DNA of 63,800 bases, filler included, from Dicyema japonicum (lineage: Eukaryota > Animalia > Dicyemida): the NCBI GenBank assembly GCA_011109175.1. It is 14 parts of 14 records of this genome, joined end to end, with 100 filler letters (N's around TTAATTAATTAA, not from the genome) between each part and the next. Parts side by side here need not be neighbours in the genome. Positions count along the whole stretch, not along the records: positions 62,181 to 63,800 come from RDEW01000127.1; 13 more parts are not named here. One strand, written 5' to 3'. Shown here piece after piece: positions 1-63,800 of the stretch; position 1 is the first letter of the stretch, and each line of letters opens with the position of its first letter. Under the pieces are notes generated by a model. The model was not told the DNA's origin. It was given only the letters and a program-made list of their open reading frames with translations, and made no database searches. The translations under genes and the position numbers were made by a program.

Positions 1-1065
1 AATATTAAATAATAGTCTCTTCCATACTCCTCGATCGTCAGTCAGCGATATCATAAAGTCTTCCGTGGTTTCAACTCCCTTTCAGAGTTAAGGTCATACA
101 TCTGGAAGAGTAAATCTTGGTCTACCACTAACACATGAATGTAAAGAAAACTAACTACATTTATACAAAACAATTCCAACGTACAGTAAAACTTCTCGAA
201 TCTGCCAAATTTGGGACCTGGGAAATTACGGCGGATTCGATTGGCAAATTTGAATTTTTTATAAATTAATAAAATGCTTTTTTTTAATTTTAAAGACTAA
301 TTTAAATATTATTATTTGGTAAAGAAGATACTACATCCTGCTCTCTCCTTTCCAACATGGATTCCGGGCTAAACACTCCACAGCAAAATAACGTCCCTGT
401 GCCAGTTTATTGCGGAGGGATTCAATTCCACTAAATATTTGTTTGGTTGTTTCCACTAACATTATCAAGGTGATTGAAGACATTTAAGTTTCTCCCCCAC
501 TCCACTGGAGGGTTTTCCACAACTGCAACCATGGACGTCTTTACCCTTTATGTTGATTCCGGATAGAGTCTGTTTTTGTAGAAATGGAGATTGGATACAC
601 TTAATTAGTTGTTTACTTTAACTTCTTTCTTGGTGTATCCGGAGTTATAAATAAATAAGACATCTAAGTTAACCTCATACTGTTCCATTAGAGGTAAGAA
701 GTCGGAAGACGGCCCTCATTTTACGAAAGAGATTTAAGCCAAATCGTTCCCTGAGACCTGATTCCGGTATCCGACATGGACTGAGTCTGGGAAGGGATAG
801 GTATATCCGAAATCACATGCTTATAGGGGGCAATCTGCAGATTGAACTTTTAATAGGGAAGAGATTGATTTGTCAGGTTGATCTAGGGCTTATGGCCCCC
901 AAGAACATATGCGGCAAAAGAAAAACATCAACTACTGTCTATCCCCAGATTACACGAGGGGATCGTTAATGAGACGCCCCTTAGGATTTGTTTGCAAACA
1001 ATCAGACATAAAGTAACCACAAAACTCAAAGTTTAAAAATATTAAATATATTACACGTAAATTAA

Positions 1066-1600
1066 TTGCCGGAAGGAGACCACGTCATGCTGCTCTGAAT
1101 GATGTGATCGTCAGAGCTCTGAAAGCTTCAGGCTTCCCAGCACAGCTTGAACCAGTGGGTCTTGATCGAGGAGATGGGAAGAGACCTGACGGGATGACCC
1201 TTTTCCCCTTCACGTCTGGAAGATCTTTGGTCTGGGACGCAACTTGCATAAACACGTTCTCAAGCACGAACATTTTTAAATCTGTTCAGACACCTGGAGC
1301 AGCTGCTTCGACGCGGAAAACCTAAAAATCAAGAAATATTCTCTTGCCTCGGGGATCGCTACCGATTTACTCCTGTTGCGACCGAAATCATCGGGAGCCG
1401 TTGGTCCAATGACGGCTGAATTCTTGCAAGAACTCGGAGGATTGCTTGCCAGAAAGAAAAGGGATCAACGAGAAGGGCTATGGCTAAGACAAAAGATTGG
1501 AATAGCCATACTCCGAGGGAACTCGTTCGCAATCCACGCAGCAGGCTTCCTCAACTGATATTTGTTTAATTGTTAAAAAAATTTTTTAATTCCAAAAAAA
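1066..1600 (+). mobile_element. 3' remnant of a CRE-like (R2 superfamily) non-LTR retrotransposon, restriction-like endonuclease domain, subfamily 1, with A-rich tail
   Basis: Translates RHAALNDVIVRAL..GFPAQLEPVGLDRGDGKRPDGMTLFP..GRSLVWDATCINT ... (frameshifts) ..LRQKIGIAILRGNSFAI; typical RLE PD-(D/E)xK signature; poly-A run at ~1594-1608. Confidence 0.75.
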
Positions 1601-1947
1601 AAAAAAAAGAAAAAAGTAAATTAATTTAAATTTGGGAATGTACAACAACGTTGGTTATGAACATGACCTTAGTAATCTATGTGAGAGATGTCTCAGATAT
1701 GATTTTCTTGTTTCCACGTTGAAGCAAAGATCAAATTAAGTGGAACAAACGTGTTTATTAATACCTCTTGTAAGTCGGACAAGAAGAGGGAAAATTTTTC
1801 TTTATTGATCAGACTTTGTAACAAGCAATCTTGAAGAAACAAAGGTCTATGAAACTGATGACAGCGAGGGTTGTTGAAATTATGGCTCAAGCGCTGACAT
1901 ATGCAGCAAAATAGGACATTTATTCTTAACAAAAAATAATAGAAGAT

Positions 1948-2264
1948 AATATAATAACAGCCTTTTTCACGGAGCCACGGTATTAGCTCTGCATAGACAG
2001 GACATATACTTTATTTAAGTAAAGAACAGTTAATTTTAACTAATCGTAGAACCAAGGAATGATCTTCACTTTTTTTTTCTTTTTCTTGTGTGTGGGTACT
2101 TTCTAGACAATCCAGTTCCTCAGTGAGAGTCCACTGATGACGGCGTCACTCTTCAAGCCTTTTTAGCATAGTAGATGCCTGGAACCTTCAACCAGGTAGC
2201 AGCGAGAATCGAACCCATAACCTAAGTCACTTTAGACCGACACCTAACCACTATGCCACCCGGC
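1948..2264 (-). mobile_element. tRNA-derived SINE, full-length copy
   Basis: Reverse complement begins GCCGGGTGGCATAGTGGTTAGG (A box) ...GGGTTCGATTC (B box); same body and GTGAAAAAGGC-T(TA)n tail as copies at 12123 and 16118. Confidence 0.8.
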
Positions 2265-3892
2265 TAAACAAAAGATATTAACAATATAAAAATCAAATAG
2301 TGGAGAACATGCTTATAACGTTAACAAAATATATATTAACAAAAATAAGCTAGTCAGTAATAGAATTTGAAATATTTAAAAATAGAGTATAAGTTATCGA
2401 AGTTTTTTCTTAACTTACGGTTCCATAATAGATTTGTAAGTGAATTTTTAGACATTCAATTTTCATTTTTGGTAGTCATCTAACAATTACTTGTTTATGA
2501 TCTTCTTTTGTGAACAGTTTGGAAGCTTGAAATGATTTATCTGGTCGAATCTAGGATAAGTTATCTATACTAAGTGTGATTATGATCACATGGGGATCTA
2601 TGAGCATTTCAACAAATGTCTTATGCTCCAAGTCCATTTCTTCAAACTTAACAATGAGGGTGTTTTGGATATCAGATGATCGAACATTATCGTTTAACAT
2701 TTTGAATGATATAAATTGCTTAACTGCAACCCACCAATCTGGCGAACTCCTCAAATGGTAGATGTAAGGTCTGAGTCCTAAATTACAGTCAAGAAAATAA
2801 CCAGAGAGAGTGATAAACCCATGCTATGTTCGAAACTACAGTGGGAAGCCGAGGGTAGAATAAATATGCAGGACAATGTTTAGTGATCGAAGACGCTGAA
2901 ATTAAAAAAACAATACTAAAGAGAAATATGAGACACCAAAAAAACAACAACCAACCACAACAAAATGACAACTTAATATCCTTGCGGGATGTACCAACAA
3001 ATCATAGATTCTAACAATATCACAATATTTGTGGTGGAAATAATAATGAATCCAAATCGCCGTTATTTTCAGAACAAAGGGATTTCAGAATTAACAATTC
3101 AAAATACAGAATAAGAAAAAAGAGTCACGAATAGCTCCTAACGATACTTTGACAAAAATCAAAAAATTTCAAAAATATCAGGTAAAAAGAGAAGTGGAAA
3201 ATGACATAGATAATATAAAAGGAAGTAAAATGTTAAGTCATCAGTCTTTTTAATAAAAAAATAAAAGAATAACATAGGTATTGATGACCAACTCGGACAA
3301 GCAGTAACCAAGATACTGAAAGGGTGAATGTAGTTTCTGCATATGATATCTTTACAATTTAGCTTCACATTTAAATTCATACAAATACAATCAACAAAGG
3401 AGAATGCCTTTACAAAATTATCAATTCCATTGGACAAAAAAGTATAACATTTCATAATTTCTTCATAGTTATAAAAACATAATTAAATTATGAATCAAAG
3501 ATTTAGTTGATAAAGGTTTGGATTGTGCACACGTGATCCATTCAACTTTGGGCCATCAGCCATTACCTTCCAAAACTGTTATCCGTTAGTGAGCAGTCTC
3601 GTCATGACCTCTATCTCACTTCTTACAAAAACTAAGGCCTATAGACTCCCGAAAATCGTTGTGTCAATATCTAATATCGTGCACACGTGGTGTCACGTGG
3701 TCCATTCATATCAAGGGATCCCTGAAATATGTTGTAAGTTAAACCGATGGAAGAAAGACAAAACCACTGAAGGCAGTTTGAAGAGGTCATGTCGAGTGCT
3801 ACATTAGTATGCATTTTTGGAAGGATGAGATTTTCATGAGGTTGGGGAACTCATTTTCACATTGTGGCGTTTCCACAGTCCTTCATTCTCCA

Positions 3893-3992
3893 NNNNNNNN
3901 NNNNNNNNNNNNNNNNNNNNNNNNNNNNNNNNNNNNTTAATTAATTAANNNNNNNNNNNNNNNNNNNNNNNNNNNNNNNNNNNNNNNNNNNN
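3893..3992. other. Artificial 100-bp assembly spacer (44 N, TTAATTAATTAA, 44 N); recurs at ~11196, 15233, 40613, 45330, 47479, 49814, 52857, 54513, 56370, 57863, 60698, 62081
   Basis: Identical architecture each time; the 12-mer gives stops in all six frames; genes (CNTRL, EMC1, NCAPG) are cut at these spacers and do not resume. Confidence 0.95.
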
Positions 3993-6900
3993 AATCGGTT
4001 ATAAGATGATTAAAACTTTCATCGTTAATGTTTTTGTGAAGTAAAGCATCCACATTATTCTTAAAGACATTGAGAAATTTGTTATTAATATTATACTGCT
4101 AATAATAATAATAATAATTACAGAATTAAATTTATCCAATAATGCAATAATTATTTTCAATTCTGAATTGGAAATTCCTGATAAATTAATACTTTTGAGA
4201 ATGCACAGAATATTAATGTTATCAAAATCCTCTAAGACATCATTGAGTAATCGAATAACCAAAGTTCCGTGAAGTGAGCCCAACTGCATAATATAAATAT
4301 ATACAAAATTAGATTGTTTGGAAGGACCAATAAGCCGTGCCATGTATGATATAGGCGTAGATATATCAGTTGTATATTCTAATAAATTTTTGATTACAGG
4401 AATAAATACTTCGTCAATGAGAACTTTATTATCACTATAATGAATAATAAATATATACAAGCTTAAATATGAAAATATTGGGAAAAAACTCGATAATGCT
4501 GAAATATTTGTATTATTTCCATTCTTGGGGTCAAAATAATAATTAAAAAAACGTAAAACAATATCCGCAGAGAGAATTCGTCCACTAACCATTAGTTTCA
4601 TAAATCCCATAGGGATAATCTCCCTCATTTCGTCAGTCTATAGTCAATAGCATATTAAACCTCATCCTCAGAGTCTCATATCCTATTATACAAGGATATT
4701 ATGCTTTCGGGGGAAACTGCCTGGGTGGATGAATCAACATCCTCCTCCTTTAGAGACACCCTCACATCAAAAACATCAAATCCATGTATTAAAATTAGAT
4801 CATTAATAGAAATGATAGCCCACGTGCGCACCTCATTAACGTCAATTTGTGCCTGGGTGGATGAATCAACATCCTCCTCCTTTAGAGACACCCTCACATC
4901 AAAAACATCAAATCCATGTATTAAAATTAGATCATTAATAGAAATGATAGCACAAGTGCGCACCTCATTAACGTCAATTTGTGCTGCCTTAATAAACAAA
5001 TAAGAATTTCGTTCTGCTATCATGCAAGAGTTAAGACAACAAAAGGTAAGAGACTTTATAGCCATTGCCCTTACTTTGACGTCAGAATTTTGGAGAGAAG
5101 TCAAAAACTGTAAATTACATAAAAAAATAAACCAAATTATCAATAAGTGAAAGTATTGTAGACATGGAACTGTGCATTTTGTTAGCATTTGTCATAAAGT
5201 GTATATATATTCCAAGAGAACGTCTCAAGACAGCTATTGATTTAATTTCAACAGCCTTTATATTATAACACAGAACCTCCACATCCAACACAATTGGATT
5301 CATAATCTTCTCAATGTCCTTTATTTTATCCTCCACTTGGAGCAGCTTTTCATTCGTTTCCATAGCCTCCTCAAACTTCCTACTTTTGTGAAATTCGCGA
5401 ATTTCGTCAGACAGCAGATTTCTCTACACTTATAATTGAGCTAACTGTGAGGTTTAGATATAAAAAATACAGAGAATTTTAGTTCACTCATTTCCTCACG
5501 TCCAAGGTTGGCAGATTGACACATGTTGTGCTCATTCGAGTACTGCAAACCCCTAATATCAGCAATGATGTCAATAATAGCATTTTCTCGTTCGCTTTCA
5601 TTTCCACAAGATACCATGCAGTAAATTTTTACCACTTGACTCAATGAATAGTCAATCTTTGTGTCCACCATTAGTTCAAGTAATAATTTTATAACACCTC
5701 GTCTATATTGAATAAAATTAGAATAACCGCCAAATATCATCAGTTAGATCAAAAAAGGTAAAAATAGTGATAAGTCGACTTAGAATAAATTCCCTTGAAA
5801 GAATTTGTTCCAATGGCACATCTTCCCATGANACTTAGAATAAATTCCCTTGTAAGAATTTGTTCCAATGGCACATTTTCCCATGACTTAACAATCCTAT
5901 AACATAATACAAATATTACACTCTCTAATATAATTGATATAATCCAACACATTAGGTAGTACAGTTTCCAAATATTGATTATGTCCATTTGTAGTCAAAA
6001 ATTCAATCAATGTTTGCCAATATACAGATACTTCTGCACTAATGAGAGAATAATCCACCAATCGACTAAAATAACAAAATTATTAACCGTTCATTCACAA
6101 TCAAATTGATAAATCTATTATCAATAAAATTATCGTTATTCTCCTTTAAAATACATTTAATGGTCATATCAATTACATCCAAATCACTTTCCACATCTAA
6201 ATGTTCCAACAGTTGAATAACATCACCCCCACAATAACCCACCCATCCAGTCACTAACATTTTACTTCCACATACTTCATTAACAGATTCTCTATCAATA
6301 CTAATAAAACCACATTCATCAGTCAGTCCATACTTTAATAAATCAAGTCTCTGTTGAATAGAAAACATTCCCATTTCAGAACGAGATCCAATCAAGTTAA
6401 ATGCTGATTTTCCCACTAAATTACTGGTATCTAGAGTTCTATCCACCAATGCTGAGATTGTGGTTTGACTAATAGCCATTGATTCTAACACTGTCAGTCT
6501 AACTATGCTATTGGGGTCGTGTTGTACCACAAACAAATAACCTTGAGATTAAAACTGACATTACCATCAATAATAGGACAATTTGGATTACTGGGATCTT
6601 GTAAACGGTTGAGAGATCTGGCAGCCTCTATTCTCACCTGTGGTTTTGTATCATTTAGACGGCTTAACATGGCAGGGATGATTAGAGATATTAGCTCATC
6701 ATCAAGTTCCGTCTCATCAGAAAGAATGGAAAATATTTTATTGAAAAATTGACAACAATGAAGCCGAATATTCATTTTTCTATCTCCACAATGCTTTGAT
6801 AAATTTAATTATAACCTCAAGACACATGTTCATTACGTGGGTAAGCAGACGATTTTGGATCAAAACTCTTAACTTTTTTTGGCGCTCTTTGAATGACAGA

Positions 6901-7143
6901 AAAAAAGTGGAGCAGAGGTCAATTGCTTTTTGAGCTGGGAGTGATTGGTGAGGAGCAAGCAAAATGTGGAAGATTATGTTCTCGAATAATGTTACGAATT
7001 CGTCGTACTTTATCTAACATTAATCTAATTTTTTACTTTTTTGTATATTTTAAGCAATTTTTTGATAAATTCGGGATTGATTCGGTTTCACACTGGCAAT
7101 CGTCAAATATCTTAATAATTTCTTCTCTGTATGTTTCGGTCAT
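3993..7143 (-). pseudogene. NCAPG: Condensin complex subunit CAP-G (NCAPG/Ycg1), intron-containing, disrupted; 3' end runs into a gap
   Basis: Spliced peptides NIRLHCCQFFNKIF..AMLSRLNDTKPQVRIEAARSLNRLQDPSNPNCPIIDGY, VRAMAIKSL..LFIKAAQID, GFMKLMVSGRI..YYFDP..LSSFFPIF match CAP-G HEAT repeats. About 11 introns of 21-27 nt (e.g. 6542-6564). Lesions: frameshifts ~7060 and ~6800, TAA 5430-5432, TAG 5424-5426, TGA 4676-4678, 132-bp in-frame duplication 4718-4984. Confidence 0.85.
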
Positions 7144-7439
7144 CTAACATATTTAAATATACAAGAACACACCACAGGATTGGTTTTAATAAAGCGCCAA
7201 TATATATTTTTTAAATTAAAAGTTATAAACTTATTATAATTATTTAAACTAAATATCCTTATATCCGAAGTCCCTCATGTATGTTTCGGTCATCTAACAA
7301 ATTTAAATATACAAGAACACACCACAGGATTGGTTTTAATAAAGCGCCAATATATATTTTTTAAATTAAAAGTTATAAACTTATTATAATTATTTAAACT
7401 AAATATCCTTCTTTCCGAAGTCCCTCACATAATTAACAT

Positions 7440-9085
7440 CCATCTATCCGAGTCTTCGAAGAGGGGACAGCCCAACTTACCCGGACTTGTCATTATGCAC
7501 TCCCTCCCTTGCTCATATCTTTCATGGAATGTTCGTTATGGTTTTAAAAGCGACCATAACCCAATTGTGTCAAAACTCAAAAGATCTATTTGTCTGCCAA
7601 GATGTTCTACAAAGTTCAAGAACTATTCGAAGGCAAATTGGTTTGGATTTAGCACGTATGTAGATAATTGTCTATCTAGCTTCGCTGTGGAAGACTTCCT
7701 TGTTAATTTCAGTTATTCGAAAAGCGGACAGAATGTTCACTTCATTATCTTCTTACAAAAAATTTAATCCGAAACNAAACTCAAAAGATCTATTTGTCTG
7801 CCAAGATGTTCTACAAAGTTCAAGAACTATTCGAAGGCAAATTGGTTTGGATTTAGCACGTATGTAGATAATAGTCTATTTGGCCTCGCTGTGGAAAACT
7901 TCCTTGTTAATTTCAGTTATTCGAAAAGCGGACATAATGTTCACTTCATTATCTTCTTACAGAAAATTTAATCCGAAACTATCTTTGGGCATCATGGAAC
8001 TAATCATGAAACGGGATGCTTTAAAGAAAACCGGAATGAAATCAGATAGCTCTATACGCTTTCTACATCGCAGAATTTCTGAACTAATCAGTGATAAACA
8101 TAGACAAAAGTGGAGCCAACTTGTTGGTCGACTATGCCACAAGAACTTGTCTGGAAGATGGCGGCGGAGTGGAAACCGTTACCCTTGTCCCGGAACATGC
8201 ACAGAAACTCGCTAATAACCTCATGAAATACTATTTGTCGATCAGCCATAAGGATTTCTCTCGTTCTCTAAATGTCAAACGATGTAGTCCACAACAGATG
8301 ACATATACTACATTCTTCACTTTCTACGATGTGGAAAGAACTATTAATTTCTACTATCAACCCGAGCCTGTGTGCTATTCACCTTAAGCACCTAGGACCT
8401 CAAGTTCATATTCTGTTATCAAGACTATACAACCATTCTATAAATTCCCAAACAATACTATGGAAGAACTCATTGATTACTCTAATCCTAAAGCATGGAA
8501 AATCAAAAGCCATCTTTTTACCCCCCCCTGTCTTCATAACTTGTACTAATGTTATTTCTCCTGTTCTATAATTTCTTGATTTTCAACATGGCTTCAGATC
8601 AGGCCGTTCTACAACGACGCATTTGAGATCTGTCTCCCATTTCATCACAGACGGCTTCATCATGAAGACACACTTACGGACGGCTCTGGTGTATAGATGT
8701 ACAGAAAGCCTTCGACTCTGTTTCCTAACAAAGAAGATCTTTAACTCAAATTTACATTCAAGCATCATGCTATGGCTGGAAAATATCTTAAATGGTCGAC
8801 GTGGAAGAGTCCGGATTGGAAAAATTACTTCAAAATCAAGACTACTCCCTAATGGAATCCTACGAGGCTTTCCTCTGTCTCCTCTCTTATTTAACTTATT
8901 CTACACGATTTACCTACTATCAATGATCAGGACACCATGTTTTATCTTACGCTGACGACCTGATTATCGCTGCAAGGGACAAATCTCCCTCAGTTACACC
9001 TCAACCAGGTGTGTGACTGACTATCCATGAATTTGCTGTCTGTGTCTGCATCTAAGTCCCAGTTCACGTTATTTACTACGGACAN
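7440..9085 (+). mobile_element. Degenerate LINE ORF2 (APE endonuclease end plus reverse transcriptase), I/Jockey-like
   Basis: Motifs SDHNPI, NYSKANWFGF, GFRSGRSTT, GILRGFPLSPLLFN and YADD (8948-8959) in shifting frames. Confidence 0.75.
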
Positions 9086-9196
9086 AAAAATTTTCAGCAT
9101 AAAAAAGGCGAGAACTGTTGTGGATTAATCTACTACAGTTTTTAGTACCTCCACATCCTCAGACACAAAATCGATGTTATTAGCCTACAGTAAAGT

Positions 9197-9700
9197 ACAG
9201 TATGGCCCAAAATTATTCAGGAACAATTTTGGGCCAACGTGGAAATTTTTTTTAATTCAAAAATTTAACTTTATAACAATAAAATATTATTTATCAATTT
9301 TGGGGGAGAGCGGGAATTTAAAAAAATAATCAGTTTATAAGCTTTGAACGGAGTTAGTTTATAATTATACCCTGTCTCGTTCATATTGTAAATTTCGCCT
9401 TTTTTATGGAAATTTTTTAAAAGTGTTCTCAAATCCTTCTATGTCAGGTTGTTTGCCAGTTAGCATTACCCGATGTATTTCATGCATTCAAAAACCATGT
9501 CTTTTTTGAATCTTGCATGAAATCCTTTAGAATTCTTGAAATCACTAATTGATAACTTTTCAGGAATATTTTGTGGTTTTTTGATATTAGTGCATCATTT
9601 AACAAAGCATCTAACATAAACAAATCAAAAATCCCTTAGATTCCATCAAATCCATCCATTCTAATAGCTTATTATCAAGTTAACGAGGAAGCTGATATAA
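9197..9700 (-). mobile_element. pogo/Tigger-like DNA transposon remnant (CENP-B-type HTH and start of DDE)
   Basis: LDNKLLEWMDLMESKG..FKNSKGFHARFKKRHG..IYNMNETG on minus strand; TA-CAGT terminal motif at 9195-9200. Confidence 0.6.
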
Positions 9701-9889
9701 TAATTGTCAACGAAACAAAGATGAAGTCAAATGAGAATACGGTACTCCCGTGCTTCGAATCGATATTTTTATACTGGAAAGAAGTGGCTATACCAAACTG
9801 GAACATCAATATTTTATCGGTGTCATCTAAAGACAAGGAATCCGAGAATTGTTTCATCAGTTTGTTGTGATTTTGTCGCCATTGATGTT

Positions 9890-10218
9890 TGTTGTGTCGG
9901 GAGCACATTGTGCGATTTTCAACTCAAAATGAAAAAAGCCCACCATGCGATCTTGTGTATGAGGAAATTGAGACTCGAAACGGATATGTTTTTATTTTTT
10001 CACGTACGATCATTCCATCACTCATTTATGGACTGGAAGGATGGTATTACACTGCATACAAAGAGCGTTTTATTTTGCTTCTTGAAAAATCGAGGAGAGC
10101 AGAAATCAAGATTGCCCTACACAGAAGGCTATACGAAAAACTAGATGAAGATGAAAATTTGCTAGTAATGTCGATATGGATGGAAAACTACTTAAAAAGA
10201 GATGCCATAATTGACTAA
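9890..10218 (+). mobile_element. LINE RT C-terminal remnant
   Basis: RTIIPSLIYGLEGW resembles the conserved T.I.P.L.YG.E.W motif downstream of LINE RT. Confidence 0.45.
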
Positions 10219-10699
10219 TATGTTGCAGCACAGAATAAACGATAAGAGGGGTCTGAGAGCAAAAGAAGAATCCAAGCGTTTGCAGGACTTTCGGCATGAG
10301 GCCAAATAACTCCCTTTTTAATTTTCCTTGCTAATAAAATTGTTAAAGTTAAAAAGTTGAAGTTAGCATCAGTTGCTGAAATTTTAACGATTTGCATGTC
10401 TTTGTTGGAATATAATTTTTAGATGTTTTTAATATGGAATCTCGGGAATGAAGAATATTATGTCGCGAGCGCTACTTGCAATATCGATTTTTTCGCTCGA
10501 AATTAAACGAATAGTCTTAAGTCACTCACAAGTCGAACTTATTTAGAGAGATAGATAGATACTTTATTAACATAAATAACTCGTTGCTAATTAAAAACTA
10601 ATTAAAAAGGGAGAAGCCAACGAGTTTGTCCTGGTTGATGGGGTCTGGTTTAACGAGACACCATATGTCTCTTCTTTGAATTATTGACCTTTTGCATCT

Positions 10700-11195
10700 A
10701 ACAAGAATTATTAGCACAGGATATCTTCCATACCTTGCACCGTGTTTTGTTGATCCGCAGTTAACACATTTATATTCAAGATTCGGGTCCGCAATGCACT
10801 TGGAGGTGTCATGCTCTCCCGCACAACGGAAGCATTTTTTCTTTCTTGTGCACTAGTATGCAAATTGAACGACCTGCTGGCAGTTGTAGCAGATCGGCGG
10901 CCCTCTTCTCATCCACTCACAAGAGATCTTGTTCGTTCCAATGTAGAAGCCACAACGTACTAGCGATTTGGCCTCCGATTTGCTATTAATCGAGGCCTTC
11001 GCCATTGGCATGGCATGCGCTCCTCTGGACAATTGGGTAATTTTTGTAGTTGAGGGAGCCATCTCCTGGAGGTAGTCCAAGAGGTCGTCCTCCTTCACCC
11101 AGAAAGGTAGGTTCCTGAGGACAACCTCAGACGGTTTTGCAGAATCTGATGCAATTGCTGAGATCAGATCTTTCTCATCAAGCATCAGCGGGGGG
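10700..11195 (-). mobile_element. LINE ORF1 (gag-like: RRM plus three zinc knuckles), with a stop codon
   Basis: VVLRNLP (RRM) then ICYNCQQVVQFAY*CTRKKKCFRCAGEHDTSKC..KCVNCGSTKH. Confidence 0.7.
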
Positions 11196-12122
11196 NNNNN
11201 NNNNNNNNNNNNNNNNNNNNNNNNNNNNNNNNNNNNNNNTTAATTAATTAANNNNNNNNNNNNNNNNNNNNNNNNNNNNNNNNNNNNNNNNNNNNCAAAC
11301 CTGAACCAATAAAAAATATAGATTCCACGAGTAATTTAAACATAAATGACATCACGATATCATTCATGTAGTGAATTTATGAGAATTTTACTAAGCAAAC
11401 TAAAATAATCGGGAACAAATGATAAAGGACAAACTCACTTAACTAGAACAATAGCTCGAGTATGTTAAATTGTCAGTGAGGTAAAGGGCAAGAAACACTT
11501 TAATGATGAAACACGCAATACTTTGTGTTTCAAACCCACACATTGGGTTTCTCAAATAGAAAGACATCAAAGAATTACTGAAAATCTAACTTTTAAAATA
11601 TAAACGACAGACTTATGTAGTTTGTTGACAATTGAAGTCTAGCTGTGGTAGAGATTTGAAAACATAGAGCTCCTTTTCAAACACTTGTCTTCAATTGAAG
11701 ATACCTTTGTGGATCATTCGAAAGTGATCAATAGATGTGTACTCTATTATGTTAGTACAAGAAGCACATACTAGGCAAATTATTGAATTCATGGAGAACA
11801 CCTCTAAAAATCGTACAATAAATTCGAACTTGCTTTTGCCTTTTTAGATTTGATTAAGAATTACAAGTCGAGTACAGTCGTTCCAGAATATTCTTGGAAT
11901 CTTTTGCTGATTCTGTTCTTTTTCTTTTAGAAGCTCGCCAAAATTAACCTCGTCTTGAGTACAACCTCCATTGCTCGGATATTTTATCCTGTTTTAGCTG
12001 TATGGGTTTCATTCGATTTAGGACATTGATGTGACAAGAAAGTCGATGTCAAACTTTTATCTCAAGCCTCTGTTCAGTTAGCATGTTTTTGATAGTTTTT
12101 TTCAACACAACTGATTGGGTGT

Positions 12123-12426
12123 GCCGGGTGGCATAGTGGTTAGTTGTCGGGCTTAAGTGGCTTAGTCTACGGGTTCGAATTTCGCTGCTGTTCACCTGGT
12201 GGAAGGTTCCACGCATCTACGATGAAGAAAAGGTTTGACGAGTGACGCCGTCATCTGTGGATTCTCATTGCGGAACTGGATTGTCTAGAAAGGACACTCA
12301 CACAAGAAAAAAAAGAAGTGGTTCTACGATTAGTTAAAATTAACTGTTCTTTACTTAAATAAAGTGTGTATACTGCCTATGCGGAGCTATAAATACTATG
12401 GCTCTCGTGAAAAGGTTATTATTATT
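12123..12426 (+). mobile_element. tRNA-derived SINE, full length with 14-bp target-site duplication
   Basis: A box TGGCATAGTGG, B box GGTTCGAAT, (TTA)n tail; TSD AACTGATTGGGTGT at 12109-12122 and 12427-12440. Confidence 0.9.
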
Positions 12427-12828
12427 AACTGATTGGGTGTAAGTCCTCATTGCTTTTTCAATAGGTAGCTTATCCATATAATATAAATTTTATTTTTTAT
12501 TCAATTAAAAACCCCATCACCACTAAGAAAGAAAGGTTAACTCACTTATTAGATGATTTCAGCATCCAACATTTCGCGAATTATTCTTGAATGTTCTGAC
12601 AGTCACCCAACTGCTCTCCTGAGATGCCTTCTTTAGTGTCCATAGAGGAATTATATCGTAGTACACTTTTTTTATTCCCCTGAAATATGCACTATCACAC
12701 TTTCCGAGAAGCAATATCAGCTATCGCTCCCTCAGGCAGAACACACACTTTATTTTAAGCAAATAGCAGTTATCATAGCTCTTCACTTATTGTTTTTTCT
12801 TTTTCTGGCTGTATGTTCTTCATAAACG

Positions 12829-12879
12829 ATCTGGTTCCGCAGTGAAATTTTCACTGATGACGGCGTCACTCGTCAAGCC
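12829..12879 (-). mobile_element. Internal fragment of the same SINE
   Basis: Reverse complement of the SINE core TTGACGAGTGACGCCGTCATCAGTG..CACTGCGGAAC. Confidence 0.6.
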
Positions 12880-13039
12880 ACAGTTCTTTATTATTTAATA
12901 ACACTTCTTTATTGTCGATCTGAATTTGCCATAATTAATTATTTAAAATATAATAAATTTTGTTATCTTAATAAATAGTAGAATTGCCGAATTTTTTATC
13001 GAATTGTGAAAATATTGGCCACAAGAGAACTCAAAAAAT

Positions 13040-13500
13040 TACAATCTATTCTAATGAAAAAAATCAAATTCCTAATAAGATCCGAATACGCTTATATGAT
13101 GGATTTGTCCTTGGGTAATATCATAGAAAGATGTGGAACAACTTGACTCTTCACAGAGGCCAGCTAAGAAAACTCCTTTGATATTCTTGGCCAAAGAAAA
13201 TCTCAAACAATTATACAGACTGACTGATTGTGGACCAATAAGCCTGAACGTACTTCAAGCACGCTGGCGCCTTTTTAGACATATTCTACGGATGGATGAA
13301 CAGACATCATGCAATGCCGCCATGAAAGAATTTTTCGCCAATACTGTATCTCATGCATTCAGAGGACGCCCAAGAAGTTATCTTCCAAGGACACTCGTGG
13401 AATACTACGCAGTGATCGGGGGCCGACTGATGGATGCTGACGTTCTGGACGAAATCAGGAAACGAGCATGTCAACGAAAAGGAAAAATAGACTAACAGAA
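13040..13500 (+). mobile_element. RTE-clade LINE 3' remnant
   Basis: ARWRLFRHILRM...FRGRPRSY...LDEIRKRA: typical RTE ORF C-terminus. Confidence 0.6.
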
Positions 13501-14521
13501 TTGATAATCGAAAATCATGCACAAGCGAAACCATAAACAGTGTTTACAGTGATGCGAATGTGCTTTAACTAACTAAATCGTGAAATGGATGAGAATTGCT
13601 GAAATAAGAAAAATAAAAATGTAGCTTGATAAAATCGTTGATTTTTTATGAAAGAATCAAATCAAAAACTCAAAATATGGACAAATAAAAGTATTGGAAT
13701 GAGAAATGCCTGATTAATTGGAACTATGGAGAACATAGTGATGTTAAATGCAATTGAGGATATATGCATTAAAAATGCGCGCTAAAGAATCAGCAGAACA
13801 GCATAGCAGTCGGTTAACTTAATTGAGGTCCATAGAGATTTGACAGGCCCTCTGCCGGAGCTAGACCATGTGCACGCTCCACGTGTCAATCCACACAGAA
13901 AAATCCTGACGAGTCTCAATTAATTAATTTTTCACCAACCTTTTCAAAAACCAGATCTGGTAACGGAAGCTTTGCGTTCGTGTAGTTCCACTATCAGACA
14001 ACTCGTTAAATAGTTACTTGGTAAGGGATAATGTTTTGGTCTGTTGGCTAAAAAGGTAAGCAATTATCCCACAAGCAAGTGACTAACATGAAAATCTACT
14101 TCCTTCACGTCGACATAATTGACGTGGAGTTTTCTCTCGCGATAGCAATTTCTTAGCTATTAACACGTGCGACTTCATTTAGTAAACAGCAAATTTTTAT
14201 AAGAAAATTATCGAGTAAATTAACTAATTAAGCGGATTTTAATCGAGATTGCTAGTAATCCCTTTTCTCTTAAAATATGAGTGTACCATAAACTCCCTGT
14301 TACTCTCATCTCCACATCAGATTCAGTCGAAATATCTCTGTTAGAGTTCAGTGGGCTGTCCTCACGGCATGCCAGTTCCACAAGTTGGGAGGTAGCAGAG
14401 GCGTACTCTTCATTGTATACCTTCATCCCATGCTTATGTTCAATGAGCATACTTTCGAGCGTTCTCTTCAGCACAACCGATTGGATGTAAGTCCTCGTTG
14501 ATTCTCAATAGAAGCCCCTTT

Positions 14522-14768
14522 GTTCGAATTTCGTTGCTGTAAATACCGGTTGAAGGTTCCCATATCTACGATGCTTTGACGAGTGACGTCGTCATCAGTG
14601 AACATCTCACTACGGAACCGGATCGTCTATAAAGATTCACAATAAAAAGGAAGTGAAAAGCATTCCTTGGTTCTCCCTCAACGATTAGTTATCATAACTG
14701 TTCTTTACTTAAACAGTGTGTGTCCTGCCTTAACGGAGCTATAGTTAATATAGCTCTCCGTAAAAGTG
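14522..14768 (+). mobile_element. 5'-truncated, diverged SINE copy
   Basis: Starts at the B box GTTCGAATTTCG; core and 3' hairpin GAGCTATA-gttaa-TATAGCTC followed by CGTAAAAGTG. Confidence 0.75.
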
Positions 14769-16117
14769 TAGTTTTTTTGAATAATACTGAATACAAAAAT
14801 TCGTTGTTAATCATTTCCAATAACTTTGAACTATTTTTCGCAGGTTCAATTCAGAAGAATCATCCAACATGAAATTTTGAGTTTTGGAATCCGCGATCGC
14901 GTCCATATGTGTTTTTTTTAAATTGACAGTCCGCAGGACTCCCATTTTCCTTAGACAAACAGTAAATTTTATCAGTATACATTCACTCTGAACACAACAG
15001 TCGTGGTAAAGTGTGGATCCGTATCAAGTGGCTGAATGATCCACCTGCATGCTCCTTGACTTACAATGGAAATAAGTATTTTCATTCCAAAATCACGTTA
15101 ATCCAAAGACTTGGGATTCAATAATCGATTTTCTTGACAGGTTTCTGTTTCCATACATTGGTTCAAATCCAAGGCATTCGTAATCTGAAATCAATATTCA
15201 TTAACTGTTCTAGTCCTACTCTTCTATAAAAANNNNNNNNNNNNNNNNNNNNNNNNNNNNNNNNNNNNNNNNNNNNTTAATTAATTAANNNNNNNNNNNN
15301 NNNNNNNNNNNNNNNNNNNNNNNNNNNNNNNNTTTTTTTTTAAATTACACGTCATAAATTGTTTTTTGTTGTGTATTAGCAGTCGTCATTCTGCAAGATC
15401 GTGGTGGAATCACGTGATTATTTAGTTTGTTAAATCAATTTCTCTAGTGTTATTATTATGACAGATTTTATTTTCAAAGTTATTAAAACTATTAGAACCC
15501 ATAGGCAAAAATAAGGAACGAATTTCAAAAGCAAATTCCAAAAACTCATACATATTTACAAAATCACCTAAATGATATTTTGCCAAAAATGTTGTTAGAT
15601 AGCAAGATCATCTCAACAATACTACAGCGATCAACATTTCAATAGATTAAGACAGTATGTCAAAGTATAGACCACTTAATTTATTTTTACTGATGATAAT
15701 TAAGAAATGGATATCTTTTTAAAGAGTTTTTTAAATTCCGAATTCCACTTGACAAATTAGAGATTAGTTGTAAAAAAGCTATTTGTTAAATTAAATTATC
15801 ATGACCCTTCAATTACAGTTCGCTGAAAAAGATACATTAGATCTTCAATTTATTGAACTACAAAAAAATGAACAAACAATTCTACTCACTTATTGAGGAA
15901 TGAATAGTAATGAAAATAATATAAAATGTTGTAATTGTCGGGACATTTTTTATTCATGAGACTTTATACATTGCTAGGGAGAATTTTTTTTAACCTAAAA
16001 AATAAAACATTTAACCTAAAAAAATTAACTTTATTAACCTAAAAACTAAAAAATTAACCCAAAAATTCAATTTTATAACTAAACAATAAAAACACTAAAA
16101 CTTTTTGTTACACATAC

Positions 16118-16426
16118 GGGTGGCTTAGTGGTTAGGTGTCGGGCTTAAGTGGCTTAGGCTACGGGTTCGATTCTCGCTGCTGTTTACCTGGTGGAAGGTT
16201 CCACGCATCTACGATGCAGAAAGGGTTTGACAAGTGACGCCGTCATCAGTGGATACTCACTGCGGAACTGGATTGTCTAGAAAGGACACTCACACAAGAA
16301 AAAGAAGTGAAGATCATTCCTTGGTTTTACGATTAGTTAAAATTAACTGTTCTTTACTTAAATAAAGTGTGTGTCCTGCCTATGCGGAGCTTTAAATACT
16401 ATGGCTCTCGTGAAAAGGCTTTATTA
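16118..16426 (+). mobile_element. tRNA-derived SINE, full length, absent from the duplicate copy
   Basis: A/B boxes and tail; empty site TTGTTACACGTACAAATTAC at ~27515-27534; possible short TSD ATAC. Confidence 0.9.
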
Positions 16427-16631
16427 TACAAATTACATAATTTTCTAAATTTTCTGGTAGAAAATATCTGTTGGATCTTAGAAAATGTCTTATCTCAGAG
16501 AAACTTCGTTCAACCGAGCACTAAGTTGGCTAACAATTAAGGAATAATGAATATTCGGCAGGAGATATGTGTGAATTAGTCATTTTAATTATGTTTGAAA
16601 TATCATTTTTGAAGCCTTTTATTCATGTATT

Positions 16632-16790
16632 CGTTGGTCCAATGACGGCTGAGTTCTTGCGAGAACTTAGAGGATTGCTTGCCAGAAAGAAAAGGGATCA
16701 ACGAGAAGGGTTATGACTAAGACAAAAGATTGGAATGGACATACTCCGAGGGAACTCGTTCGCAATCCACGCAGCAGGCTTCCTCAACTG
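16632..16790 (+). mobile_element. CRE-like subfamily 1, 3' fragment (shared by both duplicate copies)
   Basis: Near-identical to 1400-1556; paralogue at 27726-27884. Confidence 0.8.
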
Positions 16791-17380
16791 TATTCTTTAA
16801 TAAATTTGTTGTCATTTTCAAATTCCAACGAGTCTAAACCATCACATGTTTGTTTAATTGTGAAGCGTGTACTTTAATAATAATATCTGCAATAGCGACA
16901 CTATTCGGAAACCTGGAATGTTCGAATAGCTTCAGATAAGGTCACATAAACTGCTAACTAACGGTGAGGGAACTTTTACAGAGCCTCCGTAAAACAATTC
17001 TCTAAGCCACGGCATAGATTGTTTGTTTAGTGGAATATCAGATTTTATAAATTCTCTGGTTACTTGTAGAGCCCAATCATCATTTTTGGAATATTGGTCA
17101 ATGTGTGTTTGGTGCGATTCGGTCAGATAATTTAAAAAAATAATTGTTATATCGCAAAACTCAATGAATTTTCATCAAAATAAAATTTGATTGAAATTTA
17201 CAAAATGCCTTTTTTTGCCTTTTCTCGCATTTTATATTACACAAACAGAGTCGACAATATAGCGCACCATCCTCAAGAATCATAAATTCTTTAGGATAAT
17301 AGTTTACAATGGCCTTAGCTTTAATTTGGTACGATTTTGCTATCTTAGGTATGTCAACCAAAAATTTTAGTGGCAAAATA
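16791..17380 (-). mobile_element. hAT-derived, CGGBP1-like zinc-finger transposase remnant
   Basis: YPKEFMILEDGALYCRLCLCNIKCEK ... LQVTREFIKSDIPLNK; paralogue at 27885-28550. Confidence 0.5.
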
Positions 17381-17764
17381 TTTTAATAATAGTTAATTTA
17401 AAAAATTAATAAATTAAATCAAAAATTATAAAGTTAAAATTATTTTAAATTTTAACTTTTTAACCTAATAATTTTTTTAATATACATTTATTTATAATAA
17501 AATATAGTTAAAAGTCATTTTAATGATTATTTTTTAACTATTATTAAATTTTAATTTTTTTAACTTAGTTCGCCCTATACATTGCACAATCAGCTATAAA
17601 TTCAGTACATTGTAATAGAAATGAAGATTTGCAAGGAAATGCGCTCAATGAAATTTATCTTTTGAAATTATTAAAGTGCAGAGCTACGTTTGATGAGTTA
17701 ATGAGTCAGCTACTTTCTCTCCGATCATTTTCCTCTTCACAAAGAATGCTTTAATTTAAACAAT

Positions 17765-18130
17765 CGGAGACGTTACCTGCACCGACACTTTTGTTTCTTG
17801 CACCCTACTCACGAGTGCCTCTGGAGCCTGTTCTGCCGCTGAGAAGGCTGAGAAGATGAAACGGGAAATATACACGCTCATGTACAAGGAATTTTTTGTT
17901 TGTTCCACTCGCCGTTGAGACGTCTGGTTCCCTTGTTTCTGCGACGCTAAACTTTTTGAGTTGTCTAGGGAATAGGATTGCTACACGAAAAGAAGACCTC
18001 GGTGAGTGCTACTGTTTATTTGAGCGAATCTCGCTCGCTATCCTAAGAGGGAATATCCATGCATTCAGGGCAGCTTCTATATGACCGTAACTCAATTTTC
18101 TTTCTTAAATAAATTCCTTATTTAAAAAAA
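17765..18130 (+). mobile_element. CRE-like subfamily 2, 3' RLE fragment
   Basis: DVTCTDT..AAEKAEKMK..FVPLAVETSG..LFERISLAILRGNI; paralogue at 29070-29530. Confidence 0.75.
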
Positions 18131-18839
18131 ATTAGAGAAGACATAGAAGCATGAAATTATAAAATTTTTCATATTACTTGTTTTTTTTATTTGGTAAAAT
18201 ATTGTACAGTGAAAATAAAGTCTAATATTCCTCAGTTACAGACTTAACTGGAAAAATGAATATTTCTCTTTTGAAATTAATAAAGTGCAGAGCGACGTTT
18301 GATGAGTTAAATTACCTCCAGATGCAATTATCATAAAATGGGGGATTTTTTTAAAGCGGCTTTTTATTACAGTCTGACCCCGTTTTGGAGAACACCCGGC
18401 TATGGGATACCCTCCGTTTTTTGGGCACTTTTCTAATGAGAATATACTACTAATTTTTAAATTTATGTGCAAATTTAATGATCCCGGTTTGGGACAGCAT
18501 AATTTAATTAATTTATTTTTAAATTAAAAAATAAATTTATTTATATTATACTTTACACGTGTATTTTAAATTTTTTCATCGTGGTTACTGATTATTATTA
18601 TAAAGTTAAATTTTCAAATCATTACAAAACAATGAATTATCTGAGAGAGAACTAGTAAAGAAACTTAAAACTATAAAAGGTCCATTTTTTATTATTATAA
18701 AGTTAAATTTTCAAATCATTACAAAACAATGAAATATCTGAGAGAGAACTAGTAAAGAAACTTAAAACTATAAAAGGTCCATTTTTAACTATTTTAAATG
18801 TTAGGTACCATTTCGCGAAAAAGAAATATATATTTCGTT

Positions 18840-19700
18840 TCTGAATACGGGATCAGATATAGAAAGACAAGATATAGAAACTGAATTTGTTTCGAATTCA
18901 AAGTCTTCAAATCAATGCAATTTATTGGATGACCTAATTTATCTTTCTTTTCGCACCATACGAGAAAATTATTATTTTTAGTTTCTGGAACTACAATAAA
19001 CGGGATTGTGAAAAACATTTCAAAAAAAATAAATTTTACCCAATTCAATCGTCAAATGAATGGCTTAACCGGTTCAAGAATAGTCGTGAATTGTTTTTCA
19101 AAACCAATAGAGGGAATAATCTTCTTGGGATAAAAGAAATTTACCAGATTTATTGATAATTTTAATTATCATTATCGAACATTTAGTCTCTATAATATAT
19201 TTAATTGTGACGAAACAGTTTATTTGTCAAAAAACTGCAAACAAAATCTTTTGTCGAAAATACCGATAACTACTTCTGAACGAAATAATGAATGAAAAAA
19301 GTTACGGTTATTTTTTGCTGCAGCTCTGAGGGCGAAAGTTAGAACCTCTCATAATGGAAATGTTTAAGTTTTTTTTGTATTAATGGTTTTTTAAACAATT
19401 GTGTGATAATTTATTTAGGTTTCAATTTCAAAGAATATTAATCCAAAAAAGCATTGATGACAAATATTATTTTTTTCGGATGTGGCTGTGCAAAGTAAAA
19501 GACGAAATGGAACTGAATCAAAGGATTATTGTTTGCTTTTAGACCACGCCAGTTGTAAACAATATTCTGAATATTCTATATTAAAATATTTTTTTTCAAA
19601 AAACACAACATCTGTTATCCAACTATTGGATATGGGAATTATCAAGTCTTTCAAAATGCATTACGCAAATAATTTAATTGAATATGCTTTCACATTTTCT
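18840..19700 (+). mobile_element. pogo/Tigger (DDE_1) transposase remnant
   Basis: SNEWLNRFK, IFNCDET, LLLDHASC, TTSVIQLLDMGIIKSFKMHY. Confidence 0.75.
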
Positions 19701-19749
19701 TGGTTCAGATGGTGCGTGCCTCTCTTGCACAAGATGTCTTCTTCGTGCA

Positions 19750-20272
19750 ATCAATCTTTCCTGTTCACTATTGGATCATTCAATGTGAGAGGACTAACAT
19801 CGTACGTAAAAAGGACCTCCAACGATATGGAATATCTGTTATTGAACCAATTGTACTTTACAACGCAGGGACCTAGGCTCAAACCATCAAAGAACTGGAA
19901 AACCAGAACTTTTTCCACAGAAAACAATCGCGGTTTTAGTGAGTCTACTGCGAAACCGGAAAAACAGCAACGAGCTATATAGAATTACTCAAACAAAAAA
20001 TATTGGGAAAAAGTTACTTTCGCGAAGTGCCAACTCTTTGGAAATATTTTAGGAGCATNGGACGACCTAGATCGACACTTCCGACTGCCTTAAACAGAGA
20101 TTTAATTTGTGTGAGAAAAAATCTAAATACGGGGGACGACCTGGACGAATTGAGATCACTCCCATTCGACAGAGGAAGATGGAAAAGACAAACTATAAAT
20201 ATTATTTCGTTGACTGTTGCACATGCGGGGCTATAAATATTATGGCTTTCGTAAAAGTGCCATAATAATAAT
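19750..20272 (+). mobile_element. RTE LINE: internally deleted 5'/3' fusion with intact 3' tail
   Basis: SFNVRGL joined to ...GRPRSTLPTAL..DLDELRSLPFDRGRWK, then ATGCGGGGCTATAAATATTATGGCTTTCGTAAAAGTGCC(ATA)n. Confidence 0.7.
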
Positions 20273-20274
20273 AC

Positions 20275-21080
20275 GGGATCAGTTCTAGATCAAGAAACTG
20301 AATTTGTTTCGAATTAAAAGTCTTCAAATCAATGCAATTTATTGGATGACCTAATTTATCTTTCTTTTCGCACCATAAGAGAAAATTATTATTTTTAGTT
20401 TCTGGAACAACAATAATCGGGATTGTGAAAAACATTTCAAAAAAATAAATTTTACCCAATTCAATTGTCAAATGGGTGGCTTAACCGGTTCAGAATAGTC
20501 GTGAATTGTTTTTCAAACCAATAGGGGGAATAATCTTATTGGGATAAAAGAAATTTACAGATTTATTGATAATTTTAATTATTATTATCGAACATTTAGT
20601 CTCTATAATATATTTAATTGTGACGAAACAGTTTATTCTTCAAAAAACTCCAAACAAAATCTTTTGTCGAAAGTACCGATAACTGTTTCTGAACGAAACT
20701 ATGTAAGGAAAAAGTTACGGTTATTATTTGCTGTAGCTTTGAAAGTGAAAGTTAGAACTTCTCGTAATAGAAATGTTAATTTCTCTTCTTTGTATTAAAG
20801 GTATCTAAACAATTGTGTGATAATTTTTTTAGGTTTCAATTTTAAAGAATATGGGTTTAAAAAAGCATTGATGACAAATAATATTTTTTTCGTATGCGGC
20901 TGTGCAAAATAAAAGACGAAATGGAAATGAATCAAAGTATTATTGTGTTGCTTTTAGACCACGCCAGTTGTAAACAATATTCTGAATATTTTAAATTAAA
21001 ATATTTTTTTCAAAAAACACAACATCCGTTATTCAATGTGAGAGGACTAACATCATTACGCAAATAATTTAATTGAATTT
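20275..21080 (+). mobile_element. Second tandem pogo/Tigger remnant
   Basis: Paralogous to 18840-19700 (GWLNRF, NCDET, LLDHASC). Confidence 0.7.
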
Positions 21081-21159
21081 GCCTTCACATTTTTTTGGTT
21101 CAGGTGGTGGGGTGCCTTTTTTGCACAAGATGTCTTCTTCATGCAATCAATCTTTCCTG

Positions 21160-22930
21160 TTCACTATTAGATCATTCAATGTGAGAGGACTAACATCGTA
21201 CGTAAAAAGGACCTTCAACGATATGGAATATCTGTAATGGCCTGTATGGGTATCGACTGCTCCTGTTGCCGTCAGACTGCCGACATTATGGGATGGACTT
21301 CGCTACATGTGTGGACGCAGCTGAGGGAGTTCAAAGAGCATTGAGTATAACGACTGGATTGCAATCCTCCAACTACGCCTCGGAAACAACCATAATACTA
21401 CTCTATCGATTATCAATGTATATGCACCGACCACAGTGAGTGCATCCGCCAATACAGAGAAACTTGACAATTTCTACTCGTCCTTATCATCGGCTTACTC
21501 CTCATCACTCATTACGAAGTCGTTTTAGCTTTGGGTAAACTAAAGAATGGCAGAGCCCCTGGACCGGACAACGTGAATGCAGAAATATTGAAATCCGCCC
21601 AGACTGGTGGCTGAGTTAATCAGCACAGGTCTGAACAGAACGTTCAAATGTCACAGTCCATTTGATGCGGGAAATGGCACTTTGATCCCAAATCAGGAAC
21701 CTGGATAGGAAAGAGGAAATCTAAACTGCCTAAGCCCCATAAAATTAATGAATACGATAAGGCAAATACTTTCCCTTGTTGTTCTGGATCTTAATTCAGT
21801 CCCTGTAAATGAGTTCCTGAACCCAAGTCAAAGTGAATTCAGAACTGGAAGTTCGACGGCAGACGTTGTATGGTGCCACAGGTGAATGTGTGTAATGTGC
21901 TAGAAACACAAAGATCTCAATCCTTGGAATTGAATTATCCCGTGTTTTCTACACTATCAACCGCCAGAAGTTAATGCACGTACTGGAGACTATTCTAGAC
22001 ATCACGTATGATCAGATTTTTACTCTTCAACACATCGCTATCAGTTCTCGTGGAAAATTACAATTCAACAAGATTTAAAACCGACAACGGTGCACCACAG
22101 GGAGACTCGTTATCCAAGGTCCTATTCATAATAAACTTGGAGGAACATCTAAGACGGAAAAAGATTGTTTCTCTAACGTAATGGAAGTAATTTACGTCGA
22201 TGATATTGATTTCGTCTGCCGGTATAAGGATATGATGGAAACTATACTAAAAGTGATCCCTCAAGGCTTGGAGGACTGGCCCCTGGTAGTATACCCAGAC
22301 AAAAACGGAAAAAACTAGCACATCCCGTTCCATGACGAGGAAAAGTCTAGAACATGCAAGAAAGTTGGATCTCTCCTCGGGGACTCGGAGGACGTTATTC
22401 ACAGGAAAGTTCTGGCAGTTGCTTCATTCAAAAAGTGTGGGCGATCTGGATGCGACGAGATTCATAGGTACTCGGACGTACAACTCCTTTATTGAACCAA
22501 TTGTACTTTACAACGCAGGGACCTAGGCTCTATCCATCAAAGAACTGGAAAACCTGAACTCTTTCCACAGAAAAAACTGCGACTTCTTTTGGGAGTCTAC
22601 TGGTCAAACCAGATAACCAACCAACAACGAGCTATACAGAATTACACAAACAACAAAATTGGGAATAAAGTTACTTTCGCGAAGTGCCAACTCTTTGGAA
22701 ATATTTTAGGAGCATCGGAAATGGCACCGTCCAATCAGGCCATGAAATCATGCTTTTCTGTATTAAACAAAACAACGTATCGAGGTCGACAAAAAACATG
22801 TTGCCGTCGACGCTCGATAAAGAACTCACTTTAATATGAAGAAAAAAGAAAACAGCAGAGGATCTGGATGATCTGAAGGCGGATTCTAGAAAAAGGGGGA
22901 GGATGGAAACGACTCACAGCGCGTCTCCAG
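21160..22930 (+). mobile_element. Degenerate RTE-clade LINE (APE plus RT)
   Basis: FNVRGL, INVYAPT, KLKNGRAPGPDNVNAEIL, GAPQGDSLS, YVDD (22193-22204), NSFIEPIVLYNAGT. Confidence 0.75.
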
Positions 22931-23066
22931 AGATCTATGTCAAAAGTGGATTTTCAAATTAGTTAACTTTTCTGGTTCCGCGGACATTGCTATTAATAAA
23001 ATTATATGAAATTATAAATGTAATTACGAGTAACGAAGAAGATCACATAGAAGACAATGTTCTATA

Positions 23067-23442
23067 CAGGGGTCGGCAAATGGCGCCTCGTAGGAGTTAA
23101 AAATGGCCATCTAAGAAATTTTTTAATACTAAAGGAAACTACCTCCCCCTCAAAAAAAACAATTTTTTCTAACTAAATTGGGCCTCGGGCCAATTAGTAA
23201 AATATTTTGGTTTTACTTATTATAAAAATTACATTAATTTTTTTACGTGTTATTAATTTTTTGTTGTATAAAAATGCCGAATTTTTCGAAAAGAATGAAT
23301 ATTTTTCATACATTTAATGTAGATTAGACTGATGACTGTTTTTTGTTAAAAATTATGGAAAACATTTATGCCGGATATGCTTCGATAAAGTTGCTGTCCA
23401 ACAACTTCATAACATCAAGCGACATTATGAAACTCGGCATTA
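23067..23442 (+). mobile_element. 5' end of hAT (Charlie/SPIN-type) transposon, cut by a gap
   Basis: Terminal CAGGGGTCGGCAAA preceded by TTCTATA target-like sequence; continues as 31990-33180 in the duplicate. Confidence 0.6.
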
Positions 23443-25739
23443 NNNNNNNNNNNNNNNNNNNNNNNNNNNNNNNNNNNNNNNNNNNNNNNNNNNNNNNNNN
23501 NNNNNNNNNNNNNNNNNNNNNNNNNNNNNNNNNNNNNNNNNNNNNNNNNNNNNNNNNNNNNNNNNNNNNNNNNNNNNNNNNNNNNNNNNNNNNNNNNNNN
23601 NNNNNNNNNNNNNNNNNNNNNNNNNNNNNNNNNNNNNNNNNNNNNNNNNNNNNNNNNNNNNNNNNNNNNNNNNNNNNNNNNNNNNNNNNNNNNNNNNNNN
23701 NNNNNNNNNNNNNNNNNNNNNNNNNNNNNNNNNNNNNNNNNNNNNNNNNNNNNNNNNNNNNNNNNNNNNNNNNNNNNNNNNNNNNNNNNNNNNNNNNNNN
23801 NNNNNNNNNNNNNNNNNNNNNNNNNNNNNNNNNNNNNNNNNNNNNNNNNNNNNNNNNNNNNNNNNNNNNNNNNNNNNNNNNNNNNNNNNNNNNNNNNNNN
23901 NNNNNNNNNNNNNNNNNNNNNNNNNNNNNNNNNNNNNNNNNNNNNNNNNNNNNNNNNNNNNNNNNNNNNNNNNNNNNNNNNNNNNNNNNNNNNNNNNNNN
24001 NNNNNNNNNNNNNNNNNNNNNNNNNNNNNNNNNNNNNNNNNNNNNNNNNNNNNNNNNNNNNNNNNNNNNNNNNNNNNNNNNNNNNNNNNNNNNNNNNNNN
24101 NNNNNNNNNNNNNNNNNNNNNNNNNNNNNNNNNNNNNNNNNNNNNNNNNNNNNNNNNNNNNNNNNNNNNNNNNNNNNNNNNNNNNNNNNNNNNNNNNNNN
24201 NNNNNNNNNNNNNNNNNNNNNNNNNNNNNNNNNNNNNNNNNNNNNNNNNNNNNNNNNNNNNNNNNNNNNNNNNNNNNNNNNNNNNNNNNNNNNNNNNNNN
24301 NNNNNNNNNNNNNNNNNNNNNNNNNNNNNNNNNNNNNNNNNNNNNNNNNNNNNNNNNNNNNNNNNNNNNNNNNNNNNNNNNNNNNNNNNNNNNNNNNNNN
24401 NNNNNNNNNNNNNNNNNNTTGATAACAGAGATCCGATCCTTTAACTTGTGTAGATCACAAATCTGAGAAACTGATGACAGACCAGTAATCCATCGACCAG
24501 GGGCGACATACACCCGGGTGGAAAAGAGCTAATTGTTTTTTTTCGAAATCCTTTAAGAGCATTCTGAGCGCCAACAGAATTGTGGTTTCTGGTGAACCAC
24601 ATGACGCCACGCTGAAAGCGAACATTATTATTATTATGAAACTTGCATTAATATTGATTTTATTGTGTTTCCTGTAAAAATAATATCTGATTTAAATAAA
24701 TATATTTAAAATTTGAATTTAATTTGTTTGTTATGGATTATGCAAGTACAATGTCAGATCAGAAAGCATTTCAAAATCGAATTATCGAAATGAAATCTTA
24801 CTCTAAACACGTCGAGTTTATGTGGAGATGTACTTATATTTATACAACTAGTAATGTTTACACTCTCATCAGTATTACTTTTATCCACATTTTATAAACT
24901 GCCACCTTTGCCCGCCAAACAAGTATACTTCAATCTTTATCAAAGGAGACGTTTTTAAATTATTTAAAATTATACTGGCCGTTCATTTTGTCTTTGATTT
25001 TTTTCCTTTCAGTGATCAACGTGGGCTTCAGCAATTTTTTCTACGAATTACAGTAAGTCCACGTTACTGATTTAGATTCCGCGAGCGAATTAACCGAGTG
25101 TTGTCCCTCTTCTCAATGACCAGTGATGACGTGAATTATGGGGTTTTATTATAGGATGGCAATGTTCTACTTCGGAACAATTTGGGGGATAATCGGAGGA
25201 GTCATTCCTTCAGCGGATAATTTTTTTATTACGATTTGTAGCTTTTTTGTTGTAATGTGAATTTTTTGTGTGGTTTATGTTTGTGGGGACTTGATAAAGG
25301 ATTGAGTTATCGTATAATTCTGAGGTTCATGTCTTGACTTTTCTTACTGTTTGTTTTGACTCTGGATTATTTTCCAATAGGAGAGGGTTTCTTCTCTAAT
25401 CTTGCAGAGGACTCCAATTTTCTCTTCATGTCTGACTTACACAAGTTTCCCCAATTTTGAAGATATTGGTGTATCGATGTCTCCTTGTATCTCCTATCTC
25501 CATCAAGCGGAGGTCGAGAGGTCATGTCTACCTTGATTGGATGACGACATTAATCCTACTAGGCGTATGCCATGGCACAAAGTCTAGTCGCTACACATTA
25601 TGCATACAGGAATTTATGTTGTTAACAACCTATGTTAAATATACAACCAAAATTTTTCGAATAACACTAAATTATATTTAGATCAGCCTGATACGACCGG
25701 TTAGGCACCAAATCATAAAAAACCCTAATAATTATGGTA

Positions 25740-26130
25740 TTCTCTACATTGATTTTACTGACTCGTTTGATGAATGATTGACGCTTTCTTATAATGCCTT
25801 TATAATAATCTGTCTGTTAATTGTTGGATTGAAGAAATTTGTAGAATGGATAGTAGGGAGTATTTCGACATATCGGAAATACTATGTATTCATAAGCTTA
25901 TGTAAACTTGGGAGTGAATTTAACTAACTAACATCTTTTTGTCGTTTGAGTGGTTGACCCCTTTGAAGTAATGTCTTTGTCTTTAACTTGCTCTCAGGCT
26001 GTTTTATCAAATGTTGGATTGAATAAAATAGTAGAATAGATAGTTTGGAGTACGGCAAATGCAAAAATATCCATATGCTTATGAGAATTGCTGGAGAACT
26101 TTTACCTAATTTTAAGGCCAGTTCCAAGAG
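25740..26130 (-). mobile_element. LINE RT C-terminal remnant
   Basis: LALKLGKSSPAILISIWIFLHLPYSKL resembles the post-RT region of LINE ORF2; heavily degraded. Confidence 0.35.
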
Positions 26131-26931
26131 AGGAATTGGAATTCAAAATTATGTATCCACTTGATAGATTATTGCATGATGGCGCAGTGTGTGCTTTGCC
26201 ATGCGGATTTTAAATATTATTGCTCACCTATATTGCACGAAATGTACCGGTCAATTCATGACAGATGAAATCCATAGATTTTATCATCCATGTGATTGGA
26301 CTAAATGGCTCTTCACTTGTAAATAATATATCCCCTTTATAGAATCAATACTGATCAATTGGGCGGAAATTGTCCTGTTTAAAAAAATCAAAATTAAAAT
26401 CAATTCCAGTTATGTTAAGACAAAAAATATAAATATAAGACAAAATTATTTTAATTATTATTAATTTTGTTATTATTTTTTCGTTTTTTTTTTAATTACA
26501 CATTATAAATTGTTTTTTGTTGTGTATTAGCAGTCGTCATTCTGCAAGATCGTGGTGGGATCACGTGATTAGTTAGTTTGTTTAACCAATTTCTCTAGTG
26601 TTATTATTATGACAGGTTTTTATTTTCTAAGTTATTAAAACTATTAGAACCCATAGGCAAAAATAAGGAACGAATTTCAAAAGTAAATTCTAAAAACTCA
26701 TACATATTTACAAGATCACCTAAATGATATTTAAACTCGTACATATTTACAAGATCACCTAAATGATATTTATTTTGCCAAGATCATTTCAACAATACTA
26801 CAGCGATCAACATTTAAGCAGATTAAGACAGAATGTCAAAGTATAGACCACTCAACTTATTTTCACTGATGATAATGAAAAAATGGATATCTTTTTAAAG
26901 TGCTTTTAAAAATTCCGAATTCCACTTTACA

Positions 26932-27174
26932 GTTGCGACCGAATCATCGGGAGCCGTTGGTCCAATGACGGCTGAATTCTTGCGAGAACTCGGAGGATTG
27001 CTTGCCAGAAAGAAAAGGGATCAACGAGAAGGGTTATGGCTAAGACAAAAGATTGGAATAGCCATACTCCGAGGGAACTCGTTCGCAATCCACGCAGCAG
27101 GCTTCCTCAACTGACATTTGTTTGATTGTTAAAAAAACTTATTAATATAAAAATATTTTAATATTAAAAAAAAA
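26932..27174 (+). mobile_element. CRE-like subfamily 1, 5'-truncated insertion specific to copy B
   Basis: VATESSGAVGPMTAEFL..LRGNSFAIHAAGFLN* plus A-rich tail; empty site CCACTTGACA/AATTAGAG at ~15745-15762. Confidence 0.85.
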
Positions 27175-28564
27175 AATTAAAGAATAGTTATAAAAAAGCT
27201 ATTTGTTAAATTAATTTATCATGACCCTTAAATTACAGCACGCTGAAAAAGATACACAAGATCTTTATATTATTGAGCTACGAAAATATTAACAAACAAT
27301 TCTACTCACTTATTAAGGAATGAATAATAATAAAAATAATATAAAATGTAGTAATCGTCGGTACATTTTTTATCCTGAAACTTTATACATTGCTAGGGCG
27401 AATTTTTTTTAACCTAAAAAATAAAAAAAAATTAACTTTATTAACCAAAAAACTAAAAAAATTAACCCAAAAATTCAACTTTATAACTAAACAATAAAAA
27501 CACTAAAACTTTTTGTTACACGTACAAATTACATAATTTTCTAAATTTTCTGGTAGAAAATATCTGTTGGATCTTAGAAAATGTCTTATCTCAGAGAAAC
27601 ATCGTTCAGCCGAACAATAAGTTGGCTAACAATTAAGGAATAATGAATACTCGGCAGGATATGTGTGAATTAGTCATTTTAATTATGTTTGAAATATCAT
27701 TTTTGAAGCCTTTTATTTATGTATTCGTTGGTCCAATGACGGCTGAGTTCTTGCGAGAACTCGGAGGATTGCTTGCCAGAAAGAAAAGGAATCAACGAGA
27801 AGGGTTTTGACTATGACAAAAGATTGGAATGGCCATACTCCGAGGAAACTCGTTCGCAATCCACGCAGCAGGTTTCCTCAACTGTATTCTTTAATAAATT
27901 TGTTGTCATTTTCAAATTCCAACGAGTCTAAACCATCACATGTTTGTTTAATTGTGAAGCGTGTACTTTAATAATAATATCTGCAATAGCGACACTATTC
28001 GGAAACCTGGAATGTTCGAATAGCTTCAGATAAGGTCACATAGACTGCTAACTAACGGTGAGGGAACTTTTACAGAGCCTCCGTAAAACAATTCTCTAAG
28101 CGTTCGAATAGCTTCAGATAAGGTCACATAGACTGCTAACTAACGGTGAGGGAACTTTTACAGAGCCTCCGTAAAACAATTCTCTAAGCCACGGCATAGA
28201 TTGTTTGTTTAGTGGAATATCAGATTTTATAAATTCTCTGGTTACTTGTAGAGCCCAATCATCATTTTTGGAATATTAGTCAATGTGTGTTTGGTGCATT
28301 CGGTCAGATAATATAGAAAAAATAATTGTTATATCGCAAAACTCAATGAATTTTCATCAAAATAAATTTTGATGGGAATTTACAAAATGCCTTTTTTTCC
28401 TTTTCTCGCATTTTATATTACACAAACAGAGTCGACAATATAGCGCACCATCCTCAAGAATCATAAATTCTTTAGGATAATAGTTTACAATGGCCTTAGC
28501 TTTAATTTGGTACGATTTTTCTATCTTGGTATGTCAACCAAAAATTTTAGCGGCAAAATATATT

Positions 28565-28683
28565 TTTTTTAACAATTAAACAAATGTCAGTTGAGGAAGC
28601 CTGCTGCGTGGATTGCGAACGAGTTCCCTCGGAGTATGGCTATTCCGATCTTTTGTCTTAGCCATAACCCTTCTCGTTGATCC
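28565..28683 (-). mobile_element. CRE-like subfamily 1, short 5'-truncated insertion with TSD, specific to copy B
   Basis: Reverse complement of 1465-1582; AAATATATT repeated at 28556-28564 and 28684-28692; empty site at ~17373-17390. Confidence 0.85.
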
Positions 28684-29069
28684 AAATATATTAATAATAT
28701 TTAATTTAAAAAATTAATAAATTAAATCAAAAATTTAAAATTATTTTAAATTTTAACTTTTTAACCTAATAATTTTTTTAATATACATTTATTTATAATA
28801 AAATATAGTTAAAAGTCATTTTAATGATTATTTTTTTAACTATTATTAAATTTTAATTTTTTTAACTTAGTTCGCCTTATACATTGCACAATCAGCCATA
28901 AATTCAGTACATTGTAATAGAAATGAAGATTTGCAAGGAAATGCGCTTAATGATATTTATCTTTTGAAATTATTGTAGGGCAGAGCTACGTTTGATGAGT
29001 TAATGAGTCAGCTACTTTCTCTCCGATCATTTTCCTCTTCACAAAGAATGCTTTAATTTAAACAATCTA

Positions 29070-29530
29070 AACGTTACCTGCACCGACACATTTGTTTCTT
29101 GCACCCTACATACGAATGCCTCTGGAGCCTGTTTTGCCGCTGAGAAAACTGAGAAGATGAAACGGGAAATATACACGCTCATGTACAAGGAATTTTTTGT
29201 TTGTTCCACTCGCCGTTGAGACGTCTGGTTCCCTTGTTTCTGCGACGCTGGAATTTTTGAGTTGTCTAGGGAATAGGATCGCTACACGAAAAGAAGGAAT
29301 CTTTTGTTTGTTCTACTCGCCGTTGAGACGTCTGGTTCCCTTGTTTCTGCGACGCTAGAATTCTTGAGTTGTCTAGGGAATAGGATTGCTACACGAAAAG
29401 AAGACCTCGGTGAGTGCTGCTGTTTATTTGAGCGAATCTCGCTCGCTATCCTAAGAGGGAATATCCATGCATTCAGGGCAGCTTCTATATGACCGTAACT
29501 CAATTTTCTTTCTTAAATAAATTCCTTATT
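29070..29530 (+). mobile_element. CRE-like subfamily 2 fragment (copy B), with internal tandem duplication
   Basis: ORF 29304-29492 FVLLAVETSG..ISLAILRGNI. Confidence 0.75.
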
Positions 29531-30269
29531 TAAAAAAAATTAAAGAAGACATAGAAGCATGAAATTATAAAATTTTTCATATTACTTGTTTTTTTCATTT
29601 GGAACAATATTGTACAGTAAAAATAAAGTCTAATATTCCTCAGTTACAGACTTAACTGGAAAAATGAATATTTCTCTTTTGAAATTAATAAAGTGCAGAG
29701 CGACGTTTGATGAGTTAAATTACCTCCAGATGCAATTATCATGAAATGGAAGAGGTTTTTAAAGCGGCTTTTTATTACAGTTGGACCCCGGTTTGGGGCA
29801 CACTCGGCAATGAAATTCCCTCGGTTTTTGGGGCATTTTTTTGAAAAGAATATACTACTAATTTTTAAATTTATGCGCAAATTTAATGATCCCGGTTTGG
29901 GACAGCATAATTTAATTAATTTATTTTTAAATTAAAAAATAAATTTATTTATATTATACTTTACACGTGTATTTTAAATTTTTTCATCGTGGTTACTGAT
30001 TATTATTATAAAGTTAAATTTTCAAATCATTACAAAACAATGAATTATCTGAGAGAGAACTAGTAAAGAAACTTAAAACTATAAAAGGTCCATTTTTAAC
30101 TATTTTAAATGTTAGGTATTATTATAAAGTTAAATTTTCAAATCATTACAAAACAATGAATTATCTGAGAGAGAACTAGTAAAGAAACTTAAAACTATAA
30201 AAGGTCCATTTTTAACTATTTTAAATGTTAGGTACCATTTCGCGAAAAAGAAATATATATTTCGTTTCT

Positions 30270-31240
30270 GAATACGGGATCAGTTCTAGATCAAGAAACT
30301 GAATTTGTTTCGAATTCAAATTCTTCAAATCAATGCAATTTATTCGATGACCTAATGTATAGTTCTTTTCGCTTTTTAAGAGAAAATATTTTTTTAGTTT
30401 CTGGAACTACAATAAACAGGATTGCGAAAAACATTTCAAAAAAATAAATTTTACCCAATTCAATCGTCAAATGAGTGGCTTAGCCGTTTCAAGAAGAGTC
30501 GTGAATTATTTTTCAAAACCAATAGAGGCTATTATCTTCTTGCGATAAAAGAAATTTACCAGATTTATTGATAATTTTAATTATCATTATCGAACATTTG
30601 ATCTCTATAATATATTTAATTGTGACGAAACAGTTAACATGTCAAAAAATTCCAAAAAAAATATTTTATCGAAAGTACCGATAACTGCTTCTGAACGAAA
30701 TAATGTAAGGAAAAAGTTACGTTTATTCTTTGCTGCAGCTCTAAGGGCGAAAGTTAGAACCTTTCATAATGGAAATGTTTAAGTCTTTTTTTGTATTAAA
30801 GGTTTTTTAAACAACTGTGTGATAATTTTTTTAGGTTTCAATTTCAAAGAATATTGGTCCAAAAAAGCATTGATGACAAATAATATTTTTTTCGGATGTG
30901 GCTGTGCAAAATAAATGACGAAATGGAAATGAATCAAAGTATTATTGTTTGGTGTGATAATTTTTTTAGGTTTCAATTTTAAAGAATATGGGTCCAAAAA
31001 AGCATTGATGACAAATAATATTTTTTTCGTATGTCGCTGTGCAAAGTAAAAGACAAAATGGAACTGAATCAAAGGATTATTGTTTACTTTTACACCACGC
31101 CAGTTGTAAATAATATTCTGAATATTCTATATAAAAATATTTTTTTCCCAAAAAACACAACATCCGTTATCCAACTATTGGATATGGGAATTATCAAGTC
31201 TTTCTAAATTCATTCCGCAGATAATTTAATTGAATATGCT
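30270..31240 (+). mobile_element. pogo/Tigger remnant (copy B)
   Basis: Paralogous to 18840-19700 and 20275-21080. Confidence 0.7.
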
Positions 31241-31309
31241 TTCACAATTTCTTGGTTCAGGTGGTGGGGTGCTTTTTTTGCACAAAATGTTTTCTTCATG
31301 CAATCAATC

Positions 31310-31924
31310 TTTCCTGTTCAATATTAGATCATTCAATGTGAGAGGACTAATATCGTACGTAAATAGGACCTTCAACGATATGGAATACCTGTAATAGCCT
31401 AGATGAAGTAATGAATGGGTATCTACTGCTCCTGTTGCCGTCAGACTGCTGACATTATGTGATAGACTTCGTTACATGTGTGGACGCAGCTGAGGGAGTT
31501 CAAAGAGCAATGATTATAACGAGTGGATTGCAATCCTCCAACTACCCCTCGGAAATAACCATAATACTACTCTATCGATTATCAATGTATATACACCGAC
31601 CACAGTGAGTGCATCCGCCAATACAGTGAAACTTGACAATTTCTACTCGTCCTTATCATCGGCTTACTCCTCATCACTCATTACGAAGTCGTTTTAGCTT
31701 TGGGTATACTCAAGAATGGCAGATCCCTTGGACCAAGCAACGTGAATACAGAAATATTGAAATCCGCCCAGACTGGTGGCTGAGTTAATCAGCACAGGTC
31801 TGAACAGAACGTTCAAATGTCACAGTCCATTTGATGCGGGAAATGGCACTTTGATCCCAAATCAGGAACCTGGAAAGGAAAGAGGAAATCTAAACTGCCT
31901 ACGCCCCATTACATTAATGAATAC
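31310..31924 (+). mobile_element. RTE LINE 5' part (copy B), cut by a gap
   Basis: Paralogous to 21160-21750. Confidence 0.7.
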
Positions 31925-31983
31925 NNNNNNNNNNNNNNNNNNNNNNNNNNNNNNNNNNNNNNNNNNNNNNNNNNNNNNNNNNN

Positions 31984-33180
31984 AAAAAAAACAATTTTTT
32001 CTAACTAAATTGGGCCGAGGGCCAATTAGTAAAATATTTTGGTTTTACTTATTATAAAAATTACATTAATTTCTAAACGTGTTATTAATTTTTTGTTGTA
32101 TCAAAATGCCGAATTTGCCGAAAAGAATGAATATTTTTCATACATTTAATGCAGATTAGACTGATGACTATTTTTTGTTAAAAAATATGGAAAACATTTA
32201 TGCCTGATATGCTTCGATAAAGTTGCTGTCCAACAACTTCATAACATCAAGCGACATTATGAAACTCGGCATTACGAAAAATCAACAAGTTTACATGAGT
32301 ATCACGCTTGATGAAAATTAAGAGATTGGAACACAATTAACAAATGCTAGCAACATTTGTTTTAATTTGAATTGCTAAAAAGACGAAATCACACCTACCA
32401 GTTATGAGCTTTAGTGACAATTGCAAAACGAATGAAGCCATTTGCAGACGGCGAATTTAGAACAGAATGGCTAATTGAAGTAATAGAAAATCTATTTCCC
32501 ACAATAAAAAACATTTTGAATCTAACTGCTTCTCTCCAAGAATGGTCACTAGAAAGGTAGAAGAAATGTCATTGGATTCGAATCCTCTTTAAACAACGTT
32601 TTAAAGAATTTCGAATTTTTTAAAACGCATTTGATACTAGTACTGACAGAAAAGATGCTTCTCATCTAACCGTATTTGTACGATGGACAATTGAAATATT
32701 TTAAATGTTTGAAGAATTTTTTAGAGTCGTTCCAATGATAAGTGACACAAACCGACGTCTTCGGACATTTAGTGCAACTTTTAACAGAATGAAATCTCCC
32801 ACTATCGAAATTTGTCGGGAATACGACAGACGGGGCTCATTCTATAGTTGGGAATAAAAAGGAAATTATTACATTATTTCAAAAAGAAATGGAAAATATT
32901 GAAATTCTGCAAAGTTTTAGCGATTCGTCAAAAAATGTTAGTTGCCAAATCCATCGAATTACACAAGACAATAGTTGCTGCTGTTAATGAATTTAATTTT
33001 ATTTTATCACGTTGAGTAATTCATATGCAGTTCAGACAATTTTCAATGGATGGTAAAACAGAATATGAAGATCTCTTATATTTTGTAATGTCAGATTGCT
33101 TAGCAGAGGGTCAATACACAAGAGACTAATTCATATACCTGATGTCATACTATTTGTTGAGAAAGAGAATTATGACGCTT
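31984..33180 (+). mobile_element. hAT transposase remnant (GTF2IRD2/SPIN/Charlie-like)
   Basis: KPFADGEF, SPRMVTRKVEEMS, DTSTDRKDASHLTVFVR, TTDGAHSIVG. Confidence 0.75.
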
Positions 33181-33540
33181 CATATTTCAGAATTACCGTT
33201 TACATTTCAATGCTAAAAAAATCTTTCTATATATGGAATCACATTTTTATGTCAACTGTTAGATAATCTCAAAGATGAATAATGTAAAAAATCTCATACA
33301 AATTGTAAAAACTACACCACTAGGCAAATTCAATAGTTATTTATCATATATTTAACTTCCCAAAACCAGGATAAAAACCAAATTACAAGACGTGATCCTG
33401 ATGAATATTATTAACATCTTCACACATTTCAAATATTAATAAACATGAAGGTTGCTGACTTAATAATCTTTTTAAATATAATTTTATTATATTAATATTT
33501 GAAAAATAATTTTAAATAAAATTATACAAAATTAATTAAA

Positions 33541-34801
33541 ATGCTCGGCCTGATTATCTTTACATGCCCTTTATTTTTTACTTACTTTATTTCGTCTTCA
33601 ATCTATTTCAAATATGAATCAATCAATAATTTCAACAGCCTGATTATCTTTACATGCCCTTTATTTTTTACTTACTTTATTTCGTCTTCAATTTATTTCA
33701 AATATGAATCAATCAATAATTTCAACATAGAAAATGAATATTATGAAATCAAATGGAATAATTTTATAAAAAAATATAGTTAAAATTTTTTTCACTTTAG
33801 ATAAATCATATACTGGGATGGAACTCCAAGTCAGAAAGGCTATTTTTACAGAAAATGTAAGAATTATTAACAACCATAATTTTCTTTGAGAGCAAGGCAA
33901 ATTTACATATGAATTAAGAATTAATCAATTTCCTGACATTGTTAACTTACAATGTATTTTCTTAGACAAGAAAAGAGATTATAAAACCGACAAAATTATC
34001 TGGTCCATATATTTCTCTTGATTAATACGAAGATGAATTACTTGGAGATTACACAGTGAATGTAAATAATATAAGATATCCTCCATCTTTTAATTGGAGA
34101 AAGCTAAACTGTGTAACTGGAATAAAAATGCAGGGATCTTTATGCGGGTCGTGCTATGCATTTGGAGCAGTTAACGACTGTTTAAAGTATTTAGTTGGCT
34201 ACCTTGGAGTCGCATTTGGCAATAAAACACAATATTCTTGTATCAATGAGCGAACAAAACATGGTTGATTGTGCAGATGATCGTGGATGCGATGGGGGAG
34301 CACCACACCAAATCTATAATTACATAATAGAAAACGGGGGAATTAATTCTGAAAAACGACATCCATATAATGCTAAGGTTTTTTTTGCAAATAATTATGT
34401 AGGTTGGTAAATGCAAGTATAGGGGAGAACTAAACATTAAATTTAATTTGACTAGCTATAAAATCATTAAAGATGGTGATGAAAAAATGTTTATGCACGT
34501 TATTGTGAATTTCGGTCCTGTTGCTGTTTATTTCTATTCTTCTTCCATTCGCTTTCAAAATTATCATCGAGGTAAATAATAGTGAAACATTTAAGGAATA
34601 TTCAATATCAAATATTGTTTCGATGTTAAACTAAATCATGTTATGTCCGTTGTTGGTTATGGAGTTTCGAAGGGTGAAAAGTATTGGCTTATAAAAAATG
34701 GATGGGGAACTTTTTGGGGAATAAATGAATACTTGAAACTGGCACGTGGGAAGAATAACTGCAATTTTCCTTCAAATGATATTTATTCTATAAACGATTA
34801 A
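33541..34801 (+). pseudogene. Cathepsin L-like papain (C1A) cysteine protease with I29 propeptide; two premature stops in the prodomain
   Basis: ERFNIN-like RKAIFTENVRIINNHN, INQFPD, catalytic QGSLCGSCYAF, NHVMSVVGYG, YWLIKNGWG; five introns of 22-28 nt; TGA 33887-33889 and TAA 34023-34025; 90-bp in-frame duplication 33549-33725. Confidence 0.8.
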
Positions 34802-35044
34802 TTTGACCTTTAAATTAGCTAACCTTTAGTTTTTATTAAATTAAATGGATTTAATAAATTTTTTCAGATTATTTCATTGATTTTAATCGATTCTGGCTAA
34901 TTATTCTGTAGCATTTTAGGAAGAACGTTATATTCTGCCTTTGTAAATGTTAATTCAAAGTTCACAATGCACTTTAAAAATTAAAAGTATTAAGACCTTT
35001 TGATTCCATCGAATCCATCCAATCAACAAGCTTTTCAATGATGA

Positions 35045-35593
35045 CAATTTTTTGTAAAGAAATATGGAAAACATATATGCCTGATATGCTTCGATAAAGT
35101 TTCTGTCCAACAACTTTATAACATCAAACGACATTATGAAACTCGGCATTACGAAAAAAATCAATAAGTTTACAGGAGTATCACGCTTGATGAAAATTAA
35201 GAGATTGGAACATAATTAACAAATGCTAGCAACATTTTTTTTAATTTGAATTGCTAAAAAGACGAAATCACACCTACCAGTTATGAACTTTAGTGACAAT
35301 TGCAAAACGAATAAAGCCATTTGCAGACGGCGAATTTAGAACAGAATGGCTAATTGAAGTAACAGAAAATCTATTTCCCATAATAAAAAACATTTTGAAT
35401 CTAACTGCTTCTCTCCAAGAATGGTCACTAGAAGAGTAGAAGAAATGTCATTGGATTTAAATCTCTCTTTAACCAACGTTTTAAAGAATTTCGAATTTTT
35501 TAAAACGCATTGGATAATAGATTAGAACAGAAAAGATGCTTCTCATCTAACCGTATTTGTACGATGGACAATTGAAACATTTTAAATTTTTGA
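35045..35593 (+). mobile_element. Third copy of the hAT 5' region, cut by a gap
   Basis: Near-identical to 32170-32705. Confidence 0.75.
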
Positions 35594-37154
35594 NNNNNNN
35601 NNNNNNNNNNNNNNNNNNNNNNNNNNNNNNNNNNNNNNNNNNNNNNNNNNNNNNNNNNNNNNNNNNNNNNNNNNNNNNNNNNNNNNNNNNNNNNNNNNNN
35701 NNNNNNNNNNNNNNNNNNNNNNNNNNNNNNNNNNNNNNNNNNNNNNNNNNNNNNNNNNNNNNNNNNNNNNNNNNNNNNNNNNNNNNNNNNNNNNNNNNNN
35801 NNNNNNNNNNNNNNNNNNNNNNNNNNNNNNNNNNNNNNNNNNNNNNNNNNNNNNNNNNNNNNNNNNNNNNNNNNNNNNNNNNNNNNNNNNNNNNNNNNNN
35901 NNNNNNNNNNNNNNNNNNNNNNNNNNNNNNNNNNNNNNNNNNNNNNNNNNNNNNNNNNNNNNNNNNNNNNNNNNNNNNNNNNNNNNNNNNNNNNNNNNNN
36001 NNNNNNNNNNNNNNNNNNNNNNNNNNNNNNNNNNNNNNNNNNNNNNNNNNNNNNNNNNNNNNNNNNNNNNNNNNNNNNNNNNNNNNNNNNNNNNNNNNNN
36101 NNNNNNNNNNNNNNNNNNNNNNNNNNNNNNNNNNNNNNNNNNNNNNNNNNNNNNNNNNNNNNNNNNNNNNNNNNNNNNNNNNNNNNNNNNNNNNNNNNNN
36201 NNNNNNNNNNNNNNNNNNNNNNNNNNNNNNNNNNNNNNNNNNNNNNNNNNNNNNNNNNNNNNNNNNNNNNNNNNNNNNNNNNNNNNNNNNNNNNNNNNNN
36301 NNNNNNNNNNNNNNNNNNNNNNNNNNNNNNNNNNNNNNNNNNNNNNNNNNNNNNNNNNNNNNNNNNNNNNNNNNNNNNNNNNNNNNNNNNNNNNNNNNNN
36401 NNNNNNNNNNNNNNNNNNNNNNNNNNNNNNNNNNNNNNNNNNNNNNNNNNNNNNNNNNNNNNNNNNNNNNNNNNNNNNNNNNNNNNNNNNNNNNNNNNNN
36501 NNNNNNNNNNNNNNNNNNNNNNNNNNNNNNNNNNNNNNNNNNNNNNNNNNNNNNNTTTAAATTAGCTAACCTTTAGTTTTTATTAAATTAAATGGATGTA
36601 ATAAATTTTTTCAGATTATTTCATTGATTTTAATCGATTCTGGCTGAATTATTCTGTAGCATTTTTAGGAAAAACATTATATTCTGCCTTTGTGAATGTT
36701 AATTCAAAGTTCATTATGCACTTTAAAAATTAAAAACATTAAGAAGACCTTTTGATTCCATCAAATCCATTTTCTCAACAAACTTTTCATAAAGTTGCGG
36801 GAACTTTAAATATTACTGTTTTTTGTGGAATTTTTAGTTTTGAATTGTACCACAATTGAATCACGACTCTTTAAAATAGCGTAAGTGTCCTCCGGCAAAT
36901 GTTCACTTTAAACAAAAAGAAAAAATTATGTGCAAGTCTTTGGCATATGTTGTCATCCTTATAACGCAATATTAGTATTTTATGTAAGATAGTGAGTCTT
37001 GTATATCGCCCACAAGAATCAAAACGAGGCATGCTACTCGAATAAAGTTTTATTGTTTTATTTTCAGTGATTTTTAAAGACTAATAAATTCTATCCAAAT
37101 TCCGCTAAAATTAAAAAATTTTTTTAAAAATGGCAACTTTGAAAATTGGAAAAT

Positions 37155-38239
37155 TTAAAAGAGTTTACTGTATCCCAAGATGAAGGACTTTCTTAAAAGC
37201 GACATTTTATTATTCCGAAAATCTCTTGCAATGGAGTTAACAGTCAAGAAATTAAGCAACAAATCAATAAATCCAATATAAAACCTTCGATAATGTCCCC
37301 CTACTTCAATTGCATTAGAATAATCTTTCTTTTGTAGAAATTTCAATGAAAACAATATTGAAAATTATTTCTGCTAAATTATAATTTCGCAAACAATTTT
37401 ATTTATTAATTTAAAACCAAAAATCACCAACAAAATAAATGAGAGTGGGGGCCGTCAGATGATCCAGGCCTCCTTAATCAGCCTCCTCATCCTTTCTCGA
37501 TGTTCCTTCCGACAATGGATAGTTTATTAATTTCCATATAAATTGTTTTCAAATTATTTCTTAGATTGGTTATTTTTAAGAATAATTTTAAGTCAAGAAT
37601 AAATAGATATTTTGTTTACAGTTGGATAATATTTTTACCAAAAATTCCTGGTCTGATCCGAGGAGGAAAGAAAAATCATATCTGAGTTTCCTGATTTGCC
37701 ATAAGGACATATAACGTGGAATTGCAGGATGGGTAGCACATTGTGGTAATAATATTTTTAACTTTCAACAGCAATGGCTCTAAAGTGAGTAACAAGTCCG
37801 TTTTTTAAAGCAAAAAAACATTTGACAAGAAACGGATTCCAAAATATTCTTAATTGTTTTTTGAGAGTCAAATATTCCTAATAAATCAAAATTAGCAGTA
37901 ACACCTTGTGTCAGTGGTTTTCATTGCACCCACCGCTACCCGGGAGGGCCTCCTCTTGCGCTTGCACAGGAAATCTATTAGTGAAGATAACTTTATGACC
38001 TGCCAAATTGTCTTTGTACAAAATTTAATTAAGTGTAACTGACCATTATAATAAATTCAATTAATTACGTGGCAAAATAATTTTTATTTAATTCCCATAA
38101 ACATTCAATATGTACTTTGGTACTGATTTCGATAATTAATGGACGATGATTCCCATATTCGTCCCCGATGAATACGGTTCTCGACAAATCTCCTCCAATT
38201 CGGATCTGATGATGAACATTGGCGTCTCCGATGATTCAT
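37155..38239 (-). CDS. Candidate multi-exon gene, possibly a PH-domain protein
   Basis: Open peptides EYLTLKKQLRIFWNPFLVKCFFALKNGLVTHF and FHVICPYGKSGNSDMIFLSSSDQTRNFW resemble PH-domain beta1-3 strands and C-terminal helix; exon joins not fully resolved. Confidence 0.3.
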
Positions 38240-38601
38240 TATTTCGAATAATACGTATTCTAAATTAATTAAGAAAAGGACATAGAATTATATCCACTTA
38301 GGTATATGAAGACAATTGAGGAACTCATAGTGAAGCAGAACTATGACAACAATTCAAACTTCTATCAATTAACCACTAGAGTAACTGGTCAAATAGATTA
38401 TTAAAATTAATTTAAAAAAACAACAAAAATAAATTAATTAGCAGATTAAATTTAAAAATTAGTTAATTTCAACTATGAAAGCTAACCAATATTGTGCAAG
38501 TTGATTTATTAAAATATCGTTTCATATCCATGGTAACTTTATATATTTGTGATTTCGCAGTTTGTGCTTTTAAACTGAATTGTTTATAACTGTCTTTTTA
38601 A

Positions 38602-40612
38602 ATGAAAGCTGAAGATCCGACACAAAGTAGTACTCTAGTGACTTACCTAAGCAGAGGTCATCAATGCTGAATTACTGTCCCATATATCAGGCATCCAGAA
38701 AATCGAGGACATAACACAACTCGATTTATCGTCGAAGGGGAAAAAGGATAAGTTCAAAGTAATTTAGTTTTTCTTAGCAGAAAATAGAAAACTTGGAATC
38801 TCTCATATCACTGGACTCATTGAACCTCTCTTATAACTCAATATCGGTGATTGAAAACCTGACGACACTTACGAAACTGACCGAACTTGACCTATCGAAC
38901 AACTCACTCACTTCCTTTAATGGACTTCAGAGTCTTGGAAGTCTGAAAATTCTCGACCTTAGCTCGAATAGGATCATTTCTATCCCAAAGTTCCTCCCCT
39001 ACACGTGTCCTAACATTGAGATCCTGAACATACAGAGTAACTTGATTTCCTCGGTAGACGTGACTACTTAATGACTTAGTACTTGAGTGTGACGAATCTG
39101 TGCGGACTCGAATCACTGAGGATTTTGAATTTACTAGAAAATCCGATCCTCAACCTGAGTGACAGTCGTCTCTACATCATCCACTGTCTTAAATCCCTTC
39201 AAGTTTTAAACAACGGAAAAGTAACCGACGTGGAGATAACGAGAGCTGAGAAATTGTTCAAGATCGGTTCAATTATTTCTCATTTTGAAGCATCAAGGCA
39301 AGACTTTGACAGTCCCACCTCGCCAAAAATGAATTTGAACGAAATCCAGAAGATAACCGAACATGTCCAAGACATCGAAACTCAGATTAAATCCAAGAAC
39401 ATAATAGTACTCGTAGTCCCCACGTTTAGCTCCAACAGCAATCCGAAAAGCTGTCCACCGTTATAAAGACTCAGCAAGACTTCGAGGACAAATTACAGTT
39501 TTACATGGATCATTACGCTCACCATGGCAACCAACCAAACTTGAAGGTTTTAAATCACGCTTATTCTAGATTGACAATTCGACGGAAAATGTGACCCCGA
39601 CATCCAAGGGGGACGACTTAGCCGACATTATGGCAGGTATTGAGATGAAGCTGCAGTTGCTCGACAGCCTCGAATTGATGCTAAAAGAAAAAACAGTGGC
39701 GATTGAAAAATGTTGGCTTTTAATGATATTGCAAGCTAACGCTAAGTTATACAGTCTCAAGAGTGACTTGACGGCAATGAGGGCTCAGATCTTCCGAATG
39801 TCCAATGATCTTGTAAAAGGCTGCCAAAATCCGAAATTTCCTCAACCAAGTGAGGTCCCCGGTGAAATAAGAGAAAAGATGTCCTTGGTTACAGTAAATC
39901 GGTGAACCTAAGATCGGGGAACTCGAGGATATAAATAGACTGTTAAATATAGGACTTGGAAGATGCGAACAAAAAATTCATAGCGATGAGGCTGAACTGA
40001 AGGAACTAAGGGATAGTTACGGAACTGGGACCTTATCAGAAGTGGTTCAATATCAGTACATTTTAGAAGGACGTTGCTGAGCAAATTGTTAACGTTGAGA
40101 ACAATTTGGTCGAATTACGCCGAAGTAAAGAAGAGATCAAGGTCAACTTGACCAAAGTCGTTGATAAAATCCAACAAGAATCAGCGGAAGTCAAAAAATT
40201 GGAGACGGACTTGAAAGGTACTTAATATTTGCTTCCCCGGTAGCCAAAGATGACGGAAGCATGGAAGAACTGTACGAAAAAGAGTTGGACACGATCATTA
40301 GTCATCTTCGAAATGTCATAAACAATTTGGAATCTCAAATTGAGGAGAAGGAAGCAGCAAATAACCGGCTGATCACTATCAATGACCAATTAATGGAGAC
40401 TTTATTCAAATTCGAGCAAAATGTGTCGGAAATGCACAACAAGGCTCAAAGGAATGAAGATCTTGAAAAAGTCATGGGTTATGCTCACCCTTAGACAATC
40501 GAACGACTGATGGAAGACAACAAAAAATTGAGCAATTTCCTGGACAGCATGAAGCATGATTATTCGAGGATCAAGTTCAGTCAAGTGGAGATCTCAGATA
40601 GTGAGGCATCCA
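38602..40612 (+). CDS. CNTRL: Centriolin (CEP110)-like LRR plus coiled-coil protein, 5' part only (cut by gap); one apparent 1-nt frameshift near 39460
   Basis: Spliced: VINAELLSHISGIQKIEDITQLDLSSKGKKDKFK-KIENLESLISLDSLNLSYNSI..LENPIL..LYIIHCLKSLQVLNNGKVT..FEDKLQFY, then coiled coil; introns 38627-38654, 38759-38780 and others of 20-28 nt. Confidence 0.65.
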
Positions 40613-40879
40613 NNNNNNNNNNNNNNNNNNNNNNNNNNNNNNNNNNNNNNNNNNNNTTAATTAATTAANNNNNNNNNNNNNNNNNNNNNNNNNNNNNNNN
40701 NNNNNNNNNNNNATCTACCATTTTATTTTTACCAAAAAAGCAAATAAAGGAAAAGTCGATTAGATCTCTATTAAAGCTGAATAAAAAGCAATCCATGTGA
40801 GAAATCGACATCTTCATCATCTATGTAATTTAGTTATTAATTTATTTAATCTCGATAATTTCAATATTTTCCTTGTTTA

Positions 40880-41234
40880 AATCAGCCTATTAATTTAATT
40901 CTACGCTGAGTATTAGTACAAAATTTCCTATAATTTTCTATCCTATCACTCCATTTCCGCCCAAGAATCTCTAGTATTACTTGAAAGTCCTGGAGTCCCA
41001 GCCGAACGGGCCAAAGAGAAGAAGCGCGAGAGGTATGCTGATGCCGAGAATAGCAGATGTTTTTCCCCCTGGCAGTCGAGAAGTCCGCAATACAAGGACA
41101 TTCCCACTCGAACCCTAATCCAATACATCGGGTCAATTATAGAGAGGATTACCGGAACCATCAGACCACCGGTATCTGGCCGAACGAATCTCCCTGGCTA
41201 CACTTAGGGATTCAAGACTTGAATAGTTAATCAT
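40880..41234 (-). CDS. Candidate small gene of unknown function
   Basis: GC-richer open frames head-to-head with ALG6; ATG at 41234; no family recognised. Confidence 0.2.
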
Positions 41235-41457
41235 ACAAAACATGATCAAAGACTCTATATAAAAATTCACAAAAATATTTATTGTCACAAATTTCTTTTA
41301 TAGAGAAAAAGTTTTTTGCTCTTATTGTCAAAGATCGTGACTGTATACTGTGTTTTCTTAGAATAATATCTTTTGTATTAATTAAAAACGACAAACTATT
41401 TATTAGAACTCTAAAACCATAATATTTTAATTAATATGTAATAATAGAGTGGGGTCA

Positions 41458-43169
41458 ATGAACATATCCCTTGTGGTTGGCCTAAGCGCACTTTTATTTT
41501 TAAAGCTTCTCGTTGGTTCTGGTGGCTATTCTGGTAAGAAATGTTGGAATCATCTTCCAGGCTATGATTCACCACCAAAATATGGAGATTTCGAGGCTCA
41601 GCGACATTGGATGGAAATTACCATAAATCTCCCCATTTCTGAATGGTTGTTCCACAAAAATTAAATCTTTTTTAGGTATGTCAATTCTCATATAACGATT
41701 TAAACTATTGGGGAATCGACTATCCACCAATGTCTGCATATCACAGCTATATAATGGGACAGATGTAAACTTTTAATAATGATTTTAGTGCCAAGCTGAT
41801 TAATCCAAATTGGATGAGTCTTTTCTCTTCGAGGGGATTTGAATCAAAGAAATTAAAAATGTTTATGCGATACACTGGTAGTTTATTTATATCTATATAT
41901 TTAGTCATTTTCACGGATTTTTTAATTCTAGTTTCTGGTATTTTATATTTTTCGCGTAGAAATAAAGTATTTTAATGGATTTAATTTTGATAGATATTTG
42001 TATTATTCCCATTACTCTATCCTGGTTTATTGCTGATTGATCACGGCCATTTCCAATACAATTGTGTTGGTATTGGCCTGCTTGTGTGGGCTGTAGCAGT
42101 CATAGAGAATGGAAATTTGTGTTTAGGTAGTATATTTTATGTCTGTGCCTTGTTCTACAAGCAAACTGTGCTTTATTTTGCTTTTCCTGTATTCTTAAGA
42201 ATTTTGCAACGTTCTATTGAACATGGATTTTTAATCGGGTATTTAAACTTAAATTAAAAAAGTCTTTGGCGATTGGTCAAAGTGGGATTGACCAGTCTAT
42301 TTTGTGCTGGAGTAATCTTACTGCCATTTTTGGCATCAGACCGTTCTTTGGAGTCTCTAATGGCTATTTACAAAAGGGTGTTTCCATTCTGGAGAGGATT
42401 ATATGAGGCATATTAAATTTTAAACTAAATCAAGGACAAAGTGGCTAATTTTTGGTGCTCTCTTTCTATTTTAATAAAACCCGAAATAATTTTTAAAGAA
42501 AATTTATTGTTGATGTGGTATTCATTATTTTTTATCAAGCTCAGTGCTGTCCTTACTGCTTTCTTTGCTGTTCTACCTTGTATTGTTAATATGTACAGAA
42601 CTCGGAAGTTTCTGGATGTTATGGTTGATTATAACTAATTTTTTACGGGTAGACAGCATCCTCCCTCGCTTTTTATCTTTTTTCATTTCATGTCCACGAG
42701 AAAGCTATAATTTTTCCGTCAATGTATTATATTTACATATTCCCGCCTAATTAGGTTCGCCTGTCTATCAAATAATTCATATTGGCTTGTTCTTTGGTTT
42801 TTGGAAATATCCACAATAAGGTTAATTATAGACAATAAAAAATAGTTTATTTCCTCTTCTTAGAAGGGGTGGCCAAACTTTACAATTTATCGTGGTTATT
42901 TTGATATTTCATTTATTGTGCACTTTGAAAAGCAAAATGCAGGAAAAAGGTGAAAGTCCCAAAGGAATTCTTCCCTTGAGCCATTCAAGGATGTATAAAT
43001 TGGCGGTTTTTAATTAAATTTGTTGTTTTAGATGCCCCTTGCAGTTGTTCTGCTTTTGTGTGAAATGTTCCAGCTCCCTGTTCCAACGAAATATCCCTAT
43101 TTATGGAGTAGGCTTCTTTATTGTTATTGCTCGATTAATTTTATGATAATTTATGTCGCTTTTATCTAA
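41458..43169 (+). CDS. ALG6: ALG6, dolichyl-P-Glc:Man9GlcNAc2-PP-Dol alpha-1,3-glucosyltransferase; 12 micro-introns; one apparent 1-nt frameshift near 41690
   Basis: GDFEAQRHWMEIT, YWGIDYPP, LIDHGHFQYN, RGLYEDKVANFWC, FSFHVHEKAI; introns 24-31 nt (41534-41560, 41646-41675, 41765-41788, 41878-41904, 41967-41993, 42239-42262, 42408-42434 and others); stop TAA 43167-43169. Confidence 0.92.
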
Positions 43170-43369
43170 AATTGTATTTTTGGTCAATAAATTTAAATGT
43201 GATAATTTAATAAAAGTTATTTTTTTCGATATCGAGCTTTGACAATTTTCTTAAATATGAAACTACTAAGAGTAAGTAATCCGACAGACGATCGAAACCG
43301 AGGTTTACTAAAAAAACCAGTTCGTTTCCCACCTCGATCGTCTTATGAAAGATTTAGTATAATTCTACT

Positions 43370-43690
43370 AGTCTCAAAGGCTAGTGGTATGAAGTCCACA
43401 ATGGACAAAAGATAGGAGTATTTAGAGTCCTTTTCGACTCTCGCAGACTGTCGTCCTTGAGAAAGGTGAAGTGTGTCTCACACAAAACTTTCTTTTTTGA
43501 AGGAGAAATTAGTCATCTCATCCGGACGCTTTCCATCGTCCCTGTCAATACCAACTGTTTCTAGATTCGACGGGAACCAAAATGAGGAATGAGATTTTTC
43601 GACGAGGTCATTAAGAGAAGAATTCGAGTCAAGACATTTTTGGAGGACATTGACACACAGTATAAATTTTATTATTTAAAATTTTTAAGA
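43370..43690 (-). mobile_element. Degenerate CRE-like RLE remnant
   Basis: LETVGIDRDDGKRPDEMT ... DFIPLAFETS. Confidence 0.6.
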
Positions 43691-44183
43691 AAGTGGAAAA
43701 TCAGAGTACACACGTTAAAAATCTAAGGAATCTTATGTGTTGTATTGTCAACGTTTCAGAATATTGATTCACCTTTTTAGTTATTTCAACGAGACAACAA
43801 TGATATCTGGCTTGAATTCCTAGTTTCTGATACACATGGTCGAGAAAAATTTACACAAATTAGATTGATTTATTCTTAGTCATCCCAAAAATATAAAGAT
43901 TCACGAAAACTGCATTAACGGAAATTGTCTTTTTTACATCACTCGGTGGATTTAGGAATCAAACGTATAATAAAAGCATTATCTGAAATTGATTCGTCTC
44001 TTACACGTTCAAAACTCTGAAAATCAAGTTCAACCATCTCCTTTATTATTTTTAGATATTATGTACGAAACGGGACAATGAGAAGGTTAAGTTTTTATCG
44101 TTTCTTATGCCGCACCCAAGATGATTTTCTGCGTTAGAAACCTCCACTCTCTTGAGATTGCGATTTTTGGAGGTCGTCTAGGT

Positions 44184-44860
44184 CAGTGGTTTTCAACGGC
44201 GGGCGATTCGCCCCCTAGGGGCGATGGTTGATTGCAAATTAATAATATTATATTTTATTTAAATTTCTAAGCGTGATTTCTTAGTTATCTTTATGGGTCG
44301 TGTTCAAAAAAAAGTCAGAATGTATAAAGATGAATATATTTCTTTTGGATTTACTTTGTCTTTAATGTGGTACAATCTTTTCGAATGAGGCAATGAAACC
44401 GTCTCGTTTGATTGAAACAATTTAAAGCGAAAACATCATCATTCAATTGGAAAAAAGGCAGACTTTTTTCTAGAATTAAAAAAGAATTTTGAAAATAAAA
44501 AAAACACCTTACCGTCAATCTTTAATAAAAATATATCTCAAAATCTTTCTGAATTTTCTTATTCATATAAATTTGAATAGATAATCTCAAAAACTGGTTG
44601 CATTATTATTTAAATTATACGTAATGCCCATTCGATTGCAGAAAATGTCATCCGTCCTTGTTTAAATTTATTTATAAACGATATCTTACAAAAAGATTCT
44701 TCAAATATTATGAAGACTATTCCATTAAACAACGACACTATACGAAGAAGAATCGATGAAATTTCTAATGAAATCGAACAATCCTTAATTTTATTTCTCA
44801 GGTTTCAGTCCAACTTGACTAATCAGTTGTCGTTGATAACCAGTCAATTTTGATGGCATA
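44184..44860 (+). mobile_element. hAT transposon (ZBED5/SCAND3-like) 5' part
   Basis: Terminal CAGTGGTTTTCAAC after GTCTAGGT; YKDEYISFGFT, FSNEAMKPSRL, IPLNNDTIRRRIDEIS. Confidence 0.75.
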
Positions 44861-44862
44861 TA

Positions 44863-45329
44863 CAGTCGGACCTCGGTTTGAGCCACTTCGTGGCTCATAA
44901 ACCGAGTTTGTATCATAAACCGAGGTTCACTAATATTTTTGTATTAAACTGTTTTTTTAGCAAAAAGAATTTTAGAAACAATTGATGAATTATATTTTTT
45001 GAAAGTAATGTGTAATCTTTTCTTCAAAACGATTTTTTCCCGTAAATTAGACATTATTTTTTCCGTAGGGAGTAAAAATCATTTGATAGTTCTGAAGAAA
45101 GTTTACATATGTTTTCCTCCATTTTATTAATCACACTCAGTGGATCAATGATGTCCGTTGATTCAGGTCCATTATAAAAATTTTATTTCGCTTTCAAGGC
45201 ATTCTTCGGCAAAAACTTCGTTCACCATTTCTTTCATATCCGTATGAATCTCTGTGCTGATATTTGATGTTCCCTCGCATCGATACTCAAAATTTTTTTT
45301 CCAACAATTTTGAATTTGCACTGAAGTTA
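44863..45329 (-). mobile_element. Tigger-like element 3' end nested in the hAT
   Basis: TA-CAGTCGGACCTCGG terminal motif; VTSVQIQNCWKK on minus strand. Confidence 0.55.
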
Positions 45330-45429
45330 NNNNNNNNNNNNNNNNNNNNNNNNNNNNNNNNNNNNNNNNNNNNTTAATTAATTAANNNNNNNNNNNNNNN
45401 NNNNNNNNNNNNNNNNNNNNNNNNNNNNN

Positions 45430-46703
45430 TGTTCTCAATAAATCCATAAATCTAAATTAAAATTGAATCAAACATTTGCGATATATACAAGGTTGAGTTT
45501 GTTCAACAATTCGCTATCAATTACAATCCAGTTTAAGGATTTTGACAATTTATCAACGGCCTGAAATTAAGAAAAAATATACAGCAAATGTTCCATTTTT
45601 ATTAGCGACAACAAAATTCGGAAATTGAGCCGCATCAAATGCAATGACATTCTGCAATGTGACAAGACTTAATACCTCGATTTCCATGGATAATTTGACG
45701 CCTTCCGTCGCGATAGAATACAGCTTCAATATTTTATATTCTGGGTAATAAACAAGAAAATCAGATTCTCTGAATGCAACCAATTCGAATCTGGGGGAAT
45801 CCAAGTCAAACTATTCGAATTATTTTTATATTTAACAATAATATTTGTTTCCTGTTCGTCCGATAGATAAATCGAATTTGAGGAGTCAAGTGTATATAAG
45901 AATTTTCCCTGATCTGCAAAAATATATCTAAAAATAACAGTAAAACTAAGAAAACCTGATCTTTCCCCCAATATTCATACCCGAATTTGAAACTCCATCA
46001 TCTTCTAAATTCGAGAACGACAAAACAGAGTTTAGTGAACTGAAAATAAATCAAAGAAAACCTGCTATTTAAGTTAAATTCATTAACTTTATCACCGTTT
46101 ACATCATTAACAACATAAGCAAATTCAGAATCAACTATCAAAGTAAGAAATTCTTTATTCTTCCCAGTTTTTACAATAAAACTTAAAATAAAAATAATAA
46201 AAAATAATTAAAATATTTCAGTAAAAATTAAACCTTTTGGTGGGTACAGATTCAAGTGTGTAAAGATTAGTTTCCCATAGCATTAAACCACGTGTAACAT
46301 CCCATTTCCGAACAATTATTCCGTTCCCATGAATTGTATAAATAACGTCTAAAGACTATAATTTTTGATAAAACCATTAGAAAATTGTTTTATCTCAAAT
46401 GAAAGTTCATTTTCCAAAGAATGTCTCCACACTAACTTTATAATAAACATCAACGCAAATTCTGACCATTTGAGCTAATAGAAGATAGGATTTTATTATC
46501 CGTGGCGACAACGAGGGAAGTTAGATTGTTTTGCTTGTAGTGAAATGATACAAAATTATATCTTCCTAAATATTGTTTATACCTAAATTTAGGTGTTATT
46601 AAAATTTTTACCAATTTCCTTTTCCTATTTGGTCTCTATAAATAATAGAATGGCTTGACGAGAAAAATAGAATAAATATTAATTTGACACACGAAACCGG
46701 CAT
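45430..46703 (-). CDS. EMC1: ER membrane protein complex subunit 1, N-terminal part (cut by gap)
   Basis: Signal peptide then IYRDQIGKGNWYKQYLG..LVVATDNKILSSISSNGQNL.WRH..DVIYTIHGNGIIVRKWDVTRGLMLWET, matching the EMC1 PQQ-like propeller start; introns mostly 22-29 nt; no stops after splicing. Confidence 0.8.
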
Positions 46704-49700
46704 CGTAATATATTATTTTAAATTTTAATAATTTTTTTTAATACAATTTAAAATTACACTAAAATTTAAATAATTCTATCATAAAAAACTGGTTTTTATT
46801 CTTTTTGGTCGTAACGTCTGATGAAATCGGATCTGACAGTCGGGTTCGAATTCGAAAGAAGGACTTTCCAACGAAGGTCAATTATTCTCAATCAGATCTC
46901 ACCCGTGAGGCGACGGGTCCTCCTGGTAGGACACAATAGTTGAAAGGGATTTTCCTCTCTTTCTCCCAGGCACATTCCACTGGTGAAGATTACCATTATG
47001 AAAACTTTTCGACTATGAATGAAGTGATGTCCACGACGGTTGGACATGCGATGAAAATGGAAGAGGACGGACCTACTTCTCTATCTCTCTTCAGAAGCGG
47101 AGGAATAGTGAGGATGGAATTGGTCGGCTCAAACAGACGTTCTTTCCTTGGATAAATTGTTGTGACTGTTTGTGATGGGCTTACCAATGGTTGTAAACTT
47201 GGGGTTAATAAATAAAATAGTTAGTTAGTTATTATAAAGTAATCACTGCAAATTAAGTTATGGGGGAAGTAATATGAATCTGTAAAGATTGCCAACCGAC
47301 TTTTTCCCCGACAGTCTCTGTAAGAAATCCGTAAGCACAGGGTCATCTCTGAAAATAACTACCAGATAATTTAGTGCGGGTTTTGAAACTCGAATAAAAT
47401 TTTCGATAGTTCCGCCAACCTTGCACATTTTTCCTTCCAACCATAGGGAATTGGCATACAAATATTTATCTCGTAAGTNNNNNNNNNNNNNNNNNNNNNN
47501 NNNNNNNNNNNNNNNNNNNNNNTTAATTAATTAANNNNNNNNNNNNNNNNNNNNNNNNNNNNNNNNNNNNNNNNNNNNAACGGGGACAAATTCAAACATC
47601 ATTAATGTTTTAATTATTTTATTTAAAAATCCATAATTAATTATTTGAATAACCTGAGCCACCAAGATAAAAATTCAATTAATACAAGTTATATTAATTC
47701 AAAAACACGACATGACAACGGTATAAATAAATACATAAACTATACCAAACAATTTAATGAAGTGTGTGTATTGAAAAAATCAATTATTGATTTTTTTAAA
47801 TTAATAATTTTTGTTCAATCAGTCGAACAGGGAAAGGATTGGAGATTTCATATATAATTTACTTCTAAAAAGTAAAATTAGACAAAATGCAGATAGTTGA
47901 TAGAATAAAATGATATATTCGAATCCGCCAAATTCCCGATCCGAAATTTTCTTGAAACTCCAAAAATGACGAATTCAAGAGAAATTAATTTATTCTGAGC
48001 CTCTCGGACTAATCACAAAGAACATAAACCTGAGAAAACAGTTTTTTACCGACAAAATATATGAACAAATCGCTTGACTTCTTTTTACTTTGCACAATCT
48101 GTAATTCATTACATTGAATATATCAAATAATTCTGTAATCGTTGTCCTTTTGATCAAGATTCAAGATGAATGCTACTCATTTATTTATTTGGAAGTAAAA
48201 TCACAGTATGAATGAACAATTTAATGGAAGACTGATCCAATTGAGTTTCGGAGATATTTGAAACAAAATTTTTCGAAAATTAGATTAACAAAAGAGGTCG
48301 GTATGATTAAAAGGCACATTCTATATCAGGAAAAGACAAAATACAAATATAAATCTGCATTTTCAAAAACAAATTAAATATTGGGACTCAATAAGAAATT
48401 TCAGTTAGAGATCATTATTCCAAAAAATTAATGAAAAATTTCAATACATTATGCTAAACACAGTCAATGTTCTCGAAAGTATCAGAAGACTTCAACCTTG
48501 AACGTATCATATTACCGGAAATCTCTAGAGTGATAAAAATGACTAAATTTGGTCGCTCTCCAGGACAGACAACATATCCTCAGAATGTCAAACATAATGT
48601 ACTCAAAATTAGAAATATGGAAATATAATTTACATAATTTCTTCATAATTAAAGCAACACAATTAATTGATGAATCAAATATCTATTCAATAAAAATTTG
48701 ATTCAAACATCATTAATGTTTTAAATATTTTATTTAAAAATCCATAAAAAACATCCTTCGATAATGTAAGAAAAATAATCCTCAAAAACAACTGACACAA
48801 TTGACTTCATAGTTTGTGACAAAGTACTACTTTATGATGTGCTATATTTTGTTATATTGTGAGTCACGGTGCTAATAATAATATTCAACTTGTGACATTT
48901 CGTTCAAAAAATAGACAGTTTTTATAGACGTTAATTTGACAGTCCTCAAGAATACTACATTGAAATTGAGGTTCTTCAAATACATAATAAAAATGGAAAT
49001 CGATTCATTCGCAAGCATCAAGAAGCAAATTGGTATAGAATCACGTTTCTGAGTATGCCACACTTCCTGAAATAACATATGTGGATTTAAGTAAGTCAAA
49101 AATAAAACTAAAGTGTGTAGAACATATAGACAAATTGAACTGATAAGTATAAATTCTATACAAAATTTGGACTCCCGTTATATAACAATAAAAATAATTA
49201 ATCAATAATCAATAAAATAACAATTAATAATCTCTGTGGGAAAAAAATAATCAATAATAATACATTAACATAATTTCTTCATAATTAAAGTCAATCAAAT
49301 GAATTGGTGAATCAAATATTCATTCATAATAGTTTGATTAACCTTGTACTTTCAATAATGAAGAAATACAATGAAAAAGCATATGAAACTATAATACATA
49401 TTGGACCCACAAGAGACAAAACCAAAGCATGTNCTCTGTAGGAAAAAATAATCAATAATAATACATTCACATAATTTCTTCATAATTAAAGTCAATCAAA
49501 TGAATTGGTGAATCAAATATTCATTCATAATAGTTTGATTAACCTTGTACTTTCAATAATGAAGAAATACAATGAAAAAGCATATGAAACTATAATATAT
49601 ATTGGACCCACAAGAGACAAAACCAAAGCATGTATGTTAAACTTTATTATAGATGGTTGACCACATTATAATATATATTTTTGCCTAATATAACTAATAA

Positions 49701-50959
49701 ACTAATAAATTATTTATTTATTTGTTACAGAAATATAATACATTATCATGTGAATAGTTTGTTTGATGTTACCGTGGTCTGTTTTTTTTCGTTTCACTTT
49801 ATTATATAACAGANNNNNNNNNNNNNNNNNNNNNNNNNNNNNNNNNNNNNNNNNNNNTTAATTAATTAANNNNNNNNNNNNNNNNNNNNNNNNNNNNNNN
49901 NNNNNNNNNNNNNTAATTTTTCTAAATTATTTTCTATTGTCAATTTTTGGTCTTTTTTATCGCTAGGACAAAGGCCCCTCTTATAGCTTACAACTTCCGA
50001 GCAACAACAGATCTGTTTGTTAGCATTGATGATTTAAAATAATGACTTTCAATGTTAAGTAATTTCCTGAAAGACATATTTTTTAATATTCGACAATTCA
50101 ACCTAAGGATTTCATTACATTTTCATTAAAACATGGAAAAAAGAAATCAAAGCATTCGCTTATATGTAGAAAGTAGTACATGTGCTTTAAATATAAAAAG
50201 AGTTTAAAAATCAGGAACACCATAACTGTAAATATATTTGAGACAGTCTTGTTGAGCCTACTTAAAATATGAGATACAAAATTAAGATTTAAAAAAGTAG
50301 GAAATTATCTTCTTTTATCTAAAAACTAAAACGTCTGTTAAGCAAATCGTCAATAAAACCATGTAGCTCTTCCAATTGATCTCCGTTGATATCGTGAAAA
50401 GTAACGTTACATCAATTTTGTAGGTGCAGATCAGAATAATATTTGCTAAAAATACACTCAAATGAGTCTTAGCGTGAGTGAATGATTCTAATCAGAAAAT
50501 TAAATTCCAAAGACCAAGGGTAACCAAACTAACTAACTCCTCTATCCAGACTCGTTCCAGCAATCCAGAACTTGTCTCCAAGTAACAACGTTGTTCCCCA
50601 AGGAAGAATTGTTGGATCCCTTGCAGTCAATAAAGCGAGTGCTTATTTTTGTTTATCATCATGTGATATGAAGTCCTCAAAAAAATTTCCACGTGTCTAG
50701 AATGATTATGTATGTTATGACACATCACATACTTACTAAAGTGAAAATTCTTTGGTTGAGCAGATGGTCTATTTTTCTCCATTTCAGTCATGCTGTTCAC
50801 GTCTTATAAATTATTGTAATGTCTCCTTGTTGTTCATTTAAAAAAACTTTTTTATTTTTTAATTTTTTCCGTTCGAAGAAGGGAAGCCATTAGTACGAGA
50901 TTCCATGTGCATTGCCCCCCCCCGTAGTTGTCGGAAACTCGTCAAAAACTTGTTAGACA

Positions 50960-51060
50960 TGTTGTATGCTCCGGAAAAGGTTATAATACAAAGTGCTGTT
51001 GGACCGGTTCACATTCCAGCCCATAGTAGTTGAGACGACTGAATGAATAATCGCGAAATC
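50960..51060 (+). mobile_element. Short CRE-like remnant
   Basis: LLDRFTFQPIVVETT, the same motif as 59025-59065. Confidence 0.45.
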
Positions 51061-52957
51061 GATTCGTTTCTTCTAAAAGCTGAAACATATGGCTACACTC
51101 AAAATCCACGACACACGTGTAATAAATCATTTTTGATTAATTTCTGTTTTTTTAATAATTTAAATAAAAAAAATTACTTTTTTCAATTTCATAGTTAATA
51201 TAAATAATGATCTTTTTCAAGTATAATTGATATAACGCTGCATCTCAAGATAGTAGTAAAGATCAACTGAAGAAGCAACAAATACATTTCTATAAATTTT
51301 AAATATCGGTTCTCAATGAGAAACTAGATCGACACTTGCTTTAGTGACAATACAATGATGGACGTTTTGCTACTCTTATGTAAAAATGTGACAGCTTCTG
51401 TCTGATTGTAGGGAAGGTTAAATGGTGATTAGGAAGAGGCACGTACTATCTTAGGAAGGATGTTTGATGTGCTACTGTTAAGGAATTAACACAAGGAAGT
51501 CACATTGGATATTAGCGAGGTTACACAATAATTCTACTTCCCTGTGTTATGTGAGTCCGTTGACAAAATATGTGAAGTTCAAACTCTTTAAGAATAATTC
51601 CTATCAGTTTTTAAATTCTCGCCACAATCCATAAGGAGGAATATATGATTATTTATCAGATCAAAGAAATAACGAAGGTAGTAGAATGAACGGTCGGTTA
51701 CTCTTCTAGCATAGGAAGTGATTCCAGTGCTTATGACAACGAATTAAGTTTATCCAGTTACCAATTTACAGTAAGAGTCCTTCCAAAGTCACACGAGTTC
51801 ATCCAGGACCAGCATAAAAAGTTGAAGATGCCCATTCCTTAAGAACCCTTTCAGTGGAGTATTGAATATTCAAGATTAGTCAATTTCAATTTTTTCATAG
51901 AAAGTATAGAATTTTGTGTACAAAAAATTATGACTATTATACGTGAAATTTTTATAATTTAATTATAAACACAAATTCCTGAAATAATCATTAAACATAA
52001 AAATAAACGAACCAGACACTCATGGACTCCCGATATTTAATAATCTTAACTGCAGGATCGAGTTTCACGAATCAAAATTAGAAGAAATTAATAACAGCTT
52101 AATGGATAATCTTCGCGAACTCTTAGATCCATTGTCGACTGATTCTGCCATGGAAAATACTCAAGCTGAATCTGTTTCATCATTAATACAGGCTTTAGCT
52201 GAACGGTCATCGCAAATTCCTGTTATTCAGGATCAACTATTTTGGTATTTTAACTATAGGAACATGAATGTGTTACTGAAATACTTGATGAATTGAGAAA
52301 TCTAAGAAGATGCCTCAATATTTTTTTTAATTAATGATATTTTTATTTTAACGGGGTTCAATTTAATAAACTAAGTTTCATTTTTTATTATTACCACCAG
52401 CAACGGAGATCAATTAAGAAAGTCACTGTGTTTCACGACACGTGGCTTCAAATTTATAAAGAAGTCTAGTCTCTCTTTATTAAATTTTATTATAATTTTT
52501 GTTTATAACTCCAAAATGAAGTACTCATTGCTGTATTCGTTAGAATCAGCGTTATTCCTATTTTATTCATTTTGTTACACTTGTATTTCCATATTCTGTT
52601 GTATTTCAAGAATACCACGAGTTCATGGACTATCGAGCCTTCTAATAGAGGAAATCAAATAAAAGACTTTATCCAACATCATCACTCCCAGTGTGTTGTT
52701 TGGACTCGTGAGTGTATATTAAGGATTTTTTGAAAGTTCGTATTCAAATAAACGAATTATTAGTCGCCAGTTTTAATCGAAGTTATCTCAGTTTTTTCAA
52801 CACCATTTAATGTTCCTCGGTGATCTCCAAACTTGATGCATTTTTGCCTTCTACGANNNNNNNNNNNNNNNNNNNNNNNNNNNNNNNNNNNNNNNNNNNN
52901 TTAATTAATTAANNNNNNNNNNNNNNNNNNNNNNNNNNNNNNNNNNNNNNNNNNNNA

Positions 52958-53179
52958 TAGACGATTGAAAACAATTTTTTCCATAACTTTCGATATTGAG
53001 CAGACTAGGCTAATTGGCCTATAACTATCTGCTTTTGACCTTGGCTTTCCTTTTTTCACAACCATGCGTACAATTGTTCGTTTCCAATAAGCTGGAACAT
53101 GACCAAAACTCAAAGAAGAATTATATAATATTTTTAGGCACTCAATTAAAATTGGGCCTGCGTTCTTGAAAATACTCAT
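52958..53179 (-). mobile_element. LINE RT N-terminal remnant (Jockey/I/CR1-like)
   Basis: LKILYNSSLSFGHVPAYWKRTIV..KKGK..YRPISLVCSISKVMEKIV. Confidence 0.8.
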
Positions 53180-53549
53180 TGGGATAAACTAATGAGCCAT
53201 TAAAATGGAAAGAGAATATAAATAAAAAAATGAAAATTTTCGACCCTTTTATCGTTTAATCGCTTTATTGACTCAAAATAAAATTTTTTGTTTTTTGAGT
53301 GAACAAGGGTAGATATCCCACACATCTGATATTTATGTTGAACCNCTCAATTAAAATTGGGCCTGCGTTCTTGAAAATACTCATTGGGATAAACTAATGA
53401 GCCATTAAAATGGAAAGAGAATATAAATAAAAAAATGAAAATTTTCGACCCTTTTCTCGTTTAATCGCTTTATTGACTCAAAATAAAATTTTTTGTTTTT
53501 TGAGTGAACAAGGGTAGATATCCCACACATCTGATATTTATGTTGAACC

Positions 53550-53720
53550 AACTGCCCGTCATTCGTCTGTCTCGAACTCTGTGATCTTCTTTTCTCCTTG
53601 TTTTGTTTCCGTGATATATTTGACTTCAGTTTCTCCTTGCATTTGTATGAGATGTGTCCAATTTGTTGACAGTTGTAACATGTCGTCGGGCCTCTTCACG
53701 ATTATTGCTTTTGTTATTTC
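53550..53720 (-). mobile_element. gag-like CCHC zinc knuckle (ORF1 remnant) upstream of the RT fragment
   Basis: TCYNCQQIGHISYKCKEK. Confidence 0.6.
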
Positions 53721-54084
53721 ATTGTCCGACGTGAAATTTCCATATTAAACACTATGTAGTTTGTACGAAATTCTATTAAAAAATCCATTGCTGGTTGAGT
53801 AATTTTTTGTTTATAATCTTTCGTTTATCAAGTTTGTTAATAAATAAAATTATTCCAAAGACCAAGAGAAAAACAAAACTAACTCTCTCCTTGATCCTGA
53901 CTTGTTCCAGTAATTCCAGAACTCGTCTCCAGATAAATTGTTCATGAACTATTTGTGATTAATTTGGGAATTTGAAAAAAATTTTAAAAACCATTAAAGT
54001 AAAAAAATTATTTTTGTCAAAATAATGTTTGAACCCAAGCTGTCTTATTTTTTTAAATCTCATTTTGAGTGTATCTTCTATGTT

Positions 54085-54250
54085 ATGTTATCCAATTAAG
54101 TCGTGTCCAACCCTTCGAGATCTCATAAACAAGTTTCCTACACTCTCCCCGATCTGCCGCAAATCATTTTAAATCAGCTTTGATTATATTTGTTGTTCAA
54201 TCAGATACAATGCATTTGAAATCTCACTTTTGTTTCCGGTTCTAGTACCT
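54085..54250 (-). mobile_element. RTE LINE 3' end of a second type
   Basis: AADRGECRKLVYEISKGWTRLN followed by GGACACGACT and a (TAACA)n-like tail. Confidence 0.45.
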
Positions 54251-54612
54251 CCATTAATTATTTCGTCTTCATCAATGGTTTTGTCTTTTTCAATTCCTTC
54301 CATTCAAAAGATTAGTATTAATTCCAGGAAATTTTAACGATTTGCATGTCTTTGTTGAAGGAATATAATTTTTATATGTTTTTAATATGGACTCTCGGGA
54401 ATTAAGAATATTATTTACTGTTTTTCTTGAAATTCGAATATTTAATAAGCAGAAAATCTGTGAGCGATTGTTTGACGTGATTTAGCACTATTCTATAGTC
54501 TTCTATTTCAAGNNNNNNNNNNNNNNNNNNNNNNNNNNNNNNNNNNNNNNNNNNNNTTAATTAATTAANNNNNNNNNNNNNNNNNNNNNNNNNNNNNNNN
54601 NNNNNNNNNNNN

Positions 54613-54812
54613 GTTTGACGAGTGACGCCGTCATCAGTGAATACTCACTGCGGAACTGGATTGTCTAGAAAGGACACTCACACAAGAAAAAGAAAAAAAG
54701 AAGTGAAGATCATTCCTTGGTTCTACGATTAGTTAAAATTAACTGTTCTTTACTTAAATAAAGTGTGTGTCCTGCCTATGCGGAGCTAATACCACGGCTC
54801 CGTGAAAAAGGC
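54613..54812 (+). mobile_element. SINE copy, 5' part lost in gap
   Basis: Core and tail near-identical to 16225-16420. Confidence 0.85.
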
Positions 54813-54954
54813 TACAATTTATATACTTGATCTTGTGGGCTAATAAGTAATGTAATGAAAATCTTATAACGATTCCTCAGCCAACAGGTTAATCAAATGT
54901 TAAGTAAGCCGTTTTAATGATTGTTCAGTATACAGGTTTTTCATTTCTTCTTCA

Positions 54955-55100
54955 TCAGATCAACAATATCAAACGGACTTGATCGATGTCATAAATTTGA
55001 GTACTTCAAATAAAGATTAAAATTGGATTTTTACTGTTGTTGATATTTACACTGAATATGTGATTTGTATAGAAATGACAAATAAATCTGCAGTAAATAG
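54955..55100 (+). mobile_element. Retroviral-type (rve) integrase remnant, Ginger/Maverick-like
   Basis: YQTDLIDV...WIFTVVDIYTEYVICIEMTNKSA. Confidence 0.45.
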
Positions 55101-55199
55101 ATAGATTTTTAAAAATAAAATTTACATGCATTTTCCGAAATCTGCTATCAAGTCAGATTTTGCAAATTTTTATATTGTTTTTGCGTAGGGAATTATATT

Positions 55200-55640
55200 A
55201 TTATAGGCACGTACGCAATGCCAAGATCATGACAAAGCATGTGCAACACGAAAAGTTAACAATCTAATTAACGTCGCCCATCTTTTTCGTTCCGTTGCCA
55301 TGTTCCGTAGCATATCTAGATCGTCCCCATCTTTAAGGCACTTTCCAATCTTCCTAGATCTTCATCTAGAATAACCGGCAGTGTTGTCCTCGGCCGGTCG
55401 CGGAAACGAGAAGCTTATAAGACTAAATACTCTTCCATTGCTTTGTTGGTAGGGTCCCCATATCGTGGCGGAGTATGTTTCCAAAGAGCCTCTATCTTGA
55501 AAAATAATTATAGAAAGATTTAATAAAACTCTGACAAGAAATCTGTCTAAATTGATGACAGAAAATGGTACTAAAAATTGAAAACAATTTTCAAGTAAGA
55601 TAACTTTTACTAACAACGCAACATCGAATGCTTCACCCAA
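55200..55640 (-). mobile_element. Adjacent LINE remnants (post-RT region and RTE-like 3' end)
   Basis: LETYSATIWGPYQ and LKDGDDLDMLRNMATERKRW. Confidence 0.45.
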
Positions 55641-56041
55641 TGAAACGGCATTCAGAATATGAGAGGCACTTCAGGGATAAATACAGTAATTCCAACAATT
55701 ACAAAGTTGTTATTTTATGTGTGGAAATACTTTTGGCAGTAAATTACCGAAAGATGACACACTTGTGAATACATTCTTCTAAAAGTCCACAAATGTAGAT
55801 ATCTGTTTTGGAATATTCCAATTGAATGAACAGCTGCACATTATCAAAAGCGACTCCAACTCCACTTAATCGTGGCTATTTTAGGAGCATCTTAGTCATA
55901 ATTTCGAAAACATCAGTGAGTTTTGCTATTCTTTCGTTATAATTGACAAAATTAAAAATTTTGTAAGATTTTATAATATCGACTGTATTTCAAATAATTA
56001 TATAAATTCAAATAAATTGAAGACCGTTTAACGAATTAATA

Positions 56042-56369
56042 TTAGTTAGTTACAAAGCTTAATGGAATGCTTTCTTGTATTTCAGTATGTGATTTCGGTT
56101 TGAGATAAATAGCGACAATGACACACGTGAATATTAGTCCAATAACTCCGAACACAATTCCAATTATTTGATTTTTCGTCAGTTTTTTTATGGCTTTTAT
56201 TTCAATCGTTAATTGTTCTTCAAAGCATCCTTCATCTAAAATTCAAACAAATTCAGTAACCGTCTCCAATAAATTGAAAACTCAAATCATAGCGGAAAAA
56301 TTGTATTTTAAGAGATGAAATTTCGATAGTCACATTTTTATAGCTTTGTGAGATGAATCCACATTGATA
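56042..56369 (-). CDS. Candidate 3' end of a single-pass membrane protein gene
   Basis: After a 25-nt GT-AG intron: EGCFEEQLTIEIKAIKKLTKNQIIGIVFGVIGLIFTCVIVAIYLKPK..*; 5' part in gap. Confidence 0.35.
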
Positions 56370-56999
56370 NNNNNNNNNNNNNNNNNNNNNNNNNNNNNNN
56401 NNNNNNNNNNNNNTTAATTAATTAANNNNNNNNNNNNNNNNNNNNNNNNNNNNNNNNNNNNNNNNNNNNTCGTTTTGACGACAGCGACCTGTACGTAATC
56501 TGGTGGAGAGGCTGTCATATTTTCTTATTTTTGCTAGAAAGGTAAACATAACATATATATTTTCAAAATGATAAGCCTCTCCATAACTTTAGTTATTGAG
56601 CAAAGCAATGGGACCGATCAATATGACCTGGGTCGTTCCCAGGTTTTATAATACGACGTATATGCGCAAGTTTCCAATTTTTCGGATAAATTCGAGTTAA
56701 TTGATTGGTTGTTGATATACGTGAGAGGAGCGACTCCCTGTTCTCTAAATTTTTAGGAAGAATATTGGAATCCTACCAGATCCTTGAGAGTTGTTGTTCT
56801 TATAAAATTCACGACATCTCTTACTATATAAGAGTAAATAATAATAATATAAGGAACTTTCCGAAATTCACAATCTTCATAGCTCATCTTGGGCAAAACG
56901 CTCACGTTATTTTATTGTAAAGAACTGTTAGTTAGTTAAGTAACCCCGGCCTCACTAACTTGCAGGAGACCAGAAGCTATTAGATAGGACGCAGCAAAT

Positions 57000-57270
57000 G
57001 CCGGTCGCTTCCATAGATCAGTCAGTACTGACATTGTAGACGAACGTTATGCTAATTCATGACATTCAAATAGGTTATTTGTTGTCAACTCGTAGAGGTT
57101 GCAAAAGGGACAGAGGACATCGTTTATCGGAGAGATGGTGGTGCCCACATCGTAGACGAGTCAGGTTTACCCGGACGAGGCCGTTTATGTTGAATTGCAG
57201 GTAATTCCCGTTTTTGTATGGCCGGAGTTCTGTTCGATGTTTCAAGCAAGGATTAGGAGTAGCCAATCCG
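57000..57270 (-). mobile_element. I/Jockey-like LINE ORF2 C-terminal remnant
   Basis: LTRLRCGHHHL..RCPL. Confidence 0.45.
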
Positions 57271-58699
57271 ATCTTTGTGAGCGAAAGATATGCGCCATCT
57301 CAAAAGTCGCAATCATCCAGTCTGAATTCCCAGAGGTCGTTGAACCGGTTTAAGGAAGAATAATTGTGATTCTTTTAGTTCCCAGATTGAAACTGTTATC
57401 CAATTTTGTCCGCGTGAAGGTGAACCACATCAATAATTTAAAGAAATGTAATGCTAACTAATCGATGAAAAGGAGTCCTCAACTAATTTTTTTCTTTTGT
57501 GCGCTGGCTCATGTAGACGAACCTGTTCTGCAGTGAATATTAACTGGTGGCTGCGTTGCTTGTCGAATTTATTTATTTACTTGTCAAATTAAAAATACCA
57601 TTCAAATATCTGATTTTTAAATTAAATAAAATATTTTTTTTAATTATTTTTAATTTTCGTTCAAATTTATTGATTTCATGTCAAATTTATGTTTCCTGAG
57701 AAAGATATTTTCATTTTTAATCGGGAAACTTTCAATATTCTTTTATTTGTATCATTAAATTGAATTAAACCTGTAATCACTAAAATATATAAACTTAATT
57801 TTAAATGGCCCTACATTAGTTGATAGATTTTCACTGCCAATTTCTATTGTTTCGAGAGATCTNNNNNNNNNNNNNNNNNNNNNNNNNNNNNNNNNNNNNN
57901 NNNNNNTTAATTAATTAANNNNNNNNNNNNNNNNNNNNNNNNNNNNNNNNNNNNNNNNNNNNGACTTACCTAAAATTATTTTATACTGCCTATGACGGTG
58001 GTTTTTTGGTTTATTAAATCTATATACTTATTAAGGAGCAATGTTGTATGTGCCACAATTCCTCGCGGATAAATGGACGGATTTTAATTAAAAAAAGTTA
58101 TGAACAAATAAAGACATTTCAAAAAAGTGAGTGAACCAAATTTGAAGAATTTGAGTTTCTGAATATTCGATCAATATCAACGAACGACACTCATAAAATA
58201 TTACATTTTCTCAGAAATGGCAGTATGCATATTAATCCGAGTGCATATGGCTAAATTAGAACTTCAATCACACATAAACGACTTTGGAGTTTGGCTGTTT
58301 TCGCACCGACTTTCCATATCCACAAAAAATCTGCATTTATCATTTTTACAATCGACCGAATTCAAAAGGATATCTAGAAATCAGTCCGTAATGAAGTTAT
58401 TCCAATGAAAACACATCCAAGCTGGGAATGAGCATGGACCATTTAATCTCTCTCCCAATATGTGAATGACGTTCAAGAGACCTCCGCAAACTGAACGTCA
58501 TAAAACATTCTTAAACTCCAGGACCCAGCCATCAGAGGAATACGCTGACGTCTTATACTACCAGTTCCTATAGCCAATGATGGAATAGGCTTTGCTTCCT
58601 GGGCTTCGGAATTTCAATTAGAAAATTTGAAAACATATAATTTAGCCTGTATCTTTATCAGACTTGAACTGAAGATTTTGCAGTGCTGTAGTAACGTCA

Positions 58700-59190
58700 A
58701 CTGTTATGGACATCATGCCCTTTTTTGCTGAAGAAGCGCATGACGATTCCAAGACATGAGGCGATCAACGGAATTTTTAAGGGAGCCTGGAGTCTGCTGG
58801 ATTCCTCTCCATACTTAAACATGTTGGTTTGGACGGATGAGATGGGAAACGACCGGACGGAATACAATTTATCCATTCGAGAAAGGGAAGCCTTTGGTAT
58901 GGGATGCTACGTGCGTCGACCCTCTTTGCTCATCCAGCATTATTGGGAGCGCAGTACACACACTGTATGGCGCGGAAAAACAATGATAACAAAGAAAAAA
59001 AATACGAAGCGTTGCAGATCGGTTCACGTTCTTCCCCATCGTAGTTAAGACAACAGGAGGAATAATCTGGAAATCACTTTCTAAAGAAACCGGGAAGCCT
59101 GGCTACAATCAAAATTTAGAAAGCACGTGAGACTCCGTGGTTTCTCAAGTTGATCTCTGTTGCAATCGTGAGAGGAAAGCAATTCTTTAA
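58700..59190 (+). mobile_element. CRE-like RLE remnant, third subfamily
   Basis: GHHALFC..RHEAIN..DGKRPDGIQF.PFEKGKPLVWDATCVD..RFTFFPIVVKTTG..ISVAIVRG. Confidence 0.7.
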
Positions 59191-59420
59191 TTTCCGTTTA
59201 AATTAAGAATAGGACTTCAGCTTGACAGGCGTTATCATAAAAAATTGCTAAAACTCAAAGTCTCATTTCTTGTCTCTAGAGGAGCTAAGTTCCAATGCCA
59301 GTCTTTAAGGGGCAACATATGTGGAACTGTGTACCCTAAAACAGTTCGGGTTTGTGGGTTTAAAACCGAATAATTCGGTTCTCAAAGCCACTCTGTGCCT
59401 GTGAAAAGGCAATTATAATA

Positions 59421-60000
59421 CAGTAAACTCTCTCAAATATGACACTCTTAAATATTATTTTTTTAAATATTTTTAAAAATTTAAATACTTTAAATTAAGC
59501 ATGGGTCGGAATGTTCCTGTTGGAAACTACACCAGAATTTCGATTGCTCAAAAAGTGGAAATATTGTGGTATAAAGAAACCTATAAATCAGTCTCATCTC
59601 AAGCGATATGCAACATATTTTCTTCTATTTTTTAAAAAGAAAATCTAGAATATTAATAAATGCAGAATCGCTTTTATTTCAGTTCATGAATAGAAATCCT
59701 AAACTAAAAGCTTGATGAAAATCTAATAGATTGGATGGATTCAATGGAATCAAAAGGAACACTATTCACTCTAACATTTAAGGTGCTTTATTGAACGATT
59801 CTCTATTATTACATAAGGCATAATTTTTCGCTAAAGAACTTTTGTTAACTAATTTTAAAAAATTTTTCGGGTAAAAAAAAAACAGATTTCAAATGCGTAA
59901 ATTACACGGCGAAATACGCACTGAAAAACATGTGGATATTGATGGTTTTTAAAAAGAATTTGAAGAAGTTTCAAAGAGTTACTCTCTGAAAATATTTATA
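59421..60000 (+). mobile_element. Tigger/pogo 5' remnant
   Basis: TA-CAGTAAACTCTC terminus; IAQKVEIL (psq HTH), ENLIDWMDSMESKG, MRKLHGE. Confidence 0.6.
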
Positions 60001-60469
60001 ATTCGGAACACATTGGAAGTTAAAAATCATTTATTTTGTATCTAAATTAGGCAAGTCTGCTATTTTCTTTAATAATAGTTCAATCTTTGCATTCACAAAT
60101 TATCATCCCAGTGGGTGAGATTTCTCTTACGTAATAAATATGTCCATATTACAACTTTCACTATCAACTCATTCAACATGTCTCACCAAATTTATATCAT
60201 TTCTGTTTTTCATTCATATATTACTAGAATTCACCTGAATTATAATATTCCACTATTGTAAACAAGTATTTTGAGTCAATAATCCTTTAATCAGAGAAAA
60301 GATTGGATGACCTGTTTTCTCAGAAACTCTCTCTTATTTTTCTTGTGTTTTGGCACGCAGTTGATAAATATGGGGTTGAAAAGAAATGTTGGCCACTTCC
60401 GAATTTTTACACTCAGGTCAAATTCGCCTAAAGCTAGAATGACTGAACAACATATCAATTGTCAAAGCA

Positions 60470-60697
60470 AGGGCTCTAAAAGGTTACCGAGCAGCTATCT
60501 AGTACTGACCTCTCAGTCAGGATTGGAAGAACTATATCCATTCCTTTCAAAATTACAATCGGCACTCCTCAGGGAGATTCTCTCTCCTTTACTATTTGTG
60601 ATATATCTCTAAGCTGCACTAAGGGATCTAAGAACGTGCTACAAAGGAAAAATGAGAGGAAGTCTTGTACGCGGATGATGTAAATTTCATATCCGAT
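60470..60697 (+). mobile_element. RT remnant (RTE-like)
   Basis: GTPQGDSLSPLLFVIYL and LYADDVNF. Confidence 0.7.
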
Positions 60698-60910
60698 NNN
60701 NNNNNNNNNNNNNNNNNNNNNNNNNNNNNNNNNNNNNNNNNTTAATTAATTAANNNNNNNNNNNNNNNNNNNNNNNNNNNNNNNNNNNNNNNNNNNNCAT
60801 CTATTTGACCTAAAACCTAGTTGACAAATGTGACTTGAGGATATATAAAATTAGCTAAAAAGAAAAATCAACGAGGAATAATTATGTAAATTGATTCAAA
60901 TGTGAATAAA

Positions 60911-61273
60911 TCAATCAGATTTATTAAAATTTAAATACTTCATCTTTGAAATACGTTTTCTGATGCACTCACGTGATACACTCACTTGGAAATTTTGTAG
61001 AATCTCGTTTTGGAGATCCTTTAATGAAAATTTTGAATTTTGAAGAAGTTTTGAGAGCAGAAACTGATTATGAACTTCACTCAGTTTCATGTGTCGGGGC
61101 CCCCCTCTTTCGTCCTCCTTGTATCCCTCCTTTATCCATCTGTAGGCCGTTCGTAGGTTTACTTCTAAAGATTTTGCTATCAACCGCCAGTCCCCTCCGT
61201 TATCGTGAATCGCGAAAAGCACTTTCTTTTTCTCCTTTGAGTCCTTCTTTTTTAAATAACATCGAGTTGGCAT
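60911..61273 (-). mobile_element. Tc1/IS630-like transposase N-terminal HTH region
   Basis: WRLIAKSLEVNLRTAYRWIKEG..RGGPRHMKLSE..SLKDLQNEI..VSVSRECIRKRI. Confidence 0.65.
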
Positions 61274-63089
61274 TAGTTTATTCTTAATTTATTTTTTAGG
61301 AAATTTAATTTATATATAAATTGACATTTTTATAAATAATTTTAAATATTTATATAATTTTCTAATATCACTTTCCCAAAATTGCATGTTTCCTAAACAT
61401 CCCTTTGGCCTCAAGTCAGATTATATCTAGAAGCCTGTCATAAGAAACCTTCCTCTTTGTGGAGATTAATTTAGGATTCTAAGACCAACCACAAGAGGAA
61501 GTTGGTATGGACATCTGGATCACTAGATTAGATGATGACTCTTATTTTCTTGTGGTTAATATATTAAATTATATTATTGCAACTAATTTCTGAAGTTATA
61601 TTTCCACAACAGGTCGTGTGGGTTTGATTCCCACACCCTTGCCTACTTGATGGAGGATTTCTCACTCCTCTGTGCTTTCTTCGATTCCCAGGAAGAGTCA
61701 TGTGATTCACCTTTCTCAAGCGACTCTCAGTGCCTGACCGGCAAAAGGATCACTTTTCCCTACTCCATTAGAGGTTTTTCACAATATGGGTGGATGTGAT
61801 ACTTTGAATAACCCGTCTTACTCCGATTGTTGAAGTTAATATACCTGTTATGGTTTTAAGGAGTACATTTAAATGACGTCATCATAGTTTATTAATTATT
61901 TCATCCATAATAATTAAAATAAAATTCCAATATGAATGACATTGTGATGGTTAAGGTGGTGACATACCACTATAGTATGAAATTATAAGCTATTTATAAT
62001 ATATTTTACAGCTGATTGTCGAAAACAATAGGCTGCCTCAGTTATTGAAAGCACGCGCTCTAGGCTGGGTCGTGTCCCCANNNNNNNNNNNNNNNNNNNN
62101 NNNNNNNNNNNNNNNNNNNNNNNNTTAATTAATTAANNNNNNNNNNNNNNNNNNNNNNNNNNNNNNNNNNNNNNNNNNNNAAAATTAGTCTGATCCGCAT
62201 GGAGGTTTGCCTTTTCCTCTTTGAAGATCGAGAAAATCAACTCATACTAACGGAAAATATTTCCTCTTTATTTGGATTGAAGTTAATAAAAAATATTTTA
62301 TTATTGAAAGAAAACGTTCATGCAGTTATGGAATATCTTTAAGAAATAACCCAATGTCGTAGTTAGTTTTTGATAGCACTCTACCTATTTTTGGTGGATT
62401 ACTAATAATTGCGCTAATTAGGAGGATGAAGAGAAGCCTTCAGCCAAATGGCCAACGGGAGAATCAATTAGTAAACTATCATTATAACATGAATCCTACT
62501 ACTTTTAATTGATCAATTAAATGTTCTATTTGAGACGGAAATAGAAACTTCTACGGCTACGCACAAGCTTCTGTGCCAGAGAACTTTTGATTACGAGTCT
62601 CTCTTTTGTAACCAACTAGGCAAAGGGTAACAAAACGGTTTCACGAAAATTTTCATTAGGGTCGGAAGTTAAGACCTATAAGAAGAATATTAATTCGACT
62701 GATAGTTGTAACCAACTAGGCAAAGGGTAACAAAACGGTTTCACGAAAATCTTCACTAGGGTCGGAAGTTAAGACCTATCAGAAGAATATTAATTCGACT
62801 GATAGAGTCATAACATCCTTCATGAGTGCAAGACTTCAATTAAAATTACAATGAGGTACGTGAAACTTTAGTTTCATTTCTTGGCAGTGCTTTCCTTCAT
62901 TACGATTCCGTATTTGAATACATGAGTAAAGGATCTGAGTTTTTTTATTATAACCCCCTAATTCATATCTCAACTCCCTTTCATATAAAGCTTATTAGGC
63001 TGCCATCTTCATCAATTAACAACCTCCTCCAGTCTCTTCCAAACGAAAATTTTGATCACTACCTTACTTGACTCCGAAGAGCGATTTAA

Positions 63090-63720
63090 AAAGAAAAATC
63101 ACCTTTTACACCCATAACGACGAACTCCCAAGTGGGCGTGTAAATAAAAATCATTCTTTTAATATATAGTGTTGGGTTTTCAAAACTTAAATTTTATTTT
63201 TTTTCGAAAATCAAGAGTCTTGAATTGGTCAGTAAATTGAAGATCGTTGCTAAAAGAAAAATCACCTTTTACACCCATAACGACGAACTCCCAAGTGGGC
63301 GTGTAAATAAAAATCATTCTTTTAATATATAGTGTTGGGTTTTCAAAACTTAAATTTTATTTTTTTTCGAAAATCAAGAGTCTTGAATTGGTCAGTAAAT
63401 TGAAGATCGTTGCTCTAAAAAAGGCGGATATCGTAGATTCCGTACAATTTTGTAGCCGATCCGTCGATTCCAATCCCAAAAGCCCATCCCCGAACTTATC
63501 CACTGCCCCTGCTGCTGTATAATAAATCCTTATACTGTTTGCGAGTATCTAAGTGTGGAGAATTCACCAACCAAAGATCTTCAAGACTCCCAGACCAGAA
63601 TGCGACCATCAACTTCCACAAAGGCTCCGTAAACGGAAAATAGTCTTCTTTTCAGTGAAATTTAGTTTCTAAAGAGAAGAATAGCCAAATCTTGCAACCT
63701 TTGCAGAAGATAGTATTTGT
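63090..63720 (-). pseudogene. FARS2: Mitochondrial phenylalanyl-tRNA synthetase (FARS2) fragment, decayed
   Basis: FH*KEDYFPFTEP, AGAVDK(F)GWAFGIGID, KLYGIYDIRLF*SNDLQFTDQFK..KKIKFK, VKGDFSF; stops at both conserved Trp positions (TGA 63652-63654, TAG 63415-63417), frameshifts, probable 21-nt intron; 163-bp tandem duplication 63090-63413. Confidence 0.75.
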
Positions 63721-63800
63721 AATTAATCAAAAAATTATTATTTTAAACCCAAGACACCAATTGAAGTTGAAATATTTCCAAAGATCACAGTTAAAAAAAA

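Follow-up and report, generated by a model that had tools for sequence, protein, structure and literature searches.

A probable pseudogene of a mitochondrial-type phenylalanyl-tRNA synthetase in a fragment of the Dicyema japonicum assembly

The locus and its likeness to monomeric phenylalanyl-tRNA synthetase

The window is a stretch of 63,800 nucleotides of Dicyema japonicum DNA, and the piece under study is its 1.6-kb part at 62181-63800 (34% GC), in which the longest open frame on either strand spans at most 75 codons. The minus strand of this piece carries, at 63343-63800, a relic of the catalytic core of a mitochondrial-type phenylalanyl-tRNA synthetase (PheRS), laid out in one 152-codon frame whose first full codon starts at 63798 and which runs past the edge of the piece. 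Alignment places the relic in the C-terminal half of the class II core, beginning shortly past motif 2 and reaching the end of the core. With its stops written as codons, the frame reads ..NFNWCLGFKIIIF[TGA]LITNTIFCKGCKIWLFFSLETKFH[TGA]KEDYFPFTEPLWKLMVAFWSGSLEDLWLVNSPHLDTRKQYKDLLYSSRGSG[TAA]VRGWAFGIGIDGSATKLYGIYDIRLF[TAG]SNDLQFTDQFKTLDFRKKIKFKF[TGA]. Within it, the Phe-binding loop YFPFTEP (63622-63642) is intact, and the segments DIRLF (63432-63418), SNDLQFTDQF (63414-63385) and KIKFKF (63363-63346) follow one another toward the closing TGA at 63343-63345. The relic core has a GC content of 42% against 28-37% in the flanks, as expected of former coding sequence.

The downstream flank (62181-63088) contains no recognisable coding sequence, tRNA or RNA family. 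Scans of 62181-63800 returned no tRNA and no Rfam family, and the other stop-free segments of the piece held no Pfam family at the curated cut-off. The best Rfam candidate was snoR118 (E 0.78), whose covariance model matches 62978-63063 on the minus strand with a non-significant 19.3 bits against a gathering score of 44.

The 152-codon peptide, with X at the stops, aligns colinearly with residues 234-327 of E. coli PheS (47 bits, tblastn), and its Smith-Waterman score against that protein is 113, compared with 28.7 +/- 4.3 in 2000 shuffles (z = 19.8). Reference loci were collected by scanning metagenome contigs for DNA encoding (G)WAFG.G-x12-DIRLFW, which yielded 119 loci; a mitochondrial-type PheRS profile was then built from 64 near-full-length sequences, all of them metagenome frames that carry no annotation. 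The five whose Pfam architecture was checked, taken as stop-free frames round the match, all have PF01409 and PF03147, the architecture of the monomeric mitochondrial enzyme. This profile scores 52.5 bits against the piece (E 1e-17) over profile positions 212-306 of 403, and it matches no frame other than that of the relic. Judged from these alignments, homology to the PheRS catalytic core is beyond chance. The original prediction of a FARS2-type peptide is thus borne out, with YFPFTEP, GWAFGIGIDG and DIRLF all in one minus-strand frame, by a z of 19.8 and a profile E-value of 1e-17.

Those same two values exclude chance resemblance as the explanation of the locus. A decayed bacterial pheS, from an endosymbiont or a contaminant, would account for YFPFTEP and NDLxFxxQF, which are also typical of bacterial PheS. 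Several features favor the mitochondrial type instead. The relic carries the mitochondrial signatures GWAFG and DIRLF(W) rather than the bacterial GFAFG and DLRxFF, and the Trp of DIRLFW is present in read contigs. The 26-residue segment VRGWAFG..DIRLF matches Pfam PF01409 with an E-value of 0.007, and in the PDB its best match is human mitochondrial PheRS (E 0.005), with bacterial PheS proteins at 0.07-0.4. Among the fetched monomeric PheRS sequences, the best-matching ones give Smith-Waterman scores of 150-164 with the relic and a bacterial-looking group gives the lowest, 69-83. Furthermore, open reading frames in the piece do not exceed 75 codons, which is not what bacterial DNA would show. 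We regard the likelihood of either a chance match or a bacterial relic as negligible.

The relic probably continues upstream of the piece edge. A loose end of a contig from run X5 extends 30 letters past 63799 and, read in frame on the minus strand, gives ..GIRRDHINSC|FFNCDL. The string GIRRDHINSC resembles the motif-2 segment YRRDEIDA of the profile consensus, a likeness that is suggestive only and that points to a probable extension upstream. The earlier proposal that the 5' part lies past the edge agrees with this reading.

Assembly artefacts and differences supported by reads

Read evidence was drawn from Logan contigs of four runs from two samples; contigs of this kind lose rare variants and carry no information on expression or copy number. 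The piece contains two tandem duplications. Positions 63089-63251 are an exact second copy of 63252-63414 (163 bp; 2.0 copies at 100% in TRF), and 62606-62705 is a 97% identical second copy of 62706-62805 (100 bp). Both are collapsed in the reads: contigs X1-3 and X3-11, from runs X1 and X3, pass from 63088 to 63252 unbroken with a single 163-bp copy, and a contig of run X1 joins 62605 to 62706 with a single 100-bp copy. At a genuine tandem junction, contigs from a k-mer assembler would end. Since independent contigs run straight through as one copy, both duplications were most likely made by the assembly, through overlapping contig ends being joined head to tail. Two collapsed duplications of this kind suggest that three smaller contigs, joined without merging of their overlapping ends, make up the 1.6-kb piece.

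These artefacts alter the picture drawn from the sequence at first reading. The span initially proposed for the gene, 63090-63720, does hold part of a real relic, which occupies 63343-63800 and goes on beyond the edge, but it also includes the artefactual duplicate. The frameshifts proposed there do not stand, because the apparent shift GDFSF|SNDLQF is the junction of the exact 163-bp tandem duplication, and no frameshift interrupts the 152 aligned codons, all of which lie in one frame.

Inside the frame, the window and the contigs differ at three positions. At 63416, contigs of X4, X1 and X3 have C for T, with all depth on that other letter, so that the TAG at the Trp of DIRLFW (63415-63417) is TGG in sample S1. 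At 63452, the contigs have A for G, which changes Thr to Ile and brings the residue nearer to the family consensus. At 63686, all four runs, including that of the second sample, have T for C, so that the codon at 63685-63687, TGG in the window, becomes TAG in the contigs. None of the three is synonymous, as would be expected where purifying selection is absent, and two of them exchange a stop and a Trp codon. Each is also a change between CpA/TpG and TpA.

Could a functional FARS2 look broken through base errors and mis-joins? Poor assembly of this kind is documented at the piece by the two duplications, by the three base differences in the relic together with five transversions in 62404-62576 relative to read contigs, and by the TAG at 63417-63415 that is TGG in the reads. 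This explanation is largely refuted by independent contigs at depths of 40-733, which keep the TGA at 63729, the TGA at 63654 and the TAA at 63498 and add a TAG at 63687-63685; the lost catalytic residues are likewise unchanged in them, apart from the Thr to Ile change at 63452. We therefore give an intact gene hidden by assembly error a very low probability. The idea that both conserved Trp codons have become stops fared unevenly in the same reads: the TGA at 63654-63652 holds in the contigs, whereas the TAG at 63417-63415 is TGG in all three S1 runs.

Other discrepancies lie outside the frame. Contigs of run X3 carry a TCTT insertion after 62381 relative to the window, and contigs differ from it at 62404 (A>T), 62450 (G>T), 62516 (A>T), 62520 (A>C) and 62576 (C>G). 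All five are transversions, an odd spectrum for natural variation, and these differences may be assembly errors. Loose ends of run X1 contigs at 62313 and 63527 end in AGATGTGTATAAGAGACAG, which we take to be the Nextera transposase adapter; the library was presumably tagmentation-based, with some contigs ending in adapter.

In-frame stops, lost residues and the missing anticodon-binding domain

Neither version of the frame is open. Its internal stops, in order, are TGA, TGA, TAA and TAG in the window and TGA, TAG, TGA and TAA in the read contigs. The first TGA (63727-63729) is kept in the contigs. The second (63652-63654) occupies a position that is Trp in 51 and Phe in 11 of the 64 real enzymes. 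The TAA (63496-63498) falls in the variable loop before GWAFG. Including the closing one, the relic frame has five stops, compared with eight and nine in the other two frames and with 10.9 expected from base composition (Poisson P about 0.02-0.04). On this count, the preserved frame would mean either that the decay is young or slow or that some constraint on the frame persists. Repeat-induced point mutation was considered and rejected: the TpA/ApT ratio is 0.77-0.91 and the (CpA+TpG)/(ApC+GpT) ratio 1.05-1.26, which is not RIP-like, and the five substitutions between window and contigs outside the frame are transversions.

The loop that contains the TAA is long. From FPFT to WAFG the relic has 51 residues, and the reference sequences have a mode of 42 and a range of 42-53. 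A candidate in-frame GT..AG micro-intron, or insertion, lies at 63509-63535 on the minus strand, starting at 63535 and ending at 63515, 63512 or 63509 (21, 24 or 27 nt). Removal of 27 nt, an in-frame excess of nine codons, would bring the loop to exactly the modal 42 residues. We estimate the chance of such a GT/AG pair in a loop of this size at about 0.2. The TAA at 63498-63496 lies outside the candidate and stays in frame, and a micro-intron that removes it was rejected, as no GT..AG pair does so while keeping GWAFG. A micro-intron in the relic loop is thus possible on the sequence but not needed, the loop length being within the natural range. The retained intron that had been put forward earlier is not confirmed, and the candidate cannot carry the argument that the locus is not a processed copy. 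Among the reference loci, the open frame starts a few codons before GWAFG in L024, L074, L096, L103 and similar eukaryotic-looking ones, which suggests that many reference genes may have an intron near the loop where the relic shows its nine-codon excess and its TAA.

In class II synthetases the motif-3 arginine never varies and binds ATP; the relic has Gly in its place: at 63460-63489, GWAFGIGIDG stands for GWAFGLGLER. The changes, seen on alignment to human mitochondrial PheRS and to the 64 sequences, are R268 to G and E267 to D, and the R268 column is 100% conserved in the 64 sequences. The strand LEDLWLV (63565-63585), in place of the conserved (W)LEVLGCG, has lost both glycines (G240 and G242) and carries E237V. 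After YFPFT, the next conserved residues S, E and E are replaced by L, K and M (S224L, E226K, E228M), and the Pro of IPDIR is also lost. Conservation was counted over columns conserved in at least 90% of sequences, minus 11 forced by the search pattern; this leaves out the GWAFG and DIRLFW columns, where conservation is forced by that pattern, and gives 21 independently conserved columns. The relic retains 10 of these 21; of the full set of 32, real sequences retain 28 or more.

The C-terminal domain could not be recognised either. Past DIRLFW, reference enzymes run on for 98 to 283 residues that form the FDX-ACB anticodon-binding domain, whereas the closing TGA of the relic comes 23 codons past DIRLF(W). 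No frame of the approximately 900 single-copy nucleotides downstream gave an FDX-ACB (PF03147) signal with Pfam pieces, with the full or a C-terminal profile, or with the C-terminus of E. coli PheT. The domain could lie beyond a long intron. Read without gaps against the consensus KFKPYSKYPPCYKDISFWL, the sequence after the core, KFKF*KPNTIY*KNDFYL, could be a heavily decayed counterpart. Remnants of FDX-ACB downstream, including KIKFK and DFSF, were nonetheless rejected because the Pfam pieces, the E. coli PheT C-terminus and the C-terminal profile are all silent; the suggestion that KIKFK and DFSF are C-terminal motifs of FARS2 is therefore left without statistical support. A second PheRS relic at 62181-62500 was rejected as well: three weak tblastn matches are colinear there, but the frameshift-aware alignment scores 35, against a shuffle mean of 30.6 and below the shuffle 90th percentile of 36, and both the profile and Pfam are silent.

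With the motif-3 arginine, the LGCG glycines and the S, E and E gone, and FDX-ACB not found, the relic is, as far as its sequence can tell, non-functional whatever the genetic code. This bears directly on the reading of the locus as a live gene under a nuclear code in which all three stops are sense when internal (TGA as Trp, TAA and TAG as sense). Nuclear codes that read all three stops as sense internally occur in Condylostoma, karyorelictid ciliates and Blastocrithidia. A code of this type would fit the TGA at 63654 and the TAG at 63417, both at Trp positions, the depletion of stops relative to the other frames over 152 codons free of frameshift, and the interchange of TGG and TAG at two codons between sequence versions; the possible 21-27 nt micro-intron would also suit lineages with tiny introns. 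Yet the catalytic residues are missing under any code, the frame ends or degenerates 23 codons past DIRLFW where real enzymes continue for at least 98, and the piece holds no tRNA. The changes from TGG to TGA and from TGG to TAG would each be single G to A changes, as expected in an AT-rich genome. No code in which TAG stands for Trp is known to us. A live gene under a variant code is in our view very improbable, since the catalytic residues are gone, the domain is missing, the versions differ non-synonymously and single G to A changes would produce the Trp-position stops.

A second version of the locus and the meaning for mitochondrial translation

The region is not simple single-copy DNA, as a diverged second version occurs in the same sample. 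In sample S1 this version has about 1/3 to 1/6 of the depth and is 91-93% identical over approximately 62712-63184, where an indel of some 21 nt falls near 63023-63043; over 62712-62950, the low-coverage run of sample S2 shows this version alone. One contig matches 63073-63184 (equivalent to 63236-63347) and then diverges from the window. Another joins the window at 63498, at the in-frame TAA, and is preceded by nearly the same unrelated string. Joined together, the two contigs suggest that about 35 unrelated bases in the second version replace the 150 nt encoding VRGWAFG..KIKFKF. The second version may be an allele, a strain variant or a paralogue. In the flanks, 62181-62400 and 62991-63098 reach a summed contig depth of about 1400-2100 in run X4, where the relic has 733, a two- to threefold excess, and several unrelated contigs share only 62200-62236, which indicates that the flanks contain repeated sequence.

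A further reading takes the locus to be a diverged PheRS-like paralogue, held in frame by selection for a non-catalytic role, in which the stops are recent or specific to one version. The preserved 152-codon frame, the in-frame nine-codon loop insertion and the deficit of stops would all be natural under such selection. Against it, internal stops number four or more in each version observed, no difference between versions is synonymous, and the variant version, as joined from its two contigs, appears to be without the whole motif-3 segment. Furthermore, HMMER searches with short pieces found no homologue of the diverged part among 1.84 billion representatives. Given the loss of the catalytic residues, the missing domain and the non-synonymous differences, we rate a non-catalytic paralogue as quite improbable.

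We consider it likely that the locus is a non-functional relic, or pseudogene, of a nuclear gene for a monomeric, mitochondrial-type PheRS. The decay that was originally proposed is upheld by the loss of catalytic residues under any code and by stops that persist in independent read contigs. We infer that no active enzyme is made from it, that the relic is nuclear and that its substitutions reflect AT-biased drift. In this account the decay has proceeded by point substitutions, not by indels: codons at Trp positions have turned into TGA or TAG, the TAA has arisen in the loop, and roughly half of the residues that are otherwise invariant, the motif-3 arginine and the LGCG strand among them, have been replaced. 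The FDX-ACB domain expected after the core is missing or unrecognisable, and young or slow decay would account for the preserved frame.

Compared with human FARS2 and yeast MSF1 (PF01409 and PF03147), the relic shares the YFPFT.P loop, GWAFG, DIRLF(W), an ending of the form ..D.RF..QF and a colinear core; it differs from them in its four stops, the replaced motif-3 Arg and LGCG, the undetectable FDX-ACB and the early end of the frame. The narrower result is that the relic is real and that several of its apparent defects are assembly artefacts. Were an intact FARS2 present elsewhere in the genome, a mitochondrial PheRS pseudogene would be ordinary.

The broader reading is that the relic is the organism's only FARS2 and that mitochondrial translation, and probably mtDNA too, has been lost. 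Henneguya salminicola is reportedly a myxozoan without mtDNA in which nuclear genes for mitochondrial gene expression have become pseudogenes. It is named as a known eukaryote without mtDNA in a passage of PMC11034133. The present case resembles it in having a decayed nuclear gene whose only known role is in mitochondrial translation, in an AT-rich and highly fragmented assembly; the loss of mtDNA and of other mitochondrial expression genes, and the lack of an intact FARS2, would here be predictions from one relic on a 1.6-kb piece. Parallel losses of mt-tRNA genes and nuclear mt-aaRS have been described in Cnidaria, Ctenophora and sponges (Pett & Lavrov 2015, PMC4558845), and the relic would likewise represent a mitochondrial aaRS gene that a nuclear genome is losing. 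In those animals mt-PheRS was never lost, even after the loss of mt-tRNA-Phe, and the reason proposed is that the cytosolic PheRS, with its two subunits, probably cannot be imported (PMC4558845). The loss of a sole copy here would therefore go beyond that pattern and, as mt-PheRS is reported never to have been replaced in animals, a sole decayed copy would be a strong marker of the loss of translation. Amoebophrya ceratii, an aerobic eukaryote likely without mtDNA (PMC6482013), offers a precedent for a eukaryote without mitochondrial translation.

One remnant cannot show that mitochondrial protein synthesis has been given up. A dead copy is favoured by the existence of a second decayed version and by the repeats around the locus, and we regard the sole-copy reading as unlikely. 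If true, it would mean that the organism no longer translates in its mitochondria, a state known from very few eukaryotes, and would add a further independent case beside Henneguya salminicola.

Searches for close relatives of the relic came back empty within their scope. A word search of 5.8 billion proteins with a 51-aa piece and a read-supported 50-aa piece returned nothing, as did the HMMER search described above. PDB searches with pieces A and C gave no match, and the ESM Atlas search and the exact look-up of seven ORFs were blank. The length limits of all these searches confine the result to short stretches, so that it does not extend to full-length relatives.

The collection of reference loci yielded a separate observation. 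Low-GC metagenome contigs encode monomeric PheRS proteins of 378-410 aa with GWAFGFG and DIRLFW, at L016 (965-2098) and also at L002, L004, L062, L088, L091, L092, L095 and L119. L016, the one that was scanned, carries PF01409 and PF03147 and lies among densely packed ORFs. The members of this group look prokaryotic, although their architecture is usually called mitochondrial.
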